Positions 1 through 64,000 of a DNA stretch of 64,000 nt are shown here, one piece after another. Each line of letters opens with the position of its first letter. Position 1 is the first letter of the stretch. The notes under the pieces are model-generated. The model saw only the letters and a program-made list of their open reading frames with translations, did no database searches and was not told where the DNA came from. The DNA is from a virus. The stretch covers positions 15,509 through 79,508 of the IMG/VR virus record IMGVR_UViG_3300008108_000044; one strand, given 5' to 3'. Position numbers and translations under genes: made by a program.

Positions 1-600
1 GATACACAAATACTTCCTCTTAACAACACTTTTTTTCATGGACAGCAATATAAAGTTGATCAGATACCAGATGAATATGCTGATGAAAAACGGGTTGCAA
101 GACTGTTATATGAGAATAAATCTGTTGCAGTATACAATGGGTTAGCAGAAGCGGGTCAGAGGGCATTAGGGAACCGTTCTATACTGTTTAATGCATTGAA
201 TCCAGATGCCAGAGAAATTGTGAATCAAATTAAAAAAAGAGAGTGGTATCGCCCATTTGCTGCTATAGTACTTGAGGAGGATGCTCACCTTTATTTTGAC
301 AATGTGATTCCAAATCTACATATGACAGTTTGTTTTCCTGTTAAGACAAATCTTATACCTGGAGTAACTCATGTTGACAATACATGTAGAATACAGACAG
401 TAAGATCTGGTCATCTTTACTCTATTTTAAATGAGTTTAAAAACTTGACAGGGCATGGTATCCTATTAAATACCAGTTTTAATTTGGCAGGAGAACCTTT
501 AGTCGAAACCCCACAGGATGCATTTAGGACTTTAAATTCTTCTTCTCTTGATTATCTTTGGTTTTATGAAACAAAAAAGTTGTTTAAATCTAATTTTTGA
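1..600 (+). CDS. Carbamoyltransferase, NodU/CmcH family, C-terminal part (5' end outside window)
   Basis: Frame is open from base 1. Motifs AEAGQRALGNRSIL, IKKREWYRPFA, GVTHVDNTCRIQTV, LLNTSFNLAGEPLVETP. Confidence 0.9.
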   Translation, partial: DTQILPLNNTFFHGQQYKVDQIPDEYADEKRVARLLYENKSVAVYNGLAEAGQRALGNRSILFNALNPDAREIVNQIKKREWYRPFAAIVLEEDAHLYFDNVIPNLHMTVCFPVKTNLIPGVTHVDNTCRIQTVRSGHLYSILNEFKNLTGHGILLNTSFNLAGEPLVETPQDAFRTLNSSSLDYLWFYETKKLFKSNF

Positions 601-632
601 TATATAATTTACAAATGGGAGCAACCGTTTTC

Positions 633-992
633 ATGGAAGAGGAGATTGTCACACTTCACTACGACGTAGAGAAGGCAGTAGACTTTGCCTTTCAGGGTAA
701 GTTCATCTTGGACTTTTACCAATATCTTAAAACAAACAATGCTAAACGCCGTCATGCTGAAAATTTTATTGGAAGCACTACTGCTGAGAGTATCAATTGT
801 ATGATTTTAGAATTAGATGAATATCTAAAAGGTGGTCAGGACTCCGAACATAAACTTCTTCGTGAAGCGTATGGGCACATTCCTAAACCACAAGCAAGAA
901 AAATAAAAGAATATCTTCATGGTATTCTTGAAGATGCCTGGAGATATAGTCATGACAAACGACCAGGAAGAAGGAAAAAGTCAAATAAATAA
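633..992 (+). CDS. Conserved cyanophage hypothetical protein
   Basis: ORF track 597-992; ATG 633 is the more likely start. Basic C-terminus. Confidence 0.7.
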   Translation: MEEEIVTLHYDVEKAVDFAFQGKFILDFYQYLKTNNAKRRHAENFIGSTTAESINCMILELDEYLKGGQDSEHKLLREAYGHIPKPQARKIKEYLHGILEDAWRYSHDKRPGRRKKSNK

Positions 993-1170
993 AACAGAAT
1001 CCTCTGATATTAATCGTGGATTTGAGTTAATGTTGCGACATCGTAGCAGGAGGGAGAAAACGCCAGAACCTAAAACATTTGGTATAATGTTTGGGAAGGT
1101 AATCTCTCTCTTTAAACGAGAGATACACTTCCGATTTGAAATTTCACTTGATATCATTAAAAAACCATAA
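952..1170 (+). CDS. Hypothetical protein
   Basis: ORF in operon-like context; start uncertain. Confidence 0.55.
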   Translation: MTNDQEEGKSQINKTESSDINRGFELMLRHRSRREKTPEPKTFGIMFGKVISLFKREIHFRFEISLDIIKKP

Positions 1171-1187
1171 CTCTCGGGAGAAGTCCA

Positions 1188-1418
1188 ATGTTAGCAGTAA
1201 CTCTCACATTCTCTGCCCTCTTTTCAATAATGTTTTTGTTTTTGGGTGGAGTAATCGGATGGATCGCAAAGCAACACTTCTATGAAGGAACTGCGATAGC
1301 TTATACGCATCCCGAAATGTTTGACGAAAATGGGAATGTTATTCCCGATGAAATATTAGCTGTACGATTTGAAAACGCAAATGACTACTACGAAGACGAA
1401 GAAGGAGACGAAGAGTGA
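1188..1418 (+). CDS. Small membrane protein, conserved in cyanophages
   Basis: N-terminal TM helix, HPEMFDENGN motif, GGAG RBS. Confidence 0.75.
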   Translation: MLAVTLTFSALFSIMFLFLGGVIGWIAKQHFYEGTAIAYTHPEMFDENGNVIPDEILAVRFENANDYYEDEEGDEE

Positions 1419-1950
1419 AGCAGTTGAAGAACTGCAACCGAATCCTTTTCAATTTGAAATTTTAGATTTAGTTTCAAAACAAAGATCAAGTTCTAAAAAG
1501 GCAGAAGTCCTTCAGAAATATAGAAATGAAGGACTTGTTGCGTTATTGATTTGGAACTTTGATGATACTGCCATCTCTCTTTTGCCAACAGGAGATGTGC
1601 CTTATTCTAGAGTTGAAGAGCAGTCTGCATTTAATGATACCCTATCTGCATCTGTGGAAAAATTAAACAAGGTGCAAGGTCTCTCCAATGCTGATGAGTT
1701 TGTTCGTAACAGAGCAACTTCTATCCGTAAGGAATGGGAGAATTTTTACAACTACCTTCAAGGTGGTAATCCATCTTTAACTAGTCTTCGTAGAGAGACT
1801 ATGTTCATTCAAATGCTTGAAGGTCTTCACCCTAGGGAAGCTGAAATCATGGTTCTTGTAAAGGATAAAAAACTTCAAGAGAGATATAAAATTACTAAAG
1901 ATAATGTGTCTGAAGCATACCCTGATATTCAGTGGGGTGGTCGCTCTTGA
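1381..1950 (+). CDS. Conserved T4-like cyanophage hypothetical protein
   Basis: RRETMFIQMLEGLHPREAE motif typical of a cyanomyovirus core hypothetical. Confidence 0.75.
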   Translation: MTTTKTKKETKSEAVEELQPNPFQFEILDLVSKQRSSSKKAEVLQKYRNEGLVALLIWNFDDTAISLLPTGDVPYSRVEEQSAFNDTLSASVEKLNKVQGLSNADEFVRNRATSIRKEWENFYNYLQGGNPSLTSLRRETMFIQMLEGLHPREAEIMVLVKDKKLQERYKITKDNVSEAYPDIQWGGRS

Positions 1951-2207
1951 ATATTAAAATCCTTCAGCAAAATTGTGACCCAGAAGTAGCAAAAGATAGA
2001 TCTCTTCCATACAATTCCTATCTGGTTCATTACGAAGTTGATGGGGAACTATGTTATGATCTTATTACTTCTAATAAAAAAGTAGATACCTTTGATTACT
2101 ATTGGGACAAGTATAGAGAAGGTCTCAAATGGTTCAAACAATCTGAGGGAAGAACTAATCCTAAACTCTGGGGAGCAAGTCCAAAAGAAAATAAAAACAA
2201 AAAGTGA
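1932..2207 (+). CDS. Hypothetical protein
   Basis: ORF contiguous with neighbours; start uncertain. Confidence 0.65.
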   Translation: MGWSLLNIKILQQNCDPEVAKDRSLPYNSYLVHYEVDGELCYDLITSNKKVDTFDYYWDKYREGLKWFKQSEGRTNPKLWGASPKENKNKK

Positions 2208-2216
2208 GGCAACATT

Positions 2217-2423
2217 ATGTCCAGTGGATTTGGTGCTGAAAAAATTAAAGATGGCAAAGCAGTCGTAACAATTCATACTGATGAGGTTTCTAAACTTTTA
2301 AAGGAATATAAAAAACTTAAAAAGTATATGAAATCTTCTTTGTATAAAGTTAAAGTTATGGATGGCACAGAAGAGACTGTAAAGAATCTTTTGGAAGAAT
2401 ACGGCGATGATGAACTCACTTGA
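2217..2423 (+). CDS. Hypothetical protein
   Basis: GAGG RBS; contiguous ORF. Confidence 0.65.
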   Translation: MSSGFGAEKIKDGKAVVTIHTDEVSKLLKEYKKLKKYMKSSLYKVKVMDGTEETVKNLLEEYGDDELT

Positions 2424-3120
2424 CCTATTAAACTTCGACTGGGAAAAATATAAAAAAGATATAGATATCTGCGTCTCTAAAAAATACTTTTTAGATTATA
2501 ACCCTTCAGTCATTGACGAAGGGTTTGATGCTTTTTATGTATCCAAAAAACATAAAATTTTATATATTCCAATATCTAAAAATGCTTCTACTTCCTTGAA
2601 GGATTCCTTGGACTTTGAACCAGTATATCAAGTACCAAATAGACATCGTGAGTTTGATTTACAAATACCAGAAGAATATAAAAGAGAATATAAAATATTG
2701 GTAATTGTCAGACATCCTAAAGAACGTTGGATATCTGGATTTAATCAATTTCTTAGTGACGTTGGAATATATTTGTCCACTTCAGATGCAAAGGATGTAT
2801 TACTGGAACTGAAGAATAAAAAATTTATATTTGATGGACATACTCTACCTCAGTTAAGATTTATTGATTATTGTTTTCAACCTTCTGATATTAATTTTGA
2901 TATTAATTTAATAAGAATGGATCATAACTTTGAGAGTAAGTTGGTTGATTTTATTGGTGAGGACTTTAAAATAAAAGAAAAAAATTTAATGGAAAAAGAA
3001 CACTTAAAGATACAAAATCATGAGGTGTGCCACAAAATTTTTAATGATTATTGTATGCGACAACAACAGTTTATAAATGCATACAAAGAAGATTATAACC
3101 TTTATAAAAATTCTAAATAG
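2407..3120 (+). CDS. Sulfotransferase family 2 protein
   Basis: 5'-PSB-like loop YIPISKNASTSLK; 3'-PB-like VIVRHPKERWISGF; HTLPQ; terminal YKEDY. Confidence 0.8.
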   Translation: MMNSLDLLNFDWEKYKKDIDICVSKKYFLDYNPSVIDEGFDAFYVSKKHKILYIPISKNASTSLKDSLDFEPVYQVPNRHREFDLQIPEEYKREYKILVIVRHPKERWISGFNQFLSDVGIYLSTSDAKDVLLELKNKKFIFDGHTLPQLRFIDYCFQPSDINFDINLIRMDHNFESKLVDFIGEDFKIKEKNLMEKEHLKIQNHEVCHKIFNDYCMRQQQFINAYKEDYNLYKNSK

Positions 3121-3140
3121 AAAATACTTATTTTTTAACG

Positions 3141-3467
3141 ATGGGAAAGCATTACTTATTGAATTTGTATGGATGTTCTTTTGTATTATTAGACGATCAA
3201 GAATATCTAATTAAGTTATTAGAATCCGCTGCTTCTTTAAGTGGAGCAACAGTAGTTAATACAATATTCAAAAAGTTTGATCCACAAGGAGTAACGGTTT
3301 TAACTTTACTTTCAGAGAGTCATATTAGTATTCATACTTGGCCTGAGAAGGGAGAAGCTGCAGTAGATTTATTTACTTGTGGAGATTGCAATCCTAAGTT
3401 GGGTTGTGATATGATTATACAACAATTATATGCATCAAATCATACACTTAGTTACATTGAAAGATGA
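3141..3467 (+). CDS. speD: Pyruvoyl-dependent S-adenosylmethionine decarboxylase proenzyme (class 1B)
   Basis: GKH start; LLSE|SHISIHTWPE autoprocessing motif; DLFTCG. Confidence 0.9.
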   Translation: MGKHYLLNLYGCSFVLLDDQEYLIKLLESAASLSGATVVNTIFKKFDPQGVTVLTLLSESHISIHTWPEKGEAAVDLFTCGDCNPKLGCDMIIQQLYASNHTLSYIER

Positions 3468-3595
3468 TCCACAGATTTTTTGATATTATTGATCCAGTTT
3501 TAGTTGGATCAATAATGGGGACTCTTTTATTATTCCCCTTTGCTTTTTTTATTTACGACTCAGCAAAAAATCCAGACAAATATAATCATAAGTAG
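3464..3595 (+). CDS. Small membrane protein (43 aa)
   Basis: ATGA overlap with speD; hydrophobic core VLVGSIMGTLLLFPFAFFIY. Confidence 0.55.
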   Translation: MIHRFFDIIDPVLVGSIMGTLLLFPFAFFIYDSAKNPDKYNHK

Positions 3596-3624
3596 TTGAC
3601 AAATACTGACTTTTATTTTAAAAT
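3596..3624 (+). promoter_or_regulatory. Sigma70-type promoter
   Basis: TTGACA-N17-TAAAAT. Confidence 0.65.
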
Positions 3625-3641
3625 ACAAAACATATAATGTT

Positions 3642-3845
3642 ATGGTTATGGATTACAAACCTTATTCTCCTGAGTGGCATCGCAAACGCTATCTAAAAGA
3701 AGCGTTGGACAAGTATTTGGATGAATACATTGATAATAAAACAATCCTTGGAGATATCACTGATATTCTATCTGAACGTTCTGAACGAGCTTATGAAGAA
3801 TTCAGTAGGATTAATGATTTGGAAGCAATGATTAATACTAAATAA
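3642..3845 (+). CDS. Hypothetical protein
   Basis: YKPYSPEWHRKRYLKE-type cyanophage small ORF. Confidence 0.7.
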   Translation: MVMDYKPYSPEWHRKRYLKEALDKYLDEYIDNKTILGDITDILSERSERAYEEFSRINDLEAMINTK

Positions 3846-3864
3846 CCCTATACGGAGATTGCAT

Positions 3865-4191
3865 ATGCTCTCTACACAATATCGCCTACGCTTGGAAGGT
3901 ATCTGCAGCAAGATTGCCAGGCATGAAGAGGTGAGTTTGGAGGATATGATTTGGGCAGAGAAACTTGCTAATGCAAATAGATCTGCCGCTACTATGCTTC
4001 GTCAAGCAAGAAGGACTGCAGAAAATCCTGACATGCAAGAAGGAGATATGGATGATTTTTTAAACCAACTTGATATTGGTGGCACTGGTCATGAACGTTT
4101 TGGTAAACGTGGATTTGATAGTGTTGATGATATGGTTGATTGGTGGACTGAGGGAAGAGACAAACCAGAAGACTGGAGGCAACGGGACTGA
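3865..4191 (+). CDS. Conserved cyanophage hypothetical protein
   Basis: MLSTQYRLRLE...DWRQRD; GGAG RBS. Confidence 0.75.
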   Translation: MLSTQYRLRLEGICSKIARHEEVSLEDMIWAEKLANANRSAATMLRQARRTAENPDMQEGDMDDFLNQLDIGGTGHERFGKRGFDSVDDMVDWWTEGRDKPEDWRQRD

Positions 4192-4664
4192 TGAGTGAAG
4201 TAACATTTAAAAAACATAGAGTATTCCGAGAGACAGAAGCAGTTGTCTTTTACGATATCTCTGTGGATGGATCTAATGCACAAGACCTTGTATGTCACAC
4301 TGGTGCCGCAATCTCACCACCAGATGATATTGTAGGGGCAAAACAATTTTATATTCACTATCACCAGATAGATCACAATCGTGTGCTGTCTGGACTTCGC
4401 ACATTTGAGTTGGTGAATCCTGAATGGAGATACCCATATCACATCGTTCATCTTAATCGTTCTTCTGGTGCTCTAGTGATTCCTAAGATGACCTTTCATC
4501 GTTCATATTCTGGTGCCGATGGTTCTATTGTCATCAACCAGGCAATTCGTGATGAAGAGTTTGATCCTGAGACAGAGTTTGTCCCCGTATCAGCAGCAAA
4601 AAATACTGAACTGTATCATATTCTTGCTCATGAGAAGCCAGTAATCCATACTTTGGGTGAGTGA
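4191..4664 (+). CDS. Cupin/RmlC-like protein, host-like
   Basis: His pattern FYIHYHQIDHNRV...TFHRS typical of a double-stranded beta-helix fold. Confidence 0.55.
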   Translation: MSEVTFKKHRVFRETEAVVFYDISVDGSNAQDLVCHTGAAISPPDDIVGAKQFYIHYHQIDHNRVLSGLRTFELVNPEWRYPYHIVHLNRSSGALVIPKMTFHRSYSGADGSIVINQAIRDEEFDPETEFVPVSAAKNTELYHILAHEKPVIHTLGE

Positions 4665-4677
4665 AGAAAAGTAAAAC

Positions 4678-4693
4678 TGTATCAGGAAATACA
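4678..4693. promoter_or_regulatory. NtcA binding site
   Basis: Exact extended consensus TGTA-N8-TACA (tGTAtcaggaaaTACa), intergenic, just upstream of a -35 box. Confidence 0.75.
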
Positions 4694-4701
4694 CACAAAG
4701 C

Positions 4702-4730
4702 TTGCTATATAAAGTAACTAGGGGTATAAT
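4702..4730 (+). promoter_or_regulatory. Sigma70-type promoter
   Basis: TTGCTA-N17-TATAAT; predicted start about 4737, just before aptamer 1. Confidence 0.75.
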
Positions 4731-4740
4731 AATCCCCTAA

Positions 4741-4994
4741 CGTTCATCCTATGACTAAGGCACTTTTGCTCTTGGCATGGGTTCCACTTCTTTCTATTTC
4801 TACGCCTCAACTTGCTAAATCTAATCAGGTGACAATAAGTTGCGACGCAGCGTGGGAACTAATGGACATCGTTAAAAACGACGATGTAGTAGACCAAAGA
4901 AGAGAAGACCGATTGCTATCAGAACTCCGAAAGGATGTTGTGAAACTTAAGTGCTAAACAATTAAATAGGACGGAAGTAAGCCGACTCGGAACG
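4741..4994 (+). ncRNA. Glutamine riboswitch-like aptamer 1 (glnA/Downstream-peptide family) with an ORF inserted in the P2 loop
   Basis: P1 CGUUC(4741-45)/GAACG(4990-94); P2 UCCUAU(4747-52)/AUAGGA(4966-71); core CGGAAGUAAGCCGACUCGGAACG. Confidence 0.7.
4751..4957 (+). CDS. Small two-Cys protein with probable signal peptide, nested in aptamer 1
   Basis: Hydrophobic N-terminus; SCDAA...LKC; ATG lies in the P2 5' strand. Confidence 0.7.
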   Translation: MTKALLLLAWVPLLSISTPQLAKSNQVTISCDAAWELMDIVKNDDVVDQRREDRLLSELRKDVVKLKC

Positions 4995-4997
4995 GAT

Positions 4998-5166
4998 CGT
5001 TCATCTATGGAGACACTCATTCTTACATGTTTACAAGCACAATTAATTGCTGGGAGAGTTCATCAACAGAACATTCCCAAACAAGCAAAGAATGATTTAA
5101 TTTGGGAGATCAAACAGATCTCTCCAAAAGAGTGTAAAATAGACGCAAAAGCCGACTGAAGGAACG
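4998..5166 (+). ncRNA. Glutamine riboswitch-like aptamer 2 (Downstream-peptide type) with an ORF inserted in the P2 loop
   Basis: P1 CGUUC(4998-5002)/GAACG(5162-66); P2 UCUAU(5004-08)/AUAGA(5139-43); core CGCAAAAGCCGACUGAAGGAACG; lies directly upstream of a YRG peptide gene. Confidence 0.75.
5007..5159 (+). CDS. 50-aa two-Cys protein nested in aptamer 2 (paralog of 4751-4957)
   Basis: METLILTCLQAQLIAGRVHQQNIPKQAKNDLIWEIKQISPKECKIDAKAD*; stop codon lies in the aptamer core. Confidence 0.65.
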   Translation: METLILTCLQAQLIAGRVHQQNIPKQAKNDLIWEIKQISPKECKIDAKAD

Positions 5167-5199
5167 CTCTTTAACCTCAAAAACTAAGGAGAAAACCTA

Positions 5200-5361
5200 A
5201 TGTCACAAGTCACTTATAGAGGGTGTAAGTACAACACCGAAGATGCAAAAAGAGAGTATGTCTCTTGGTATAACCAAACTCATGCTCCTGCTCATCCACA
5301 TAATACATATCGTGGAGTAGCATATCGTCCTTGTAATAATAACAAGGAGGTATCACAATGA
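5200..5361 (+). CDS. DUF4278-family (YRG motif) peptide, 53 aa
   Basis: Two YRG motifs (VTYRGCKY, TYRGVAY); AAGGAG RBS. Confidence 0.8.
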   Translation: MSQVTYRGCKYNTEDAKREYVSWYNQTHAPAHPHNTYRGVAYRPCNNNKEVSQ

Positions 5362-5459
5362 ATACTTACTTCGTTCGCTATCTCAAACTCAAAGCAAAGA
5401 AGGAAAAACTCCTTCACAATGCACAACTGAATATGGCAAAGCAACCACAAGTTGCTTAA
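5358..5459 (+). CDS. Small basic peptide (33 aa)
   Basis: AGGAGG RBS, ATGA overlap; MNTYFVRYLKLKAKKEKLLHNAQLNMAKQPQVA. Confidence 0.65.
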   Translation: MNTYFVRYLKLKAKKEKLLHNAQLNMAKQPQVA

Positions 5460-5462
5460 TGT

Positions 5463-5491
5463 AAAGGAGGGGTTGATCCCCTCCTTTTTTT
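5463..5491 (+). terminator. Intrinsic terminator overlapping the next promoter
   Basis: AAAGGAGGGG-ttgat-CCCCTCCTTT plus T tract; TTGATC-N17-TATAAT at 5473-5501. Confidence 0.85.
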
Positions 5492-5523
5492 ATAGTATAA
5501 TTTAAAAGAGTTCTTCATCTAAA

Positions 5524-5688
5524 ATGGAAAGGGATAAATTAAAAGCATTGGTCCGTGATCTTAAAAGAATTGTTGAAGAAATAGAATCAGAGGTATTTTC
5601 AGATACTGATAGTTATATTTCTGAATATAATTATGGTATTACTGATTATGATGAAGTATTTGAGGATGATGATGGATACTGCGATTAA
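5524..5688 (+). CDS. Conserved acidic cyanophage protein (54 aa)
   Basis: MERDKLKALVRDLK...DYDEVFEDDDGYCD; not in the ORF track. Confidence 0.7.
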   Translation: MERDKLKALVRDLKRIVEEIESEVFSDTDSYISEYNYGITDYDEVFEDDDGYCD

Positions 5689-6241
5689 TATTTACCATAG
5701 GTATTTGAATCTCCCATTCACTATTGGACCACTGGACATATTTAAGCATTGTGATAATCAGATAAAACATTTTTACATTAATGATTATCCATTTTATCCA
5801 ATGGAAGAATTATTCAGTGATTTGGGATTAATACTGCATCTTAAGGAAGTTTTTTATACACCACCATTCTCTAAAATTCCGATTCATACTGATCATGGGC
5901 ACTATACAAACCATGCCAAAATCAATATGACTTGGGGACCAGATGAAGGTGTGATACAATGGTGGAAGAGTGATAAAGTTAAAAGGATGCAATTGAACGG
6001 GCATCAAGATAACACGAGCGAATATCACGATAATCTGTGGGCAGAAGAAGAAGATTGTGAACTTCTTTATGAAGCAAATACCAATCGTCCAAGTCTAGTT
6101 AATGTTGGTATTCTTCACGGCACAAACAATCCCACACCGCATGGTAGATGGACGTTATGCTTTGTCCCAGTCAACCAAGCAGGTCAATTTATTCACTGGG
6201 ATTCCGCATTGGAAATTTTTAAAAATTATTTGGAGAGTTAA
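5672..6241 (+). CDS. Cupin / 2OG-Fe(II) oxygenase-like protein
   Basis: IPIHTD...ILHG...RWTL (HxD...H...R). Confidence 0.6.
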   Translation: MDTAINIYHRYLNLPFTIGPLDIFKHCDNQIKHFYINDYPFYPMEELFSDLGLILHLKEVFYTPPFSKIPIHTDHGHYTNHAKINMTWGPDEGVIQWWKSDKVKRMQLNGHQDNTSEYHDNLWAEEEDCELLYEANTNRPSLVNVGILHGTNNPTPHGRWTLCFVPVNQAGQFIHWDSALEIFKNYLES

Positions 6242-6958
6242 ATGTCTAATATTGTTAAACTGATTGCTGTTACTCAAGGTGCAGGAGAACTTTCTGGAAA
6301 GTCTGCACAGGAAGTAATTACATACAATGCTCGTGTAAGCAATCCAAGTAATCAACTTAAATTTGATACTGCTGCTGGACTTCTTCGGTATTGTATTAAG
6401 GAAAACCATTGGTCTATCTTTGAGCAAGCAGATATGACACTTGAAATTAATACCACTAGAGGTATCGCAGCCCAAGTGCTTCGTCATAGGTCGTTTACAT
6501 TTCAAGAATTTTCACAACGTTACGCAGATACAAAATTACTTACTGATCTTCCTGAGGTTCCTGAACTTCGCAGGCAAGATGAAAAGAATCGTCAGAACTC
6601 AACCAATGATCTGGATGAGCATGTGCGTGAAAAGTTTGAGGGAATGATTGAGCAGCACTTTGAAGAGGCGCAACGTCTCTATGATAAGATGCTTGATCAT
6701 GGAGTTGCAAAGGAATGTGCAAGGTTTGTGCTCCCACTCGCAACACCAACAAGAATTTACATGAAGGGCTCTGTAAGGTCATGGATCCATTATATTGACC
6801 TTCGTTCTGCTCATGGCACCCAGAAGGAGCACATGAACATTGCAGAAGCAGCACGTTGCGTCTTTATCTGTCAGTTCCCTGATATTGCTAAGGCACTTGG
6901 TTGGGAACCAGAAAATTGTCCAGAGTGTAATGATGCTCCTTCTATTATCATTGAATAA
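6242..6958 (+). CDS. thyX: FAD-dependent thymidylate synthase
   Basis: HWSIFE; RHRSFTFQEFSQRY; ARFVLP. Confidence 0.95.
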   Translation: MSNIVKLIAVTQGAGELSGKSAQEVITYNARVSNPSNQLKFDTAAGLLRYCIKENHWSIFEQADMTLEINTTRGIAAQVLRHRSFTFQEFSQRYADTKLLTDLPEVPELRRQDEKNRQNSTNDLDEHVREKFEGMIEQHFEEAQRLYDKMLDHGVAKECARFVLPLATPTRIYMKGSVRSWIHYIDLRSAHGTQKEHMNIAEAARCVFICQFPDIAKALGWEPENCPECNDAPSIIIE

Positions 6959-6982
6959 ATAAATTATCCTTCGGTATTAAAT

Positions 6983-7225
6983 ATGGCAATTTATCCCATT
7001 ATTCATAAAGAAACAGGTGAGAAGAAGGTTATTGAGATGAGCGTTCATGATATCCAACAATGGTATGTGGATAATCCTGAATGGCAGAGAGATTGGTCCG
7101 AAGGGTGTGCTTCCGCCGCTGAAGTAGGTGAGTGGAAGGACAAACTTATCAAATCTAAACCAGGATGGAATGAAGTTCTGGAAAGAGCATCAAAAGCACC
7201 AAAATCCAACGTTAAGAAGATTTAA
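6983..7225 (+). CDS. Conserved T4-like small protein upstream of phoH
   Basis: YPIIHKETGE...GWNEVL; AATAAATA late-promoter-like site upstream. Confidence 0.7.
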   Translation: MAIYPIIHKETGEKKVIEMSVHDIQQWYVDNPEWQRDWSEGCASAAEVGEWKDKLIKSKPGWNEVLERASKAPKSNVKKI

Positions 7226-7228
7226 CTT

Positions 7229-7987
7229 ATGCCAAGTAGAAAAAGAAGAACCGATTTGCAACCAATTGGTGTTGGCATGACTGCCAAACAAATGAAGAGA
7301 AGAAAACCTGTAAACATAGACTTTTTACTTGATATCGAACCTCTAAATGATAATCAAGCTAGATTATTTGAATCCTTTGATCAAGATAAAAACATCGTTG
7401 CTTATGGTGCGGCAGGAACAGGTAAAACTTTTATCACTCTTTATAATGCTTTAAAGGATGTTTTATCTGAGAATACACCTTATGAAAAGATTTACATTGT
7501 AAGGTCTTTAGTTGCTACTAGAGAAATCGGATTCCTTCCTGGCACACACGAAGATAAAGCAGATATCTATCAGATTCCATACAAGAACATGGTTAAATAC
7601 ATGTTCCAAATGGCAACAGATGCTGACTTTGAAATGCTGTATGGAAATTTAAAGACACAAGGCACAGTTAGTTTTTGGTCAACTTCTTTCTTGAGAGGAA
7701 CAACTCTTGATAAATCTATTATCATTGTTGATGAATTCCAAAACTTGAATTTTCATGAACTTGATAGTATAATCACAAGATCGGGTGAGAATACCAAGAT
7801 TTGTTTCTGTGGTGATGCAACTCAATCAGACTTGCAAAAAACTAATGAAAGAAATGGTATCATCGATTTTATGAAAATTCTTAGAGTTATGCCTTCGTTT
7901 GATATTATTGAGTTTGGTCTTGATGATATTGTTCGTTCGGGTCTCTGTAAAGAATACTTAATTGCAAAACATGAATTAGGATTTTGA
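7229..7987 (+). CDS. phoH: PhoH family ATPase
   Basis: GAAGTGKT, IGFLPG, RGTTL, DEFQN, GDATQSD. Confidence 0.95.
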   Translation: MPSRKRRTDLQPIGVGMTAKQMKRRKPVNIDFLLDIEPLNDNQARLFESFDQDKNIVAYGAAGTGKTFITLYNALKDVLSENTPYEKIYIVRSLVATREIGFLPGTHEDKADIYQIPYKNMVKYMFQMATDADFEMLYGNLKTQGTVSFWSTSFLRGTTLDKSIIIVDEFQNLNFHELDSIITRSGENTKICFCGDATQSDLQKTNERNGIIDFMKILRVMPSFDIIEFGLDDIVRSGLCKEYLIAKHELGF

Positions 7988-8667
7988 TGTTTAATCACAT
8001 TGATTTGAATCTTCCCAAGTTAAATCGGGAAACTATAGATGGTGTTCGTTATTATCAAGTACCAGACGATGGAGAACTACTTAAGTTAGTTTCTATTACT
8101 TCGGTAACTAGTCATAAAAATCGCCAGTTCTTTGCGAACTGGCGTAAAAAAGTTGGCGAGGCAGAGGCAGATAAAATTACACGACAAGCAACAAGTCGTG
8201 GAACTGACATGCATAGTCTAGTAGAAAATTATCTTTACAATATTCCAGAACTTCCTAAAGTTCAACCATTGTCAGAATTCTTATTTAAAATTGCTCAAGC
8301 AGATTTAAAAAGAATAAATAATATTTACGCTCTTGAAGGTTCTATGTACAGCAAGGTTCTGGGAATCGCTGGGACCGTAGACTGTATTGCTGAGTTTGAT
8401 GGAGAACTTGCAATTATTGATTTCAAGACATCAAAAAAACCTAAACCTGTAGAGTGGATCGAACATTATTTTGTACAATGTATGGCATATGGATGTATGC
8501 TGTATGAACTTACTGGATTACAAGTAAAAAAACTTGTCATTATTATGGCATGTGAAAATGGAGAATGTGTTGTTTATGAAGAATACGACAAGTCAAAATA
8601 CATCAAGTTACTCATGGAGTACACTAGAGAGTTTCTTAAATACAAATTGGAAAGCTATGCCAGTTAA
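7984..8667 (+). CDS. PD-(D/E)XK exonuclease (Cas4/RecB-like)
   Basis: RGTDMH, AGTVDCI, IIDFKTS, YFVQCMAY. Confidence 0.85.
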   Translation: MMFNHIDLNLPKLNRETIDGVRYYQVPDDGELLKLVSITSVTSHKNRQFFANWRKKVGEAEADKITRQATSRGTDMHSLVENYLYNIPELPKVQPLSEFLFKIAQADLKRINNIYALEGSMYSKVLGIAGTVDCIAEFDGELAIIDFKTSKKPKPVEWIEHYFVQCMAYGCMLYELTGLQVKKLVIIMACENGECVVYEEYDKSKYIKLLMEYTREFLKYKLESYAS

Positions 8668-8926
8668 ACTAGAAGACGAGTTTGAAAAGGTATTAGAAAA
8701 AAAGTTTTTTTGTCCAACCAAATTTGCTCAAGAGATTGAAGTTCTGGTTAAAAATAATAAGGACATGAATTATATTGATGCGATCATTCATTTTTGTGAT
8801 AAAAATAGTATTGATCTGGAGTCAGTTCCTAAACTTATATCTAAACCATTAAAAGAAAAGATAAAGTACGATGCGATGGAGTTGAACTTCCTTAAGAGAA
8901 CTTCCAGAGCAAAATTGGTTTTTTAA
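8657..8926 (+). CDS. gp33: Late transcription coactivator gp33
   Basis: YIDAIIHFC...LKEKIKYDAMELNFL; synteny before gp59. Confidence 0.85.
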   Translation: MPVKLEDEFEKVLEKKFFCPTKFAQEIEVLVKNNKDMNYIDAIIHFCDKNSIDLESVPKLISKPLKEKIKYDAMELNFLKRTSRAKLVF

Positions 8927-8985
8927 TTAAGAAAAAGTCGGAAAATTTATCGCGGGGAAAAATCCAAAAAACCCCTTTTGTAAAA

Positions 8986-9573
8986 ATGACTCCTTTTGAT
9001 GTATATAAAACTTACTTATCTTTGAAAAATCATTTTACAAAAGATAATTACGATTACCACAAATATTGTGGTAAAACTCGTGCGTCTTTGCAGTCCTTTT
9101 ACAAAAGGAAGGATAGATATTGGTTTGAAAAACTAAGTAGACAAAAAAACGATCAGGAGATCGTAGATTATTTTGTTTCCAACTTTATTGTGTCTGGGGA
9201 TGCAGACTCACTCTGGATTGGTGAAATGATTAGATCTGGAGAATCTGTGTATAATGATTGGAAACGGAAAAAGGAGTCTCTAACATATCTGTTTAAGGAA
9301 GAGACAGAATCTCTTTTTGGAGAATATGAATTAGATGCTGTTTTTGACTGTTCTAAAGGACATCCGCCATTATTAAAAAAATACTTGATTGGTAAAATTA
9401 GTTTAGAGACTCTTGTAATTTATGATCGAATATTTTTGTTTGGTAAACAATTTGATAAAAAATTGGATGATCCAGTTTGGCAGTTGGTATCAAAAAATAT
9501 TAAAAAGTACAGTTCTTTCCTAAATATTGATATATTTAAGTTTAGAAAAATTTTAAAGGAGTGTGTATTATGA
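8986..9573 (+). CDS. gp59: Helicase loader gp59
   Basis: YLSLKNHF, YDYHKY, FYKRKDRYWFEKL. Confidence 0.9.
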   Translation: MTPFDVYKTYLSLKNHFTKDNYDYHKYCGKTRASLQSFYKRKDRYWFEKLSRQKNDQEIVDYFVSNFIVSGDADSLWIGEMIRSGESVYNDWKRKKESLTYLFKEETESLFGEYELDAVFDCSKGHPPLLKKYLIGKISLETLVIYDRIFLFGKQFDKKLDDPVWQLVSKNIKKYSSFLNIDIFKFRKILKECVL

Positions 9574-9908
9574 GTTTTTTTGATTCTGAAGTCGTTCGCT
9601 CTGAAATAGCACATATTAATGAACTTCAGGAAGAACTCTATAATAGCATGTTCAAGTTTTTTAAGATGGACCGACAAGGAAAACTTGACCACGTAAATTT
9701 ACTCCAAAATTTGCTAGAAAAGCAAAAAGTTTTATACACAAGATTGTCTCTGTCTGACGATCCAGAGGCAAAAAAGATGAAAGAGAATATATCTAAGTCT
9801 GCCATGATGATGGGTCTTCCAGAAGGCATGGACATGAACATCATTTTTTCAAATATGGAAAAGTTGATCCAGCAAATGAAAGATCAGGTCAATAAAACAG
9901 AAGGTTGA
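9570..9908 (+). CDS. DUF1825-like protein
   Basis: MSFFDSEVVR...RLSLSDDPEA. Confidence 0.7.
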   Translation: MSFFDSEVVRSEIAHINELQEELYNSMFKFFKMDRQGKLDHVNLLQNLLEKQKVLYTRLSLSDDPEAKKMKENISKSAMMMGLPEGMDMNIIFSNMEKLIQQMKDQVNKTEG

Positions 9909-9967
9909 CATACAAGGGGACTTGCACTATATTGGTAAGTGTCCACCGCAAGTCCCCTTAAGGACAC
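9905..9967 (+). promoter_or_regulatory. gp32 promoter and leader pseudoknot
   Basis: TTGACA-N17-TATATT (9905-9933); stems 9914-25/9948-59 and 9939-44/9962-67. Confidence 0.65.
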
Positions 9968-10003
9968 ACACAAGCCGAATCTCACAAAATACGAGGTAAT
10001 CTA

Positions 10004-10960
10004 ATGTCTTTCGCAGATCTTAAGAAGCAATCTTCTCTTGGTTCTCTTACTCAAAAACTGGTAAAAGAAGTTGAGAAGATGAATAACGGATCTAACGGCG
10101 CTGATGAGCGTCTTTGGAAACCAGAAATGGATAAAACTGGCAATGGTTATGCAGTTATCCGATTTCTCCCTGCTCCCGAGGGTGAAGATCTTCCTTGGGT
10201 AAAAATGTACTCACACGGATTCCAAGGTCCTGGTGGTTGGTATATTGAAAATTCTTTGACCACTATTGGACAAAAAGATCCAGTATCTGAATACAATCGC
10301 GGTCTTTGGAACAGTGGTAATGAAAAGGACAAAGAAACTGTTCGCAAGCAAAAACGTAAACTGTCTTACTACAGCAATATCTACGTTGTAAAAGACCCTG
10401 CCAATCCTGCTAATGAGGGTAAAGTATTCCTCTTTAAGTATGGTGCTAAAATCTTTGATAAGGTGATGGCAGCAATGCAACCAGAATTTGAAGATGAGGA
10501 ACCAATTAATCCCTTTGACTTCTGGCAAGGTGCTAATTTCAAACTGAAACTTCGTAAAGTTGATGGTTATTGGAATTACGATAAGTCTGAGTTTGATCGT
10601 CAAGCACCCCTTCTTGAAGATGATGATGCTCTTGAAGGAATTTGGAAAAAGCAATATTCTCTTCAAAGTCTTGTTGCTCCTTCTGAGTTTAAAACTTTTG
10701 AAGAACTTCAAAAACGTCTTGATTATGTTCTTGGTAAGAAAGGAACTCCTCGTCTCCAAAATATGGACGAAGAACTCCAAAGTGAAGATGAAGGTCGTGG
10801 ATCATTCACTCCTAGTTTTGGATCTCGTACTGAGAAATCAGAACTTCCAGAAGAACTTAGTGCTCAACTAAATTCTCTTGGTTCTTCTAAATCAACTGCA
10901 GATGAAGAAGAAGAGGATGATGATGCTCTGAGTTATTTTCAGCGTCTCGCAGAGAGCTGA
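10004..10960 (+). CDS. gp32: Single-stranded DNA-binding protein gp32
   Basis: GNGYAVIRFLP, WYIENSLTT, NYDKSEF, acidic tail. Confidence 0.95.
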   Translation: MSFADLKKQSSLGSLTQKLVKEVEKMNNGSNGADERLWKPEMDKTGNGYAVIRFLPAPEGEDLPWVKMYSHGFQGPGGWYIENSLTTIGQKDPVSEYNRGLWNSGNEKDKETVRKQKRKLSYYSNIYVVKDPANPANEGKVFLFKYGAKIFDKVMAAMQPEFEDEEPINPFDFWQGANFKLKLRKVDGYWNYDKSEFDRQAPLLEDDDALEGIWKKQYSLQSLVAPSEFKTFEELQKRLDYVLGKKGTPRLQNMDEELQSEDEGRGSFTPSFGSRTEKSELPEELSAQLNSLGSSKSTADEEEEDDDALSYFQRLAES

Positions 10961-13345
10961 TTATTCATACAATCTAGGATTGTCTCCTTTTTTCAGGGTG
11001 TTGGACACATACTGTTCAGCACCCTCTTTGTATGTCATGATATTTTCAATATCATCTAAAACAATTCCTAAAAATTGTGGTTTTAGAATGTAGATATTTC
11101 TTTTTTTGTTTTCCTCTATCTCTTCATATTCATAGTTTGATACGGGAACGCAAGATTCTAAACCACTAATTTCTTCTATTTGTGAAGATCGTGAATCAAA
11201 ATAAACTGTACCATAAGTTAATCTCTTTCTCCAGTTAAATCCGTCAAATTTCCATTCCTGTCCTGCTCTTTCAAAAACCTCATTTACTTGTGGAGTATAA
11301 AGTGGACCTGGTTTGCTGAATATTAGATCTGGTGGTGTATTATATCCTCTTCCTGGATTGGTTAATGTGATTTCTATTACACCACCATTTTCAGTTTTTA
11401 ATGAAGCTGTTGCTGTAATTGGAGGCAGTGGATTTTCAATTACTGCTGTTGGCGCAGTTCTATAGTTGTAACCTCTGTCAACTACTATGACCTCATCTAC
11501 TTGTCCATTTTTAATGATTACATATCCAGTTGCAGTTCTGTGTGGAATTGGTGGAGCAATATAAATGTTTGGTGGATCACCTTGCAAGTAACCAGCACCA
11601 CCCTTTGTAACTGTTATGGATACTATTTTTTCTGAAGTAGTTGTTCCAACACCAACTGTTGCCGTTGCTGTTGCTGTAATATCTGTAGTATATTTGTAAA
11701 GTTTTCTATTATTAGTTCCACCAACAATGAATAGTGTTTCTGATGGATTTGCATATGCTTCTAGTGGGAAGGGATCACCACTGTCTGTTTGAATATTACG
11801 AGTTCCTATGAGAGTAAATGTGTCTAGATCCCAATTTGACCCAAGTTCTAATACGTGCATTGATCTGGTGATAGATCCAGAAACATATAGTTTTGATCCA
11901 TCATCCTTAAATGCAAAACCATTAATTAATGATTCTCCACCGATTAATGTTTGAATATTGATTTGTTGTACTGGTAGTGGATAGATCGTTGTAACATCCC
12001 AATCCACAAACATTGAATATTTTTTGATTGTATCTGGATCTTGTGTATCTATAATGAATAAGTGAGTTCCATCGTCTTGTAGTCTGACTCCAGACGATGT
12101 GGGCATACTGATTGCTCCAGCAACAGTTGCTGTGCTTATATCCCAGTCAGTAGACAAGTCATATTGTGCAATTTTAAAACCAGAGTTTGTTAAACCACAT
12201 AAGTACATTCTCGATCCATCTGGTTTAAATTCTATACCAGTAATATAAAGGAAGGATGCCCCACCAAAATTCATTGTTCTATCTGCAATTTTTGTTCCAC
12301 TTGTAATGTCATATGCAGATGATAATTCGTAATGTTCAATTACTCCACTGGTGTATGCACTTGCTCCATGGCAAGTGTAAACTCTAACACCAAGAGCATC
12401 CATAAAATATCCTTCAAATCCAGATTCAACTACAAAATTGGAGTCTGTAACAAATTGTGCGCTACTAATTACATCTGGGGGAGGATCAATTACAATTGTT
12501 GGTGTAAACGTATAACCGTCTCCTGGATTTGTAATTACAATTGAAGTTATAGATCCACCTGCACTGACAACTGGTACTAATGTTGGTGGGAATGTTGGCG
12601 GTGGATCACTAAATGTAATTGTTGGTTGGAATGTGTAACCTGTACCATTATCGATAATAGTAATTAAACCTACTTCCCTATCATCTGGAGGTACGTTTAA
12701 TGCAACATCAACAACACCTTTTCTTGGATTTGGTGGTGGAGTAATTGTTACTGATGCAATTCCAGTGTATCCTGTTCCTGGATTTGTAATTACTACAGAG
12801 GTAACCTCACCACTATTTGAATTAACTGTTGCAGATCCTACGGCAAAGTCTCCAGGAATAACTGTTGGAAGTTGTACGTTTGGATCCAATTCAACTTCAT
12901 ATTCTGGTGCTTTATAAAATCCTTCATTAACTCTTTTTCCACCCTCAACTATAATATAATCTTCTTTGGTTCTGACTTCTTTTGTCTCATAATGATGAAT
13001 TCCCGAGTATAATTCTTCGTAACTTCCATACTTTTGAAGTAAATGTTCATTGAATGCATACTGTGTTTTTGGCCATTCATCATAAACATTATTAATGTTA
13101 TTTGCTAGTAAAACTAACCAATCTAGTGTTGGGTCATTATAAATTTTATCTGCTACTTGATCTGGTCTTTCATCTCCAAGAACAGTATACTTTTCAAAAA
13201 AAGATACGTTTTGGAAGATATCTTCTCTAATTTTTGCTCTTTTAAAAAGATTTTTTACAATAGTGTAATCTGATATGGAATTTTTATCCAATTCTCTTGA
13301 TACATATTCAAAATTAGGAACTTTTTTAAAATATTCTTGTGTCAT
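10961..13345 (-). CDS. gp53: Baseplate wedge gp53 with a large internal insertion
   Basis: LysM-like ERPDQVADKIY...WLVLLANNI; HHYET; C-terminal NYEYE..NKKRNIYILKP. Confidence 0.85.
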   Translation of the reverse strand: MTQEYFKKVPNFEYVSRELDKNSISDYTIVKNLFKRAKIREDIFQNVSFFEKYTVLGDERPDQVADKIYNDPTLDWLVLLANNINNVYDEWPKTQYAFNEHLLQKYGSYEELYSGIHHYETKEVRTKEDYIIVEGGKRVNEGFYKAPEYEVELDPNVQLPTVIPGDFAVGSATVNSNSGEVTSVVITNPGTGYTGIASVTITPPPNPRKGVVDVALNVPPDDREVGLITIIDNGTGYTFQPTITFSDPPPTFPPTLVPVVSAGGSITSIVITNPGDGYTFTPTIVIDPPPDVISSAQFVTDSNFVVESGFEGYFMDALGVRVYTCHGASAYTSGVIEHYELSSAYDITSGTKIADRTMNFGGASFLYITGIEFKPDGSRMYLCGLTNSGFKIAQYDLSTDWDISTATVAGAISMPTSSGVRLQDDGTHLFIIDTQDPDTIKKYSMFVDWDVTTIYPLPVQQINIQTLIGGESLINGFAFKDDGSKLYVSGSITRSMHVLELGSNWDLDTFTLIGTRNIQTDSGDPFPLEAYANPSETLFIVGGTNNRKLYKYTTDITATATATVGVGTTTSEKIVSITVTKGGAGYLQGDPPNIYIAPPIPHRTATGYVIIKNGQVDEVIVVDRGYNYRTAPTAVIENPLPPITATASLKTENGGVIEITLTNPGRGYNTPPDLIFSKPGPLYTPQVNEVFERAGQEWKFDGFNWRKRLTYGTVYFDSRSSQIEEISGLESCVPVSNYEYEEIEENKKRNIYILKPQFLGIVLDDIENIMTYKEGAEQYVSNTLKKGDNPRLYE

Positions 13346-13347
13346 CT

Positions 13348-14889
13348 TTAGTAACCGATTGAGTGGTTTGAAGTATCATAATCTGAAGAGTAAATTGGTT
13401 CTAATTCCATGAATTGTAAATTGATTGTATATGAAAGCATGGCAGCATCTTCAAATGATACATAACTTCCATCTGGAGTATAATCAACGGTGCAAGATTG
13501 AAGAGCACAATCTTTTATTAAGTTTATACCACCATGATTTTCTTTATCGTTATGATAATATGTAATACCAAAGACATTGGGTGCTTTTAAATACAGTTCT
13601 GAAGATGTTGTTGCAGCTGCCATATTTCTTTTAAAAAAGTTGATGATTTTTTTTACCATTTCACCTTCAGGTTTTGATCTGGGAGTAAGTTTAAATTGAA
13701 AATTAAATGCTCTTAACTGTGGTCCTTGGAATAAAAGCTCTGTATTTGGATTAAATACTGCACCACCTAATTTAGGTAAAACTTGAACACCAACTGCTTG
13801 TTCTGTAAAATAAGCAATAATTGCTTTTTGAACATCGTCAGAATATCCTTGACCCGTATTAACCGCAGCACTAACCGCATTTTTTATTCCTTCAAGTCCT
13901 TTATCTATTCCTGAGATTGCTATAGAGGAACCAACAACTTGTGCTGGATTAAAAGTTTCTTCATTCCATCCAACAGTATTTGTATCTGTGATTCCAGTTT
14001 GAAATGGTAAAATAACAGTTTCCGTTGTAGATTGATTTTGTCTATCTCTTGTAGTTACTGCATTTTGACCTGTCCCGATTGTACTAGAAAATCCAAAAGT
14101 ACTATTGTTAAATGTTTTGTTACCATATTTTTTAGCAGAAAATTTTATATAATCCATTCCCTGTGTCCATTTTACTGGATATCTTAATCCACCACTAATG
14201 GTGCCATCAGGATTTTTTCTCTCCTTATTTGATTCTGGAATTGTGGCTCTATTATCAGTTATGTCAGTGAGCACTCCACCAATATCATTGGTTATTGATT
14301 GACCCAGTTGAGTGGCGCTGGCACCCCGATTGGTGGTATCAGGATTATCTCCATCACCGCCACTCTGCTGTTGCTGCTGTTGGCCCTGTCCACCTGGTCC
14401 GCTGCTAGGTGGAGTTCCGATTGGACGATTTGATCCGATTCCATTATTTGCAGTAAACCTGGTCCCTATAACAGACCTTGCGGCAGCAATTTGTGGATCA
14501 TTTAACGATTGTCCTGTACGACCAATACTGTCCTGATTAATGGTATAATCTACTGATCGATTAAAATTTTGTGCAGTAGTTCCGTTATTGTTTATTGAAT
14601 TAACTAATGTTGAACTTCCTAAAGTTTCTGCATATCGTGTTGAATGCCACCTGTTATCTCTTCCATACACAGCGATTGTGTTATTCATATCTAGATCTTC
14701 TGCTTGACGAAGAGCATTATATGTTTGCCTAATAATCCGAGTTTCTCCAGTTCTAGGAACAAAAACAGATCTATACTGTATATCGTTTGTATTTGGCAAA
14801 GATTGTACTGGAGATATTAATATTTCAGTACCATCTGAACCATTTCTATTGTTATTAATGGTTCCTGCTGTTGTGCGGAGTATAGTCAT
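13348..14889 (-). CDS. gp48: Baseplate tail-tube cap gp48
   Basis: NPNTELLFQGPQLRAFNFQFKLTPRS; VDYTPDG; LQFMELEPI. Confidence 0.85.
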   Translation of the reverse strand: MTILRTTAGTINNNRNGSDGTEILISPVQSLPNTNDIQYRSVFVPRTGETRIIRQTYNALRQAEDLDMNNTIAVYGRDNRWHSTRYAETLGSSTLVNSINNNGTTAQNFNRSVDYTINQDSIGRTGQSLNDPQIAAARSVIGTRFTANNGIGSNRPIGTPPSSGPGGQGQQQQQQSGGDGDNPDTTNRGASATQLGQSITNDIGGVLTDITDNRATIPESNKERKNPDGTISGGLRYPVKWTQGMDYIKFSAKKYGNKTFNNSTFGFSSTIGTGQNAVTTRDRQNQSTTETVILPFQTGITDTNTVGWNEETFNPAQVVGSSIAISGIDKGLEGIKNAVSAAVNTGQGYSDDVQKAIIAYFTEQAVGVQVLPKLGGAVFNPNTELLFQGPQLRAFNFQFKLTPRSKPEGEMVKKIINFFKRNMAAATTSSELYLKAPNVFGITYYHNDKENHGGINLIKDCALQSCTVDYTPDGSYVSFEDAAMLSYTINLQFMELEPIYSSDYDTSNHSIGY

Positions 14890-14890
14890 T

Positions 14891-15535
14891 TTATGGTCCT
14901 TTGAAGTCCTGATCGTTTTGACCGTATCCCTTATATATTCTTGACCCCCTCAACATATTTCTAAAGGATTTGTTATTTTGTTTCCAAATATCTTCCAAAA
15001 TTAAATCATTCTCTTGACCATCTTTAATAGATACAAATCCTTCTAATGGTAGGTTAGCAACAGTAGTCCACTCACTAAAAGCAATATCTAAAAGTAGACC
15101 GTCGATTCGGCTTATTATATATTTAGATATCGAATTCCAAGGAAGTGTTAATTTTCCTTGCTGTAAATTTTCAATTACAAATTTTCTTTTAATTGGATGA
15201 ATATAATGTAAATTACAACCCATAAAAGATCTTCCATCAAAAGAAATGACGTATACAAGTGGGAAAGGATCAAATATTTTTACATCTTTTTTAAATGGGG
15301 GATTGTATTCAAACATATAAATATGTCCTTGCCTTGGAACTCTTCTTAGTAAGTTCTCGTCCTGCTCTTCTTCATCTTCAGCATTATCTGCTCTCTCATC
15401 CAAAATCATTTTTTTGGGATTTGATAGATATTTTCTAGTTAATCTTCTAAATGCTCTTCTATAGAAAAAGGGAGACCTTCCTTTTTCTATATCAACCTCT
15501 TCTTTTAATTCTTCAAAAAGAGTTTTTTTTGCCAT
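14891..15535 (-). CDS. gp2: DNA end protector gp2
   Basis: MFEY...FDPFPLV...GCNLHY. Confidence 0.8.
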   Translation of the reverse strand: MAKKTLFEELKEEVDIEKGRSPFFYRRAFRRLTRKYLSNPKKMILDERADNAEDEEEQDENLLRRVPRQGHIYMFEYNPPFKKDVKIFDPFPLVYVISFDGRSFMGCNLHYIHPIKRKFVIENLQQGKLTLPWNSISKYIISRIDGLLLDIAFSEWTTVANLPLEGFVSIKDGQENDLILEDIWKQNNKSFRNMLRGSRIYKGYGQNDQDFKGP

Positions 15536-15979
15536 TTATTTGATTCCTAATTCGTCTTCTGTGATTATCTTGAATTCTAATAATCTATCTTTACACCATT
15601 CTTCTGCAGCTCTCCATTTTGCTTTATTTACTTCATATGTTTTTGCTTCGTAAATAAAATTTTTGGTCACTCTTGATTTTCTTTGAGGTGGCATTGTTTG
15701 CCGTTTAGGTTTTACCTCAACCACATAAGTTTTTATTCTTCCAGTAGATTCTTTTACCTTTATAATAAAATCTGGATAATATCGATGCACTTTTTTATCT
15801 ATTGGAGATATGTATGGTATAAAAAATTCTTCACTTGCCCACTCTAAAATATTTTCATTTAAATCACACCAAGAACAAAATTTTCTCTCCCAACTACTTC
15901 TACACACAATATTGTTAGGATTTCCTTTGTATTTTTGTGGATACGATGGTTTGTACCGACTTTTAATACTTTCGTTCAT
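15536..15979 (-). CDS. gp4: Head completion nuclease gp4
   Basis: RSSWE, HRYYPDF, EVKP, NKAKW, FKIITE. Confidence 0.9.
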   Translation of the reverse strand: MNESIKSRYKPSYPQKYKGNPNNIVCRSSWERKFCSWCDLNENILEWASEEFFIPYISPIDKKVHRYYPDFIIKVKESTGRIKTYVVEVKPKRQTMPPQRKSRVTKNFIYEAKTYEVNKAKWRAAEEWCKDRLLEFKIITEDELGIK

Positions 15980-16020
15980 TAAATTGGATACATATATTAT
16001 ATAAGGTTAAAAGTATTTAG

Positions 16021-16956
16021 ATGGCAACCCCACCAAATCAATATGCTGTCAGTATGAATACCTTGAAAAGTAGGATTCTTAATCCTTCTTTAACTTCTCA
16101 TTATTCTGTTGTAATAGATCCTCCATCTACTGCACCGAACAATGGAACAACAATAACTGCTTTATATAAAGAAAAATATCCAGATCTTCCCCAATATGAT
16201 AAAGGATTGATGGAATTGACATGCACAGAAGCATCTCTTCCAGGGTCTAATATGGGTACAATTGAGACCATGGACTATACTGGAGTTACTGAAAAACATG
16301 CATATCGAAGAATATTTGACGACACCATAGATTTTACTTTTATTGTAACCCAAGACTCTAATTATCACCAAATTAGATTTTTTGATTTATGGATGTCTTA
16401 CATATTAAGAGAAGGTGAAATCAGAGGACTCACTGATTTGAATAAAAATATTTACTATAGGGCAAGATATGCAGAAGATTATCAAGGAACCATAGCTATT
16501 TCTAAATTTGAAAAAAATATGGGGTATAATAATACCTCACCAGTTCCAATTTTAACTTATAGATTTATTGGTGCATATCCAAAACAAATAAATTCTATAC
16601 CGATTTCATATGAAGCATCGGAATTGTTAAAAGTTACAGTATCTTTTACGTATACTCGTTATTTTGTAGATAGACAATTAATTAAGATTGGAGGAAGCAA
16701 TTCTCCTGTACCTAGTCCACAAGCTCCAGCGAATCCTGCAGCGGCGCTACAAAATCCACAAGCACCATCAACACAATCCTGGAGGTATAGTCAGGCAGAA
16801 CTTGAAGCATTTAGAGGAGCAGCTGCTTTATCATCAATCGCATCATCGCGTAATGCTGATAGATTGTTATCTGGTCAATCTGGATCATCAGCTGCAAATA
16901 GAATAGTTGATCAGAGTTACAATAGAGTTCTTTATGGATCTCCCACCCCACCTTAA
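16021..16956 (+). CDS. Baseplate tail-tube initiator, gp54/gp19-like
   Basis: CTEASLPG, YPKQI...LLKVTVSFTY; divergent from gp4. Confidence 0.7.
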   Translation: MATPPNQYAVSMNTLKSRILNPSLTSHYSVVIDPPSTAPNNGTTITALYKEKYPDLPQYDKGLMELTCTEASLPGSNMGTIETMDYTGVTEKHAYRRIFDDTIDFTFIVTQDSNYHQIRFFDLWMSYILREGEIRGLTDLNKNIYYRARYAEDYQGTIAISKFEKNMGYNNTSPVPILTYRFIGAYPKQINSIPISYEASELLKVTVSFTYTRYFVDRQLIKIGGSNSPVPSPQAPANPAAALQNPQAPSTQSWRYSQAELEAFRGAAALSSIASSRNADRLLSGQSGSSAANRIVDQSYNRVLYGSPTPP

Positions 16957-16962
16957 TAAATA
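16955..16962 (+). promoter_or_regulatory. T4-type late promoter
   Basis: AATAAATA 28 nt before gp26; similar sites at 30578, 33603 and 55497 precede structural genes. Confidence 0.65.
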
Positions 16963-16990
16963 ATCACACTGAAACTTATATCAGAATATC

Positions 16991-17710
16991 ATGCCTTTAC
17001 CTAAAATATCTACACCAACATATGAACTTGAATTGCCATCATCTGGAGAAACAATTCAATACCGACCATTTTTAGTAAGAGAAGAAAAACTTCTTGTCCT
17101 TGCACTAGAAAGTGAAGATACAAAACAAATTACTACTGCAATTAAAACAGTAATTAAAAGTTGCATTTTGACTAAAGGTGTAAAAGTAGAAACACTACCA
17201 ACTTTTGATATTGAATATTTGTTTTTAAACATTAGGGGAAAATCAGTTGGTGAAGAATTGGAAGTCAATGTTGTTTGTCCAGACGATGAACAAACATTAG
17301 TTCCAATTACAATTAGTATTGATGATATTAGTGTTAAAAAAAGCGAAGATCATGTAAAACAAATTAAAGTTGATGATAGTATTATGATGGAAATGAAATA
17401 TCCATCATTAGACCAATTTATTAAGAACAACTTTGATTTTGCTTCTGGTGGAACTGTTGAACAGTCTTTTGATTTGGTTGCTAGTTGCATTGACCAGATT
17501 TATACTGAAGAAGAATCTTGGGCAACATCAGATCTTCCTAAAAAAGAAGTAGTTGAATTTTTAGATCAGATGAATTCTTCTCAATTTAAGCAGATTGAAA
17601 AGTTTTTTGAGACTATGCCAAAACTATCTCATGAAGTTAAAGTTAAGAATCCAAATACTGGAGTTGAGAGCACTGTAGTTCTGGAGGGACTATCAAGTTT
17701 TTTCGCATAG
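16991..17710 (+). CDS. gp26: Baseplate hub assembly protein gp26
   Basis: MPLPKI, YRPFLVREEK, FLNIRGKSVGE, LEGLSSFF. Confidence 0.9.
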   Translation: MPLPKISTPTYELELPSSGETIQYRPFLVREEKLLVLALESEDTKQITTAIKTVIKSCILTKGVKVETLPTFDIEYLFLNIRGKSVGEELEVNVVCPDDEQTLVPITISIDDISVKKSEDHVKQIKVDDSIMMEMKYPSLDQFIKNNFDFASGGTVEQSFDLVASCIDQIYTEEESWATSDLPKKEVVEFLDQMNSSQFKQIEKFFETMPKLSHEVKVKNPNTGVESTVVLEGLSSFFA

Positions 17711-17721
17711 CCCTCTCGCAC

Positions 17722-17889
17722 ATGGATTTAGAGAATTATTATAAATTAAATTTTGCGTTAATGCAGTACCATAAATATTCATTAACTGAAATTGAAAATC
17801 TAATTCCATGGGAGCGAGACATTTACGTTGCTCTATTGAAGGCTCATTTAGAAGAAGAGAAATTAAAGCAACAACAAAATGGCGGATAA
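17722..17889 (+). CDS. gp51: Baseplate hub assembly catalyst gp51 (55 aa)
   Basis: NFALMQYHKYSLTEIENLIPWERDIY; not in the ORF track. Confidence 0.85.
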   Translation: MDLENYYKLNFALMQYHKYSLTEIENLIPWERDIYVALLKAHLEEEKLKQQQNGG

Positions 17890-20293
17890 CCCAAAGCATG
17901 TAGAAAAATTTATATCTTATTCTTCTGTTCAGGCAAAACGTGGACTTTGGAGGTCCATTCTTGCTGATCGAATTGAGTATGCTAAGCATTTAATTGCTAA
18001 TAATTACAAGGTTGATCCAGATAGAGTAGTAAGTATATTTTTGTCTGCTTGGGATAAATCAACAAAAGATTATCCGTCTCCAAAATATGCTAGACCACAA
18101 AACTCAACAGAGTGGTTATCTTTTAATGAGTATATTTTATATCTTTGGAAGTATTATGTAGAAGACACTCAAGCAAGAAAAAAACCACCAAAAGAACCAG
18201 ATCAAGGCACTACTGAAGATAAAAGTTCTAATAATCAGACACCTCCGCCAGGAAAGGAAAGATTATATGATGGTGTAGGAGAAGGTGATCTTGTTGATGA
18301 AGATGTTGATGAACGTATATTAAAATTATTGGGTATTGATGATGTATTCGATATTGATTATGCAACATATCTGTCTCTGTTAAGAGAAAGAATGGCTGCT
18401 GCCAGAATGTCTGGTAGTAATATACCATCAGAAGAGGCAGAATTATTAACAAATGAATGGAAAAGGGTAAAGGGTAAAGTTGGAAGATTTAGAATCAGGA
18501 AAAAGAATGTAAACACTGAAGGATTCGGTGGTGGAGGACCTTTAGCAATAAGAACTGGATCATTTTTTGTTGCACAAAAAGTAGCATTTCCAGAAAAGAC
18601 AGAACAAGATACTAAATTAGTTGGTCTTGCTGCAATCGCAGAAGATATTGCAGCAATTAGAAAATCTGTTGTGTCAATTGTAGATCTAATGACTCAACAA
18701 TTTTCAACGCTCCGAAAACAAATGGAGCAAGATAGGAGAAGGAGAGAAGGTAAACAACGCGCAGATAAAGAAAATTTATTAGAAAAGAGTGGAAAGGCAG
18801 CATTAGCATTAGCTAAAAAAATGCTGTCTCCTGTTCAAAGTTTACTTGATAGAATTATACAGTTTTTAACTACGGTTTTTCTTGGGCATCTTGTATTAAA
18901 ACTTTGGAGATGGTTGGCAAATCCAGAGAACAAGGCAAAACTGGATACAATTTTAAGGTTTATAAAAGATTGGTGGCCTGCTTTACTTGCTGCTTTTGTT
19001 TTATTTGGCACTTCTGCTGGAAGTTTAATTAGAACTGTTATTGGAACACTAACTAAACTGACTATAACTATGGCAAGAAAGGGCATTCCAATGCTCTTAA
19101 ACTTCTTGCGTAAAAATCCTTATGTTGCTGGTGCATTAGCAGTCACTGGATTAGCGATTGCTGCAAATGAAATTACTGGACAAAAACAAGCAGCTCCACT
19201 CCAAGCAGATCAAAAAGCAAAAGCGCAAAGAGGGGAAGGTGTTTATTTAAGAGGAACAGATACTGGAATAGATAAAAGTCCAAGTGTTGGTGATTTGGGT
19301 CCAGTTACTCCAACTGGAATGATTCAGGGCGCAAGTGGTGGTGGAAAGATTCTTAATCTTAAACCACAACCAACAAAACCCGAACCGATGCAATTGGATG
19401 CGTTTACGGGTGGGGCACAAATAACAGAGGAGTCTGGAGTTCCAATCACTGGTGCAGGTAAAGATACGCAGTTAGTTGCTGCAAGACCAGGTGAAATTAT
19501 CATATCAAAAGAAGCAGTAGACAAGCATGGAGCTAACTTCTTTTTAAGACTTAACAAGTCTGGTGGAGGAACCAACATTCCTAGAATGGTTAATAATGTT
19601 CAACTTGCATCTGGTGGTGGATTGGTCGGTGGTTTTATGGATTGGTGGAATAAAGGTAGAAATGCCAGAGTTCCAAATGAAAATACTGCGAGATTTGGAG
19701 GATTGCAACAGTATCTCAAAAAATCTCCAAACCCAATGACTTTATTTGGGGATGATAAACTTCAAATTACAAAATCAAATAAAGCATTTAAATCTGGTGC
19801 TACTGGGTATAGAGGATGGAATCCATTTAAAGCATTTACTCCTAATATGGTAAAAACTGGTCCAACACCAGCAATTCGTCAAGCTGTTGAAAGACCAATA
19901 AGAGCAATTGCCCCACTTATTCCACAAGCTGGAAGAATGTTAAAAGTTGGTGGTGCTTTAGCTGGACCTTTATTGGATGCTGCTTTTCCAGAACCAGCAT
20001 TTAATCCTACTCTTGATGATGCAAGAAGGATGGGATTCCCAATGGGTCCACAATCTTCTTCTCCAAATAGAGTATTGCCAAAACCCAATACAAATTTATC
20101 TGCAAACATACCAGCACCACCAGAACATAAAATAACCATAACTACAGCAACTATAAATCAAGCAAAAAGAATTAAACAGGATAAATCTGTGGGAATGAGA
20201 GGAGTTAATGCTCCAGAAAAAACATATTATCCAAGTACAACTAGATCAAAACTTGCTTCAATCTACGGAATAAGAGGAGTGGCATTGACATAA
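17879..20293 (+). CDS. Tape-measure/baseplate hub (gp29)-like virion protein
   Basis: Coiled coil, hydrophobic stretch and Gly-rich tail; follows gp26/gp51. Confidence 0.6.
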   Translation: MADNPKHVEKFISYSSVQAKRGLWRSILADRIEYAKHLIANNYKVDPDRVVSIFLSAWDKSTKDYPSPKYARPQNSTEWLSFNEYILYLWKYYVEDTQARKKPPKEPDQGTTEDKSSNNQTPPPGKERLYDGVGEGDLVDEDVDERILKLLGIDDVFDIDYATYLSLLRERMAAARMSGSNIPSEEAELLTNEWKRVKGKVGRFRIRKKNVNTEGFGGGGPLAIRTGSFFVAQKVAFPEKTEQDTKLVGLAAIAEDIAAIRKSVVSIVDLMTQQFSTLRKQMEQDRRRREGKQRADKENLLEKSGKAALALAKKMLSPVQSLLDRIIQFLTTVFLGHLVLKLWRWLANPENKAKLDTILRFIKDWWPALLAAFVLFGTSAGSLIRTVIGTLTKLTITMARKGIPMLLNFLRKNPYVAGALAVTGLAIAANEITGQKQAAPLQADQKAKAQRGEGVYLRGTDTGIDKSPSVGDLGPVTPTGMIQGASGGGKILNLKPQPTKPEPMQLDAFTGGAQITEESGVPITGAGKDTQLVAARPGEIIISKEAVDKHGANFFLRLNKSGGGTNIPRMVNNVQLASGGGLVGGFMDWWNKGRNARVPNENTARFGGLQQYLKKSPNPMTLFGDDKLQITKSNKAFKSGATGYRGWNPFKAFTPNMVKTGPTPAIRQAVERPIRAIAPLIPQAGRMLKVGGALAGPLLDAAFPEPAFNPTLDDARRMGFPMGPQSSSPNRVLPKPNTNLSANIPAPPEHKITITTATINQAKRIKQDKSVGMRGVNAPEKTYYPSTTRSKLASIYGIRGVALT

Positions 20294-20294
20294 T

Positions 20295-23273
20295 ATGGCA
20301 ACCTTAGATCCTAAAAAATTATTAAATTCCTCTAGTGGTTCTGGTGGTAGATTGGCATCACAACCAAAAATGTTTTTGGTTCCAATTAAAAATACTCAAT
20401 ATAAACAAACTGTTGATTTATCTCAGGAAATAGAAGAAACTAATGTATCTGATGCTGATCAAAAAGTAATAGATGATATAAAAGTTATTCGTGAAAAAGT
20501 AGTCAAGATAGAAGATATTCTTAAACAGTCAATTAAAATAAATCTTAAAAAAATACAACTTACTAGGAAGCAGGAAGAGAATCAAAAAAGAAAAAAGCAA
20601 GAAGATAAATTAGAGAAAAAGAAGGATAAATCAGAAAAAGGAGTTCCAAAACTTCCCATTCCTGGAATGAGTTTTATTGATAGAATAAAACAATTTTTAG
20701 GAACAATTTTTACTGGATTTTTAGTACTAAGATTAGTTAAGTTATTACCACAATTGGTTGCTTTTATAGATTTTATAAAACCAATCAGTGATTTTATAAT
20801 GGATTTTGCTGCGGGAATGTTTGACAAGTTTATATGGGCGATTGACACTGGATATAAAATTGTAGATGGCGCTCAAGCCAAAATGAAAGAACTTTTTGGT
20901 GATGATGGAGAGAAAAAATTTAAAGAATTTACAAGCACATTTACTAAGTTTATGAATCTCGCAATCATTGCGGGAATGGCAACGATGGGTGGTAACGATC
21001 CATTACGGGATCGTAGATTTGATGGACCACAGAGAAGAGGATTTGATCGTTCTGGAAGACGAGTATCTAGAGGAGCACAACAAAGATATAGACAAAGATT
21101 TGGTGATCGCAAATATCAAGAAAGATTTGGTAGAAAAAATTTAAATAGACTTAATAAAGGTGCTCCTAAACCAGGACCTATCGATCCACTCTCAAGAGGA
21201 TTGCAGAGAGGCGTTACAAAAATTGCTGGCAAAAACGTAGGAAGATTTGCTGGTAGATTGCCAATTGTTGGTCCATTAATTGATTTTGGAATTAGGACGT
21301 TAATCTTTAAAGAACCTTTAGGAAAAGCAGCAGCTGGTGCTGTTGGTGCTGGTGTTGGTCAAGCACTGGGAACTTGGTTAGGTGGAACTGTCGGTACGGT
21401 TGCTGGATCAGTAGTTCCAATTGTTGGTAATCTTATAGGTGGTGCTGCTGGTGCTACAATTGGTGGGTTATTGGGTGGATTGATCGGAGATCAAATAGGT
21501 GTTAGTCTTTATAATGTTATCAATAAATCAAATTCAACTAAAATTGAAGGACGAGCAGAAGGTGGTTCAGTTGGTGGTAAAAGAGGATATGATCCAGGCA
21601 AAAAGAAAAAAAAGCGTAAAGCAATACCAATTCAAAAAGTAAAAACCGATAAGACAAAACCTGGATTATCTATTGGGCAAGATAAACTTAAAAAGATATA
21701 TGGATCTCAAGCAAGCACTACAAAACCACCACTATCAGTTTTAGTTAAAAGTTCTGAAAAATTAAAGAAACAGGGGTCATCAATTTTTGGTAAGGTGATG
21801 TCTTTGGGAGTTGATTATGTATTGGGAATGAAACCATCAACGTCAACTAAAAAAAGTATTGCTAAAGCTTTTGCTGGACTATTTGCACAAGCAAGTAATC
21901 CTGATATGATGCTTGGAGAACTTACAAGAACGTTCCAAGCTTTAGCTGAAGGTGGTGAAGTTGGAATACAACAAAGAGAGATGTTGAGGAGAAATCAGTC
22001 AATAATTGATTTGATGAGAGGTATAGAAACAGCACTTAATAAAGATTTTAATATACTGAATACCATACTAGGAATTCCTACTCAAGAAACAATACCTCCA
22101 GGGGATGATGGTGGTATACCTGGAGCAAGACTTCGTGATGGATCTAGTGCTCAAATAGAAGCAGATCTTTTGGAATATTTTACCGCACTCTATGGAAAAA
22201 ATGGAGCTATTGGAATTGTTGCAAATTTAAGAAGGGAGAGTGGATATAGAGTAAGCACTCCTGATAATTCTCTTTATGAAGGTATGGCACAATGGAGCAG
22301 AAATGCAAGATGGCCAAGATTTGTTGAATGGGCACGGAACAAAGGATTGGATCCATATAGTAGAAATGCACAAGCACAATTTATTGCAGTTGAACTTAAA
22401 GAATTAGGAACTGCAAGCAGAATATCTGCTGCAAGAAGTCCTGAGGAAGCTGCTAGTCTTTTTTACAATGAATTTGAAAGGGGAGCCCACAGTAGACCTG
22501 TAGTTGGTGCTAGAAATTATGATCCAAATAATCCACATGAACGATTAAATAAATCTTTTATAGGGGATATTTCAGGTAGAAATCCAAACATTGGTAGAAG
22601 AACAAGAGAAGTTGTAGTAAGACCATCACCTCAATCTGTACCTGGTAATTTAATAGATACTGGAATAAAAGATTCATCGGGAAGACCAATTAAACTTAAA
22701 GGTGTTATTGCCAATGCTTTTGTTGATATGGCAGCAGAAGCAAGACGACAAGGAATTAATATAGGATCTGGAATTTCAAATTCATTGAGATCACCAGAAC
22801 ATAATGCGAGAGTTGGTGGCGCAGAAGGATCTAAACATTTAACTGGAGAGGCATTTGATATCAATTGGAATTCTCAAGCTGGAGTTTGGATACGAAATAA
22901 TGCCTCTAGGTTTGGATTTCAATTTAATAGTTATTCTGGAGAATCCACACACTTTGATTGGGTTGGTGGATACACTCCAATAGCAAATAGGAGATCTCCT
23001 AGACCAACTAGAATTGCAGCAGCTCCTGGAACAAAATACAGTTATCAAGGAACAACAATTTTTAAGGGAACTGATGGTAAGTTTTATGAAGAAAATAGTG
23101 GAGGAAATCCACTAGAGGTTGATAAGCGTAATTGGGAATACATAAAACAAAGAGGAAATTTATTGTCGGTGCAACCAAGACAAAACTCAACGGATATAGC
23201 ATCATTACAACAAAAACCATCATATGATCAAGGATCAACAACTCATGTGCTTATTGTGGAAAAAACTGGTTAA
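20295..23273 (+). CDS. Tape-measure-like virion protein with phage tail lysozyme and M15 peptidase domains
   Basis: GIVANLRRESG..GMAQW..FERG (lysozyme); RSPEHN..SKHLTGEAFDI..ESTHF (Zn peptidase M15). Confidence 0.75.
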   Translation: MATLDPKKLLNSSSGSGGRLASQPKMFLVPIKNTQYKQTVDLSQEIEETNVSDADQKVIDDIKVIREKVVKIEDILKQSIKINLKKIQLTRKQEENQKRKKQEDKLEKKKDKSEKGVPKLPIPGMSFIDRIKQFLGTIFTGFLVLRLVKLLPQLVAFIDFIKPISDFIMDFAAGMFDKFIWAIDTGYKIVDGAQAKMKELFGDDGEKKFKEFTSTFTKFMNLAIIAGMATMGGNDPLRDRRFDGPQRRGFDRSGRRVSRGAQQRYRQRFGDRKYQERFGRKNLNRLNKGAPKPGPIDPLSRGLQRGVTKIAGKNVGRFAGRLPIVGPLIDFGIRTLIFKEPLGKAAAGAVGAGVGQALGTWLGGTVGTVAGSVVPIVGNLIGGAAGATIGGLLGGLIGDQIGVSLYNVINKSNSTKIEGRAEGGSVGGKRGYDPGKKKKKRKAIPIQKVKTDKTKPGLSIGQDKLKKIYGSQASTTKPPLSVLVKSSEKLKKQGSSIFGKVMSLGVDYVLGMKPSTSTKKSIAKAFAGLFAQASNPDMMLGELTRTFQALAEGGEVGIQQREMLRRNQSIIDLMRGIETALNKDFNILNTILGIPTQETIPPGDDGGIPGARLRDGSSAQIEADLLEYFTALYGKNGAIGIVANLRRESGYRVSTPDNSLYEGMAQWSRNARWPRFVEWARNKGLDPYSRNAQAQFIAVELKELGTASRISAARSPEEAASLFYNEFERGAHSRPVVGARNYDPNNPHERLNKSFIGDISGRNPNIGRRTREVVVRPSPQSVPGNLIDTGIKDSSGRPIKLKGVIANAFVDMAAEARRQGINIGSGISNSLRSPEHNARVGGAEGSKHLTGEAFDINWNSQAGVWIRNNASRFGFQFNSYSGESTHFDWVGGYTPIANRRSPRPTRIAAAPGTKYSYQGTTIFKGTDGKFYEENSGGNPLEVDKRNWEYIKQRGNLLSVQPRQNSTDIASLQQKPSYDQGSTTHVLIVEKTG

Positions 23274-23295
23274 ATAGTAAATATAACTTCAAAAA

Positions 23296-24597
23296 ATGGC
23301 AGGAAATACTCCAAATACAAAGGCAGAATCTGGTAATATTACTAAGTGTTTGATACACTCTAAAAAATCTGGAACCGCAGATATTTCTGCTGGAATAGTA
23401 GATTTTTCGTATTTTGAAAGTATTTTGGATGCTTCTGTAAGAGTCACTTTAATGATTATTGATACTGGAAATAGTCAAGGAGGAGCAGAAAGTCTTGCTA
23501 TTTTATATAAGTTAAAGTTGACTGGTTTTGAAAAAGTAGAATTAAGTTTTAATGATAATAATGGAAATAAATTGACTTTTAGTGGTAATAATGCGCTTTA
23601 TATTGATAAAATTAGGAATGTGATCTCATCATCAGAAACTACATTTTATGTTCTCGATCTTGTGTCTAAAGAATTATTAGCGAATGATTTTCTAAAAACA
23701 GAAGTCTATCAAAGATATGATGGAGAACTCTCGGCATCTGTTGGTATAATTTTAAAAGAAGTATTAAAATCTAAGAAAAGATATCTTAGTGATCAATCGG
23801 AAAACAAAGTTAATTTTTTTGGATCTGGTAAAAAACCATTCCAGGTAATACCAGAAGTTGCAAAACTTGGAATTCCTAGTGGTTCAAAAAATTCTGCAGG
23901 ATATCTCATATTTGAGACATATGATGGATATAACTTTAAAGGAATTGATAAATTATTTGATGGATCACCTAGAAAAAAATTAATTTATAACAGTTCTACT
24001 TTATTGCCACAAGGATATGATGCAAAAATTATTCAATATACCTCAAAGAAAACTGTAGATACGCAGAAAAATTTAGTAACTGGTGCATTTGGTGCAAGAC
24101 TAGAAACCCGTAATCCAGAAAAACAAATATTCAATCCAAAAGCAAAAGAGGTAAAAAATAAAGATCAAAAGCCAAGAGGTGGAACTGAGTTATCTGAAAT
24201 ACCAGAAGAATTTGTTAGAGATTATGGTGAAACTAGTAAAAGAATTAGTCATGCAATGGATGTTGGAGCATCTCCATCAGGAAATAAAGGAAGACAACTT
24301 GAGAAAAGAAAAGAAGAAAATGTAGAGTCTGCTAAAATTTTAGCTCAATCGGCAATGACTTATAATAAGTTGTTTACATTATCGACAGATATTACTATTG
24401 CTGGAGATTTTAGTTTAAGAGCTGGTCAAATGATTCACTGTGATTTTCCAGAACAATCTTCAAAAAAAGAAACTCAAACAAATAAAGAATTAAGTGGTAT
24501 ATATATCATATCGGACATATGTCATTATTTGACACCAAAACAATGTCTTACTATAATGACTTTGGTTAGAGATTCTTACGGTAGGAAACCAAGATAG
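23296..24597 (+). CDS. Baseplate hub protein, gp27-like
   Basis: YFESIL, FETYDGYNF, GDFSLRAG, SGIYIISDICH, LVRDS. Confidence 0.7.
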   Translation: MAGNTPNTKAESGNITKCLIHSKKSGTADISAGIVDFSYFESILDASVRVTLMIIDTGNSQGGAESLAILYKLKLTGFEKVELSFNDNNGNKLTFSGNNALYIDKIRNVISSSETTFYVLDLVSKELLANDFLKTEVYQRYDGELSASVGIILKEVLKSKKRYLSDQSENKVNFFGSGKKPFQVIPEVAKLGIPSGSKNSAGYLIFETYDGYNFKGIDKLFDGSPRKKLIYNSSTLLPQGYDAKIIQYTSKKTVDTQKNLVTGAFGARLETRNPEKQIFNPKAKEVKNKDQKPRGGTELSEIPEEFVRDYGETSKRISHAMDVGASPSGNKGRQLEKRKEENVESAKILAQSAMTYNKLFTLSTDITIAGDFSLRAGQMIHCDFPEQSSKKETQTNKELSGIYIISDICHYLTPKQCLTIMTLVRDSYGRKPR

Positions 24598-24609
24598 GAT
24601 TCATTTTAG

Positions 24610-24822
24610 ATGGAAAACATTCAACAGCATATTGATCAAGATAAAAAAATTCTTGATGATCCAACAATTTCTCCACAGGCTCGCAGACACACTGAAGAAG
24701 AATTGTCTGCTCTTGAGGCTTACAAAGAAAATCATCCTGGAGAAGATCATGATCCAACTCCACTAGAACTATATTGTGATACTCATCCAGACGCAGCAGA
24801 GTGTAGAGTTTACGACGATTAA
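24610..24822 (+). CDS. cp12: Calvin cycle inhibitor CP12
   Basis: LELYCDTHPDAAECRVYDD; lacks the N-terminal Cys pair, as phage CP12s do. Confidence 0.95.
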   Translation: MENIQQHIDQDKKILDDPTISPQARRHTEEELSALEAYKENHPGEDHDPTPLELYCDTHPDAAECRVYDD

Positions 24823-24826
24823 ATAA

Positions 24827-27187
24827 ATGAATTTAGAAACTATACCATATTATAATATTTTTGAAGATTCATCATTTAAAAGTGGTTGGACAGGAGTAGT
24901 TGCACCAAGAGAATCTTGGAGTACAAATAGTCAAGAAGAGGGTACTAAAGATCCTAAAAAACTTGAAAATTGGGGTAAAAGAGTAAAAGTTAGAATAGAA
25001 GGGGTTCACCCAGATTCAAGACAAATACTTTCTGATGACCAGTTGCCTTGGGCAGAGGTTAGATTGGGGTCAGCGGGATCTGGGCATCAAGGGGCTTGTC
25101 TTATTGGTGGAATAACTCAAGGAACTAGAGTATATGGAATATATGAAAAACCAGAAACAAAAGAACTCCCAATTATTTTGGGATGTTTGGGAGTAAATGA
25201 CGAAGTTCCTCTTTCTAGAACAGTTCCCACCAGTGGATTTGCAAATATCTCTGGATACGTAAATGGTGGTAATGGATTATCTGATCTTGTTGCTGGATAC
25301 AACATTCCTGCAGTTCAAGGTTTGCCATTAGAGGGTGGTTGGCATTCAAATGTCTGGGGAATTTCTGATATCAATTTGATGAAGGAATTTTCATACGGGA
25401 TTGCTTCACCAACAGATTGTGAAAAAGTTCCATTAAATGGAATTATGAAATCAATGCAAGAATTGATTCAAAAGGTTGAAAAGTGGCAAAAGCAACTATC
25501 AGAATGGGAAACAGCAGCACAAAAATGGATTGGTGATAAGCAAGCATGGATTCAACAAAAAACACAAGAAGCACAAATATTCATTACAGAAGGTATTAAA
25601 TGGATATTTAAAGAAATTCGTAAATATGTTGAAGAAGAAATAAACAAAAAAACCAAACCAATTAAAGAAGCATTAAATCCACCAGATAGGGATAAAGCTA
25701 AAGTGGGTCATGATGCCATGATGGAACTTATAACATGTCTGTTTAATAAGTTAATTGGCAATCTATTTAAAATGATTGGTAATTTTTTAAATGGAATGTT
25801 TGATCGTTATATCAATGTGCCAGCATGTGCAGTATCTAATTTTATTGCAAGTTTATTGGGCAATACAATCGGTAGAATTGCTGGTGCTGTAGATGCAATT
25901 ATTAGTTCAGTTTCTGGATTAATTGGTGGTGTTTTTAGTTTAGCGAATTCTATTTTAAACCTTTTAAAAGCACTTGCTGGATTTTTTGCATGTGAGGAAG
26001 ATCAGGAATGTCCAGAGACAAAAGAATGGAATATATTTGAAGGGGGACAACCATCAGCAATTTTTGATATAAATTCAATTGTAGGTGCTGCTCAAGGAAT
26101 TGCATCTGAAGCACTGGGATTGGTTGGTAACGCTACAGGATTAATTGATAGTATTGCTGCTGCTGTTGATTTTGGAGACCTATTTAATAGTGCAGTTAGT
26201 GCTACAAGTGGTTGTAATATTGGTCCAGTATTTTGTGGTCCACCTCAAGTAACATTTTGGGGTGGTGGCGGCAGCGGTGCCAGAGGTAATGTTATAGTTA
26301 GTGCAATTGGAGACATACTTGGTGTCGATGTACGTGCTGGCGGCGGTGGGTATACTAAAGCACCATTTGTTGACATTAGGGATAATTGTGGAAAAGGTGC
26401 TGGTGCATCTGGAACTGCTTTAATTGAACCTGATGGTGGAATAAATCCAGATACTGGAGAACCAACTTATAGGGTTACCAATGTTGTTGTTGATAATCCT
26501 GGCGCTGATTATCCTTCTAGACCTGATGGTGATTTGGGTGGAGATGGTAGAGTTTGGGCACCTGCGGAAAATACCGTTGTAAGAACACCAGATGGTAGAT
26601 GGGAACAATATCCTCCAGGATCCGAAATACCTCAAAGAGAAGGTGATACTATTTTTTCTCCAGAAGATCGGCAAATTTTACAAGGAGGAGTTCCTATAAC
26701 AACTCTTCTTCCAGAAACTACTGCTGATGCAGGTATACCAATTGATAATCAAATTGCTAATGCTAGAGGTATAACAGATATTCCTGGCACGGGAATTAAT
26801 GGTGCTACTGACGTTAGCGCATTTCCAGTCATCAATGTGGGTAGTTATCCAATTATTTTATATCTTTGTGATCTTATTATTGATAATGCTGGAATAAATT
26901 ATTCTGCTGGTGATCAGGTTGTAATTGAACCTAATACTGCTGGTGCTGAGGTTGAAGCTACTTTTGGTCCATTTGGAGTTGTTACTGGAGTTAGGATTAC
27001 TAATCCTGGTAGTGGATTTACAGAAAGACCAGAGATTTACATTAAATCTGAAACTGGTTATAATGTAGTATTACAACCAGTTTTCTGTGTAAGAAGAATT
27101 GGTGATGATACTGAAGGAAGAGATTTAACAGATCAAGAAAAGTTCAATGTTATCAGAGTTGTAGACTGCGTAGGTAGGATCGATTAA
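24827..27187 (+). CDS. gp5: Baseplate hub/spike gp5, N-terminal OB-fold-containing protein
   Basis: RVKVRIEGVHP..LPWA..PIILG; Cys-rich helical middle; GxGY beta repeats. Confidence 0.8.
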   Translation: MNLETIPYYNIFEDSSFKSGWTGVVAPRESWSTNSQEEGTKDPKKLENWGKRVKVRIEGVHPDSRQILSDDQLPWAEVRLGSAGSGHQGACLIGGITQGTRVYGIYEKPETKELPIILGCLGVNDEVPLSRTVPTSGFANISGYVNGGNGLSDLVAGYNIPAVQGLPLEGGWHSNVWGISDINLMKEFSYGIASPTDCEKVPLNGIMKSMQELIQKVEKWQKQLSEWETAAQKWIGDKQAWIQQKTQEAQIFITEGIKWIFKEIRKYVEEEINKKTKPIKEALNPPDRDKAKVGHDAMMELITCLFNKLIGNLFKMIGNFLNGMFDRYINVPACAVSNFIASLLGNTIGRIAGAVDAIISSVSGLIGGVFSLANSILNLLKALAGFFACEEDQECPETKEWNIFEGGQPSAIFDINSIVGAAQGIASEALGLVGNATGLIDSIAAAVDFGDLFNSAVSATSGCNIGPVFCGPPQVTFWGGGGSGARGNVIVSAIGDILGVDVRAGGGGYTKAPFVDIRDNCGKGAGASGTALIEPDGGINPDTGEPTYRVTNVVVDNPGADYPSRPDGDLGGDGRVWAPAENTVVRTPDGRWEQYPPGSEIPQREGDTIFSPEDRQILQGGVPITTLLPETTADAGIPIDNQIANARGITDIPGTGINGATDVSAFPVINVGSYPIILYLCDLIIDNAGINYSAGDQVVIEPNTAGAEVEATFGPFGVVTGVRITNPGSGFTERPEIYIKSETGYNVVLQPVFCVRRIGDDTEGRDLTDQEKFNVIRVVDCVGRID

Positions 27188-27777
27188 TGGCAAAACCAAA
27201 GCTTCACAATCCAGTAGAACTGGGAAGTAATTATGGTCACTTAAAACTTGGACATATTAATACAAATAATACTGTCTCTGGTGTTCTTCTAAGAAATGCT
27301 ATGCCAGGTATGGCAGCAGAGCAGTATCTTATGTTTATGTCAACTGGTAAAATGGCAGGAAGTACGATAAATCGTTGTCCTGGTGTTTATCAAATTCATT
27401 GTGGAGAAAAACCAGTAAATAATACCTCATTTATGTTGAGGGCAGCTTCGGGGGATATTGTTATCTCCGCACCAGTTGGAAGAATTAGGTTAGAAGCAAG
27501 AAATATTGATTTAATTGCAAATGGTGGTAATAATAAAAGCGGACACATTAACATTGAATCGAATGAAAAAATTACCATCAGATCAAAAAATGTAGAAATT
27601 AATGGAGATTCTGTTTGTAAATTTTTATCATCTGGAACATGTGAAATTGTTGGCAGTGGCGCATTAAATTTTTATGGTGGATTAATTGATTGTGCAGATT
27701 CTTGCACAACATTAAAACCATCCAAAGGTACATCAAAATTTGAAGATCAGCAAAGAACTGGAGGATTTTTGGCATGA
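27187..27777 (+). CDS. Spike beta-helix (gp5 C-terminal-like) protein
   Basis: Repeated short beta strands (GDIVISA, RIRLEARNIDL). Confidence 0.6.
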   Translation: MAKPKLHNPVELGSNYGHLKLGHINTNNTVSGVLLRNAMPGMAAEQYLMFMSTGKMAGSTINRCPGVYQIHCGEKPVNNTSFMLRAASGDIVISAPVGRIRLEARNIDLIANGGNNKSGHINIESNEKITIRSKNVEINGDSVCKFLSSGTCEIVGSGALNFYGGLIDCADSCTTLKPSKGTSKFEDQQRTGGFLA

Positions 27778-28544
27778 AAGTACCCGATTTAACAGTTAAA
27801 AAAACCTTCTATTGTGGAGTAGGTGATCCAAGTTTGGTTCTTGGTAAAGGACCACTTCAAACTAGAGGAGGTTTTTTTGCTGAAGGTCCAGCTATTATTG
27901 GATCTATCCCACCATTTTTAACTGCAACTTTGATGGTGGGACCATGTGAAAATTCGGATATGATCAAACCTCCCTTGATTCCAGGGGCATTATGCACGGG
28001 AATTAATAATCCATATTCACTTGCTGTTGATGGTCCAGCGGCATTTCTGGGAGTAGTCGATACAAACGCTAACGTTAATGTCGGTGGAAATTTAATCACT
28101 CAAGGAGAAGTAATGTCTCGTTGTGGTGGACATATTCTCTCTGCTAAAAAGAATTTTGACATTCCTCATCCAACAAAAGAGGGATGGAGACTTCGCCATA
28201 CTTGTCCAGAAGGTCCATCAAATGATGTATACATAAGGGGTAAACTTAAAAACAGTAATGTAATTGATCTTCCAGATTACTGGGCAGAATTAGTAGAGAC
28301 TGATTCTATTACTGTATCAATTACGCCAGTAGGAACTCATCAAAATATTATTGTCCAATCTATAAAAGACAATAAAGTTTATCTTCACTCATCTACGCCA
28401 ATTAACTGTCATTATCATGTTTTTGGTGAACGTAAAGATGGAGAGAAGTTAATTCCAGAATATCAAGGGTCTACACCAGCAGATTATCCTGGTAATAATG
28501 ATGAATATTCTGTATCTGGATATCACTATGATCGTAAAAAATAA
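27774..28544 (+). CDS. Virion structural protein
   Basis: C-terminal KNFDIPHP..EGP..LPDYW..GERKD domain shared with the next gene. Confidence 0.65.
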   Translation: MKVPDLTVKKTFYCGVGDPSLVLGKGPLQTRGGFFAEGPAIIGSIPPFLTATLMVGPCENSDMIKPPLIPGALCTGINNPYSLAVDGPAAFLGVVDTNANVNVGGNLITQGEVMSRCGGHILSAKKNFDIPHPTKEGWRLRHTCPEGPSNDVYIRGKLKNSNVIDLPDYWAELVETDSITVSITPVGTHQNIIVQSIKDNKVYLHSSTPINCHYHVFGERKDGEKLIPEYQGSTPADYPGNNDEYSVSGYHYDRKK

Positions 28545-28546
28545 CA

Positions 28547-29194
28547 ATGGCTGAATTTACTCTTAACTCATCAAATAAATCAAATTGTAAAGACGAAGGA
28601 ATCACTGGTCCTTTTTCTTCAAAATTTGATTATATTTTAAAATCAACAACTGGTGATCCTGATTATCCAGCAGAAGCATGTACTCCTTGGATTCATTACA
28701 ATGTTAAAGTTGGAAATCTAAAGGCAGATGCTCTTGTTCAGGCACAGGATGTTAAGACTGCTGCGGTCGGATCATTGAACGCAAAGGCTGCAATTTGGGA
28801 TGCTAAAAAATCGTTTGATATTCAACATCCCACTAAACAAGATCATCGCCTTAGATATATTTGTCTTGAGGGACCAACAGCAGATGTGTATTTAAAAGGT
28901 AAACTTATTAACGAATCTTATATCCAATTACCAGATTATTGGAAAGATTTTGTTGATATGGAGAGTCTTGTAATAAATCTAACTCCTAATGGTCATTGGC
29001 AAGAGTTATTTGTTGATAAGATTGAATGGGGAGATAGAATTTATATTAGAAATAATTCTGGAACGGCGATTAATTGTGATTATGTTGTATTTGGTGAGCG
29101 TATTGATACCACCAAAAACATTTCTGAATATCAAGGCTTGACACCAGCAGACTATCCAGGCGATAATAGAGAGTACAATATTAACGGTAAGTAA
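28547..29194 (+). CDS. Virion structural protein (paralog of previous gene)
   Basis: KSFDIQHP..EGP..LPDYW..GERID..PADYPG. Confidence 0.65.
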   Translation: MAEFTLNSSNKSNCKDEGITGPFSSKFDYILKSTTGDPDYPAEACTPWIHYNVKVGNLKADALVQAQDVKTAAVGSLNAKAAIWDAKKSFDIQHPTKQDHRLRYICLEGPTADVYLKGKLINESYIQLPDYWKDFVDMESLVINLTPNGHWQELFVDKIEWGDRIYIRNNSGTAINCDYVVFGERIDTTKNISEYQGLTPADYPGDNREYNINGK

Positions 29195-29868
29195 TGCACC
29201 GAGTACATGAAGCATTCCCTTTGATTGTTTATCAGGGAATGGTGGAGTCCCAGGATAAAATTAAGATTTACTTAGAAGAACTTCGTGATTATTGGTTTGA
29301 TGGATATCAAAATGAAAGTCCAGAGTATTCTGGTAGGATTTTTGCACATCAAAATGAGATTTATCGTCCATTTTTTGAAGAACTTCGTACCCATGTAGAT
29401 AATTATTTTGGATACCTTAATGTAGATTATTCAAAACTTGATTATCATATTATTAAATCGTGGGTTGGATATCATAAGGATGATGATACTCCATCAATTA
29501 AACCTCACAATCACAATGCATCAGATTTAAGTTTCGTATATTACGTTAAAACTGATGAAACTTCTGATAAGTTTTGTGTAGCACAGGAGAAGAATCCTAA
29601 TGAGTGTGTGGGTGATATGTTTACTGAAGCATTGCAAAAGAATTTAATCACTGGATACAATCGTTATAATTGTAATGTTTACAGTATTACTCCAATTGAA
29701 GGAAGCGTAGTAATCTTCCCTAGTAAAATCGGGCACTTTACTCAAAAGTTTACTGAGAGGAAGGGTGAACGTCTTGTCATTCCTGGTGATATCCGAGTTA
29801 CTTTAAAACCACAAAACCCAGATTATCATCAAGGATCTACTCATCCTTCTCAGTGGTTACAACTCTAG
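29194..29868 (+). CDS. 2OG-Fe(II) oxygenase (TIGR02466-like)
   Basis: SW..PHNH..LSFVYY..VIFPSKIGH..R. Confidence 0.8.
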   Translation: MHRVHEAFPLIVYQGMVESQDKIKIYLEELRDYWFDGYQNESPEYSGRIFAHQNEIYRPFFEELRTHVDNYFGYLNVDYSKLDYHIIKSWVGYHKDDDTPSIKPHNHNASDLSFVYYVKTDETSDKFCVAQEKNPNECVGDMFTEALQKNLITGYNRYNCNVYSITPIEGSVVIFPSKIGHFTQKFTERKGERLVIPGDIRVTLKPQNPDYHQGSTHPSQWLQL

Positions 29869-30577
29869 TCGGTTCATGTTTTTTATAAATTTTTTGAACT
29901 TCTGACATCCAGGGTTCATCTCTCATCTTCCAATCCATATCATAATCCAATGTGATATGTTCGGAACCAATATACCTATTGATGTATGATTTGATTAGGG
30001 TTTCTCCAAGGGAGACATCACCCCAATCATTATCATGCATCTCTTTTATTCTGGAGTATAATTTAAGATATTTTTTCATCCAATAGCAATTACCATGTGC
30101 AAAGTAATCTACATATGAATCTTCTGGATTACATGGTCCTGGATGTACTTTCCATGCTGGTATAACTAAATCTTTTTCTGGTTGAAGTGTAAAATTTTTA
30201 ATAGAGAAGTCTCCTCTGCATTTTATGATGGTGTTATATTCCATAGGATCAAAAAGACGCAATCCTAAGTAATTTGCATACCATTGTCTGAGAATTCTGT
30301 ATGACCACTCTCTTCCATTTATTTCTAATCCATTTGGTCTGAACTCAAAATCTGGAAGAGTTTCTTTGTCTCTAAACAAGCAGTTTTTAGGTTTATATTT
30401 TTGTATTATTCTATCGGTGTCAATATTTACAATACCAGAACCCATATAAAGTTCTGAATAATTGTAAGAGCTAATATATACATCTGCAGAATACTTATCA
30501 ATAAGGTTTTCTTTTATGTTGGGAAAATGATTCTCCCAATTTCTCATGTAACCTGTTAATAATAGAGCAACTTTCAC
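29837..30577 (-). CDS. Putative glycan-modifying (glycosyltransferase-like) protein
   Basis: Likely GTG start at 30577: KVALLLTGYMR, DVYISSY, IIKCRGD, DYFAHG, GETL. Confidence 0.5.
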   Translation of the reverse strand: MKVALLLTGYMRNWENHFPNIKENLIDKYSADVYISSYNYSELYMGSGIVNIDTDRIIQKYKPKNCLFRDKETLPDFEFRPNGLEINGREWSYRILRQWYANYLGLRLFDPMEYNTIIKCRGDFSIKNFTLQPEKDLVIPAWKVHPGPCNPEDSYVDYFAHGNCYWMKKYLKLYSRIKEMHDNDWGDVSLGETLIKSYINRYIGSEHITLDYDMDWKMRDEPWMSEVQKIYKKHEPTRVVTTEKDE

Positions 30578-30608
30578 AATAAATATAAAAAAATACATAT
30601 AATGATTT

Positions 30609-31361
30609 ATGGGAATTGTTGTAACAAAATTACAAGAAGATAGGGAAACTCTTTTACGGCAAAATCAAGTACTACCAGAAAGAATTTCCGTTGCATCTTC
30701 TTTAAGGGATGCTTTTAATGGACCATCTGCAAATGCTGCTCAACAAAGCTTAAATACCGTTAATGCTGCAAATGCGGTTAAAGTTCAAATCATTGCCATT
30801 GGTGGAAATACTGGACTATTAACAACAAGATATGGTTCCAGTACAGCAAATATTACATCACAGTATGGAAGTATTGTATCTGGAGTTGGCACTGCCACTG
30901 CTGTATCTTTGGGTATTGCTGGATTAGGAACAGCAATTATTGCGTATGGGACAGTCACAGCAGATGTTCTTAAATCTTATGACTATCCAAAAATTTCTGG
31001 AGGAAATTATGGATCTGATTATCCATTCACTGGAGAAGGATATGTTACTGTTACATCTTCTAATGTTGGACTTGGCGTAAGTACACGATTATTTCAAAAT
31101 AGTGGGTCTGAACTGGGAAAGGTATTTGATATTATTGGTCCAGCAGTAGATGTAACCACCCTTATATCGCAATATAATTCTGGAATTGGTACTGTATCAT
31201 CTCAAAACAGTGTTGCCACAGCAACTCAAAAGATTAAGGGAGAATATGAATTGCAAGTTTGGGGTCTTAATAGACAATTACAGGAAAATAATGAAAGATT
31301 AACCGAAATTAATGAAGCTCTTGGTTATGCAAATGATCCTGGATACGGAGGACCTTGGTAA
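30609..31361 (+). CDS. Virion structural protein
   Basis: Gly/Thr-rich GVGT/GIGT motifs, coiled-coil ends, late promoter upstream. Confidence 0.6.
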   Translation: MGIVVTKLQEDRETLLRQNQVLPERISVASSLRDAFNGPSANAAQQSLNTVNAANAVKVQIIAIGGNTGLLTTRYGSSTANITSQYGSIVSGVGTATAVSLGIAGLGTAIIAYGTVTADVLKSYDYPKISGGNYGSDYPFTGEGYVTVTSSNVGLGVSTRLFQNSGSELGKVFDIIGPAVDVTTLISQYNSGIGTVSSQNSVATATQKIKGEYELQVWGLNRQLQENNERLTEINEALGYANDPGYGGPW

Positions 31362-31367
31362 GAGGGG

Positions 31368-31396
31368 TTGACAACCCAGAAGCAACGTCGTATAAT
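31368..31396 (+). promoter_or_regulatory. Consensus sigma70 promoter for the tRNA cluster
   Basis: TTGACA-N17-TATAAT. Confidence 0.85.
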
Positions 31397-31461
31397 ATAT
31401 GGGTAATCAGTTGAGGGGTCGCCCAAGTCTCAGTTTAGATCTCTCAATGATTACCCCACAC

Positions 31462-31532
31462 GCGAATGTGGTGTAGCGGTAACATCCCATCCTTCCAAGT
31501 TGGTGTCACGGGTTCGATCCCCGTCATTCGCT
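31462..31532 (+). tRNA. trnG: tRNA-Gly(TCC)
   Basis: Acceptor GCGAATG/CATTCGC, loop CTTCCAA, GGTTCGATCC; CCA not encoded. Confidence 0.9.
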
Positions 31533-31595
31533 TGGGGAAGTGATCCTGCGGTTCTGTCCAAGAGCTCTCCTTCCCCTTTTTACAAACTGAATATC

Positions 31596-31844
31596 ATGAA
31601 GACAAAACCTTTTTATTCCGACCTAATTGAAATGCCTGTAAAGACAACACCAGAAAATGTCAAGGAAGCAAACCTAGGTCTTTTTAATTGTACGATGACA
31701 CTTCCTGCTGCCGCAGTTCACTGTGGTATGACACAGAAGGAAATGAAAATGACCTTCCGTGAATATTTGAAGTATCATCCACCCACTTATGGGAGCGTGG
31801 TGGAATCGGTAGACACACCAGACTTAAAATCTGTCGGGAATTAA
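31596..31844 (+). CDS. Hypothetical protein whose 3' end overlaps tRNA-Leu
   Basis: KTTPENVKEAN..MTLPAAAVHCGMTQKEMKMTFREY. Confidence 0.65.
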   Translation: MKTKPFYSDLIEMPVKTTPENVKEANLGLFNCTMTLPAAAVHCGMTQKEMKMTFREYLKYHPPTYGSVVESVDTPDLKSVGN

Positions 31845-31875
31845 TCCTGTGGGGGTTCAAGTCCCCCCGCTCCTA
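31791..31875 (+). tRNA. trnL: tRNA-Leu(TAA)
   Basis: Acceptor GGGAGCG/CGCTCCT, loop CTTAAAA, long variable arm, GGTTCAAGTCC. Confidence 0.92.
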
Positions 31876-31952
31876 CTGGGAGGAGTAATAAAGGGATAGA
31901 GTATAACTCTCCGCCTCCCTCCAACTAAATATAAAAAAAGATGGTATGATGC

Positions 31953-32240
31953 ATGAAGCTTAAAATTACTAAAGCTTATTGCTGGCACTCACCAGAAAAA
32001 TCAATAAGAAACGTAGTAATGATGTACTTCATAAATTCTATACCATTTACATGGGATGATTTAACGGAAGAGGAAGAACAAAATCCAGAAGTAGTAATTC
32101 AAGCAAATAATAATGTTGTATATACTGCTGAAGATTTATTCAGAGCTTCTGCTTATTTGATAATGGAAGAAGCACATCCGTGTTTTTTTGAAATGGAATT
32201 AGAAAATCCTGAAGTATTGGCAGAATTAGATGATTTTTAA
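31953..32240 (+). CDS. Hypothetical protein
   Basis: MYFINSIPFTWD..YLIMEEAHP. Confidence 0.7.
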   Translation: MKLKITKAYCWHSPEKSIRNVVMMYFINSIPFTWDDLTEEEEQNPEVVIQANNNVVYTAEDLFRASAYLIMEEAHPCFFEMELENPEVLAELDDF

Positions 32241-32241
32241 T

Positions 32242-32313
32242 GCCCTTGTAGCTCAGTGGTAGAGCAACGGTTTTGTAAACCGTTGGTCGCTGGTTCAAAT
32301 CCAGTCGGGGGCT
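32242..32313 (+). tRNA. trnT: tRNA-Thr(TGT)
   Basis: GCCCTTG/CGGGGGC; anticodon arm ACGGT-TTTGTAA-ACCGT; GGTTCAAATCC. Confidence 0.93.
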
Positions 32314-32331
32314 TTTAGTTTTAGTAGAGAT

Positions 32332-33435
32332 ATGATATTTGATGCTACTCATAATGAATATGATTTGAGTAAATATCCTTTACCACAGATTGTTTTATCT
32401 GCGGTTCAAAAATATTATCCTGATGTAGATAATTTACAATACTTACATGAACATGTGCCTAAAGATTCCATTGGCGAATTGGTAAAATATCTAACCAAAG
32501 ATTTAGCAGATACTAATTTTTATGTCTTGTTTGACAAGATGGTTGAAGAGTATGTTTTACCAAAATTAAATACCGATATTTTGATACAAAAATTTGGAAA
32601 CGTAAGAATTACTGTTCCTAATCAAGATCAAAATGGCACTGTTTTACCATTTCATCAGGGAAGATGGGTTGGGAATGGATTAGGATTAAGAACAGTTTGG
32701 TTACCATTTACAGAGACTTTTGATAGTAACTCTTTGCAAATTATTGGAATTGATAAAAGTAGAGAGATTACAAAAAAATCAACATCGGAAAAATGGTCAT
32801 ATGAATCTTTGCAGGATGTATGTCTGCAAGAGTGTTATCCTGTAAATATGTCTCCTGGAAACTTTTTACTTTTTACTCAAGAAAATATTCATGGAGGAAT
32901 TCCAAATAGAACTGGAAAGACTAGAATGAGTATTGACGTTAGACTTTTATTGAGGAATGGACAACCACATAGGAAATGGCCAGGAGCATACTTTAGGAAA
33001 TTAAATGACACAAATATTCAATCTCGTAAAATTAAAATTTTACCTGAAGAAAGTGTGATCACTTATGCCGAGTATGATGGATTTAAAACAAGGTATATTG
33101 ATTTGTACTTTCAAACATTAACAGTCAGGGAATATTGTAACAGAATGGGATATAAATTCCCACATCAAACGGGAGACAATGAGGGTAGAGATCATACGTT
33201 TTTGGAATATTCAATCAAAAATACACAACTAAATCATATCATTTTGTTTAGTATTTTTTCTCTTCCTGATGACAAATTTAGAAGATCATATATAATGAAT
33301 CTTGCATTAGAACATAATTGCAAACTTCATTTTGCGAACGAAGAATTTGTTCTTGACAGTCAAGAAATGATGGAAAAAATAGAATATTTAAGATCATTCA
33401 CAACCGATTGGAGTAATCCTGCATATGAAAATTAA
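32332..33435 (+). CDS. 2OG-Fe(II) oxygenase fused to a sporadic-carbohydrate-cluster (TIGR04323-like) domain
   Basis: PFHQG..VWLP..IHG..NRTGKTRMSIDVR; then QTLTVREYC..FSIFSLP..LHFANE. Confidence 0.65.
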   Translation: MIFDATHNEYDLSKYPLPQIVLSAVQKYYPDVDNLQYLHEHVPKDSIGELVKYLTKDLADTNFYVLFDKMVEEYVLPKLNTDILIQKFGNVRITVPNQDQNGTVLPFHQGRWVGNGLGLRTVWLPFTETFDSNSLQIIGIDKSREITKKSTSEKWSYESLQDVCLQECYPVNMSPGNFLLFTQENIHGGIPNRTGKTRMSIDVRLLLRNGQPHRKWPGAYFRKLNDTNIQSRKIKILPEESVITYAEYDGFKTRYIDLYFQTLTVREYCNRMGYKFPHQTGDNEGRDHTFLEYSIKNTQLNHIILFSIFSLPDDKFRRSYIMNLALEHNCKLHFANEEFVLDSQEMMEKIEYLRSFTTDWSNPAYEN

Positions 33436-33586
33436 TCTCTGGTATTGTAAAGATATGGATCTTTGGCGATGGACTCTTACAGATGATCATCGTCCAGTTG
33501 TTCGCCAAGAGTCTGGACAAAGACCAAATTTGAGAGACGCTATGAATGATGTTGCAACCACCGTAGAGTATCTAATGACAAAATAA
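33425..33586 (+). CDS. Conserved small protein (53 aa)
   Basis: MKINLWYCKDMDLWRWTL..QESGQ..AMNDVATTVEY. Confidence 0.65.
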   Translation: MKINLWYCKDMDLWRWTLTDDHRPVVRQESGQRPNLRDAMNDVATTVEYLMTK

Positions 33587-33639
33587 TAAACTCTAGTGTA
33601 TGAATAAATAAATCATAATAGCCATCCTAGAGTAATAAA

Positions 33640-36600
33640 ATGGGTCTTAGTCGCTTAGATAATTTTCTGAAGAATAGTAGAGGCGATATTCTATACGTCG
33701 ATCCCTCCAGTATAGACTCTACAGATAGTATTGAAAATCAGGGTAATTCATTAGTTAGACCTTTTAAGACAATCCAAAGGGCACTAATTGAGGCAGCAAG
33801 ATTTTCATATCAAAAGGGACTTGATAATGATAGATTTAGTAGAACTACCATTATCGTATATCCTGGTGAGCATGTAATTGATAATAGACCTGGATGGATT
33901 CCAATTCATGATAATCCAATCACAGGAAATAATTGGTTAACGAGAAGTGGTGCGTCAACAAACGACCTTACGGAATTTACTTTAAATAGTGATTTTGATA
34001 TTGATTCACCAGATAATGATTTATATAAAATGAATTCTGTCTACGGGGGAGTTATTATTCCTCGTGGTACTTCTATTGTTGGTATGGATCTTCGTAAAAC
34101 TAAGATTCGTCCAAAGTTTGTTCCAAATCCATCTGACGATACAATTGATTCAACTTGTTTGTTTAGAGTAACTGGTACTTGTTATTTTTACCAATTTACA
34201 TTTTTTGATGCTGATCCAAACTCAAACGTATTTAAAGATTATGGAACCACAAAATACGTTCCTAATTTCTCTCACCACAAATTAACTTGTTTTGAGTATG
34301 CCGATGGTGTCAATGATGTAAAATTTAAGGATACTTACTTAGATTACAATACAAATAGGACAGATCTTGACATTTATTATCAAAAGATCGGATTGGTTTA
34401 TGGATCTTCAAGTGGAAGAGAAATTACTCCAGATTATCCAAGTGCAAATATCGATGTTCAATCAAAAATTGATGAATTTAGAATTGTTGGATCTAAAGGA
34501 CAAAATGTTGGTATTTCAAGCATTAAAGCTGGAGATGGTGTAACTTCTAGTAAGAAAATTACTGTTGATCTTGTTGAATCTATTGGTGGTCTTGACGTAG
34601 ATACTCCAATTAGAATTGAAGGTATTCCTACAGGTGGATATAATGGATCCTTCGTTATTAAAACAGTTGAGTCTCCAACTAGAATTACTTATGAAGTATC
34701 TTCTGCGCCAGGAAATGCTCTTCCAGCAATCGTATCTGGTGCTCCTACATTAAACATTGTTGTTGATTCTGTAACCTCAGCATCTCCATACATCTTTAAC
34801 TGTTCGTTACGTTCAGTGTATGGAATGTGCGGACTTCATGCGGATGGAAGCAAAGCCGATGGATTTAAGTCCATGGTTGTTGCACAATTTACTGGAATTG
34901 GTCTGCAAAAAGATGATGCTGCATTTGTAAAATATAATGCAGTTTCTGGTGTATATGAAGACTCTACTGCTGTTAGCAATCTTCACACCAATTCTTCTGC
35001 TGTATATAAACCAGCTTACGAAAACTTCCATATTAAGGCATCAAATGATGCATTCCTTCAGTTAGTATCTGTGTTTGCTATTGGATATGCAAACCACTTT
35101 GTTGCTGAGTCTGGTGGAGACCACTCAATTACAAACTCTAACTCTAACTTTGGTGCAAAAGCAATTGTTTGCCGTGGATTTAGAAATGATGCATTCCCAA
35201 GAGACGATACGGGATATATTACACATATTCTTCCCCCACAAAGAGTAGAAAGTAGTGACATAACAATTGAATTTGCTCCAATTGATGTTGAAAAAACAAT
35301 ATCAGTAGCAAATACTTCAAGACTTTATCTTTACAATGAATTTAATAGAAATATTCCACCAAAATCTGTTCTAGAAGGATACAGAATTGGTGCAAAAACT
35401 GGGGATAAATTAAAAGTTGTAATTAATATTGGTAACGTTGGTGTTACCAAAGAAGCTACAATTATAATGCCAGAAACTCAGGGAACTGGTATCTATGAAG
35501 TTTCCTCAACAAAATTAGCTACTATTGGTAGAACCGCAATCGGTATCAATAGTATTACATCAAATATTTTTACAGCAACAGAACCGCACCAATTTACTAA
35601 TGGTGAATCTGTTCGTATTTTGAGTGATGATGGAGAACTTCCAGATGGATTGAGACATAATCAAGTTTATTATGCAATTACTTCTGGAATCAATAGTGAT
35701 CAAATTAAATTAGCACAAACATTTAATGATACTGTAAGTTTATCTGCAATTACAGTCAATAGTAAGGGAGGAATCCTTCAAGTTGAATCTAGAGTTTCTG
35801 ATAAAAAATCTGGAGATATTGGACATCCTATACAATATGATAGTGCAATAGGACAATGGTATATTACTGTAAGTCAAACCAACAATAACATATACAGTAC
35901 TATTGTTGGACTTGGAACTGCTGCTTTAGGAAGAGCAACTCCAAAAACATTTATTAGTAGAACTCCAGACAATAGATCTCTTGATGATAGAATCTATAAA
36001 GTTAGATATGTTATTCCAAGAGATTCGACTGTTTTAGGAAGACCACCAGAAGATGCATTTATTCTTCAAGAATCTAGTAGCACAGTTGGATTTACTAATG
36101 CTGAGGTTGCCAAGTTTAAGAGCATTGCTCCAGCAGTTTTATCTAATACCTCAGAATTAAGGAATCCCAGATTTATCTCTGGCGCTAGTTGGGATGCAAT
36201 TGTTGGACTTGCAACATTTACAACAGATATTCCTCATGAATTATCTGTTGGATCAAAAGTACAAATTTTTAATGTTGTATCAACCTCAAACACAACTGGT
36301 TTAGGATACACTGGATTTAATGGTGTTTTTACCGTCCTTGATAATCCAACTAGAAGAGAATTTACCGTTGGACTTACAACAAATCCTGGGGTATTTTCCA
36401 ATAATATTAATCAAAGAACCTTAGATCTTCCTAGATATGAAAGAAAAGAGTTTAATAATACTCTTTATATTTACAGAAAGGAAGCAGTACAAGAATATAT
36501 TCCAAATGCGAAAGATGGTGTTTATCACTTAACATTATTAGATTCTTCTTCATCTCCGCAAGTTTCTCCATTCCAAAATCTTAGATTCTCGCAACCAGTA

Positions 36601-39459
36601 AGAAATCTATATCCACAACTTGATCGTGATAATCCAGTATCTGATCCAGATCAGACAAGAACGTTTGCTCTTCCAACACCACTTGGATACACTGAAATTA
36701 ATAATCCTCAGAATAGTATTACAAAAGAGGTTATTAATAAAAATATTAGAGACTTTGTAGTTGGTGTTGGTATTGTCGAGCTTCATTCATCTTCTGGAAC
36801 TTCTCATACAATAACTACTAAAAAAGATCATGGATTAAATTATATTACTAGAGTTGGTATTACTAGTGCTGGTCTTAATTATGGTGATGGAACTGGGAGT
36901 ATTCAGACTCTTTATAATGCTAAACTCGTAGGATTTGCTGGATCAACGACTGGTAAATATGCAACTGCTAATATTGAGATTGACTCCGCTGGTTCAATTT
37001 CTGCAATTAAAATTGTAGATGGAGGATCTGCGTTTGGAATTGGTAATACTCTTGCTGTTGTTGGTGTAGGAACTACAAATGGATGGGTTCCTGGTGTTGT
37101 CACGGTTTTAGATATTCATAATAGTGTTGGGGATATAATCAGAATTGATGGCATCCGTGATAGTAGATTTACTGATTATAACAATCTATACAAGATTGTA
37201 AATGTTCCAACTGGTGATGATCAGAATGTAACGGTATCTTCTGCATCCACAATTTATGCTCGATATCAATTTACGGGCGCTCAACCAATTACTGGCATTA
37301 ATACAAATGGTCTCAGTAACGTTAATGCTACGGTTCTTTCTGACGTTACTGCTTATGTAACTGGTCCATCAGTAGGAATATCCTCATTAACATATAATAA
37401 TGTTACAGGTATTGCTAGTGTTGTAACTTCAAACTCTCATGGAGTTTTAGTTGGAAATAGAGTAGTATTCTCTGGATTTAATCAAGAACTCTATCATGGT
37501 GAGTTTACAGTAACTGAAGTTTATAATGTAAGTAGTTTTGCTGTTAATGTTGGTGTAGGAACAACAAATCCAATTGCTTCTGGATCTGGTGATGTATTCC
37601 CAGTTGGATTTAGCGCACAAAATGATACAATTGATTTTGCGGATGAAGCATCATCTTCAAGACTTGTCTATCAATATGCAGGGATTACAACAACATTAAG
37701 CGTTGCATTAATTGATCCAACAATTAATACACTCACTGTAACAAATGCAACTAAAATTGGATGGGATTTGGGTGATTATATTGTTGTTGATAATGAGATT
37801 ATGCGTATTAGTGAGTCTATCACTTCTGATACTGCAATAGATGTATTCCGTGGTCTATTCGGAACCCAGAAACAAGTTCACCCCGTTGGGTCTGTAGTTA
37901 AAAAAGTTAGATTTAAACCAGTTGAATTTAGAAGAAACTCAATTATTCGTGCTTCTGGACATACTTTTGAATATCTTGGATTCGGTCCTGGTAACTATTC
38001 AACAGCATTACCAGAAAGACAAGATAGACAATTTAGGAGTGTTGAAAGAATCCTATCACAATCGGTATCTGATAATGGAGGAACTCCATTCTATAATGGA
38101 CTAGATGATAAAGGTAACGCTTACACAGTCACTAGATTTACTAGTGGCGCAACGGGACAAGACTTGCTTACCAGTGCTCCAATTCCTACAGTAAGAGGTG
38201 AAGATCTTACAAGTGGTAGTGATGCGGTTGGTTTTGACGTTGATTCAACAGAACAATTAACTGTAAATCGTGGATTAAAAGTTGATGGTGGTAAGGACAA
38301 TAATATTTTATCTGAGTTTAACGGACCTCTTGTGGTTAATGAAAAGTTAACCGTCAATGATTCTGTAGAAACAAATAGTATTCTTATTCAAGGTGATCAA
38401 ATCATTGCAAGAGAATATACCATTGGTATTGCAACTCCAGCAATTGCTGGTAACGTTGGTAATGTTGTATATGATGCAGAACCACCTTCTGGTGGTGAAG
38501 TCGGTTGGGTTTACACCAATGATAATTACTGGAAAAAGTTTGGACCTATTCAATCTGGTAGTGATAATTATTATGTTGGTTTATGGAGCGGTGCATTTAA
38601 AGGTGATGGATCTGGATTGAGCAATGTATCCGACGTTTGGGTATTTGATGGTGTTGGTATTTCAACTACTACTAACGTCGGTGTTGAGACAACTTCAGCA
38701 AAAGTTGGTTATTCATTGTACGTAGCTGGACCAACACTATTTGAAAATAACGTTGAATTTAGAGCAACGTCCTTAACTTGGAATATCACTAATGGATTCT
38801 TAGTTAATACTGGTATTAGTACATTTAACCAGCAGGTTAACATCAATACTATGCGAGTAATTGGTATATCTACATTTAGAAATGATGTTCTAATTACTAC
38901 AAATGATCAAACGACTGGTGATATTGATGGAAACTACCTCAGATTCCAGCAAACAGATCTTGCATTAAATGCTTCTTATACTTATGGTGGTGTAAAATTT
39001 GAAGGTAGAGATATTGGTAATGATGGTGAGCGTGGATACATCAAGGGTGTATCTGAAGGAACTTCTGGTCAATTTGCATTAATATTTGGCACACAAGGAT
39101 CTGGACCTTCAGCACCACAAGAAAGACTTAGAATCAACAATGCTGGTAATGCTACCTTCTCTGGTACTGTCACTGCAAACTCTGATGAGAGATTAAAGGA
39201 AAATGTTGTTGGAATCTCCAATGCATTGTCTAAAGTTCTATCTTTAAGAGGTGTTGAATTTAATCGTATTGGTCAAACAGATCGTGAGATTGGTGTTATC
39301 GCACAAGAAGTTGAGAAAGTTCTACCAGAGCTAGTTCACGAGGGTGTTGATGGTGTTAAGTCTGTTGCATACCAAAATATGGTTGCTGTTCTAATTGAAG
39401 CAATCAAGGAGCAGCAAGCACAGATTGACGAACTCAAAGCACGATTGGACAATCTTTGA
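33640..39459 (+). CDS. Long tail fibre/virion protein with C-terminal intramolecular chaperone (peptidase S74)
   Basis: MGLSRLDNFLKN..PFKTIQRAL; C-terminal NSDERLKEN..GVIAQEVEKVLPELV. Confidence 0.85.
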   Translation: MGLSRLDNFLKNSRGDILYVDPSSIDSTDSIENQGNSLVRPFKTIQRALIEAARFSYQKGLDNDRFSRTTIIVYPGEHVIDNRPGWIPIHDNPITGNNWLTRSGASTNDLTEFTLNSDFDIDSPDNDLYKMNSVYGGVIIPRGTSIVGMDLRKTKIRPKFVPNPSDDTIDSTCLFRVTGTCYFYQFTFFDADPNSNVFKDYGTTKYVPNFSHHKLTCFEYADGVNDVKFKDTYLDYNTNRTDLDIYYQKIGLVYGSSSGREITPDYPSANIDVQSKIDEFRIVGSKGQNVGISSIKAGDGVTSSKKITVDLVESIGGLDVDTPIRIEGIPTGGYNGSFVIKTVESPTRITYEVSSAPGNALPAIVSGAPTLNIVVDSVTSASPYIFNCSLRSVYGMCGLHADGSKADGFKSMVVAQFTGIGLQKDDAAFVKYNAVSGVYEDSTAVSNLHTNSSAVYKPAYENFHIKASNDAFLQLVSVFAIGYANHFVAESGGDHSITNSNSNFGAKAIVCRGFRNDAFPRDDTGYITHILPPQRVESSDITIEFAPIDVEKTISVANTSRLYLYNEFNRNIPPKSVLEGYRIGAKTGDKLKVVINIGNVGVTKEATIIMPETQGTGIYEVSSTKLATIGRTAIGINSITSNIFTATEPHQFTNGESVRILSDDGELPDGLRHNQVYYAITSGINSDQIKLAQTFNDTVSLSAITVNSKGGILQVESRVSDKKSGDIGHPIQYDSAIGQWYITVSQTNNNIYSTIVGLGTAALGRATPKTFISRTPDNRSLDDRIYKVRYVIPRDSTVLGRPPEDAFILQESSSTVGFTNAEVAKFKSIAPAVLSNTSELRNPRFISGASWDAIVGLATFTTDIPHELSVGSKVQIFNVVSTSNTTGLGYTGFNGVFTVLDNPTRREFTVGLTTNPGVFSNNINQRTLDLPRYERKEFNNTLYIYRKEAVQEYIPNAKDGVYHLTLLDSSSSPQVSPFQNLRFSQPVRNLYPQLDRDNPVSDPDQTRTFALPTPLGYTEINNPQNSITKEVINKNIRDFVVGVGIVELHSSSGTSHTITTKKDHGLNYITRVGITSAGLNYGDGTGSIQTLYNAKLVGFAGSTTGKYATANIEIDSAGSISAIKIVDGGSAFGIGNTLAVVGVGTTNGWVPGVVTVLDIHNSVGDIIRIDGIRDSRFTDYNNLYKIVNVPTGDDQNVTVSSASTIYARYQFTGAQPITGINTNGLSNVNATVLSDVTAYVTGPSVGISSLTYNNVTGIASVVTSNSHGVLVGNRVVFSGFNQELYHGEFTVTEVYNVSSFAVNVGVGTTNPIASGSGDVFPVGFSAQNDTIDFADEASSSRLVYQYAGITTTLSVALIDPTINTLTVTNATKIGWDLGDYIVVDNEIMRISESITSDTAIDVFRGLFGTQKQVHPVGSVVKKVRFKPVEFRRNSIIRASGHTFEYLGFGPGNYSTALPERQDRQFRSVERILSQSVSDNGGTPFYNGLDDKGNAYTVTRFTSGATGQDLLTSAPIPTVRGEDLTSGSDAVGFDVDSTEQLTVNRGLKVDGGKDNNILSEFNGPLVVNEKLTVNDSVETNSILIQGDQIIAREYTIGIATPAIAGNVGNVVYDAEPPSGGEVGWVYTNDNYWKKFGPIQSGSDNYYVGLWSGAFKGDGSGLSNVSDVWVFDGVGISTTTNVGVETTSAKVGYSLYVAGPTLFENNVEFRATSLTWNITNGFLVNTGISTFNQQVNINTMRVIGISTFRNDVLITTNDQTTGDIDGNYLRFQQTDLALNASYTYGGVKFEGRDIGNDGERGYIKGVSEGTSGQFALIFGTQGSGPSAPQERLRINNAGNATFSGTVTANSDERLKENVVGISNALSKVLSLRGVEFNRIGQTDREIGVIAQEVEKVLPELVHEGVDGVKSVAYQNMVAVLIEAIKEQQAQIDELKARLDNL

Positions 39460-39466
39460 TCTGGAC

Positions 39467-39490
39467 GGGGGTTGACAAACCCCCTTTTTT
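39467..39490 (+). terminator. Intrinsic terminator
   Basis: GGGGGTT-gaca-AACCCCC plus T6; TTGACA overlaps the loop and TATAAT follows at 39497. Confidence 0.75.
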
Positions 39491-39526
39491 ATGGGTTATA
39501 ATGACTGGAGTTTACAAGCATAGCAC

Positions 39527-42500
39527 TTGATCAACATTTATATGGACACCCTTCGGGGTGCAACCAACAGTTTTAATGTGGGGGAGACGCACTTCTCTTG
39601 GGAAGAACGCCACCGTGGCAGTGACTACGGAAAGGCAAAGCAAGTGCTGACTCAACTTGACTCAAACTATGATCGCTGTGCTTGGTGGACTGATGTATCT
39701 ACTCGTACAGATAAGGATCATCACCACGATTCGATTATCCATGCTTGGTTGCTGACTCTTCCTGGCATCAAAAAGATTGGTCAAGAGACTTTTGAGTTTG
39801 ATCCTAATCTCTATACTCTTGAGATCATTGCTCAGATGATCTATGAGAAGTTTTTCTCTGGCAAACAAGAAGAATACGAAGATTTTCTTCCTCGCCCCTA
39901 TCAAAATAAATTCCTGGATAAGATCAGTCGTGCATGGAAGCAGGCAGAATATCTTGAGTTCCTTCTCTTTGCCAAGTGCCGTGCAGGTAAGTCTGCAATG
40001 GTCCTTAAGCATATCGTAGATAGCAATTATAAACTTTCGATTGTTTGTTCTCGTCAAAAATCTCCTGAGGGATCTTGGAAGAATGATGCTAAGAGGTTTT
40101 TCCGTACTATCAAATATATTTCTGTTAAGGACCCTTCTTGGGAGGTTCAACTTGAATATTGGATGCGGCGTGATGTAAATATCGTTCTCTGGGGTACGGT
40201 TCAAAGTATCATTAAGCGTCTTAACAAGATCAGCAACGTTGATTTTGTTGCTTTTGATGAAGCACATATTGGTGGCACGGCAGATCAATTTGTACAAGTT
40301 AAGAATGCATTGAATGCTCGTACTTGCTATATCTCTGGCACTGCTCATAAACTATGCTGGATGTTCCCTGAGGAAGATCAGAAGTTTGTTTATACTTATT
40401 TTGATGAGCAACTAGATGTTCAGCGGGGAGTTTTTGAGCGCCCTAAGATGAATGTTGCTTTCGCAAAGTATCAAACTGCAGCATATCAGGAATTGTTTGG
40501 TGACGATCCTGATGCAATGAAAAATATCTTTACTATGAAGGGTGATAAGTTCCTTCATGAGTCTCTTGTTCGTGAGTTTATTCACAACTACTTTGGTCCT
40601 CAGCGTGAGATTCGTATCGGAGATCGTCTTCTTAAAGGAACCTATCACATGATGGCAATGCCCAGTGTGAAGGCATGTCATGCATTTCAAGAGTTGGTTA
40701 GCTGCTATTATCCTGCTCTGGTAGTTACTTCCGATACTAAGAATGATCAAGATGATATTAATCGCTTTCTGGATGAACACTCTAAAGCACTCATCATTAC
40801 TCAGTCTGCAAATGTTCTTGGTGTGACTGCTAAGAAGATTGATACTGTTATCAACTGTCGTGGTGGAGAATCCATTGAGTTTTGGACTCAGTTTGCTTTC
40901 CGTGGTGGTTCAGGTGATCATGACTGGTGGGTGATTGATTTTGATGCTCAGCGGTGTCTCCGTGCTATTCACACTGCTTTCCAACTTGCATGTGATAATA
41001 ATCCATCTCTTTCCCAATATAGTGTGGTGGACTTTACCAATATTCATGAGTGGAACAATGGATTTCAAATGCTTTCCAAAGAGATGCTTGAAGATGCTCT
41101 TGCTGCTGACGTTGAAGGAAGCATCTCTACCATCACCAGTATTGTAGAATCTCTGGATCTCAGTAAGATTAGTGATTTTAATCTAAAACTCAAAACCGAT
41201 CTTTCCACGGTTATGAAAGAATCGCAACTTAACGATGAAGGTGCCAATAACAAAAGTTGCATCGTTCGGGAGACTGAACGTGTAAAAAAGTCTGATGACC
41301 TTGATACTCTGAAGAAGCAGACTGTCAAGGCACTGCTTGAATCCATTCCCTTGACCATGTTTTACATTATTCGTAATGGTCAAAATGTGTACTCAATCAA
41401 TGATGTTATTGGATCTGCAGTTTATCCTTCTGTCACGGGTGATTATGAAGGCATTCTTGATGAAGTGATCTCCAAGAATCCTCATAGCATTGAACTTTTG
41501 ACTCGTCGTATTGGGATTGTCTCCAACAGCATTCAAAAAAGTATCAGGGAATCTGTTTCTCACACTATCAATGAACTGTCTGTTTCATCTCAAACTCAAC
41601 AATGTATTCCTGTTGAACTTTTTGATTCTATGATTGACAACTGTAGTGACCTTTCTAACGTTTATATGTTTGGTGATCCTAGTGGTTCTCATACTGCCCG
41701 TCTTTTGGAAAGGGACGTGAACCCGAATAACATTACTGTGTGGGAGAGTTGCGACAGTCATCGTAATCGTGTAAAATATGTAAATGATAGTGTCAACGTT
41801 GTTGGTTCTCACCCAAATATGAAGTTTACTGCTATTCTTGCCAATCCCCCATATAACGACCCAACCAAAAAAGCGAAGAACAATAAACTTTGGCCTATTG
41901 TGGTTGAACAACATCTTGAATTGATTGCTCCTGGTGGAGATTTGTGTGAAGTTACTCCCGCATCTGTTCTTGGAACCACTGGTAAGGGTAAAAAGTTTAT
42001 GAAGTTGTTCTCTACAAAGTATAATCTAAAAATGATTGATTATACTGCGGATGATTATTTTACGGAAGGTGTTGCTATTTGTCGTTGGCATCTTACGAAT
42101 GAACCTTATCAGGGTAAAACCACTGTCATTACTCATGATGGTTCCTTCACTTGGGATTTGCGTGATGGTCTTCCTGTTGTTGGAGATGCCGCTCTCAAGC
42201 ATTCTATTCTTAATAAAATTGCCAACTCCAGTCATCCTCGTATTCCTCTGAAGATGGGTCAAGCAATTGGCAAGGAAGATCACATTCCTGATGGTAAGTA
42301 TGAGATTTACCACTCTTCTAAAAAAATTAAACGTACTAATATTGTTCCTACAACAGGAGATATGCTAAAGTTTATTGTTCCATTCTCTTCTACTTATAAG
42401 AGTGGTGGTATCTTTACCTCTAATGGATGTGTTGGTATGTTTAATTGTTGGTGTCCCATTACTTCGGAGGAAGAAGGAGATCGTCTTAGTAAAATCTTTG

Positions 42501-42670
42501 ACAATAAAATCATTCAGTTCTTTATTGATAATTATAAAAAGACTGCAGGATTTACTCCTGCCATTAAGAATGGTGAGGTTCCTGATATTACTGATTACAC
42601 TAATTTGATTGAACAGTTTGGTTTTACTGAAGAAGAAGTTGAATATTTGAATCGTATCAATGTCATCTAA
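39527..42670 (+). CDS. GIY-YIG-like nuclease + SF2 helicase + amino-MTase (NPPY) fusion, restriction-modification-like
   Basis: IY..VGET..ER..DSIIH..E; AKCRAGKS, DEAH, SGT; ANPPY; C-terminal FGFTEEEVEY. Confidence 0.75.
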   Translation: MINIYMDTLRGATNSFNVGETHFSWEERHRGSDYGKAKQVLTQLDSNYDRCAWWTDVSTRTDKDHHHDSIIHAWLLTLPGIKKIGQETFEFDPNLYTLEIIAQMIYEKFFSGKQEEYEDFLPRPYQNKFLDKISRAWKQAEYLEFLLFAKCRAGKSAMVLKHIVDSNYKLSIVCSRQKSPEGSWKNDAKRFFRTIKYISVKDPSWEVQLEYWMRRDVNIVLWGTVQSIIKRLNKISNVDFVAFDEAHIGGTADQFVQVKNALNARTCYISGTAHKLCWMFPEEDQKFVYTYFDEQLDVQRGVFERPKMNVAFAKYQTAAYQELFGDDPDAMKNIFTMKGDKFLHESLVREFIHNYFGPQREIRIGDRLLKGTYHMMAMPSVKACHAFQELVSCYYPALVVTSDTKNDQDDINRFLDEHSKALIITQSANVLGVTAKKIDTVINCRGGESIEFWTQFAFRGGSGDHDWWVIDFDAQRCLRAIHTAFQLACDNNPSLSQYSVVDFTNIHEWNNGFQMLSKEMLEDALAADVEGSISTITSIVESLDLSKISDFNLKLKTDLSTVMKESQLNDEGANNKSCIVRETERVKKSDDLDTLKKQTVKALLESIPLTMFYIIRNGQNVYSINDVIGSAVYPSVTGDYEGILDEVISKNPHSIELLTRRIGIVSNSIQKSIRESVSHTINELSVSSQTQQCIPVELFDSMIDNCSDLSNVYMFGDPSGSHTARLLERDVNPNNITVWESCDSHRNRVKYVNDSVNVVGSHPNMKFTAILANPPYNDPTKKAKNNKLWPIVVEQHLELIAPGGDLCEVTPASVLGTTGKGKKFMKLFSTKYNLKMIDYTADDYFTEGVAICRWHLTNEPYQGKTTVITHDGSFTWDLRDGLPVVGDAALKHSILNKIANSSHPRIPLKMGQAIGKEDHIPDGKYEIYHSSKKIKRTNIVPTTGDMLKFIVPFSSTYKSGGIFTSNGCVGMFNCWCPITSEEEGDRLSKIFDNKIIQFFIDNYKKTAGFTPAIKNGEVPDITDYTNLIEQFGFTEEEVEYLNRINVI

Positions 42671-43076
42671 AAATAAACATAACAAGCAACATGGATCTAA
42701 ATTAGATAGATCTGATGAGAGAATTAAACAAACTCAGGAAGTTTTTACACCTCCTGAGTTGATTGATAAGATGATTTTGGATCTTCCAGAAGAAGTTCTA
42801 AAAAATCCAAATTCTAAATTTATTGATAATTGTGCTGGTGATGGTAATTTTTTAATTCAATTACTTCAGGCACTTAGAAAGTATCATAGTGAACAGCATA
42901 TTGTAGATAACATGTTGTATGCTGTAGAATTAATGGAAGACAATCATAAAGAATTGTGTAGGAGACTTGACGTTCCAACAAATCACCCCCATTATGTGTG
43001 CTATAATGCCCTTGAGTATCACTACAGGTTTGATGGGACGCTAGGACCAACTACTTTAGACCAATTCTATAACTGA
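42660..43076 (+). CDS. Methyltransferase SAM-binding half (motifs X, I-III)
   Basis: ERIKQTQEVFTP, DNCAGDGNF, YAVELMEDN; no NPPY motif. Confidence 0.75.
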   Translation: MSSKNKHNKQHGSKLDRSDERIKQTQEVFTPPELIDKMILDLPEEVLKNPNSKFIDNCAGDGNFLIQLLQALRKYHSEQHIVDNMLYAVELMEDNHKELCRRLDVPTNHPHYVCYNALEYHYRFDGTLGPTTLDQFYN

Positions 43077-43116
43077 CCACTAGCTCCCCTCTGGGGGGCA
43101 AATTTTGCTGTATAAT
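43059..43116 (+). promoter_or_regulatory. Putative early-gene promoter module
   Basis: Upstream motif, GC hairpin and TTTTGCTGTATAAT; same layout at 63151-63208. Confidence 0.55.
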
Positions 43117-43128
43117 ATTCCTATCGTT

Positions 43129-44367
43129 ATGACACCCATGCAACTTCGTCCCCACCAATCCGAAGCACTTGCCATCATGGAGCGTATCCTCAAGGGTATG
43201 ATAGTGGTTCCCACTGGCGGTGGTAAGTCCCTGATTGCTATCATGGATGCTGTACGCCAATTCCTTTTTGGCAATAAGACCATTGTAGTGGTTGCTCCTC
43301 GCCTCATGCTTGCTCGTCAGTTGTCTGCCGAGTTTACTGAGCACATTACAAATGCTTCTGTGATGCATGTCCACTCTGGTAAAGATCTTCCTTACTTCAC
43401 CAGTACCAAACCAAATGAGATCTTCTCCTGGTGCTATCATACTAAAGGTAACAAGTTGATCTTTACCACGTACCAATCTTTGCATCGTATTCAAGAAGCA
43501 AACATTGCTGTTGATACTATCTACTATGATGAAGCGCACAATTCTGTTAAAAAGAGTTACTTCCCTTCCGTCAAGCATTTCTCTGCTGTTGCTGACCGCA
43601 GTTATTTCTTCACTGCTACTCCTAAGTATTCTTCCACTCCTGCCAAACCTGGGATGAACGATACTAGTGTGTATGGTGGCATTATCTACAATGTCCCTGC
43701 TCCACGCCTTGTCAAGAATGGTTCTATCCTTCCTCCTAAGATCAATGCCATCAATGTTGGTGGCATTCGTCTGAAGGGCGAGGAGGCAGCAGAGAGGGAT
43801 TGCATGACCCTTCTGGACACTCTGTACAACGAAGATTGTATGGAGAAGGTGCTGATTGCTGCTCCTAACACAAAGGTCATGATTCGTATGCTTGCGGAGA
43901 CTGACTTTATGAAGGAAGTTCAGTCAATGGGTTACGATCTTCTTTGGATCACTAGCAAGCATGGTGCATTCCTTAATGACAAGAAGATCACTCGTGAGCA
44001 CTTCTTTAACCTTGTCCGCGAGTTTGGTGCTGATCCTGATAAGAAGTTTATTGTTCTTCACTACTCTATTCTCAGCGAAGGTATCTCTGTCCCTGGTCTT
44101 ACTTCTCTGGTTCTTATGCGTCAGATGAACGTGATTGAGATGTGTCAGTCTGTTGGTCGTGTTATTCGTCTCCATCTTGACGATGTGAAGCGTATTCAGG
44201 ATGGTACTCTGACTCCTGGTAACCTACAGGATTACACCAAATCGTTTGGTTTGGTCCATGTTCCTGTGTACAGCAACGTTGGTATTGCCACTGTTAAACG
44301 CCTACAAAACGTGGTTGACACTGTGTTTGTTGAAGGTCAACCTGCAATCTCTACTATTAAGAGGTAA
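43129..44367 (+). CDS. SF2 DEAD/DEAH helicase (type III Res-like)
   Basis: LRPHQ, PTGGGKS, DEAH, TATP, QSVGRVIR; start placed after the promoter. Confidence 0.9.
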   Translation: MTPMQLRPHQSEALAIMERILKGMIVVPTGGGKSLIAIMDAVRQFLFGNKTIVVVAPRLMLARQLSAEFTEHITNASVMHVHSGKDLPYFTSTKPNEIFSWCYHTKGNKLIFTTYQSLHRIQEANIAVDTIYYDEAHNSVKKSYFPSVKHFSAVADRSYFFTATPKYSSTPAKPGMNDTSVYGGIIYNVPAPRLVKNGSILPPKINAINVGGIRLKGEEAAERDCMTLLDTLYNEDCMEKVLIAAPNTKVMIRMLAETDFMKEVQSMGYDLLWITSKHGAFLNDKKITREHFFNLVREFGADPDKKFIVLHYSILSEGISVPGLTSLVLMRQMNVIEMCQSVGRVIRLHLDDVKRIQDGTLTPGNLQDYTKSFGLVHVPVYSNVGIATVKRLQNVVDTVFVEGQPAISTIKR

Positions 44368-44369
44368 TT

Positions 44370-44543
44370 ATGTTAGAAGGATTTGTAACAAAAGATGGTT
44401 ATGCTGCCGTACCATTTGGCAAACAACTTATGATCATCTATAATGGAGAGCAACTGGAAGTATGTAAAACTATCAGATCTGCTAACAATTTTATCAAGAA
44501 ACACCGCTCACAACCTCAATCTGGAACTGTATTTGTAAAATGA
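44370..44543 (+). CDS. Hypothetical protein (57 aa)
   Basis: GAGG RBS; YAAVPFGKQLMIIYNG. Confidence 0.65.
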   Translation: MLEGFVTKDGYAAVPFGKQLMIIYNGEQLEVCKTIRSANNFIKKHRSQPQSGTVFVK

Positions 44544-44734
44544 AAACTAAATTTGTTTGTGTAAGTCCTATTAGTAAGGAAGCAAAATTCAAGTTCAATT
44601 CCGATATGCTTCAATTTCACTCTTGTAGGGTTAAAGAGGAAGATTCTTCCCGTTACTACCTTGAGTCTTTGAACAAATCTTATTACTTCTGGGTTGATAA
44701 GAAATCAGATCCTAATTGGAGAATTGAAAAATGA
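44540..44734 (+). CDS. Hypothetical protein
   Basis: ATGA-coupled ORF. Confidence 0.65.
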   Translation: MKTKFVCVSPISKEAKFKFNSDMLQFHSCRVKEEDSSRYYLESLNKSYYFWVDKKSDPNWRIEK

Positions 44735-44955
44735 AATTGGAACCATCTTCTGATCCTAGTACTTTGGTTAAAATTACGGTTGATCAGGAAGGACTACGGA
44801 CAATGATTAAAGCTGCAATTTGTGCCATTAGATATGGTGAAGATTGGAATTTTGGAGATGAGTATGATCTAGATCTCACTCCATATCATGACATGCGAGA
44901 TCGTCTTATTGAAAAATACAGGGAGGTTTATTCCGATGAAAATTTCACAATCTGA
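44731..44955 (+). CDS. Hypothetical protein
   Basis: ATGA-coupled ORF. Confidence 0.6.
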   Translation: MKLEPSSDPSTLVKITVDQEGLRTMIKAAICAIRYGEDWNFGDEYDLDLTPYHDMRDRLIEKYREVYSDENFTI

Positions 44956-45118
44956 ACTTAAGCACCAACGTCTTCAGGCATGGTTGCGTGAACATGAGTG
45001 TGATGATATTGAATATCTTGGTGAGAAAGGTGGTGAATACTGGTATCGTATTGGACCACATGAAATTACATCCGACCAATTTGAAGACATTGAATTCGTC
45101 GGTATGGTAGATGATTAA
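44936..45118 (+). CDS. Hypothetical protein
   Basis: GGAGG RBS before ATG 44936. Confidence 0.6.
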   Translation: MKISQSELKHQRLQAWLREHECDDIEYLGEKGGEYWYRIGPHEITSDQFEDIEFVGMVDD

Positions 45119-45596
45119 ACAATTTTTTGTAGAGGATGAAGTAAGCGATTACTTTAATCTTCTACTTCTTTTTGTTTCTGATAACGCCGATGTCTATAAA
45201 GACTCTAAAAATAGTTCTTTAAGTAGTAATTGTTTTTCTACATTAAATCTTTTAGATAAAGTACCATCGGAAAAATTTTATAACTATATTGGTATTCTTT
45301 TATCTTTATGTCAACGCGAGTTGAATTTAAACTTGGAATATTTTTATATTCATATGGTAAACTATGAGAATGGTGGTGACATGAAAATTCACCAACATAT
45401 TCACAATGAGGATTATAGTTTCATATTATATTTAAATTCCTGCACAGACGGAAATACCATTCTTCACTTGGATAATAAAACACATAAAGTAATTCCTGTT
45501 AAAAATAAGGTTTTACTATTCCCATCAAATATTCCTCACTCTGCAGAATATTCAAACTCTAAAAAAGTTTTGGTTGGTGGATTAAAATTAAAATAA
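45111..45596 (+). CDS. 2OG-Fe(II) oxygenase
   Basis: HQH..YSFILYLN..LLFPSNIPHSA. Confidence 0.75.
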   Translation: MIKQFFVEDEVSDYFNLLLLFVSDNADVYKDSKNSSLSSNCFSTLNLLDKVPSEKFYNYIGILLSLCQRELNLNLEYFYIHMVNYENGGDMKIHQHIHNEDYSFILYLNSCTDGNTILHLDNKTHKVIPVKNKVLLFPSNIPHSAEYSNSKKVLVGGLKLK

Positions 45597-45607
45597 AGAG
45601 AGAACTT

Positions 45608-45790
45608 ATGGAAAAAGAACAAAAACGTCGTGATGCATTCAACCTTTTTTATGAAAGTGTTCTAAAACCTGATCATGATTTAAGGCAACAAGCGCACGAG
45701 CAAAAATGTTTTCATGAACTTATGGAGTGGAGGGAAGAAATTTTACATTATCTAGATAAGAAAAGAGCAGAAGATTTTACATATGAGTAA
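45608..45790 (+). CDS. Hypothetical protein
   Basis: FYESVLKPD..CFHELMEWR. Confidence 0.65.
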   Translation: MEKEQKRRDAFNLFYESVLKPDHDLRQQAHEQKCFHELMEWREEILHYLDKKRAEDFTYE

Positions 45791-45795
45791 TTAAT

Positions 45796-46614
45796 ATGCT
45801 AAAAGTACCTCATGAAATACAACTACATGTAACACACTCTTGCAATTTAACTTGCGAGGGATGCACTCATTATATGAACCAAGGACACTCTGGTTCTGTA
45901 ACTTTAGAAGAAGCTGCAAAATGGATGGATAACTGGAATACAAAAGTCCTTCCAATGAGGTTTACTCTGATGGGTGGTGAACCAGCACTACACCCAGATC
46001 TGGTGGAGTTTGTTTATTTGGCAAGGAAGAAATGGCCAAATTCGTATCTTGATTTGATATCGAATGGTTTTTATTTGTATAAACACCCAGATCTTTGGAA
46101 GGCATTAAAAGAAACTAAGACAACCTTAGGAGTCTCTGTACATTCGGATGGAGATCCTGAGTATAGAAAAAAGTTTGAACCAGTCTACCAGTTAATGAAG
46201 GAGTGGATTGCAAAAGGTGCTCCAGTTGAGATGAGACCCTCAATTATTCACTGGATCAGGCAATACAAAGGATTTGGGGATAAAATGGAACCGTATGAGG
46301 ACAATGATCCAAAAAAAAGTTGGAAATATTGTGTCTCAAAATTGTGTGTGCAATTACATGAAAACAAGTTGTGGAAGTGTCCAGCGTTAGCATATTTGCC
46401 GATGCAAGCAGAAAAATATAATCTTTCTGAAAAATGGGATCCATATCTTAAATATGTTCCGTTAAATAGTGATTGTACAAAAGAGGAATTGAAGGACTTT
46501 TTTACTCGTAAAGAAGAGTCTTTTTGTTCTATGTGCCCTGCAAAAGAAGAATTCTTTACTCCACAAAATCCATTATTACCAGTAAGTTATTGGAAAAAGT
46601 TATATGACACTTGA
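45796..46614 (+). CDS. Radical SAM protein
   Basis: CNLTCEGC, GGEP, SNG; auxiliary Cys (WKCP, CSMC). Confidence 0.9.
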   Translation: MLKVPHEIQLHVTHSCNLTCEGCTHYMNQGHSGSVTLEEAAKWMDNWNTKVLPMRFTLMGGEPALHPDLVEFVYLARKKWPNSYLDLISNGFYLYKHPDLWKALKETKTTLGVSVHSDGDPEYRKKFEPVYQLMKEWIAKGAPVEMRPSIIHWIRQYKGFGDKMEPYEDNDPKKSWKYCVSKLCVQLHENKLWKCPALAYLPMQAEKYNLSEKWDPYLKYVPLNSDCTKEELKDFFTRKEESFCSMCPAKEEFFTPQNPLLPVSYWKKLYDT

Positions 46615-47254
46615 TATATCACCAATCTATCCTGAGGATCCAAGAGTCATAGAACATTTTGATTTCTGTGGTAATACAATTTATAGGGCATATAATCTTT
46701 TAAGTAAATATGATATGCGTAATTTACTAGAAGAGGTTGATAATGAACTTGAAGTTTGTGAAGACAAATGGGATTTGTCTGTTGAAGCAACAAATAGATT
46801 ATCGCAACGTAAATTGTGGTATAAAAAAAGCTGGACAAACTTTTTTAAGATGGTGAAAAAACATCTTTATAATTATTCAGAAATAACTAATGACCCCAAA
46901 GTTAAAGAATATAAGGTCCAATCATATTGGGCAAAAAGAATGAGGGGCACAACTGAAGAAAATTATGGGAATGAATTGTATATAAATTATGGCAACAGTC
47001 ATAGTCATGACAATTTTGATCTTGGAATGATTTATTATTTAAAAAACCCATCAAGAATATATGGAACCTTAATTGAGAATAAGGACAGAGAAATTATTAT
47101 TCCTGGAGATGAAAATTCTTTACTAATACATCATTCACATATAAATCATCAACCAGTGATGCCACCACCAATTGTGGCAAATCAATATTATAGATGTGTT
47201 ATAGTTGTTGATTTTATGCATCCATCAAAGGTAGATTACTATGAAGGCAAATGA
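46604..47254 (+). CDS. 2OG-Fe(II) oxygenase-like protein
   Basis: HSHD..IYYL..INHQP..R. Confidence 0.6.
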   Translation: MTLDISPIYPEDPRVIEHFDFCGNTIYRAYNLLSKYDMRNLLEEVDNELEVCEDKWDLSVEATNRLSQRKLWYKKSWTNFFKMVKKHLYNYSEITNDPKVKEYKVQSYWAKRMRGTTEENYGNELYINYGNSHSHDNFDLGMIYYLKNPSRIYGTLIENKDREIIIPGDENSLLIHHSHINHQPVMPPPIVANQYYRCVIVVDFMHPSKVDYYEGK

Positions 47255-47474
47255 TAGAATAAAATATGCAACTATTGTTGAAAAAATTAATAAAAGAAGA
47301 ATATCTGAATTAACAGAAGAAGAATATGATTGGTTGAAGTATCATCCAGATTTAATTGCTAAGATAAAATTCCAAAAACAAAAGAATGACATAATTAAGT
47401 CAAGTTCTGGCAATAAAGATACAATAGAAGAGATTTTATTTGAATTGGACTTGTCAGATCGGATGTTTAGATGA
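47241..47474 (+). CDS. Hypothetical protein
   Basis: Contiguous ORF. Confidence 0.5.
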   Translation: MKANDRIKYATIVEKINKRRISELTEEEYDWLKYHPDLIAKIKFQKQKNDIIKSSSGNKDTIEEILFELDLSDRMFR

Positions 47475-47496
47475 TATAATGGGTTGATACTTTTTA

Positions 47497-48243
47497 TTGA
47501 GTATGGATTATTTTTTTCCAGTAATTCATAATATTTCTCAAGTTCTGAGGGAATTAAAACAATTAGATTACAATATCATTAATCAGGATCAATTTTCTAT
47601 TGTGAATTGTAATAATATAGATTCTCCACTCTTACGGGAAATTAAAGGAATTGCTTTTGATCTTAATGGAAACATTATTGCAAGACCATATCATCGGGCA
47701 TTTACTTTAGATACTCATGATGAGACGGAATATAATAAAACCATAAAGCAATTAAAAAAACTTAATGTTTTTTTAGAAAAACTTGATGGCACAATGATTT
47801 ATCCAGTACCAACTCCTTATGGATATAGATTAACATCTAAAGATGGTATCGGAAGTGCGTCTCTTAATGCTGAAGTTTTTATTGCGAATAAAACCCAGTA
47901 TAATGAGTTTATAAAAATATGTTTGTCTAAAAATTGCACACCCATATTTGAGTGGTGTTCTTTACAGAATAAAATAGTGGTAGAATATCCAGAAGAAAAC
48001 TTAATTCTTACTGGATTGCGTAATGTTAAAACTGGTGTATATTGCAAATATAAATTTCTTCGTAAACTTGCCACTAACTTAAAAATTCCTGTGGTAAATA
48101 AAGTGTGTGTTGATTACTATGATATTGGATCTTACATTAACACAATAAAAACACAAAAAGAATCAGAAGGAGTAGTTGTAAAATTTGATAGTGGACATAT
48201 GTTTTATATTAAATCGGAAGAATACTTAAAACAACGAAGTTAA
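47497..48243 (+). CDS. rnlA: RNA ligase 1 (T4 RnlA-like)
   Basis: LREIKGIAFD, EKLDGT, FEW, EGVVV, IKSEEY. Confidence 0.85.
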   Translation: MSMDYFFPVIHNISQVLRELKQLDYNIINQDQFSIVNCNNIDSPLLREIKGIAFDLNGNIIARPYHRAFTLDTHDETEYNKTIKQLKKLNVFLEKLDGTMIYPVPTPYGYRLTSKDGIGSASLNAEVFIANKTQYNEFIKICLSKNCTPIFEWCSLQNKIVVEYPEENLILTGLRNVKTGVYCKYKFLRKLATNLKIPVVNKVCVDYYDIGSYINTIKTQKESEGVVVKFDSGHMFYIKSEEYLKQRS

Positions 48244-48248
48244 CTTCT

Positions 48249-48725
48249 ATGGAACATCTAAAAATCAGACCACATCAAACAGTGTTGGTATTAAACTCTA
48301 GTTATGAACCAATTAATTTTACTAATTGGAAAAGAGCAGTTATTTTGGTTTTAAAAGAAAAAGTTCAAGTTATATCTGAGAGAGTAATTAGGCTTCTTAA
48401 TTACATTAAAGTTCCAGTTGACTATGCTGCAAAATGTAAACCATCCAGAACTGCAATATACAAAAGAGATCGTAATACTTGCCAATATTGTGGTGCTACA
48501 AGTAAGTTGACGATAGATCATGTTCTTCCTAGATGTAAGGGTGGTGATGACTCTTGGGAAAATCTGGTAGTTGCATGTTCCTCATGCAATACTAAAAAAG
48601 GTGATAAACTTTTAGATCATATAAACATGAAGTTAATCCGTCAACCAAGAGCACCCTGGAACAAAGTTGCATTTGATTTGGCAAATTGCAATGTACCAGA
48701 ATGGAGAGAATATTCTTATGCGTAA
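48249..48725 (+). CDS. HNH endonuclease
   Basis: VLVLNSSYEP; RDRNTCQYC..TIDHVLP..WENLVVACSSCNTKK. Confidence 0.9.
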   Translation: MEHLKIRPHQTVLVLNSSYEPINFTNWKRAVILVLKEKVQVISERVIRLLNYIKVPVDYAAKCKPSRTAIYKRDRNTCQYCGATSKLTIDHVLPRCKGGDDSWENLVVACSSCNTKKGDKLLDHINMKLIRQPRAPWNKVAFDLANCNVPEWREYSYA

Positions 48726-49179
48726 ATTGAATCATCCCTGTGTAATTTTTGATTTAGATGGAACTTTATGTAATGTAAAACATAGACAACAATTCATAGC
48801 AACTCATCCTAGAAATTGGAACGCCTGGAATGCTGGCATTTTGCAAGATACTGTCAATCCCCCTGTCGGTGTTGTTTTTAAAGCCCTAAAAAAATCTTAT
48901 ACTAAACTTAAGATGGTTATTTTGACAGGAAGAACTGATGATTATAAAGATGAAACTGAATTGTGGTTAAATAGAAATTCTATTGAATATGATGAATTGT
49001 ATATGAGGAAGTCGGGTGACTTCCGAGATGATACTGAAATCAAAGGAGAGATTGTTGATATCATAGAAAAGAAGTATAATATACTGTGTGTTTTTGAGGA
49101 TCGTAAGAGAGTTGTAGATATGTGGGTTAAAAGAGGAGTTTGGGTTTTTGATTGTGGTCAAACAAAAGGAGAGTTTTAA
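48718..49179 (+). CDS. HAD phosphatase, PseT/Pnkp 3'-phosphatase domain only
   Basis: FDLDGT, TGR, LYMR..D.R.D..K, FEDR. Confidence 0.85.
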   Translation: MRKLNHPCVIFDLDGTLCNVKHRQQFIATHPRNWNAWNAGILQDTVNPPVGVVFKALKKSYTKLKMVILTGRTDDYKDETELWLNRNSIEYDELYMRKSGDFRDDTEIKGEIVDIIEKKYNILCVFEDRKRVVDMWVKRGVWVFDCGQTKGEF

Positions 49180-49599
49180 ATGTTTTTTCGTAAATTAAAT
49201 AAACAATTTTTAATTGGATCTTATACTAAATCTGGCAGAAAGATTGAGTATGGTATGGATACCCCATATGGATTTGCTGGAATTAAGTATTCATATATTA
49301 AAACACAGGATGAAGATGATCTTCTTAAAGTGTTTTATTATCCACAAGAAAATGCTCCAACGATGCAGATTGACAATCAAACTGATGGTGCTATCTTCCA
49401 TGAAGGATATTTGAGAAAATCTGTTAGGTTCATGGCACATCCTGGAGATGCTTATCTATTGGATGTATCTAAACCTCATTCGGTGTTCCCAATGGAACCA
49501 GGACTTCCTGATCGTAAGGCAATCTGTCTACAAATTCTTTATAAGTCTTTTGATGAGGCAGTAGAAATGTTGAAAGAAACAGGATATATTGATGATTGA
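49180..49599 (+). CDS. Cupin-like protein, possibly internally deleted
   Basis: AYLLDVSKPHSV..RKAICLQ; no HxD motif. Confidence 0.45.
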   Translation: MFFRKLNKQFLIGSYTKSGRKIEYGMDTPYGFAGIKYSYIKTQDEDDLLKVFYYPQENAPTMQIDNQTDGAIFHEGYLRKSVRFMAHPGDAYLLDVSKPHSVFPMEPGLPDRKAICLQILYKSFDEAVEMLKETGYIDD

Positions 49600-50104
49600 A
49601 GTTGTAGATGATTTTTTGCCCGAAGAGCAATATCAATTAATCTATGATTATTTTATGGGCAATCTCAATAAAGGAGATATTGCTCACTCTTGTGTTTGGA
49701 CTTATCATTCTGGGATTAGTTTACCCAATGATGGGCATTTTCAATTTGTACAACAAATTTTTTGTAAAAATACCATTATTAGTCCTGCCTTCAGCATATT
49801 AAATCCAATTTTACAAAAAGAAAATGTAGTTGCGGTAGCAAGAATTAAGGCAAACATGCTTTTAAAAACTGAAGATCTTTTGGTTTTTGATTGGGCATTT
49901 CATACTGATCTTACAGATACTCCCGCTACTACTGCGATATATTATATAAATTCCAATGATGGATATACTTTATTTGAGGATGGATTGAAGATAGAAAGTA
50001 TAGCAAATAGATTTGTAAAATTTCCATGTAATTATAAGCATACTGGTACTACTTGTACGAATACAGATCGTAGAGTATTAATAAATTTTAATTATTATAC
50101 TTAA
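49589..50104 (+). CDS. 2OG-Fe(II) oxygenase
   Basis: RIKAN, FHTD, TAIYYIN, HTGT..R. Confidence 0.85.
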   Translation: MMIEVVDDFLPEEQYQLIYDYFMGNLNKGDIAHSCVWTYHSGISLPNDGHFQFVQQIFCKNTIISPAFSILNPILQKENVVAVARIKANMLLKTEDLLVFDWAFHTDLTDTPATTAIYYINSNDGYTLFEDGLKIESIANRFVKFPCNYKHTGTTCTNTDRRVLINFNYYT

Positions 50105-50956
50105 ATGAAACAGTTTGATACTAAACAAATAGAGTTACATGTTACTCATACTTGCAACTTTACTTGTGAGGGTTGTTCTCATTATTCAAATCATGGGCAT
50201 TCTGGCACACTATCTCTGGAAACTGCAAAAGAATGGCTATATATTTGGGGTCAACGGGTAAGACCTAAAACATTTGTTATACTTGGTGGAGAACCAACTT
50301 TAAATAAAGAACTTACCGATCTTGTATATTTGGTAAGGATGATTTATCCCGATCCATATACTCAAATTGATTTAGTATCAAATGCAAGTTTTTTGCATTT
50401 GCATCTTAAGTTACCAAAAGCATTAATAGCGACACAGACTAACTTAGCAATATCTATACATAGCACTACTCATAAAAACTACGTAAAAAAGTTTAAACGA
50501 GGATATAAACTTGCTAAACAATGGAAACATGATCTTGGAGTGCATGTAGAATTTTGGGATTATACTAATGACTATTGGACGCCACAATACACTGGATTTG
50601 GTAACAATATGATGCCCTATGAGGATAATAATCCTCGCCAAAGTTGGGAAAAGTGTGTCTCTAAACATGCAATTCAATTACATGAAAACAAGTTGTGGAA
50701 GTGTCCAGCATTGGCATACCTACCAATGCAAGCAAGCAAATATAATTTGAGTCAAAAGTGGAATCCGTATTTACAGTACAAAGCATTAAATGTTGATTGT
50801 ACCGATGAAGAATTAGAACAATTTTTGAATAGAGAGGATGAATCCTTCTGTTCTATGTGCCCAGCAAATAGTAAACCAAAAATCAAAGATGATCCAACAT
50901 TACCTGTAAGTTATTGGGAGAAAAAACATGATCACATGGGGGATATCAGCGAATAG
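50105..50956 (+). CDS. Radical SAM protein (paralog of 45796-46614)
   Basis: CNFTCEGC, GGEP, LWKCP, CSMC. Confidence 0.9.
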   Translation: MKQFDTKQIELHVTHTCNFTCEGCSHYSNHGHSGTLSLETAKEWLYIWGQRVRPKTFVILGGEPTLNKELTDLVYLVRMIYPDPYTQIDLVSNASFLHLHLKLPKALIATQTNLAISIHSTTHKNYVKKFKRGYKLAKQWKHDLGVHVEFWDYTNDYWTPQYTGFGNNMMPYEDNNPRQSWEKCVSKHAIQLHENKLWKCPALAYLPMQASKYNLSQKWNPYLQYKALNVDCTDEELEQFLNREDESFCSMCPANSKPKIKDDPTLPVSYWEKKHDHMGDISE

Positions 50957-52302
50957 TCACAATGCTGCAATGTCAGTATTTTTGAATGACCAGTTGATAT
51001 TTGCTAGTGAGAGTGAACGTTTTAGTAAGATTAAAAACGATCCATATATCCCAAATTCAATGTTGAATTATGTGTTAAAATTTGGAAGACCAGAGTTAAT
51101 TTGTTGGTATGAGAATCCATTTAAAAAAAGATTGAGACAAATATATGCGGGGCAAGGTCCATTTGTAAATAATTTTGAAAGATATTACGATTGTCAACAT
51201 AAGTTTTTTAATCATCATTATACACATGCCTGTGGTGGATATTTTACAAGTAAATTCCAACGTGCTGCCATTTTGGTTATAGATGCGATAGGAGAATTCC
51301 AAACCCTTACTATTTGGGAAGCAGAAGGAAGAACAGTAAGATTAAAATATGAATTAAAATATCCAAATAGCATTGGATTATTGTATTCTGCTATGACAAA
51401 ACGTTGTGGATTAAAACCAAATGAAGAAGAGTATGTATTAATGGCTTTATCTGCTTTAGGAGATAAGCATAAACTTAAAGATTCTATGTTTGAAGATTTT
51501 AGTACTGAAGATTTTAAATCTAAAGTTAATCTGCATAGAGGATGTGGTGACTGGAAACCAGAAGAATCGAAGGAAGATATTGCAGCAGCGACACAAGAAG
51601 TATATGAGATATTATTTAATAATGCACTAAGATTAACTAAAAAGTTAGTTCCATCTAAAAATCTTGTTTTAATGGGTGGATGTGCATTAAATTGTGTTGC
51701 AAATAAACATGCATATAATTATTTTAAAAATGTTTGGATTATGCCAGCTCCAGGAGATAGTGGATCTGCTATTGGTGCAGTGCTGGCACACAAAAAAACA
51801 CATATAAAATTTACACCATATCTTGGGTATTATATTCCACATAAAAATACAAATAATGAGATTGCAAACCACTTAGAATCAAATAAAGTATGTGGTCTTG
51901 CAAGAGGTAGAGCAGAGTTTGGTCCAAGAGCATTGGGGGCAAGAAGTTTACTTGCAGATCCAACAGATCCTGATATTAAAGATAAAGTCAATAAAATTAA
52001 AAAAAGAGAATCTTACCGACCATTTTCTCCAGTTATACCAATTGAGTTTGCAAGTCTTTATTTTGATATGCATCATGATTTAATTGAGAGTCCATATATG
52101 CAGTATGCAGTAAAGTGTAATACAAACAGTCAAAAAAAGTGATGCTCCAAGATTGCACAATTTATTGTGTCATTGGAGGGCAAAAAGCGGACATCCTATT
52201 CTTTTAAACACCAGTTTAAATATTAAAGGACAACCAATATTGAATGATGAATTGGATTGTAACAAGTGGGAAAGATTGCATGAAATTAAAATATTCTCAT
52301 GA
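50928..52302 (+). pseudogene. Carbamoyltransferase (NodU/CmcH), broken by a frameshifting deletion at about 52119
   Basis: SHNAA, ERFSKIKND, HHYTHA, DAIGE, GGCALN, EFGPRALG; the C-terminal IQTV..LLNTSLN lies in another frame (52120-52302). Confidence 0.75.
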
Positions 52303-53087
52303 CATTTTTAAAACTAACAGAAAGAATAGAGAATAAATTATTACTTCCTTCTCAAGAATTAATAACTGGTACAACTCAGTGGTTTGATCAAGACACTGAG
52401 GATTTATATAAGAAGAATTTAAAATGCCAACCAAATGATTGGTATTATAGGAATAAAAAGATTGAATATAATTTAAACAGTGCTGGATACAGAACAAAAG
52501 AGTTTACGCAAATTAATTGGTCAAAATCTATTGTTGTTTTTGGATGTTCTTTTGTTTTTGGTGTGGGTAATGCTGAAGAAGACACTATTACTGGTCAAAT
52601 AGAAGCGATTACTGGAATTCCTACAATTAATTTGGGATCTGCTGGAGCATCATCAACATTTACAGTGCATAATGCTGTTTTATTGAATGAGTCTTATCCT
52701 ATACCAAAAGCAGTTGTGAGTATATGGCCATCTCCATTTAGATGTCCATATTATACTGAAGATAGAGTGATGCAATGTGGTAATTGGAATTATGATAGAT
52801 TTAAGATTGGATACTACTGGAATGTTGATAGAAATCATGCATTAATGAACTTACGATTAAATGCCATGACTCTCAGACAACTTTGGCAATCTAAAACATC
52901 ATATTATGAATTGAGTATGTTCACTACAACTGCAAATTACCTTGAATGTGATTTTATTAAGCAAGTAGATGATGCACGGGATATCAGGAAACAAGATGGT
53001 GCTGTTACCGCACATCCAGGAAAAATTACTAATAAAATTGTTGCAGAAAAAATAGTAAAGAGTCTTGGGTTGCAAAATCAGTGGTAA
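52299..53087 (+). CDS. SGNH/GDSL-like protein
   Basis: FGCSFVFG, NLG, D.AR....HPG. Confidence 0.65.
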   Translation: MTFLKLTERIENKLLLPSQELITGTTQWFDQDTEDLYKKNLKCQPNDWYYRNKKIEYNLNSAGYRTKEFTQINWSKSIVVFGCSFVFGVGNAEEDTITGQIEAITGIPTINLGSAGASSTFTVHNAVLLNESYPIPKAVVSIWPSPFRCPYYTEDRVMQCGNWNYDRFKIGYYWNVDRNHALMNLRLNAMTLRQLWQSKTSYYELSMFTTTANYLECDFIKQVDDARDIRKQDGAVTAHPGKITNKIVAEKIVKSLGLQNQW

Positions 53088-53098
53088 TCTGCTATGAT
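53070..53098 (+). promoter_or_regulatory. Sigma70-type promoter
   Basis: TTGCAA-N17-TATGAT with an extended TG. Confidence 0.55.
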
Positions 53099-53119
53099 AT
53101 CTGCAGATGCAAGGTAAGC

Positions 53120-54260
53120 ATGGTTACTCGCACTTATACGGACAAAAATGCTAATGAATGGACTTGGGAAGAAACTCCTGAAACTATCGAGGCACTAAAA
53201 CAACTACACGAAACAGTAAAACAAGTAAATGACAACAAACAATCCGATAACTCTTGATGAGTATAAAGAAGTAGCAGAAGAATTCTTTCCTAAGTATCAC
53301 TTTGTTGCCCAAGAATTGGGTGAAGGATCTAAAACAGAAGATGTTTTAAAAGTGATGGAATCTCTTGCTGGTCTTGTTCTTAAAAAAAGAACAGAAAAGA
53401 AAAAAGTAACTCTTGGATTTAATAAAGATGTCAGAGAAGAAACTGATTGATGATTGTTTTTATGTTGAGGAAAAATCATATGGACTTTGGGACTCAACCG
53501 ACAAAGAGGGTAAAGGATTGGTTACATCTCTCACTGAAGACGAATGTATCAAAGCAACCCGTTTTTATCTTAAAGGACGGCAGGAAGGTTGGCCTGAATC
53601 CAAAGTCTATGATGGTGAAGTAGGTGGAAAACTCTGATTACCCATATCATGAATTAGATCCAACCACACCTTGGTATGAGTGGTTATGTTATTGTGAGAT
53701 ATGTCATCAATTGCATGTCAAAGATCAACCAAGTCTTGGTAGATATATGGCATATCGAAGATATCTAAAATACATGGGGATTATATGAAAAAAATTCTAT
53801 CATTGTTACTCGGACCAAAAAAAGAACAAAAGTTTATTGTTGATTGTGTAGATAGCACTCCTGGTGGTAGATTTACGTTACTTGACTTGATTCAATCATT
53901 GGAAACAAGAGTTGAATATCTTGAACAAAAATATAAGGGAGCACTTGAAGATATTAAAAGACTTGAAGGGGAGAATATTGAAACTACAAATGCCCTATAT
54001 GAGTTAGAAAATCGCATTCAATCGCAAATTGATGCACATTGTCCACCAATATATACTATGGATAAGTACACTTTGGGAGATAAATGATGTACGAATTAGA
54101 TGATTTTGAGAAAGCACTAGCTCATTTTGGTACGAGAGTAGATATTATTTGTGCTCTTGAATTGGGTGGCAAAATTGATGCTCAAACTGCGTATAAAGAA
54201 ATTAAAGCAGAATTAAAAGAACTTAAAAGAGCAAAGAAACAATATACAAAGGAGCAATGA
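53120..54260 (+). CDS. Run of six small hypothetical ORFs (53120-53257, 53229-53450, 53428-53637, 53624-53788, 53785-54087, 54084-54260)
   Basis: Overlapping or coupled ORFs; three read manually. Confidence 0.6.
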
Positions 54261-55033
54261 GGGTTAATCCAAATATTATTCATTCTATTCATAGTAATAA
54301 TCTCATACCTCTTCCAAACATAACAGTACAGAACATTGGAGGGTGTAGTTTAGAGAATGATGATATATGTGGATCCTGGGATTTTTTTGGTAAAGATGAT
54401 GAAGAAACTTATTTAAAGAATGTAAAAGAACAACCAGATAGTTGGTATTATCGTAATAATAAAATTAAATATACCTTAAATTCTTACGGATATAGGACAA
54501 AGGAATTTAACAATATTGAATGGCAAAACTCTATAGTAATTTTTGGTTGTTCTTATGTGTTTGGAACAGGAGTAGATGATTCTCATACTATAGGATCTTT
54601 TTTGCAAGATATATCTGGAGTTCCAGTTATTAATCTTGGAATGGGTGGATCGTCAATTCAGTTTGCTCTACATAATTCTTTGATGTTATATAAAAGTTTT
54701 GGAATACCAAAACAAGTTGTTTATTGTTTCCCTGGAATTTCTAGATATCTGTTATATCAAAGGAAGCACGTTGAGTTGAAGATGGGATCAACTGATCAAA
54801 AAATGATGGATCATGTCATACCTTTCAATATGATTAATGTTGAATTGATTAGAAATTTATGGCATAATAAATGTAGTTATTATGAGTGTAGTTTTTTCCC
54901 AACAACTGCTGAAATACTTGGATGTGATCTATATGAACCTATTCCTGATGATTACGCTAGAGATTTAAGTCATCCTGGTATAACTTCAAACAAGTATCTT
55001 GCAAATAAAATATACAAACATCTAAAATTATGA
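54257..55033 (+). CDS. SGNH/GDSL-like protein (paralog of 52299-53087)
   Basis: FGCSYVFG, NLG, DYARDLSHPG. Confidence 0.65.
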   Translation: MRVNPNIIHSIHSNNLIPLPNITVQNIGGCSLENDDICGSWDFFGKDDEETYLKNVKEQPDSWYYRNNKIKYTLNSYGYRTKEFNNIEWQNSIVIFGCSYVFGTGVDDSHTIGSFLQDISGVPVINLGMGGSSIQFALHNSLMLYKSFGIPKQVVYCFPGISRYLLYQRKHVELKMGSTDQKMMDHVIPFNMINVELIRNLWHNKCSYYECSFFPTTAEILGCDLYEPIPDDYARDLSHPGITSNKYLANKIYKHLKL

Positions 55034-55145
55034 TAAAATATATCAAAAGACTCTTTTATTTTATCTTTGATTATATTGAGATTAGAAAGAGTAATAAACT
55101 TGCTAAAAAAATCGCTAAAGAAGATCCTTTTATTTACAAATAGTC

Positions 55146-55505
55146 ATGGCTAAAATCTATGAATCACCTGATGGTGGGAAGACAATTAAAGAGCGTGAGT
55201 TAAGAGATCCATCTGCACAACAGGAATATACTCATGCAAAGATGAAAGATAAGAAGAAATGGGTTCTTACTGTTGAAGAAGCAAAGGACGCAGATACTGA
55301 CAAAATTGAATACTTTGTATCCTTTCCCGATAATCTTTTGGAAGCAGCGAACTTAAAAGAAGGAGATGTTATTGAGTGGATTGATCAAGGAGATGGATCA
55401 TATAAACTTAAAAAGGTTGAAGATCATACACTTGCAACATATGATGATATGATTGCTGCTGGTTTTACTATGACTGATGATGGATTTTGGATTAAGGATA
55501 AATAA
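55146..55505 (+). CDS. AbrB/SpoVT-like domain protein
   Basis: FVSFPDNLLEAANLKEGDVIEW. Confidence 0.6.
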   Translation: MAKIYESPDGGKTIKERELRDPSAQQEYTHAKMKDKKKWVLTVEEAKDADTDKIEYFVSFPDNLLEAANLKEGDVIEWIDQGDGSYKLKKVEDHTLATYDDMIAAGFTMTDDGFWIKDK

Positions 55506-55531
55506 GTAAATAAAAGAAATATCATTGTAAG

Positions 55532-56056
55532 ATGGCAGCAACATTAACCGCTACTGGTGTAACCTTTGACGATGGAACTTCAATAACTTCAAAGTATTCT
55601 GTTCTGGCACAAGGTACAGTATCGGTATTTTATCAAGCATCAGCACCAACTGGTTGGACTAAGGTAACTGCACATAATGATAAAACTCTTAGAGTTGTAA
55701 GTGGAAGTGGTGGAGACTTTGGTTTTGGTGGTGTATCTGGTGCTGGAGGATTACCATTTAGTACAGTATTCCCAAGTAGTACATCATCATTAAGCTTAAC
55801 TTTTAGTGCTACAGTTCCAGTTACGGGTACTGTAGGAGATACTACACTAACAACATCTCAAATTCCAAATCATACTCATAACTCATTAACTGGTGGATTG
55901 GGCAGTGCTGCAAGTGGAGGATCAAGTTTTTTGACCTCTGGAAGTAACTCTACAGGTGGAGTCGTTGCTCCTAGCACTGGGGGTTCTCACAATCATCCTT
56001 TTAGTGGTCAAATTAACTTTAGTGCTCTTTTATTGGATGTATCCATCTCAGACTAA
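55532..56056 (+). CDS. Short tail fibre/collar-like protein 1 (C-terminus apparently lost)
   Basis: FYQASAPTGW, TLTTSQIPNHTH, GSHNHPF. Confidence 0.7.
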   Translation: MAATLTATGVTFDDGTSITSKYSVLAQGTVSVFYQASAPTGWTKVTAHNDKTLRVVSGSGGDFGFGGVSGAGGLPFSTVFPSSTSSLSLTFSATVPVTGTVGDTTLTTSQIPNHTHNSLTGGLGSAASGGSSFLTSGSNSTGGVVAPSTGGSHNHPFSGQINFSALLLDVSISD

Positions 56057-56537
56057 AAAACTATTCTTTCAAGCAGCAGCACCAACTGGTTGGACAAGAA
56101 GTACTCTACACAACAATAAAATGTTAAGGGTTGTGTCTGGTACTGGTGGTGGTTCTGGAGGAACAACTAACTTTACATCTGTTCTTTCAACTGGAACTGG
56201 CAATATATCTGTTACAGTAAACAATACGTTCCCAGTTCAAATACCACCAGGAGTAGCATCTAATGTTGGGGATACCTCATTAGCATTATCACAATTGCCA
56301 GACCACTCTCATGTTGGACTTACTGGTGCTCAGGGAGGATCTGGAGCAACACCATTTAGTTTTGGTGGGTCATTTCTTGTGTTTGGAAGTGTTGCTACTG
56401 GTAATATGATAGAAAATAGTGGTGGTGGATCCCATAATCACCCTTTTACTGGATCATGTGCAATGAATGAGACTAGAACCTTTGGACTTGATTTGGCAGT
56501 TCAATACGTTGATATGATAATTTGCACATTAAACTAA
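56031..56537 (+). CDS. Short tail fibre/collar-like protein 2 (N-terminus apparently lost)
   Basis: FFQAAAPTGW, LSQLPDHSH, LAVQYVDMIIC. Confidence 0.65.
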   Translation, partial: YWMYPSQTKKLFFQAAAPTGWTRSTLHNNKMLRVVSGTGGGSGGTTNFTSVLSTGTGNISVTVNNTFPVQIPPGVASNVGDTSLALSQLPDHSHVGLTGAQGGSGATPFSFGGSFLVFGSVATGNMIENSGGGSHNHPFTGSCAMNETRTFGLDLAVQYVDMIICTLN

Positions 56538-56572
56538 ATATGTTATAATACAATTAATAGTTTGACTTAATT

Positions 56573-56908
56573 ATGGCACAAATTAAACCTGGGAATTTTT
56601 GTCCTTTAATTCAATCTGACTGTAAAGGTCTTGAATGTTCCTGGTATACTCAAATTAGAGGAACCAATCCAAATACAGGAGAACCAGTAGATGAATGGGC
56701 ATGTGCAATTAATTGGTTACCCATGTTGATGATTGAAAATTCGCAACAACAACGTTCAACTGGAGCAGCAGTTGAATCATTTAGAAATGAAATGGTTAAA
56801 GCAAATGAAAGTAATATTAATGTATTATCTGCAGCTGCTCAAATGTTACAACATGCAAGAGAGAATAAAATTCTAACTGCCAAAGTACAAGAGGTAACAG
56901 AGGAATGA
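56573..56908 (+). CDS. Tail-fibre-associated Cys-rich protein
   Basis: CPLI..C..CSW..CAI; GAAVESFRNEMVKAN. Confidence 0.65.
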   Translation: MAQIKPGNFCPLIQSDCKGLECSWYTQIRGTNPNTGEPVDEWACAINWLPMLMIENSQQQRSTGAAVESFRNEMVKANESNINVLSAAAQMLQHARENKILTAKVQEVTEE

Positions 56909-57720
56909 AAAAGTTTACTTTAATTGAAGAAGATAGATATATCGGTATTGATGATATTGGTATCTTTTTTGAGAAGGACAATTGGCCTTTTGCAGACATT
57001 GAGCATCTTTGGGCAATTCAATGGAGAGATAATGGCACTGAAGATGGTCATGGTTGGATAGAGTACGATTCTCCAGTTCCTAATACTCCATGTACTGTTG
57101 CGGACATTCAAAAATACATTACTCATTTTGATGCAGAATATGAGCGTCAAATGGATCTCAAACGAGTTAAAGAAGAAGAGGATAGGAAGAAAGCAATTTC
57201 ATGGCAAGATGCTATGAGAGAGTTGGAAGAGCAAATGGAAGAGATGCAAAAAAGGCATGAAGAGTCTCTTAATTTAATGAGAGATGATCATGACACACAA
57301 ATGCAGAGAGTCCATGATCGTGTAGCAGAAGCGCATGAAAACTTATTCTATGCATCAAACACTCTTCAAGATAATGTAGAAGAAAGTAGAACTGCATTCC
57401 AATCAGAAAAAGGATATGATAATATTACTATTTTTGATGGTAGTGTTGACCCCTCACTGTTTGATGATTCTGTAGACTCTTCATTTTTTGATGAAGTATC
57501 TGATGATTCGTCTCTATTGGACAACTATGATTCCGATCAGTTAGATTCTAAGTTAGTTGATGATGTAATCAGAGATTTTTCATCTTTAGATTTGAGTGTT
57601 TTGGATAGTGAATTTAATTTGGAGTTACTGTTTGAAGAGGATCCAACAGAACAGGTTGTAAATGATATTGAAGAATTAATTGAAGATGTTGAAAAAGAGG
57701 AGGAATCCGATACTAAATGA
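56905..57720 (+). CDS. Tail-fibre-associated protein with acidic tail
   Basis: LWAIQW..GWIEY N-terminal domain, coiled coil, D/E-rich C-terminus. Confidence 0.55.
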   Translation: MKKFTLIEEDRYIGIDDIGIFFEKDNWPFADIEHLWAIQWRDNGTEDGHGWIEYDSPVPNTPCTVADIQKYITHFDAEYERQMDLKRVKEEEDRKKAISWQDAMRELEEQMEEMQKRHEESLNLMRDDHDTQMQRVHDRVAEAHENLFYASNTLQDNVEESRTAFQSEKGYDNITIFDGSVDPSLFDDSVDSSFFDEVSDDSSLLDNYDSDQLDSKLVDDVIRDFSSLDLSVLDSEFNLELLFEEDPTEQVVNDIEELIEDVEKEEESDTK

Positions 57721-58862
57721 ATTCTAAATTGATTGAGAATAATTATCTGATTATTCCAAATTTTATATCATTAAACAAGGCAAAAGAATTAGCAGAAGAC
57801 TTTAAACAATATTCAGAGACTTATAATCTAAAAGAAGACCCTCAAGTACCTAATTGTAAAAGTAAGTACGATTATGTGTCTTTTGTTGAACTTCTTTGTG
57901 AAAAAACAAATACGGTATCTCAGTTAGTTGGTGAGACTGTTATACCAACGTATTCTTATGCTAGAATATATCAACACGGGAACGAATTAAAACCACATGT
58001 TGATAAATCTCAATGTGAGATATCATTAACTGTTAATTTAGATTGTGATGAACCTTGGTCTATTTGGATAGAGACTCCGCAAAAGGTAAGACAGGAAGTT
58101 GTCTTGACTCCAGGAGATGCCATGTTGTACTTTGGCATGACTGCAGTTCATTGGAGAGAATCGTTCAAAGGATCTTATTGCAACCAGGTATTCTTACATT
58201 ATGTGAGAAGTAGGGGACCATACTTTAGAAGTTACTTTGATAAAGACCATAGGATGACAGAAGAATCTACTAGTATCAAACCAATTACCGTTGAAAAAAC
58301 AAATACACTCTCCGATTACATTAAAGTATATCCACAAATTCTTAGTAAAGAAGAATGTGAATTGATACTATCAGAATATAAAAACTCCTCTGAATGGAGA
58401 ATGTCTGAAATTGGTGGTAATGGAAATCAGAATAGTTCTGTTAGGAACTGTCAAATTATAAACATGTCTATTAACAATGTAATTGATATTAATAGAGATG
58501 TTCGTCAAAGAATAGATGATCTTTTGTTTAATAAGTCTGCAGTTGCAGCTAAAAAATATATTGAAGACTTTCCAAATTGCTTTTTACAATCTGATAGTGG
58601 ATATGATCTTCTAAAGTATGAGACTGGTGGTTATTATATTCAACATACCGACAGTTTTAAAGCACAACCAAGAACAATATCAATGTCATTTAATCTAAAT
58701 GATGATTATGATGGAGGAGAATTTGCATTTTTTGATAGAGAAATACAACTCAAACTACTTCAAGGGTCTGTAATTGTATTTCCATCAAACTTTATGTATC
58801 CACATGAGATCATGCCTGTCACCAAAGGAACACGATATTCAATCGTAACATGGTTCACTTGA
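57717..58862 (+). CDS. Tandem two-domain 2OG-Fe(II) oxygenase (prolyl-hydroxylase-like)
   Basis: PHVD..HWR; then QHTD..GGEF..YPHEI..GTRYSIVTW. Confidence 0.85.
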   Translation: MNSKLIENNYLIIPNFISLNKAKELAEDFKQYSETYNLKEDPQVPNCKSKYDYVSFVELLCEKTNTVSQLVGETVIPTYSYARIYQHGNELKPHVDKSQCEISLTVNLDCDEPWSIWIETPQKVRQEVVLTPGDAMLYFGMTAVHWRESFKGSYCNQVFLHYVRSRGPYFRSYFDKDHRMTEESTSIKPITVEKTNTLSDYIKVYPQILSKEECELILSEYKNSSEWRMSEIGGNGNQNSSVRNCQIINMSINNVIDINRDVRQRIDDLLFNKSAVAAKKYIEDFPNCFLQSDSGYDLLKYETGGYYIQHTDSFKAQPRTISMSFNLNDDYDGGEFAFFDREIQLKLLQGSVIVFPSNFMYPHEIMPVTKGTRYSIVTWFT

Positions 58863-58887
58863 CACCAGTGACATGTTCTATTATACT
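58859..58887 (+). promoter_or_regulatory. Sigma70-type promoter
   Basis: TTGACA-N17-TATACT. Confidence 0.7.
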
Positions 58888-58910
58888 AAATACAAACCTT
58901 ATTTTTTTAT

Positions 58911-59144
58911 ATGGCACTATCACAATCTGTTGAAGAATCATTAAAAGAAGCAGAAGCAGCACTTCGTAACGCCCTTGCATATGCTGCCAGGCAGGAAAGA
59001 CCTGTTGTTTGCAACTCTATTGCTGAAATTATCTGTAGATTGGACCATATTGGATCATTTGATGGTCTAATGGACAAACTTGAGGATCGTTTGAACAATC
59101 CTGATGACAACAAGAGAGGTAAATGGGGTCCGTTTGGTTCGTAA
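58911..59144 (+). CDS. Hypothetical protein
   Basis: LRNALAYAARQERP. Confidence 0.7.
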   Translation: MALSQSVEESLKEAEAALRNALAYAARQERPVVCNSIAEIICRLDHIGSFDGLMDKLEDRLNNPDDNKRGKWGPFGS

Positions 59145-59240
59145 CGGAGTGTTACAACACTCTAAAGACAATATTAAGAATCCATACAATTTAGTTAAAT
59201 ACTGTTAGAATATGCTGACAATCAACGGGAGCAAAACCGA

Positions 59241-59405
59241 ATGACTTTTTACTCCAATACAAACAGCAAATTGACAGAAGAAGAGTGGAATGAAATGAAT
59301 GCTTTGCGTAAAGCAATCAATGACAATCCAAGTTCGGTTCATCCTGAAAAAATGGAACAATTTACACAATATCTTGTGCGTAGTATAAGAGAAATGGGAT
59401 CTTGA
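59241..59405 (+). CDS. Small hypothetical protein (54 aa)
   Basis: GGAG RBS; LRKAINDNPSSVHPEKMEQFT. Confidence 0.6.
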   Translation: MTFYSNTNSKLTEEEWNEMNALRKAINDNPSSVHPEKMEQFTQYLVRSIREMGS

Positions 59406-59437
59406 GATTATAGATAATATATCTCAACAAAGGCAAC

Positions 59438-61004
59438 ATGGATTCTGATTTACTTGAACTTTATAAAAAGGGAATTAAGACAAAAGAAGATATAGAAAAA
59501 GATTATAAAAAAAGACTAGAAGAGAGGAATTTGATTAAGAATCAGATTCTCCTCAAAACTGGTCTGCTTTGTCTTAAATTAACTCAAGACTATTTTAGAG
59601 AGACAAGATATATTTTAGGTAGAAGAGAACAAGAAGAGGGTGAAACAATAGAGATTAAATATAAAAAGAGAGAATTAGATAATAATATAGATATTGGATC
59701 TTTTGTTATTGATGATGATAACAAAAAATACTATAGAGTGCTACAATTAACTGACACTGATACACCAAAAACTCATTGTTTTGTTGATATGAATACTGGA
59801 ATTGTATATAAACCAAGATCTTCTACAACTGCAAATAAAAAGTTAGCATGGGACCTTGATGAGTGTATCAGAGTAGCAGATTGGAGAGGATACTACTTGA
59901 ATGAAGACCCTAAAATAGGAGGTTGATTATGGGAATGTTTGATACAATTAAAAGTTCTTATGATCTTGGTCCAGGATATCAAAAAGAGCTACAAACAAAA
60001 GATCTAGATTGTTTAATGAGTCACTATTGGATTGATCCATTGGGTAGATTATTTTTAATTGATGAAGGCAACACAGCTGATTTTGTAGAATTGACAGAAG
60101 ATGATCCTAGATATGATCCTAAAAGATTATTTTTAAATTTTATATGGGTGCCAAATGGTAATCATGGTAAAGTTAGACCAGTGTATCATTATGGTGTTGT
60201 AGAAGTTTACCCATCAAAGTGGGACTGTAAGTATTCTCCATATCCTAGTTGTAAAATATTCTTTAGATATGGAGTTATTGAAGAAGTTGTTCATGATACC
60301 GAGCGTTTTGAGAGGGCACGATATGTATAGCACACCACTTAAAGGAACTGAAAAAATAAAAACCACTCTGAACTGGTGGGAATACTGGATCGGTCATTGC
60401 TGGATGACAGGATGGCAGAGTATTCGATCCACCTTCCGCATTTGGGGGGATCTTATGACATCAAATTATGATGGTTATGCTCTAATGAAAGAAGATGACC
60501 CCGAAGCAGAATGTTTAGATTGGTTTTGGGCATCACTTAATGAGGATGATGTATATCCTAAAGAGTTTATTGAACATTTAATGCAAATGGTAGAGGATAT
60601 TGAGCTTGGTAAAGTTGAAACTTATTCTATGGATGAGGTTATGGAACGAGCAAAAAAATGGTCAGATGAAGTTTTAGATGGTATTAATTTAGATGAGGAG
60701 TTAGACGATGACGATGATTAAATTTAAGCATAGGATTGATTTTGGTCATGATTGGTATGTTCAAATTTTAAATACATCTAAACATTGGCCAAAGTTTTTA
60801 AAGAACAAATCACTACTTCAAGTATCTGTAAGTTGGATGGAGCAACCTTGCTTGCCATATATTCAAATAAGTTGTGGTAATGGGCATTTGTTTAGCATTA
60901 TGTTCTGGGCTCATAGATTTGGGTTCGACCTTGATGTTTTTTCCAGAACTTGGAACTTTGAAAGACTTGAAGAACTTGATAGGACTTTAGATGAACAAGA
61001 GTGA
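59438..61004 (+). CDS. Four hypothetical proteins (59438-59926, 59923-60330, 60323-60721, 60708-61004)
   Basis: Coupled ORFs from the track. Confidence 0.65.
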
Positions 61005-61316
61005 TAAGGATAAGTTATACATCATATTATTTTTACTAATACTTTTCCTACTTGACATGTGTGTAGTGGGTGGGATACTATTGCATGGTAAAGCAAACTT
61101 CTCTGAATTGATTAAACATCTAAAAACATGAAAACTTCTACTGCTCTTGGTTTTGCTTTTGGTGTCATTGTAATTGCTGTTGCTGGACTATTCTTTGAAG
61201 CATGGTTGCTTGGTCTCATTCTGTCTTGGTTTGGTGTATCCCTTTCCTTCTGGCAGAACTTTGCTATCATCTTCCTTGCTAACGCTATCTTCAAAACTAA
61301 CGTATCTTCTAAATGA
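60991..61316 (+). CDS. Two small membrane proteins (60991-61131, 61128-61316)
   Basis: Hydrophobic helices; ATGA coupling. Confidence 0.6.
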
Positions 61317-61504
61317 AAAACGGATACACTCTCGTTGAACTGATGATTGTTGTTGCTATTGCTGGTATTGGATGTGCTATTTTGTTTGGCATTGCTACTG
61401 GCAATTCTGTAGTCCCAGGAAAACAAGCGTGTTTGAATGCTGGTGGAAAATGGTCTGAAGGTATTCAATACGGTCGTATTACTCAACTTTGTACTTATAA
61501 TTGA
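61313..61504 (+). CDS. Type IV pilin-like mini-protein (prepilin N-terminal methylation motif)
   Basis: MKNG|YTLVELMIVVAIAGI, E at +5, C-terminal Cys pair. Confidence 0.75.
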   Translation: MKNGYTLVELMIVVAIAGIGCAILFGIATGNSVVPGKQACLNAGGKWSEGIQYGRITQLCTYN

Positions 61505-61505
61505 T

Positions 61506-61823
61506 ATGAAACCTATTCTTGCTATTGTCGGCGGTGTCGTTGGTGTAGGTGCCCTTGCTTGGGGTCTTACCTATCACGAACTGATTTTTACTTCATTTTT
61601 TGCTCCTAAGTTTGAGAATGTTCGTAGGAACACTTTTGAACAGTCAAAGTCCTTCCGAACTGGTGCTGTTCAAGAACTGCAAAATATGCAGTTTGAATAC
61701 ATCAAAGCATCACCTGAACATAAGAGAGCACTTGCAGACATTATTCGGCATCGTGCTGTAGAAGTTCCTGCCGATGCTATGCCTTCTGACCTCCAATCCT
61801 TTATTTCTAATCTTCCTCAATGA
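61506..61823 (+). CDS. Membrane-anchored protein
   Basis: N-terminal TM helix, helical soluble domain. Confidence 0.7.
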   Translation: MKPILAIVGGVVGVGALAWGLTYHELIFTSFFAPKFENVRRNTFEQSKSFRTGAVQELQNMQFEYIKASPEHKRALADIIRHRAVEVPADAMPSDLQSFISNLPQ

Positions 61824-62302
61824 AAACCATCGTTTCTGTTGCTGCACTTGCTGTTCTTGGTCTTACTCTGACTGGTTGTATTGAAGAAAACTCTGATGAT
61901 GCTCAACGTTCTCAACAAGAACGTATCCTGAGGGAAGGAACTGCTCAAACTGGTATGCCTGCCATCAAAAACTTCCGTGAACGTAAGTTGCTGAAGCAGA
62001 TTATTGAAATGCGTGACCAGGATGGTCTGGTGACTTATACTTATACTGTTCCCGAAACTACTGGTCGTCCTGTGTTTCTGTGCAACTCTATTGGTTATGG
62101 TCTTCCTGCTGCTACTCAATACACCAATCCAGAAAAATATGAAATGAGTGGGACAACTCTCCCGCAGGCAGATCCGAATGGTCTCTTCTCTCCTGACAGT
62201 GCCGAAGGTACTTGGGTGATGTGTTCTGATCCTTCTGGTAGTGGCAAAACCCGTCCTGTTTATGTTGAACCCCGCATTATTGTTTCACCTTTCAAACTTT
62301 GA
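61820..62302 (+). CDS. Lipoprotein
   Basis: Lipobox LTGC; SIGYGLP; QADPNGLF. Confidence 0.75.
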   Translation: MKTIVSVAALAVLGLTLTGCIEENSDDAQRSQQERILREGTAQTGMPAIKNFRERKLLKQIIEMRDQDGLVTYTYTVPETTGRPVFLCNSIGYGLPAATQYTNPEKYEMSGTTLPQADPNGLFSPDSAEGTWVMCSDPSGSGKTRPVYVEPRIIVSPFKL

Positions 62303-62727
62303 TTATGACTAAAGTAGTATATAATGCCAAATACGGTGGGTTCAATCTTTCCCGTGAAGCATGTCTACGTTACTGGGAACTTCAAGGCAAAGAAGTTTGG
62401 ATTGAAGATGGTGACTTCATGGATATGTTCACTGTTTGGTTGGTTCCACCCGAAGAACGTCTTACAAAACCAGAAGATTGGTATTCTGCACCAACTGAAG
62501 AACGAATTGCTTACAATAAAAAGTATTCCGAACAAACTTGGAGTGACCATAATATTGTCCGTCACGACCCTATTCTTGTTCAAGTTGTAGAAGAACTGGG
62601 TGACAAAGCAAACGGAATGTGTGCTAAACTTGCTATTGAAGAAGTCTCTGGTCCTTATCGTATTGATGAATATGATGGGTATGAGACTGTCAAACAACCT
62701 GATGGTTACGATTGGATTACTCCCTGA
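62299..62727 (+). CDS. Hypothetical phage protein
   Basis: YGGFNLS..RHDPILVQVVEELG..IDEYDGYE. Confidence 0.7.
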   Translation: MIMTKVVYNAKYGGFNLSREACLRYWELQGKEVWIEDGDFMDMFTVWLVPPEERLTKPEDWYSAPTEERIAYNKKYSEQTWSDHNIVRHDPILVQVVEELGDKANGMCAKLAIEEVSGPYRIDEYDGYETVKQPDGYDWITP

Positions 62728-62746
62728 ACTTTATTTGAGGTAAATT

Positions 62747-63154
62747 ATGACTCGTTACAATGATCCCAACACCCCTGTTGCTATTGTCTTTGGTGCTGGA
62801 TTTGTAGTTGTTGTTGCTCTGCTATTCTTTGGTGGACCACTCTACAATGTGTGGCAACAATCTCTTGCTGGTAAGGCAGAACTCCAAAAGGCAGAATATA
62901 CTCGACAAGTAGCAGTTCTGGAAGCACAAGCAAAGAAAGATAGTGCTCAACAACTTGCTGATGCTGAAATCATCCGTGCTACTGGTGTTGCCAAAGCAAA
63001 CCAAATCATCGGTGATTCGTTGAAAGATAATCGTGAGTATCTCCAGTATCTGTATATCACTGGTATTGAAGAAGGTTCACAAAAAGGCAATGTTACGATT
63101 TATGTGCCTACTGAAGGTGGAATGCCTGTCCCGACTTTACAGATGAACAAGTGA
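62747..63154 (+). CDS. Membrane protein with SPFH/band-7-like C-terminal coiled coil
   Basis: TM helix; EAQAKK..AEIIRATGVAKANQIIG..YLQYL. Confidence 0.65.
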   Translation: MTRYNDPNTPVAIVFGAGFVVVVALLFFGGPLYNVWQQSLAGKAELQKAEYTRQVAVLEAQAKKDSAQQLADAEIIRATGVAKANQIIGDSLKDNREYLQYLYITGIEEGSQKGNVTIYVPTEGGMPVPTLQMNK

Positions 63155-63208
63155 CACTTTGACATCTGGCACAGGGCACCTTTATGGGTGCCCCTTTTGC
63201 TTTATAAT
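63151..63208 (+). promoter_or_regulatory. Putative early-gene promoter module
   Basis: GTGACACTT..CTGGCACA, hairpin GGGCACC/GGTGCCC, TTTTGCTTTATAAT. Confidence 0.6.
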
Positions 63209-63229
63209 GACTTCAGTTCAAACAAACCG

Positions 63230-64000
63230 ATGACTACCATCACTCAAGAGCATTGGGACGCACTGTATGCCAAACTTTATGAGGCATATGAAGAGTGTGT
63301 AGAAAATCAGGATGAAACTTATCGTCAAAAGATTGGTATTGTCCTTGATCATATGTTGTATAACCAACCTTATATGAACATCAAATGATCCGAACAATTC
63401 TCAATCAGTTTCCTGCTCGTTATGGGTCTTATACTGCTGAAGGTAACGGAATCCGCCGAACATTCTCCAACGGTTTTAGTTATATTGTAGAAGAATGTAA
63501 CTCACCAGAAGAAGCACAACGCATCGTAAGTGACCTCAATTATCTTACAGGCAAATGACTGACAAACAAAAAGTAGAGGCACTTCAAGATTTATGTGATA
63601 AAGTTATCAGTTCTCTTGAATTAACAGTCTATGATATTGACGACCCTTATGAGAGGTCAAAAGTAAATAAACTTGCTGACGGTTATTTTCAACAAATGCT
63701 CAACATTATTCACTCAAATGACTGAAACCAAAACCTATCCCTACCTCAAATACATTCCACATTTTGTTGCAATTCGGTTGATTGTGCTTGGTCCGTTTGC
63801 GATTGTACAAGAAACAACAGAGTTTATTTCTAACTCTCTGGACAAAGTGTGTCATAAGATTGATAAATTTCTCCCATCACCTTATATTGAAAAGCAAGTA
63901 GAATGGGATCAGTTGCCCAAACGAAATCAAGAAGCGATTGAGTATCTTGCAAAAAAGCGTGATACTACCAAAGAACGAATTCTCATTCAAACTGTGAAAC
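63230..64000 (+). CDS. Four small hypothetical ORFs (63230-63388, 63385-63558, 63555-63725, 63718->64000)
   Basis: Overlapping or ATGA-coupled ORFs downstream of the promoter module. Confidence 0.6.

What the first reader, a model, noticed from the sequence alone, without database searches (positions are those of the whole stretch)
4741..5166. Tandem glutamine-riboswitch-like aptamers, each with a whole protein-coding gene inside its P2 loop
Seen: two repeats of CGUUCAUC(C)UAUG...[ORF]...AUAG(G)ACG-x-AAGCCGACU-x-GGAACG. In each, P1 (CGUUC/GAACG) and P2 (UCCUAU/AUAGGA; UCUAU/AUAGA) close over a loop of about 210 or 130 nt that is itself a reading frame (4751-4957, 68 aa; 5007-5159, 50 aa). Both start codons begin inside the 5' strand of P2, and the second ORF's last codons and stop (GACGCAAAAGCCGACUGA) form the aptamer core. 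Established: these core sequences match the glnA and Downstream-peptide glutamine riboswitch families of cyanobacteria and cyanophages, which usually have a short P2 hairpin and lie upstream of DUF4278 genes, as here. Inference: this is a gene-in-aptamer switch. Glutamine-stabilised folding would bury the nested AUGs, and ribosomes on the nested ORFs would disrupt the aptamers, so nested and downstream genes could be reciprocally controlled by host nitrogen status. Standard covariance-model scans would probably miss these aptamers because of the long loops.
Basis: partly seen in the sequence, partly recalled or inferred. Interest (0 to 1): 0.9.

Follow-up and report, generated by a model that had tools for sequence, protein, structure and literature searches.

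The report
Genes nested inside cyanophage glutamine riboswitch
In this freshwater T4-like cyanophage, a glutamine-sensing RNA switch closes each of its two hairpins around a real small-protein gene, so sensing the host's nitrogen state and translating those genes should compete on one RNA; I found this layout in no paper, and standard RNA scans miss it.

Summary
At 4741-5166 the halves of two glnA-type (Rfam RF01739) glutamine aptamer cores flank two reading frames, 4751-4957 and 5007-5159.

- **Same locus in sister phages:** they carry the same cores with short P2 hairpins, which Rfam recognises. All four combinations of short and ORF-bearing P2 occur.
- **Frequency:** of 100 unique tandem units from an unbiased junction scan of viral contigs, 75 carry at least one nested ORF.
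- **P2 still pairs:** the P2 helices that enclose ORFs show compensatory changes.
- **The ORFs code for protein:** pN/pS is 0.21 for ORF2 and 0.34 for ORF1. Indels are in frame, and both families have two invariant cysteines. The two families are homologous.

The two cores are not independent repeats. Core 1 alone carries the AGUA strand of loop E and core 2 alone the GAA strand. A covarying helix (4980-4987 with 5150-5157) joins them.

Glutamine binding and reciprocal control of nested and downstream genes remain inference. They rest on geometry: the start codons lie in P2, and ORF2's stop lies in the sensor core.

Rfam finds nothing in the window. No paper I could search describes this layout. 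This scan has already noted the same layout on other cyanophage DNA.

The parts
4702..4730 (+). Sigma-70-type promoter, TTGCTA-17-TATAAT. The -10 box sits in the loop of a small hairpin (AGGGG 4720-4724 with CCCCT 4734-4738).
   Evidence: Consensus scan, 10 of 12 matches. One RNA-library contig has Illumina adapter sequence abutting 4737, and RNA contig cover begins in the 4705-4745 bin. This is a weak hint of a start near 4737.
4741..4745 (+). First CGUUC strand of P1. It pairs with GAACG 4990-4994 in the side-by-side model, or with 5162-5166 in the nested model.
   Evidence: Read. Invariant in all units, so covariation cannot pick the partner.
4747..4752 (+). P2a 5' strand UCCUAU. Its last two bases are the A and U of ORF1's AUG.
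   Evidence: P2 pairs 3 and 4 change on both sides among 34 unique ORF-bearing core-1 flanks.
4751..4957 (+). Nested ORF1, 68 aa. It has a signal-peptide-like N-terminus and two invariant cysteines (C31, C68).
   Evidence: Codon-aligned pN/pS is 0.34 with in-frame indels. Family alignment A1. AlphaFold helices 31-42 and 49-65, pLDDT 67.
4966..4971 (+). P2a 3' strand AUAGGA.
4972..4979 (+). Core 1 junction strand CGGAAGUA. AGUA 4976-4979 is the 5' strand of loop E.
   Evidence: Matches the Rfam RF01739 consensus, as shown on relatives. AGUA is present in core 1 of 141 of 141 units and in core 2 of none.
4980..4987 (+). Segment X (AGCCGACU). It pairs with segment Y of core 2 to form the shared P3-like helix.
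   Evidence: There are 25 unique X/Y combinations with compensatory changes. Four of 8 pairs change on both sides in 25 ORF-less units.
4990..5002 (+). GAACG, GAU linker, CGUUC. These are the P1 3' strand of core 1, a 3-nt linker, and the P1 5' strand of core 2. In the nested model they form a local hairpin.
   Evidence: The hairpin forms in the unconstrained minimum-energy fold. The nested topology costs less than side-by-side in the nearest-neighbour model.
5004..5008 (+). P2b 5' strand UCUAU. Its last two bases are the A and U of ORF2's AUG.
   Evidence: Among 74 unique ORF-bearing core-2 flanks, pair 4 is C-G 37, A-U 26, U-A 8, G-U 3, with no non-pairs. Pairing probability is 0.80-0.87 without constraints.
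5007..5159 (+). Nested ORF2, 50 aa, a two-cysteine helical hairpin (C8, C43). Its last codons, I-D-A-K-A-D plus stop, are read from P2b, core 2, Y and loop E.
   Evidence: pN/pS is 0.21 in frame, against 0.84 and 2.9 in the other frames. 269 viral contigs encode relatives, and there are 336 clusters in the protein library. AlphaFold pLDDT is 85, with low confidence in the core-encoded tail (block 41-50 averages 68; residues 48-50 below 50). Homologous to the ORF1 family: hhalign probability 95.4%, E 1.8e-8.
5139..5143 (+). P2b 3' strand AUAGA.
5144..5149 (+). Core 2 junction strand CGCAAA. It lacks AGUA.
5150..5157 (+). Segment Y (AGCCGACU). It pairs with X. Its last U is the first base of ORF2's stop codon.
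5158..5166 (+). GAAG, whose GAA is the 3' strand of loop E, followed by the last GAACG strand of P1.
   Evidence: Matches the Rfam consensus GAAGGAACG. Absent from core 1 in 141 of 141 units. All 141 core 2 end in it, but the finder's regex required that motif, so that count is by construction.
5167..5191 (+). Expression platform. Anti-SD CUCUUUA 5167-5173 pairs with the Shine-Dalgarno region UAAGGAG 5185-5191.
   Evidence: Predicted 7-bp hairpin, -4.4 kcal/mol. In 78 of 134 units the SD pairs with the first 14 nt after P1. This is the same arrangement postulated for gifB in PMC6212724.
5200..5361 (+). Downstream regulated gene, 53 aa, DUF4278 (IF17-like).
   Evidence: Pfam DUF4278 E 2.5e-4, 21.8 bits, below the 25.3 cut-off. 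32 of 38 orthologues downstream of related units match DUF4278.
5358..5459 (+). Small overlapping ORF, 33 aa, joined by ATGA. It is the last gene of the unit.
   Evidence: A similar ORF follows in S-SRM01.
5463..5487 (+). Intrinsic terminator, 10-bp stem followed by a U run. It overlaps the next promoter (5473-5501).

Best explanation
**What it is (shown).** One short transcript runs from a promoter at 4702-4730 to a terminator at 5463-5487. It opens with a type-1 (glnA-type) glutamine riboswitch built from two aptamer-like three-way junctions. The junctions share a central helix (X 4980-4987 with Y 5150-5157) and a single loop E (AGUA from core 1, GAA from core 2). Each junction's P2 hairpin is expanded to hold a real small-protein gene, ORF1 or ORF2. 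Both belong to one family of two-cysteine helical-hairpin proteins.

**How it most likely works (inferred).**
- Each nested AUG starts 3-5 nt into the 5' strand of P2.
- ORF1's stop lies 8 nt before the P2a 3' strand.
- ORF2's stop lies inside Y and loop E, 2 nt before P1.
- A ribosome that initiates on or crosses either ORF must therefore unfold the sensor. A folded sensor must bury both start codons.
- By analogy with the gifB switch, glutamine-stabilised folding should free the Shine-Dalgarno sequence of the downstream DUF4278 (IF17-like) gene from its anti-SD, which lies next to P1.
- If so, high glutamine favours the downstream gene and low glutamine favours the nested genes.
For: - **Identity of the cores.** Sister phages carry the same cores with short P2 at the same locus. 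In S-CREM1 they are annotated as a glnA riboswitch. Rfam RF01739 scores 35.6, 34.2, 33.5 and 28.9 bits on ORF-less cores of relatives. The loop-deleted window cores match ORF-less profiles end to end, at E 4e-13 and 1.3e-8.
- **The fold is kept with the ORF inside.** P2 pairs 3-5 change on both sides in 74 (core 2) and 34 (core 1) unique ORF-bearing flanks. No permutation out of 1000 reaches the observed count of double changes.
- **How widespread it is.** 75 of 100 unique tandem units from an unbiased junction scan carry a nested ORF. These include marine phages P-SSM7 and P-RSM6 and marine virus AG-345-O18, which carries ORFs in both hairpins.
- **The ORFs code for protein.** pN/pS is 0.21 for ORF2 and 0.34 for ORF1, and the off-frames are near or above 1. 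Both families have invariant Cys pairs. AlphaFold pLDDT is 85 for ORF2. hhalign between the two families gives 95.4%.
- **Composite sensor.** The AGUA/GAAGG split holds in 141 of 141 units. The X/Y helix covaries.
- **Placement of the AUG.** It lies at offset 3-5 in P2 in 112 of 114 unique ORF-bearing aptamers.
- **Cost of folding.** Forcing P1 and P2 costs 6.8 kcal/mol here, against 5.2-10 in ORF-less units.
- **Platform and target gene.** Anti-SD/SD hairpin and DUF4278 downstream.
- **Transcription.** The stretch stands in contigs of four RNA libraries.
Against: - No experiment shows that the long-loop RNA binds glutamine, that ORF1 or ORF2 is translated, or that expression changes with nitrogen.
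- Neither nested ORF has a Shine-Dalgarno sequence.
- The P1 strands never vary, so their pairing scheme is untested by covariation.
- In the window's type, the X/Y helix has two A-C mismatches in 8 positions.
- The anti-SD hairpin is absent from about 40% of units.
- Close relatives differ in whether they carry each ORF. This also fits simple cassette shuffling with no regulatory link.
- A ribosome stopping at ORF2's UGA would itself melt the anti-SD. The sign of control on the downstream gene is therefore uncertain.
- RNA contigs do not prove transcription or define transcript ends.
Confidence: 0.6

Rival explanations
1. Passenger genes. The P2 loops are structurally tolerant safe harbours on a strongly transcribed early RNA. 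Small-gene cassettes are swapped in and out by recombination between the conserved aptamer halves. The riboswitch still works, but there is no regulatory coupling with the nested genes.
For: All four presence/absence combinations occur among close relatives. For example, L007 has 98% ORF2 identity but a short P2a. The same ORF subfamily occurs in either hairpin. The unit is bracketed by promoter and terminator hairpins. Variable-length peripheral stems are common in riboswitches (general knowledge).
Against: The AUG sits 3-5 nt into the P2 strand in 112 of 114 unique cases. ORF2's stop sits inside the core in 102 of 109 cases. A neutral loop insertion would not need that register. With this geometry, ribosome and fold cannot coexist whatever the origin of the ORFs.
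Confidence: 0.25
2. Two independent side-by-side aptamers, as the first reader drew them and as tandem glutamine riboswitches are treated in the literature. Each would be complete in itself and act pseudo-cooperatively.
For: Each repeat has CGUUC, P2, an ACG-type junction and GAACG. Rfam aligns single cores of relatives at 29-36 bits. Sherlock et al. list 157 glutamine doublets as pseudo-cooperative systems (PMC9481103).
Against: No core has both loop-E strands: core 1 lacks GAAGG and core 2 lacks AGUA in 141 of 141 units. The marine core 1 (AGUCGC) cannot form its own P3. X and Y covary between cores. In S-SRM01 a change in core 1 is compensated in core 2 at the cost of ORF2's stop codon. Only 3 nt separate the cores, and there is no platform between them.
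Confidence: 0.08
3. Dead switch. Gene insertions split a former riboswitch, and the flanking halves are decaying relics.
For: Rfam finds nothing in the window. One relative (L025) has lost the last P1 strand and the downstream gene.
Against: The non-coding 5' halves are invariant across more than 100 diverged contigs. P2 shows compensatory changes around the ORFs. ORF-bearing forms are the majority.
Confidence: 0.04
4. The loops are not genes. They would be long structured extensions of P2 that happen to be open reading frames.
For: The start and end of ORF2 pair with each other and extend P2 in predicted folds. Neither ORF has a Shine-Dalgarno sequence.
Against: pN/pS is 0.21 and 0.34 in frame, against 0.7-2.9 out of frame. 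Indels are in frame. Both families have two invariant cysteines across families with 14-30% identity. The fold prediction is confident. Profile-profile comparison shows the two families are homologous.
Confidence: 0.03

Closest known systems
Glutamine-I riboswitch (glnA RNA motif, Rfam RF01739), for example the Synechocystis gifB/IF17 leader (PMC6212724; Weinberg 2010, PMC2864571)
   Same: Same conserved P1 (CGUUC/GAACG), bulged A, P2, ACGGAAGUA junction, loop E, GAAGGAACG, and anti-SD next to P1. Same DUF4278 target gene. Cyanobacterial and cyanophage setting.
   Different: Here P2 encloses whole protein genes of 68 and 50 codons. The loop-E strands and P3 are split between two cores. The Rfam model gives no hit on the window.
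Tandem (doublet) glutamine riboswitches, catalogued as pseudo-cooperative systems (Sherlock et al. 2022, PMC9481103; Weinberg 2010)
   Same: Two glutamine aptamer-like cores in series upstream of one gene. ORF-less versions such as those in S-CREM1 and S-PM2 are probably among those doublets.
   Different: The cores are not independent. They are 3 nt apart, each lacks one loop-E strand, and a covarying helix joins them. Three quarters of the phage units sampled carry nested ORFs, which the catalogue does not mention.
Group I and group II introns with ORFs in peripheral loops (general knowledge)
   Same: A conserved RNA tertiary fold tolerates a protein-coding ORF inside one of its hairpin loops. 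Translation and folding of the RNA can interfere with each other.
   Different: Those are self-splicing ribozymes with homing or maturase genes. Here the RNA is a metabolite sensor on an mRNA, nothing is spliced out, and the start and stop codons are part of the sensor helices.
Leader-peptide attenuators and uORF-coupled riboswitch platforms (general knowledge)
   Same: Ribosome position on a short upstream ORF decides which RNA structure forms and so whether a downstream gene is expressed.
   Different: The upstream ORFs here encode conserved, folded proteins. They lie inside the ligand-binding domain itself, not in the expression platform.

Membership tests
Glutamine-I riboswitch (RF01739) | P1 helix CGUUC/GAACG closing the aptamer, with a bulged A before P2 | tested here: met
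   Both strands are present twice (4741-4745, 4990-4994, 4998-5002, 5162-5166), with A at 4746 and 5003. They never vary, so only sequence supports the pairing.
Glutamine-I riboswitch (RF01739) | P2 hairpin supported by covariation | tested here: met
   P2 pairs change on both sides in ORF-less units and in ORF-bearing units. The loop is about 210 nt in core 1 and 130 nt in core 2, instead of about 4 nt.
Glutamine-I riboswitch (RF01739) | Junction ACGGAAGUA, GAAGG (loop E) and a short P3, all within one aptamer | tested here: not met
   No single core has both strands (141 of 141 units). The feature is met only across the two cores, through the X/Y helix.
Glutamine-I riboswitch (RF01739) | Score at or above the Rfam gathering threshold (35 bits) | tested here: not met
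   No hit in the window at the gathering threshold or at E up to 10. ORF-less cores of relatives score 35.6, 34.2, 33.5 and 28.9 bits.
Glutamine-I riboswitch (RF01739) | Selective binding of L-glutamine | not testable with these tools
   Needs in-line probing or ITC on the RNA from 4737 to about 5200.
Glutamine-I riboswitch (RF01739) | Position in the 5' leader of a DUF4278 (IF17-like) gene | tested here: met
   The gene at 5200-5361 matches DUF4278 at E 2.5e-4, below the cut-off. 32 of 38 orthologues match.
Glutamine-II riboswitch (Downstream-peptide, RF01704) | Match to the family model and its pseudoknot architecture | tested here: not met
   No RF01704 hit in the window or in four relatives at permissive thresholds. 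The architecture here is P1/P2 three-way junctions.
Pseudo-cooperative tandem riboswitch | Two complete aptamers, each able to act alone | tested here: not met
   The loop-E strands are split and the two cores share a helix. The linker is 3 nt with no platform in it.
PHROG 504 (phage protein family of unknown function), for ORF2 | Profile match | tested here: inconclusive
   E 0.0012, 19.5 bits, covering 43 of 53 profile positions.

The most novel reading that the evidence does not exclude
A single phage mRNA acts as a nitrogen-dependent toggle. At low glutamine, ribosomes load on the start codons that lie in the P2 strands, translate the two nested two-cysteine proteins and keep the sensor unfolded. 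At high glutamine, the composite two-core sensor folds around both genes, buries their start codons and releases the Shine-Dalgarno sequence of an IF17-like glutamine-synthetase inhibitor. This would be a riboswitch whose ligand-binding domain is itself coding sequence, and which controls genes inside and downstream of it in opposite directions.
Probability: 0.35. Interest if true: 0.9.

Novelty: new variant of a known kind. Interest (0 to 1): 0.82.

Why it matters
Riboswitch aptamers are treated as compact non-coding domains. Family models and genome annotation assume this, so most cyanophage glutamine switches of this type are invisible to Rfam-based scans (75 of 100 sampled units carry a nested ORF).

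If the fold and translation compete as the geometry requires, three things follow:
- It would be a natural case of a sensor that regulates genes inside itself and a downstream gene reciprocally.
- It would be a new design principle for RNA devices.
- It would be a handle on how cyanophages read host nitrogen status during infection, through an IF17-like glutamine synthetase inhibitor.

The shared inter-core helix also changes how tandem glutamine riboswitches should be modelled and tested.

Cultured phage-host pairs carry the nested-ORF layout in at least one hairpin (S-SRM01, DSL-LC02, DSL-LC03, P-SSM7, P-RSM6). The question can therefore be tested directly.

Tried and rejected
- **Rfam scans of the window.** Neither the gathering threshold nor E up to 10 gave a glutamine hit. 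This was expected, because the inserts exceed what the model allows. Infernal is not in the script box, so I replaced the loop-deletion cmsearch test with nhmmer profiles of ORF-less phage aptamers and with Rfam hits on natural ORF-less relatives.
- **Junction pattern in prokaryote genomes.** It says nothing about cellular cases.
- **P1 variation to separate the two topologies.** I looked for it to tell side-by-side from nested P1 pairing. There is none, so the topology stays open. Nearest-neighbour energies favour the nested form, but they ignore tertiary contacts.
- **Covariation in the predicted P2 extension inside ORF2.** The pairs are mostly conserved, with few compensatory changes. Inconclusive.
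- **Foldseek of the ORF2 model against the PDB.** Only generic helical hairpins, E above 2. This gives no functional lead.
- **BLASTP of ORF1 against ORF2.** It found nothing. Homology appeared only at the profile level.
- **RNA-library contigs.** Depth is one figure per contig and pools related phages, so I do not use it to rank expression. The joints that skip the ORFs carry different letters between the sides. They are short-P2 alleles of relatives, not splicing.
- **Papers not held.** Ames and Breaker 2011 and Ren et al. 2015 are not in the library. What I say about the crystal structure comes second-hand from PMC6212724 and PMC12510878.
Full report
**1. What is in the sequence**

The window belongs to an IMG/VR virus record of 79.5 kb. 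Its nearest named relatives are freshwater and marine T4-like cyanophages of the Kyanoviridae.

- Core 1: CGUUC 4741-4745, A 4746, UCCUAU 4747-4752, an ORF at 4751-4957, AUAGGA 4966-4971, CGGAAGUA 4972-4979, AGCCGACU 4980-4987, CG, GAACG 4990-4994.
- Linker: GAU.
- Core 2: CGUUC 4998-5002, A 5003, UCUAU 5004-5008, an ORF at 5007-5159, AUAGA 5139-5143, CGCAAA 5144-5149, AGCCGACU 5150-5157, GAAG, GAACG 5162-5166.

A sigma-70-type promoter (4702-4730) and an intrinsic terminator (5463-5487) bracket the unit. After the second core come three features:
- an anti-SD/SD hairpin (5167-5173 with 5185-5191);
- a 53-codon gene (5200-5361) with a sub-threshold DUF4278 match, whose orthologues match DUF4278 in 32 of 38 cases;
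- a 33-codon overlapping ORF.

**2. Are these really glutamine aptamer cores?**

Rfam finds no glutamine riboswitch in the window, even at E up to 10. Sister phages settle the question.
- S-CREM1 has two short-hairpin cores at the same locus, upstream of the same gene. Its record annotates them as a glnA riboswitch. S-PM2 has the same arrangement.
- S-SRM01, DSL-LC02 and DSL-LC03 have a short first core and a second core holding an ORF2 homologue.
- Rfam RF01739 scores the ORF-less cores of these relatives at 35.6, 34.2, 33.5 and 28.9 bits. The gathering score is 35.
- The window's first-core halves are letter-identical to the flanks of DSL-LC02's 35.6-bit core outside P2.

As a stand-in for the proposed loop-deletion cmsearch, I built sequence profiles from 86 and 24 ORF-less phage cores. 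The loop-deleted window cores match them end to end, at E 4e-13 and 1.3e-8. The intact window matches only through its 3' halves.

**3. How common is it, and is the fold kept?**

A protein-guided search found 269 viral contigs with ORF2 relatives. An independent scan for the 17-nt junction between the two cores gave further loci.
- Together they yield 141 unique units.
- In the junction-derived, unbiased subset of 100, the counts are: 48 short/ORF, 20 ORF/ORF (like the window), 7 ORF/short, and 25 short/short.
- Marine phages P-SSM7 and P-RSM6 and the marine virus AG-345-O18 show the same layout.

In the ORF-bearing hairpins the P2 pairs next to the junction are maintained through compensatory changes.
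- In 74 unique core-2 flanks, pair 3 is C-G 42, U-A 26, G-U 5, with 1 non-pair.
- Pair 4 is C-G 37, A-U 26, U-A 8, G-U 3, with none unpaired.
- Overall pairing is 81%, against 66% in permutations (0 of 1000 reach it) and 31-57% when the register is slid.
- Core 1 (34 flanks) alternates UCCUAU/AUAGGA, UCUUAU/AUAAGA, UCUCAU/AUGAGA and UCCAAU/AUUGGA.

The sequences are related, so these counts overstate the number of independent events. Even so, coding cannot explain a leader strand that covaries with a strand 130-220 nt away.

Forcing P1 and P2 in both cores costs 6.8 kcal/mol in the window. ORF-less units cost 5.2-10. P2b forms without constraint, with probability 0.80-0.87.

**4. Are the nested ORFs genes?**

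- ORF2 (window type, 46 unique sequences, loop part only) has pN/pS 0.21 in frame, against 0.84 and 2.9 in the other frames.
- ORF1, codon-aligned (21 sequences), has pN/pS 0.34, with indels only in multiples of three.
- Marine subfamilies give 0.32-0.44 with saturated synonymous sites.
- Each family keeps two invariant cysteines across members with only 14-30% identity.
- A profile-profile comparison aligns the two families over the Cys-to-Cys region: probability 95.4%, E 1.8e-8. They form one superfamily. Some subfamilies occur in either hairpin.
- AlphaFold predicts a helical hairpin for ORF2: pLDDT 85, helices 8-20 and 25-37. Confidence falls in the core-encoded tail (residues 41-50 average 68; 48-50 are below 50), which fits a tail that the RNA dictates.
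- ORF1 is similar but less confident (pLDDT 67).
- The family has 336 clusters in a library of 1.84 billion proteins, all of them small.
- Function is unknown. There is no Pfam match, only a weak PHROG 504 match, and no structural neighbour.

**5. A correction: one composite sensor, not two independent aptamers**

- In all 141 units, core 1 has the AGUA strand of loop E but never GAAGG.
- Core 2 never has AGUA. All 141 core 2 end in GAAGG or AAAGG, but my unit finder required that motif in core 2, so that half is partly by construction.
- The segment after AGUA in core 1 (X) is complementary to the segment before GAAGG in core 2 (Y).
- Across 25 unique X/Y combinations the complementarity is kept by paired changes. 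Examples are AGUCG/CGACU, AGUCA/UGACU, AGCCGACG/CGCCGACU, AGACAACU/AGUUGACU and GGACGG/CCGCCC.
- On 25 ORF-less units, the pair-counting tool finds 4 of the 8 X/Y pairs changing on both sides. One example is A-U 15, G-C 6, G-U 3.
- In S-SRM01, a change at the first X position is compensated in Y, and this destroys ORF2's stop codon.

Two topologies fit the data.
- Side-by-side: each core has its own P1, and X/Y forms as a pseudoknot.
- Nested: the first CGUUC pairs with the last GAACG. P2a, ACGGAAGUA, X/Y as P3, and GAAGG then reproduce the Rfam consensus exactly. The middle GAACG-GAU-CGUUC folds as a local hairpin that heads an inner junction carrying P2b.

The P1 strands never vary, so covariation cannot decide between them. 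The energy model prefers the nested form. I hold it at about 60:40.

The literature I could read treats glutamine doublets as pseudo-cooperative tandems (PMC9481103).

**6. Mechanism**

Shown:
- The AUG starts 3-5 nt into the P2 5' strand in 112 of 114 unique ORF-bearing aptamers.
- ORF2's stop lies in Y and loop E in 102 of 109 cases.
- The anti-SD abuts P1.

Inferred from these positions and the usual ribosome footprint of roughly 30 nt:
- A ribosome initiating on either ORF occupies P1 and P2 strands.
- One terminating ORF1 covers the P2a 3' strand.
- One terminating ORF2 covers Y, loop E and P1, and reaches the anti-SD.
- Folding of the sensor and translation of its inner genes therefore exclude each other on a given RNA.

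By analogy with gifB, where glutamine is proposed to free the ribosome-binding site (PMC6212724), glutamine should favour the DUF4278 gene and disfavour the nested genes. The sign for the downstream gene is uncertain, because ORF2 termination could also open the anti-SD.

Contigs from four RNA libraries, each from a different study, cover the stretch. One contig carries adapter sequence abutting 4737, 7 nt after the -10 box. This is a weak hint of transcription from the predicted start. ORF1 would then have a leader of about 13 nt.

**7. Comparison and novelty**

The element works like, and descends from, the type-1 glutamine riboswitch. It fails two membership tests as a single Rfam-type aptamer: the model score, and both loop-E strands within one core.

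None of the following mentions ORFs inside the aptamer or a helix between the cores:
- full-text searches for glutamine riboswitches in phages, or for ORFs or insertions inside aptamers;
- the discovery paper (PMC2864571);
- the gifB study (PMC6212724);
- the tandem-riboswitch survey (PMC9481103);
- the S-CREM1 genome paper (PMC9964418).

Notes from this scan's earlier agents report the same layout on other cyanophage DNA. I treated those as leads only, and re-derived the layout, the coding signal and the inter-core helix here.

**Verdict.** This is a real, widespread and apparently undescribed variant of a known riboswitch class. Its anatomy is well supported. Its regulatory logic is inferred.

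Noticed in passing
window 4720-4738 and 5463-5501: The -10 box of the unit's promoter sits in the loop of a small hairpin (AGGGG/CCCCT). Relatives keep a hairpin there with different stem sequences. The unit's terminator hairpin overlaps the next promoter (TTGATC-17-TATAAT). From memory, this resembles the promoter-early stem-loops said to flank mobile gene modules in T4-type phages. It fits the cassette-like gain and loss seen here.
   Followed up: partly
L002 (S-SRM01) 1190-1420: Core 1 has C where other units have A at the first X position. Core 2 has the compensating G where other units have U. That change turns ORF2's UGA into GGA and extends the protein by five residues. This is a direct conflict between RNA pairing and coding, resolved in favour of the RNA.
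   Followed up: yes
protein P0134: In one library protein, an ORF1-type C-terminus runs in frame through core 1, the linker and the start of core 2 into an ORF2-type protein. In some phages the two nested genes may therefore be fused across the sensor core. It could also be a gene-calling or assembly artefact.
   Followed up: no
L025 1420-1720: This is a decayed unit. ORF2 and both P2b strands are intact, but the last P1 strand reads AAAGAAAC and no DUF4278 gene follows. A promoter and terminator follow instead.
   Followed up: partly
L047 and L049, linker between the cores: The 3-nt GAU linker is replaced by 20 nt containing its own small hairpin (ACCUA/UAGGU). Both topologies tolerate this. 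In the nested model it simply enlarges the loop of the inner P1 hairpin.
   Followed up: partly
window 5009-5030 with 5089-5136: The pyrimidine-rich first codons of ORF2 are predicted to pair with its purine-rich last codons and so extend P2. The hydrophobic N-terminus and charged C-terminus of these proteins may be shaped partly by this RNA constraint. Covariation was inconclusive.
   Followed up: partly
window 5358-5459: A 33-codon ORF overlaps the end of the DUF4278 gene through ATGA. S-SRM01 has a similar ORF. In S-CREM1 a similar sequence forms the C-terminal part of the downstream protein itself.
   Followed up: no
window 31462-32313 and 6242-6958: Three tRNA genes (Rfam, 56-72 bits) and an ORF with no family search run here; it lies where S-SRM01 and S-PM2 have thymidylate synthase. 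Both are ordinary cyanomyovirus content.
   Followed up: no
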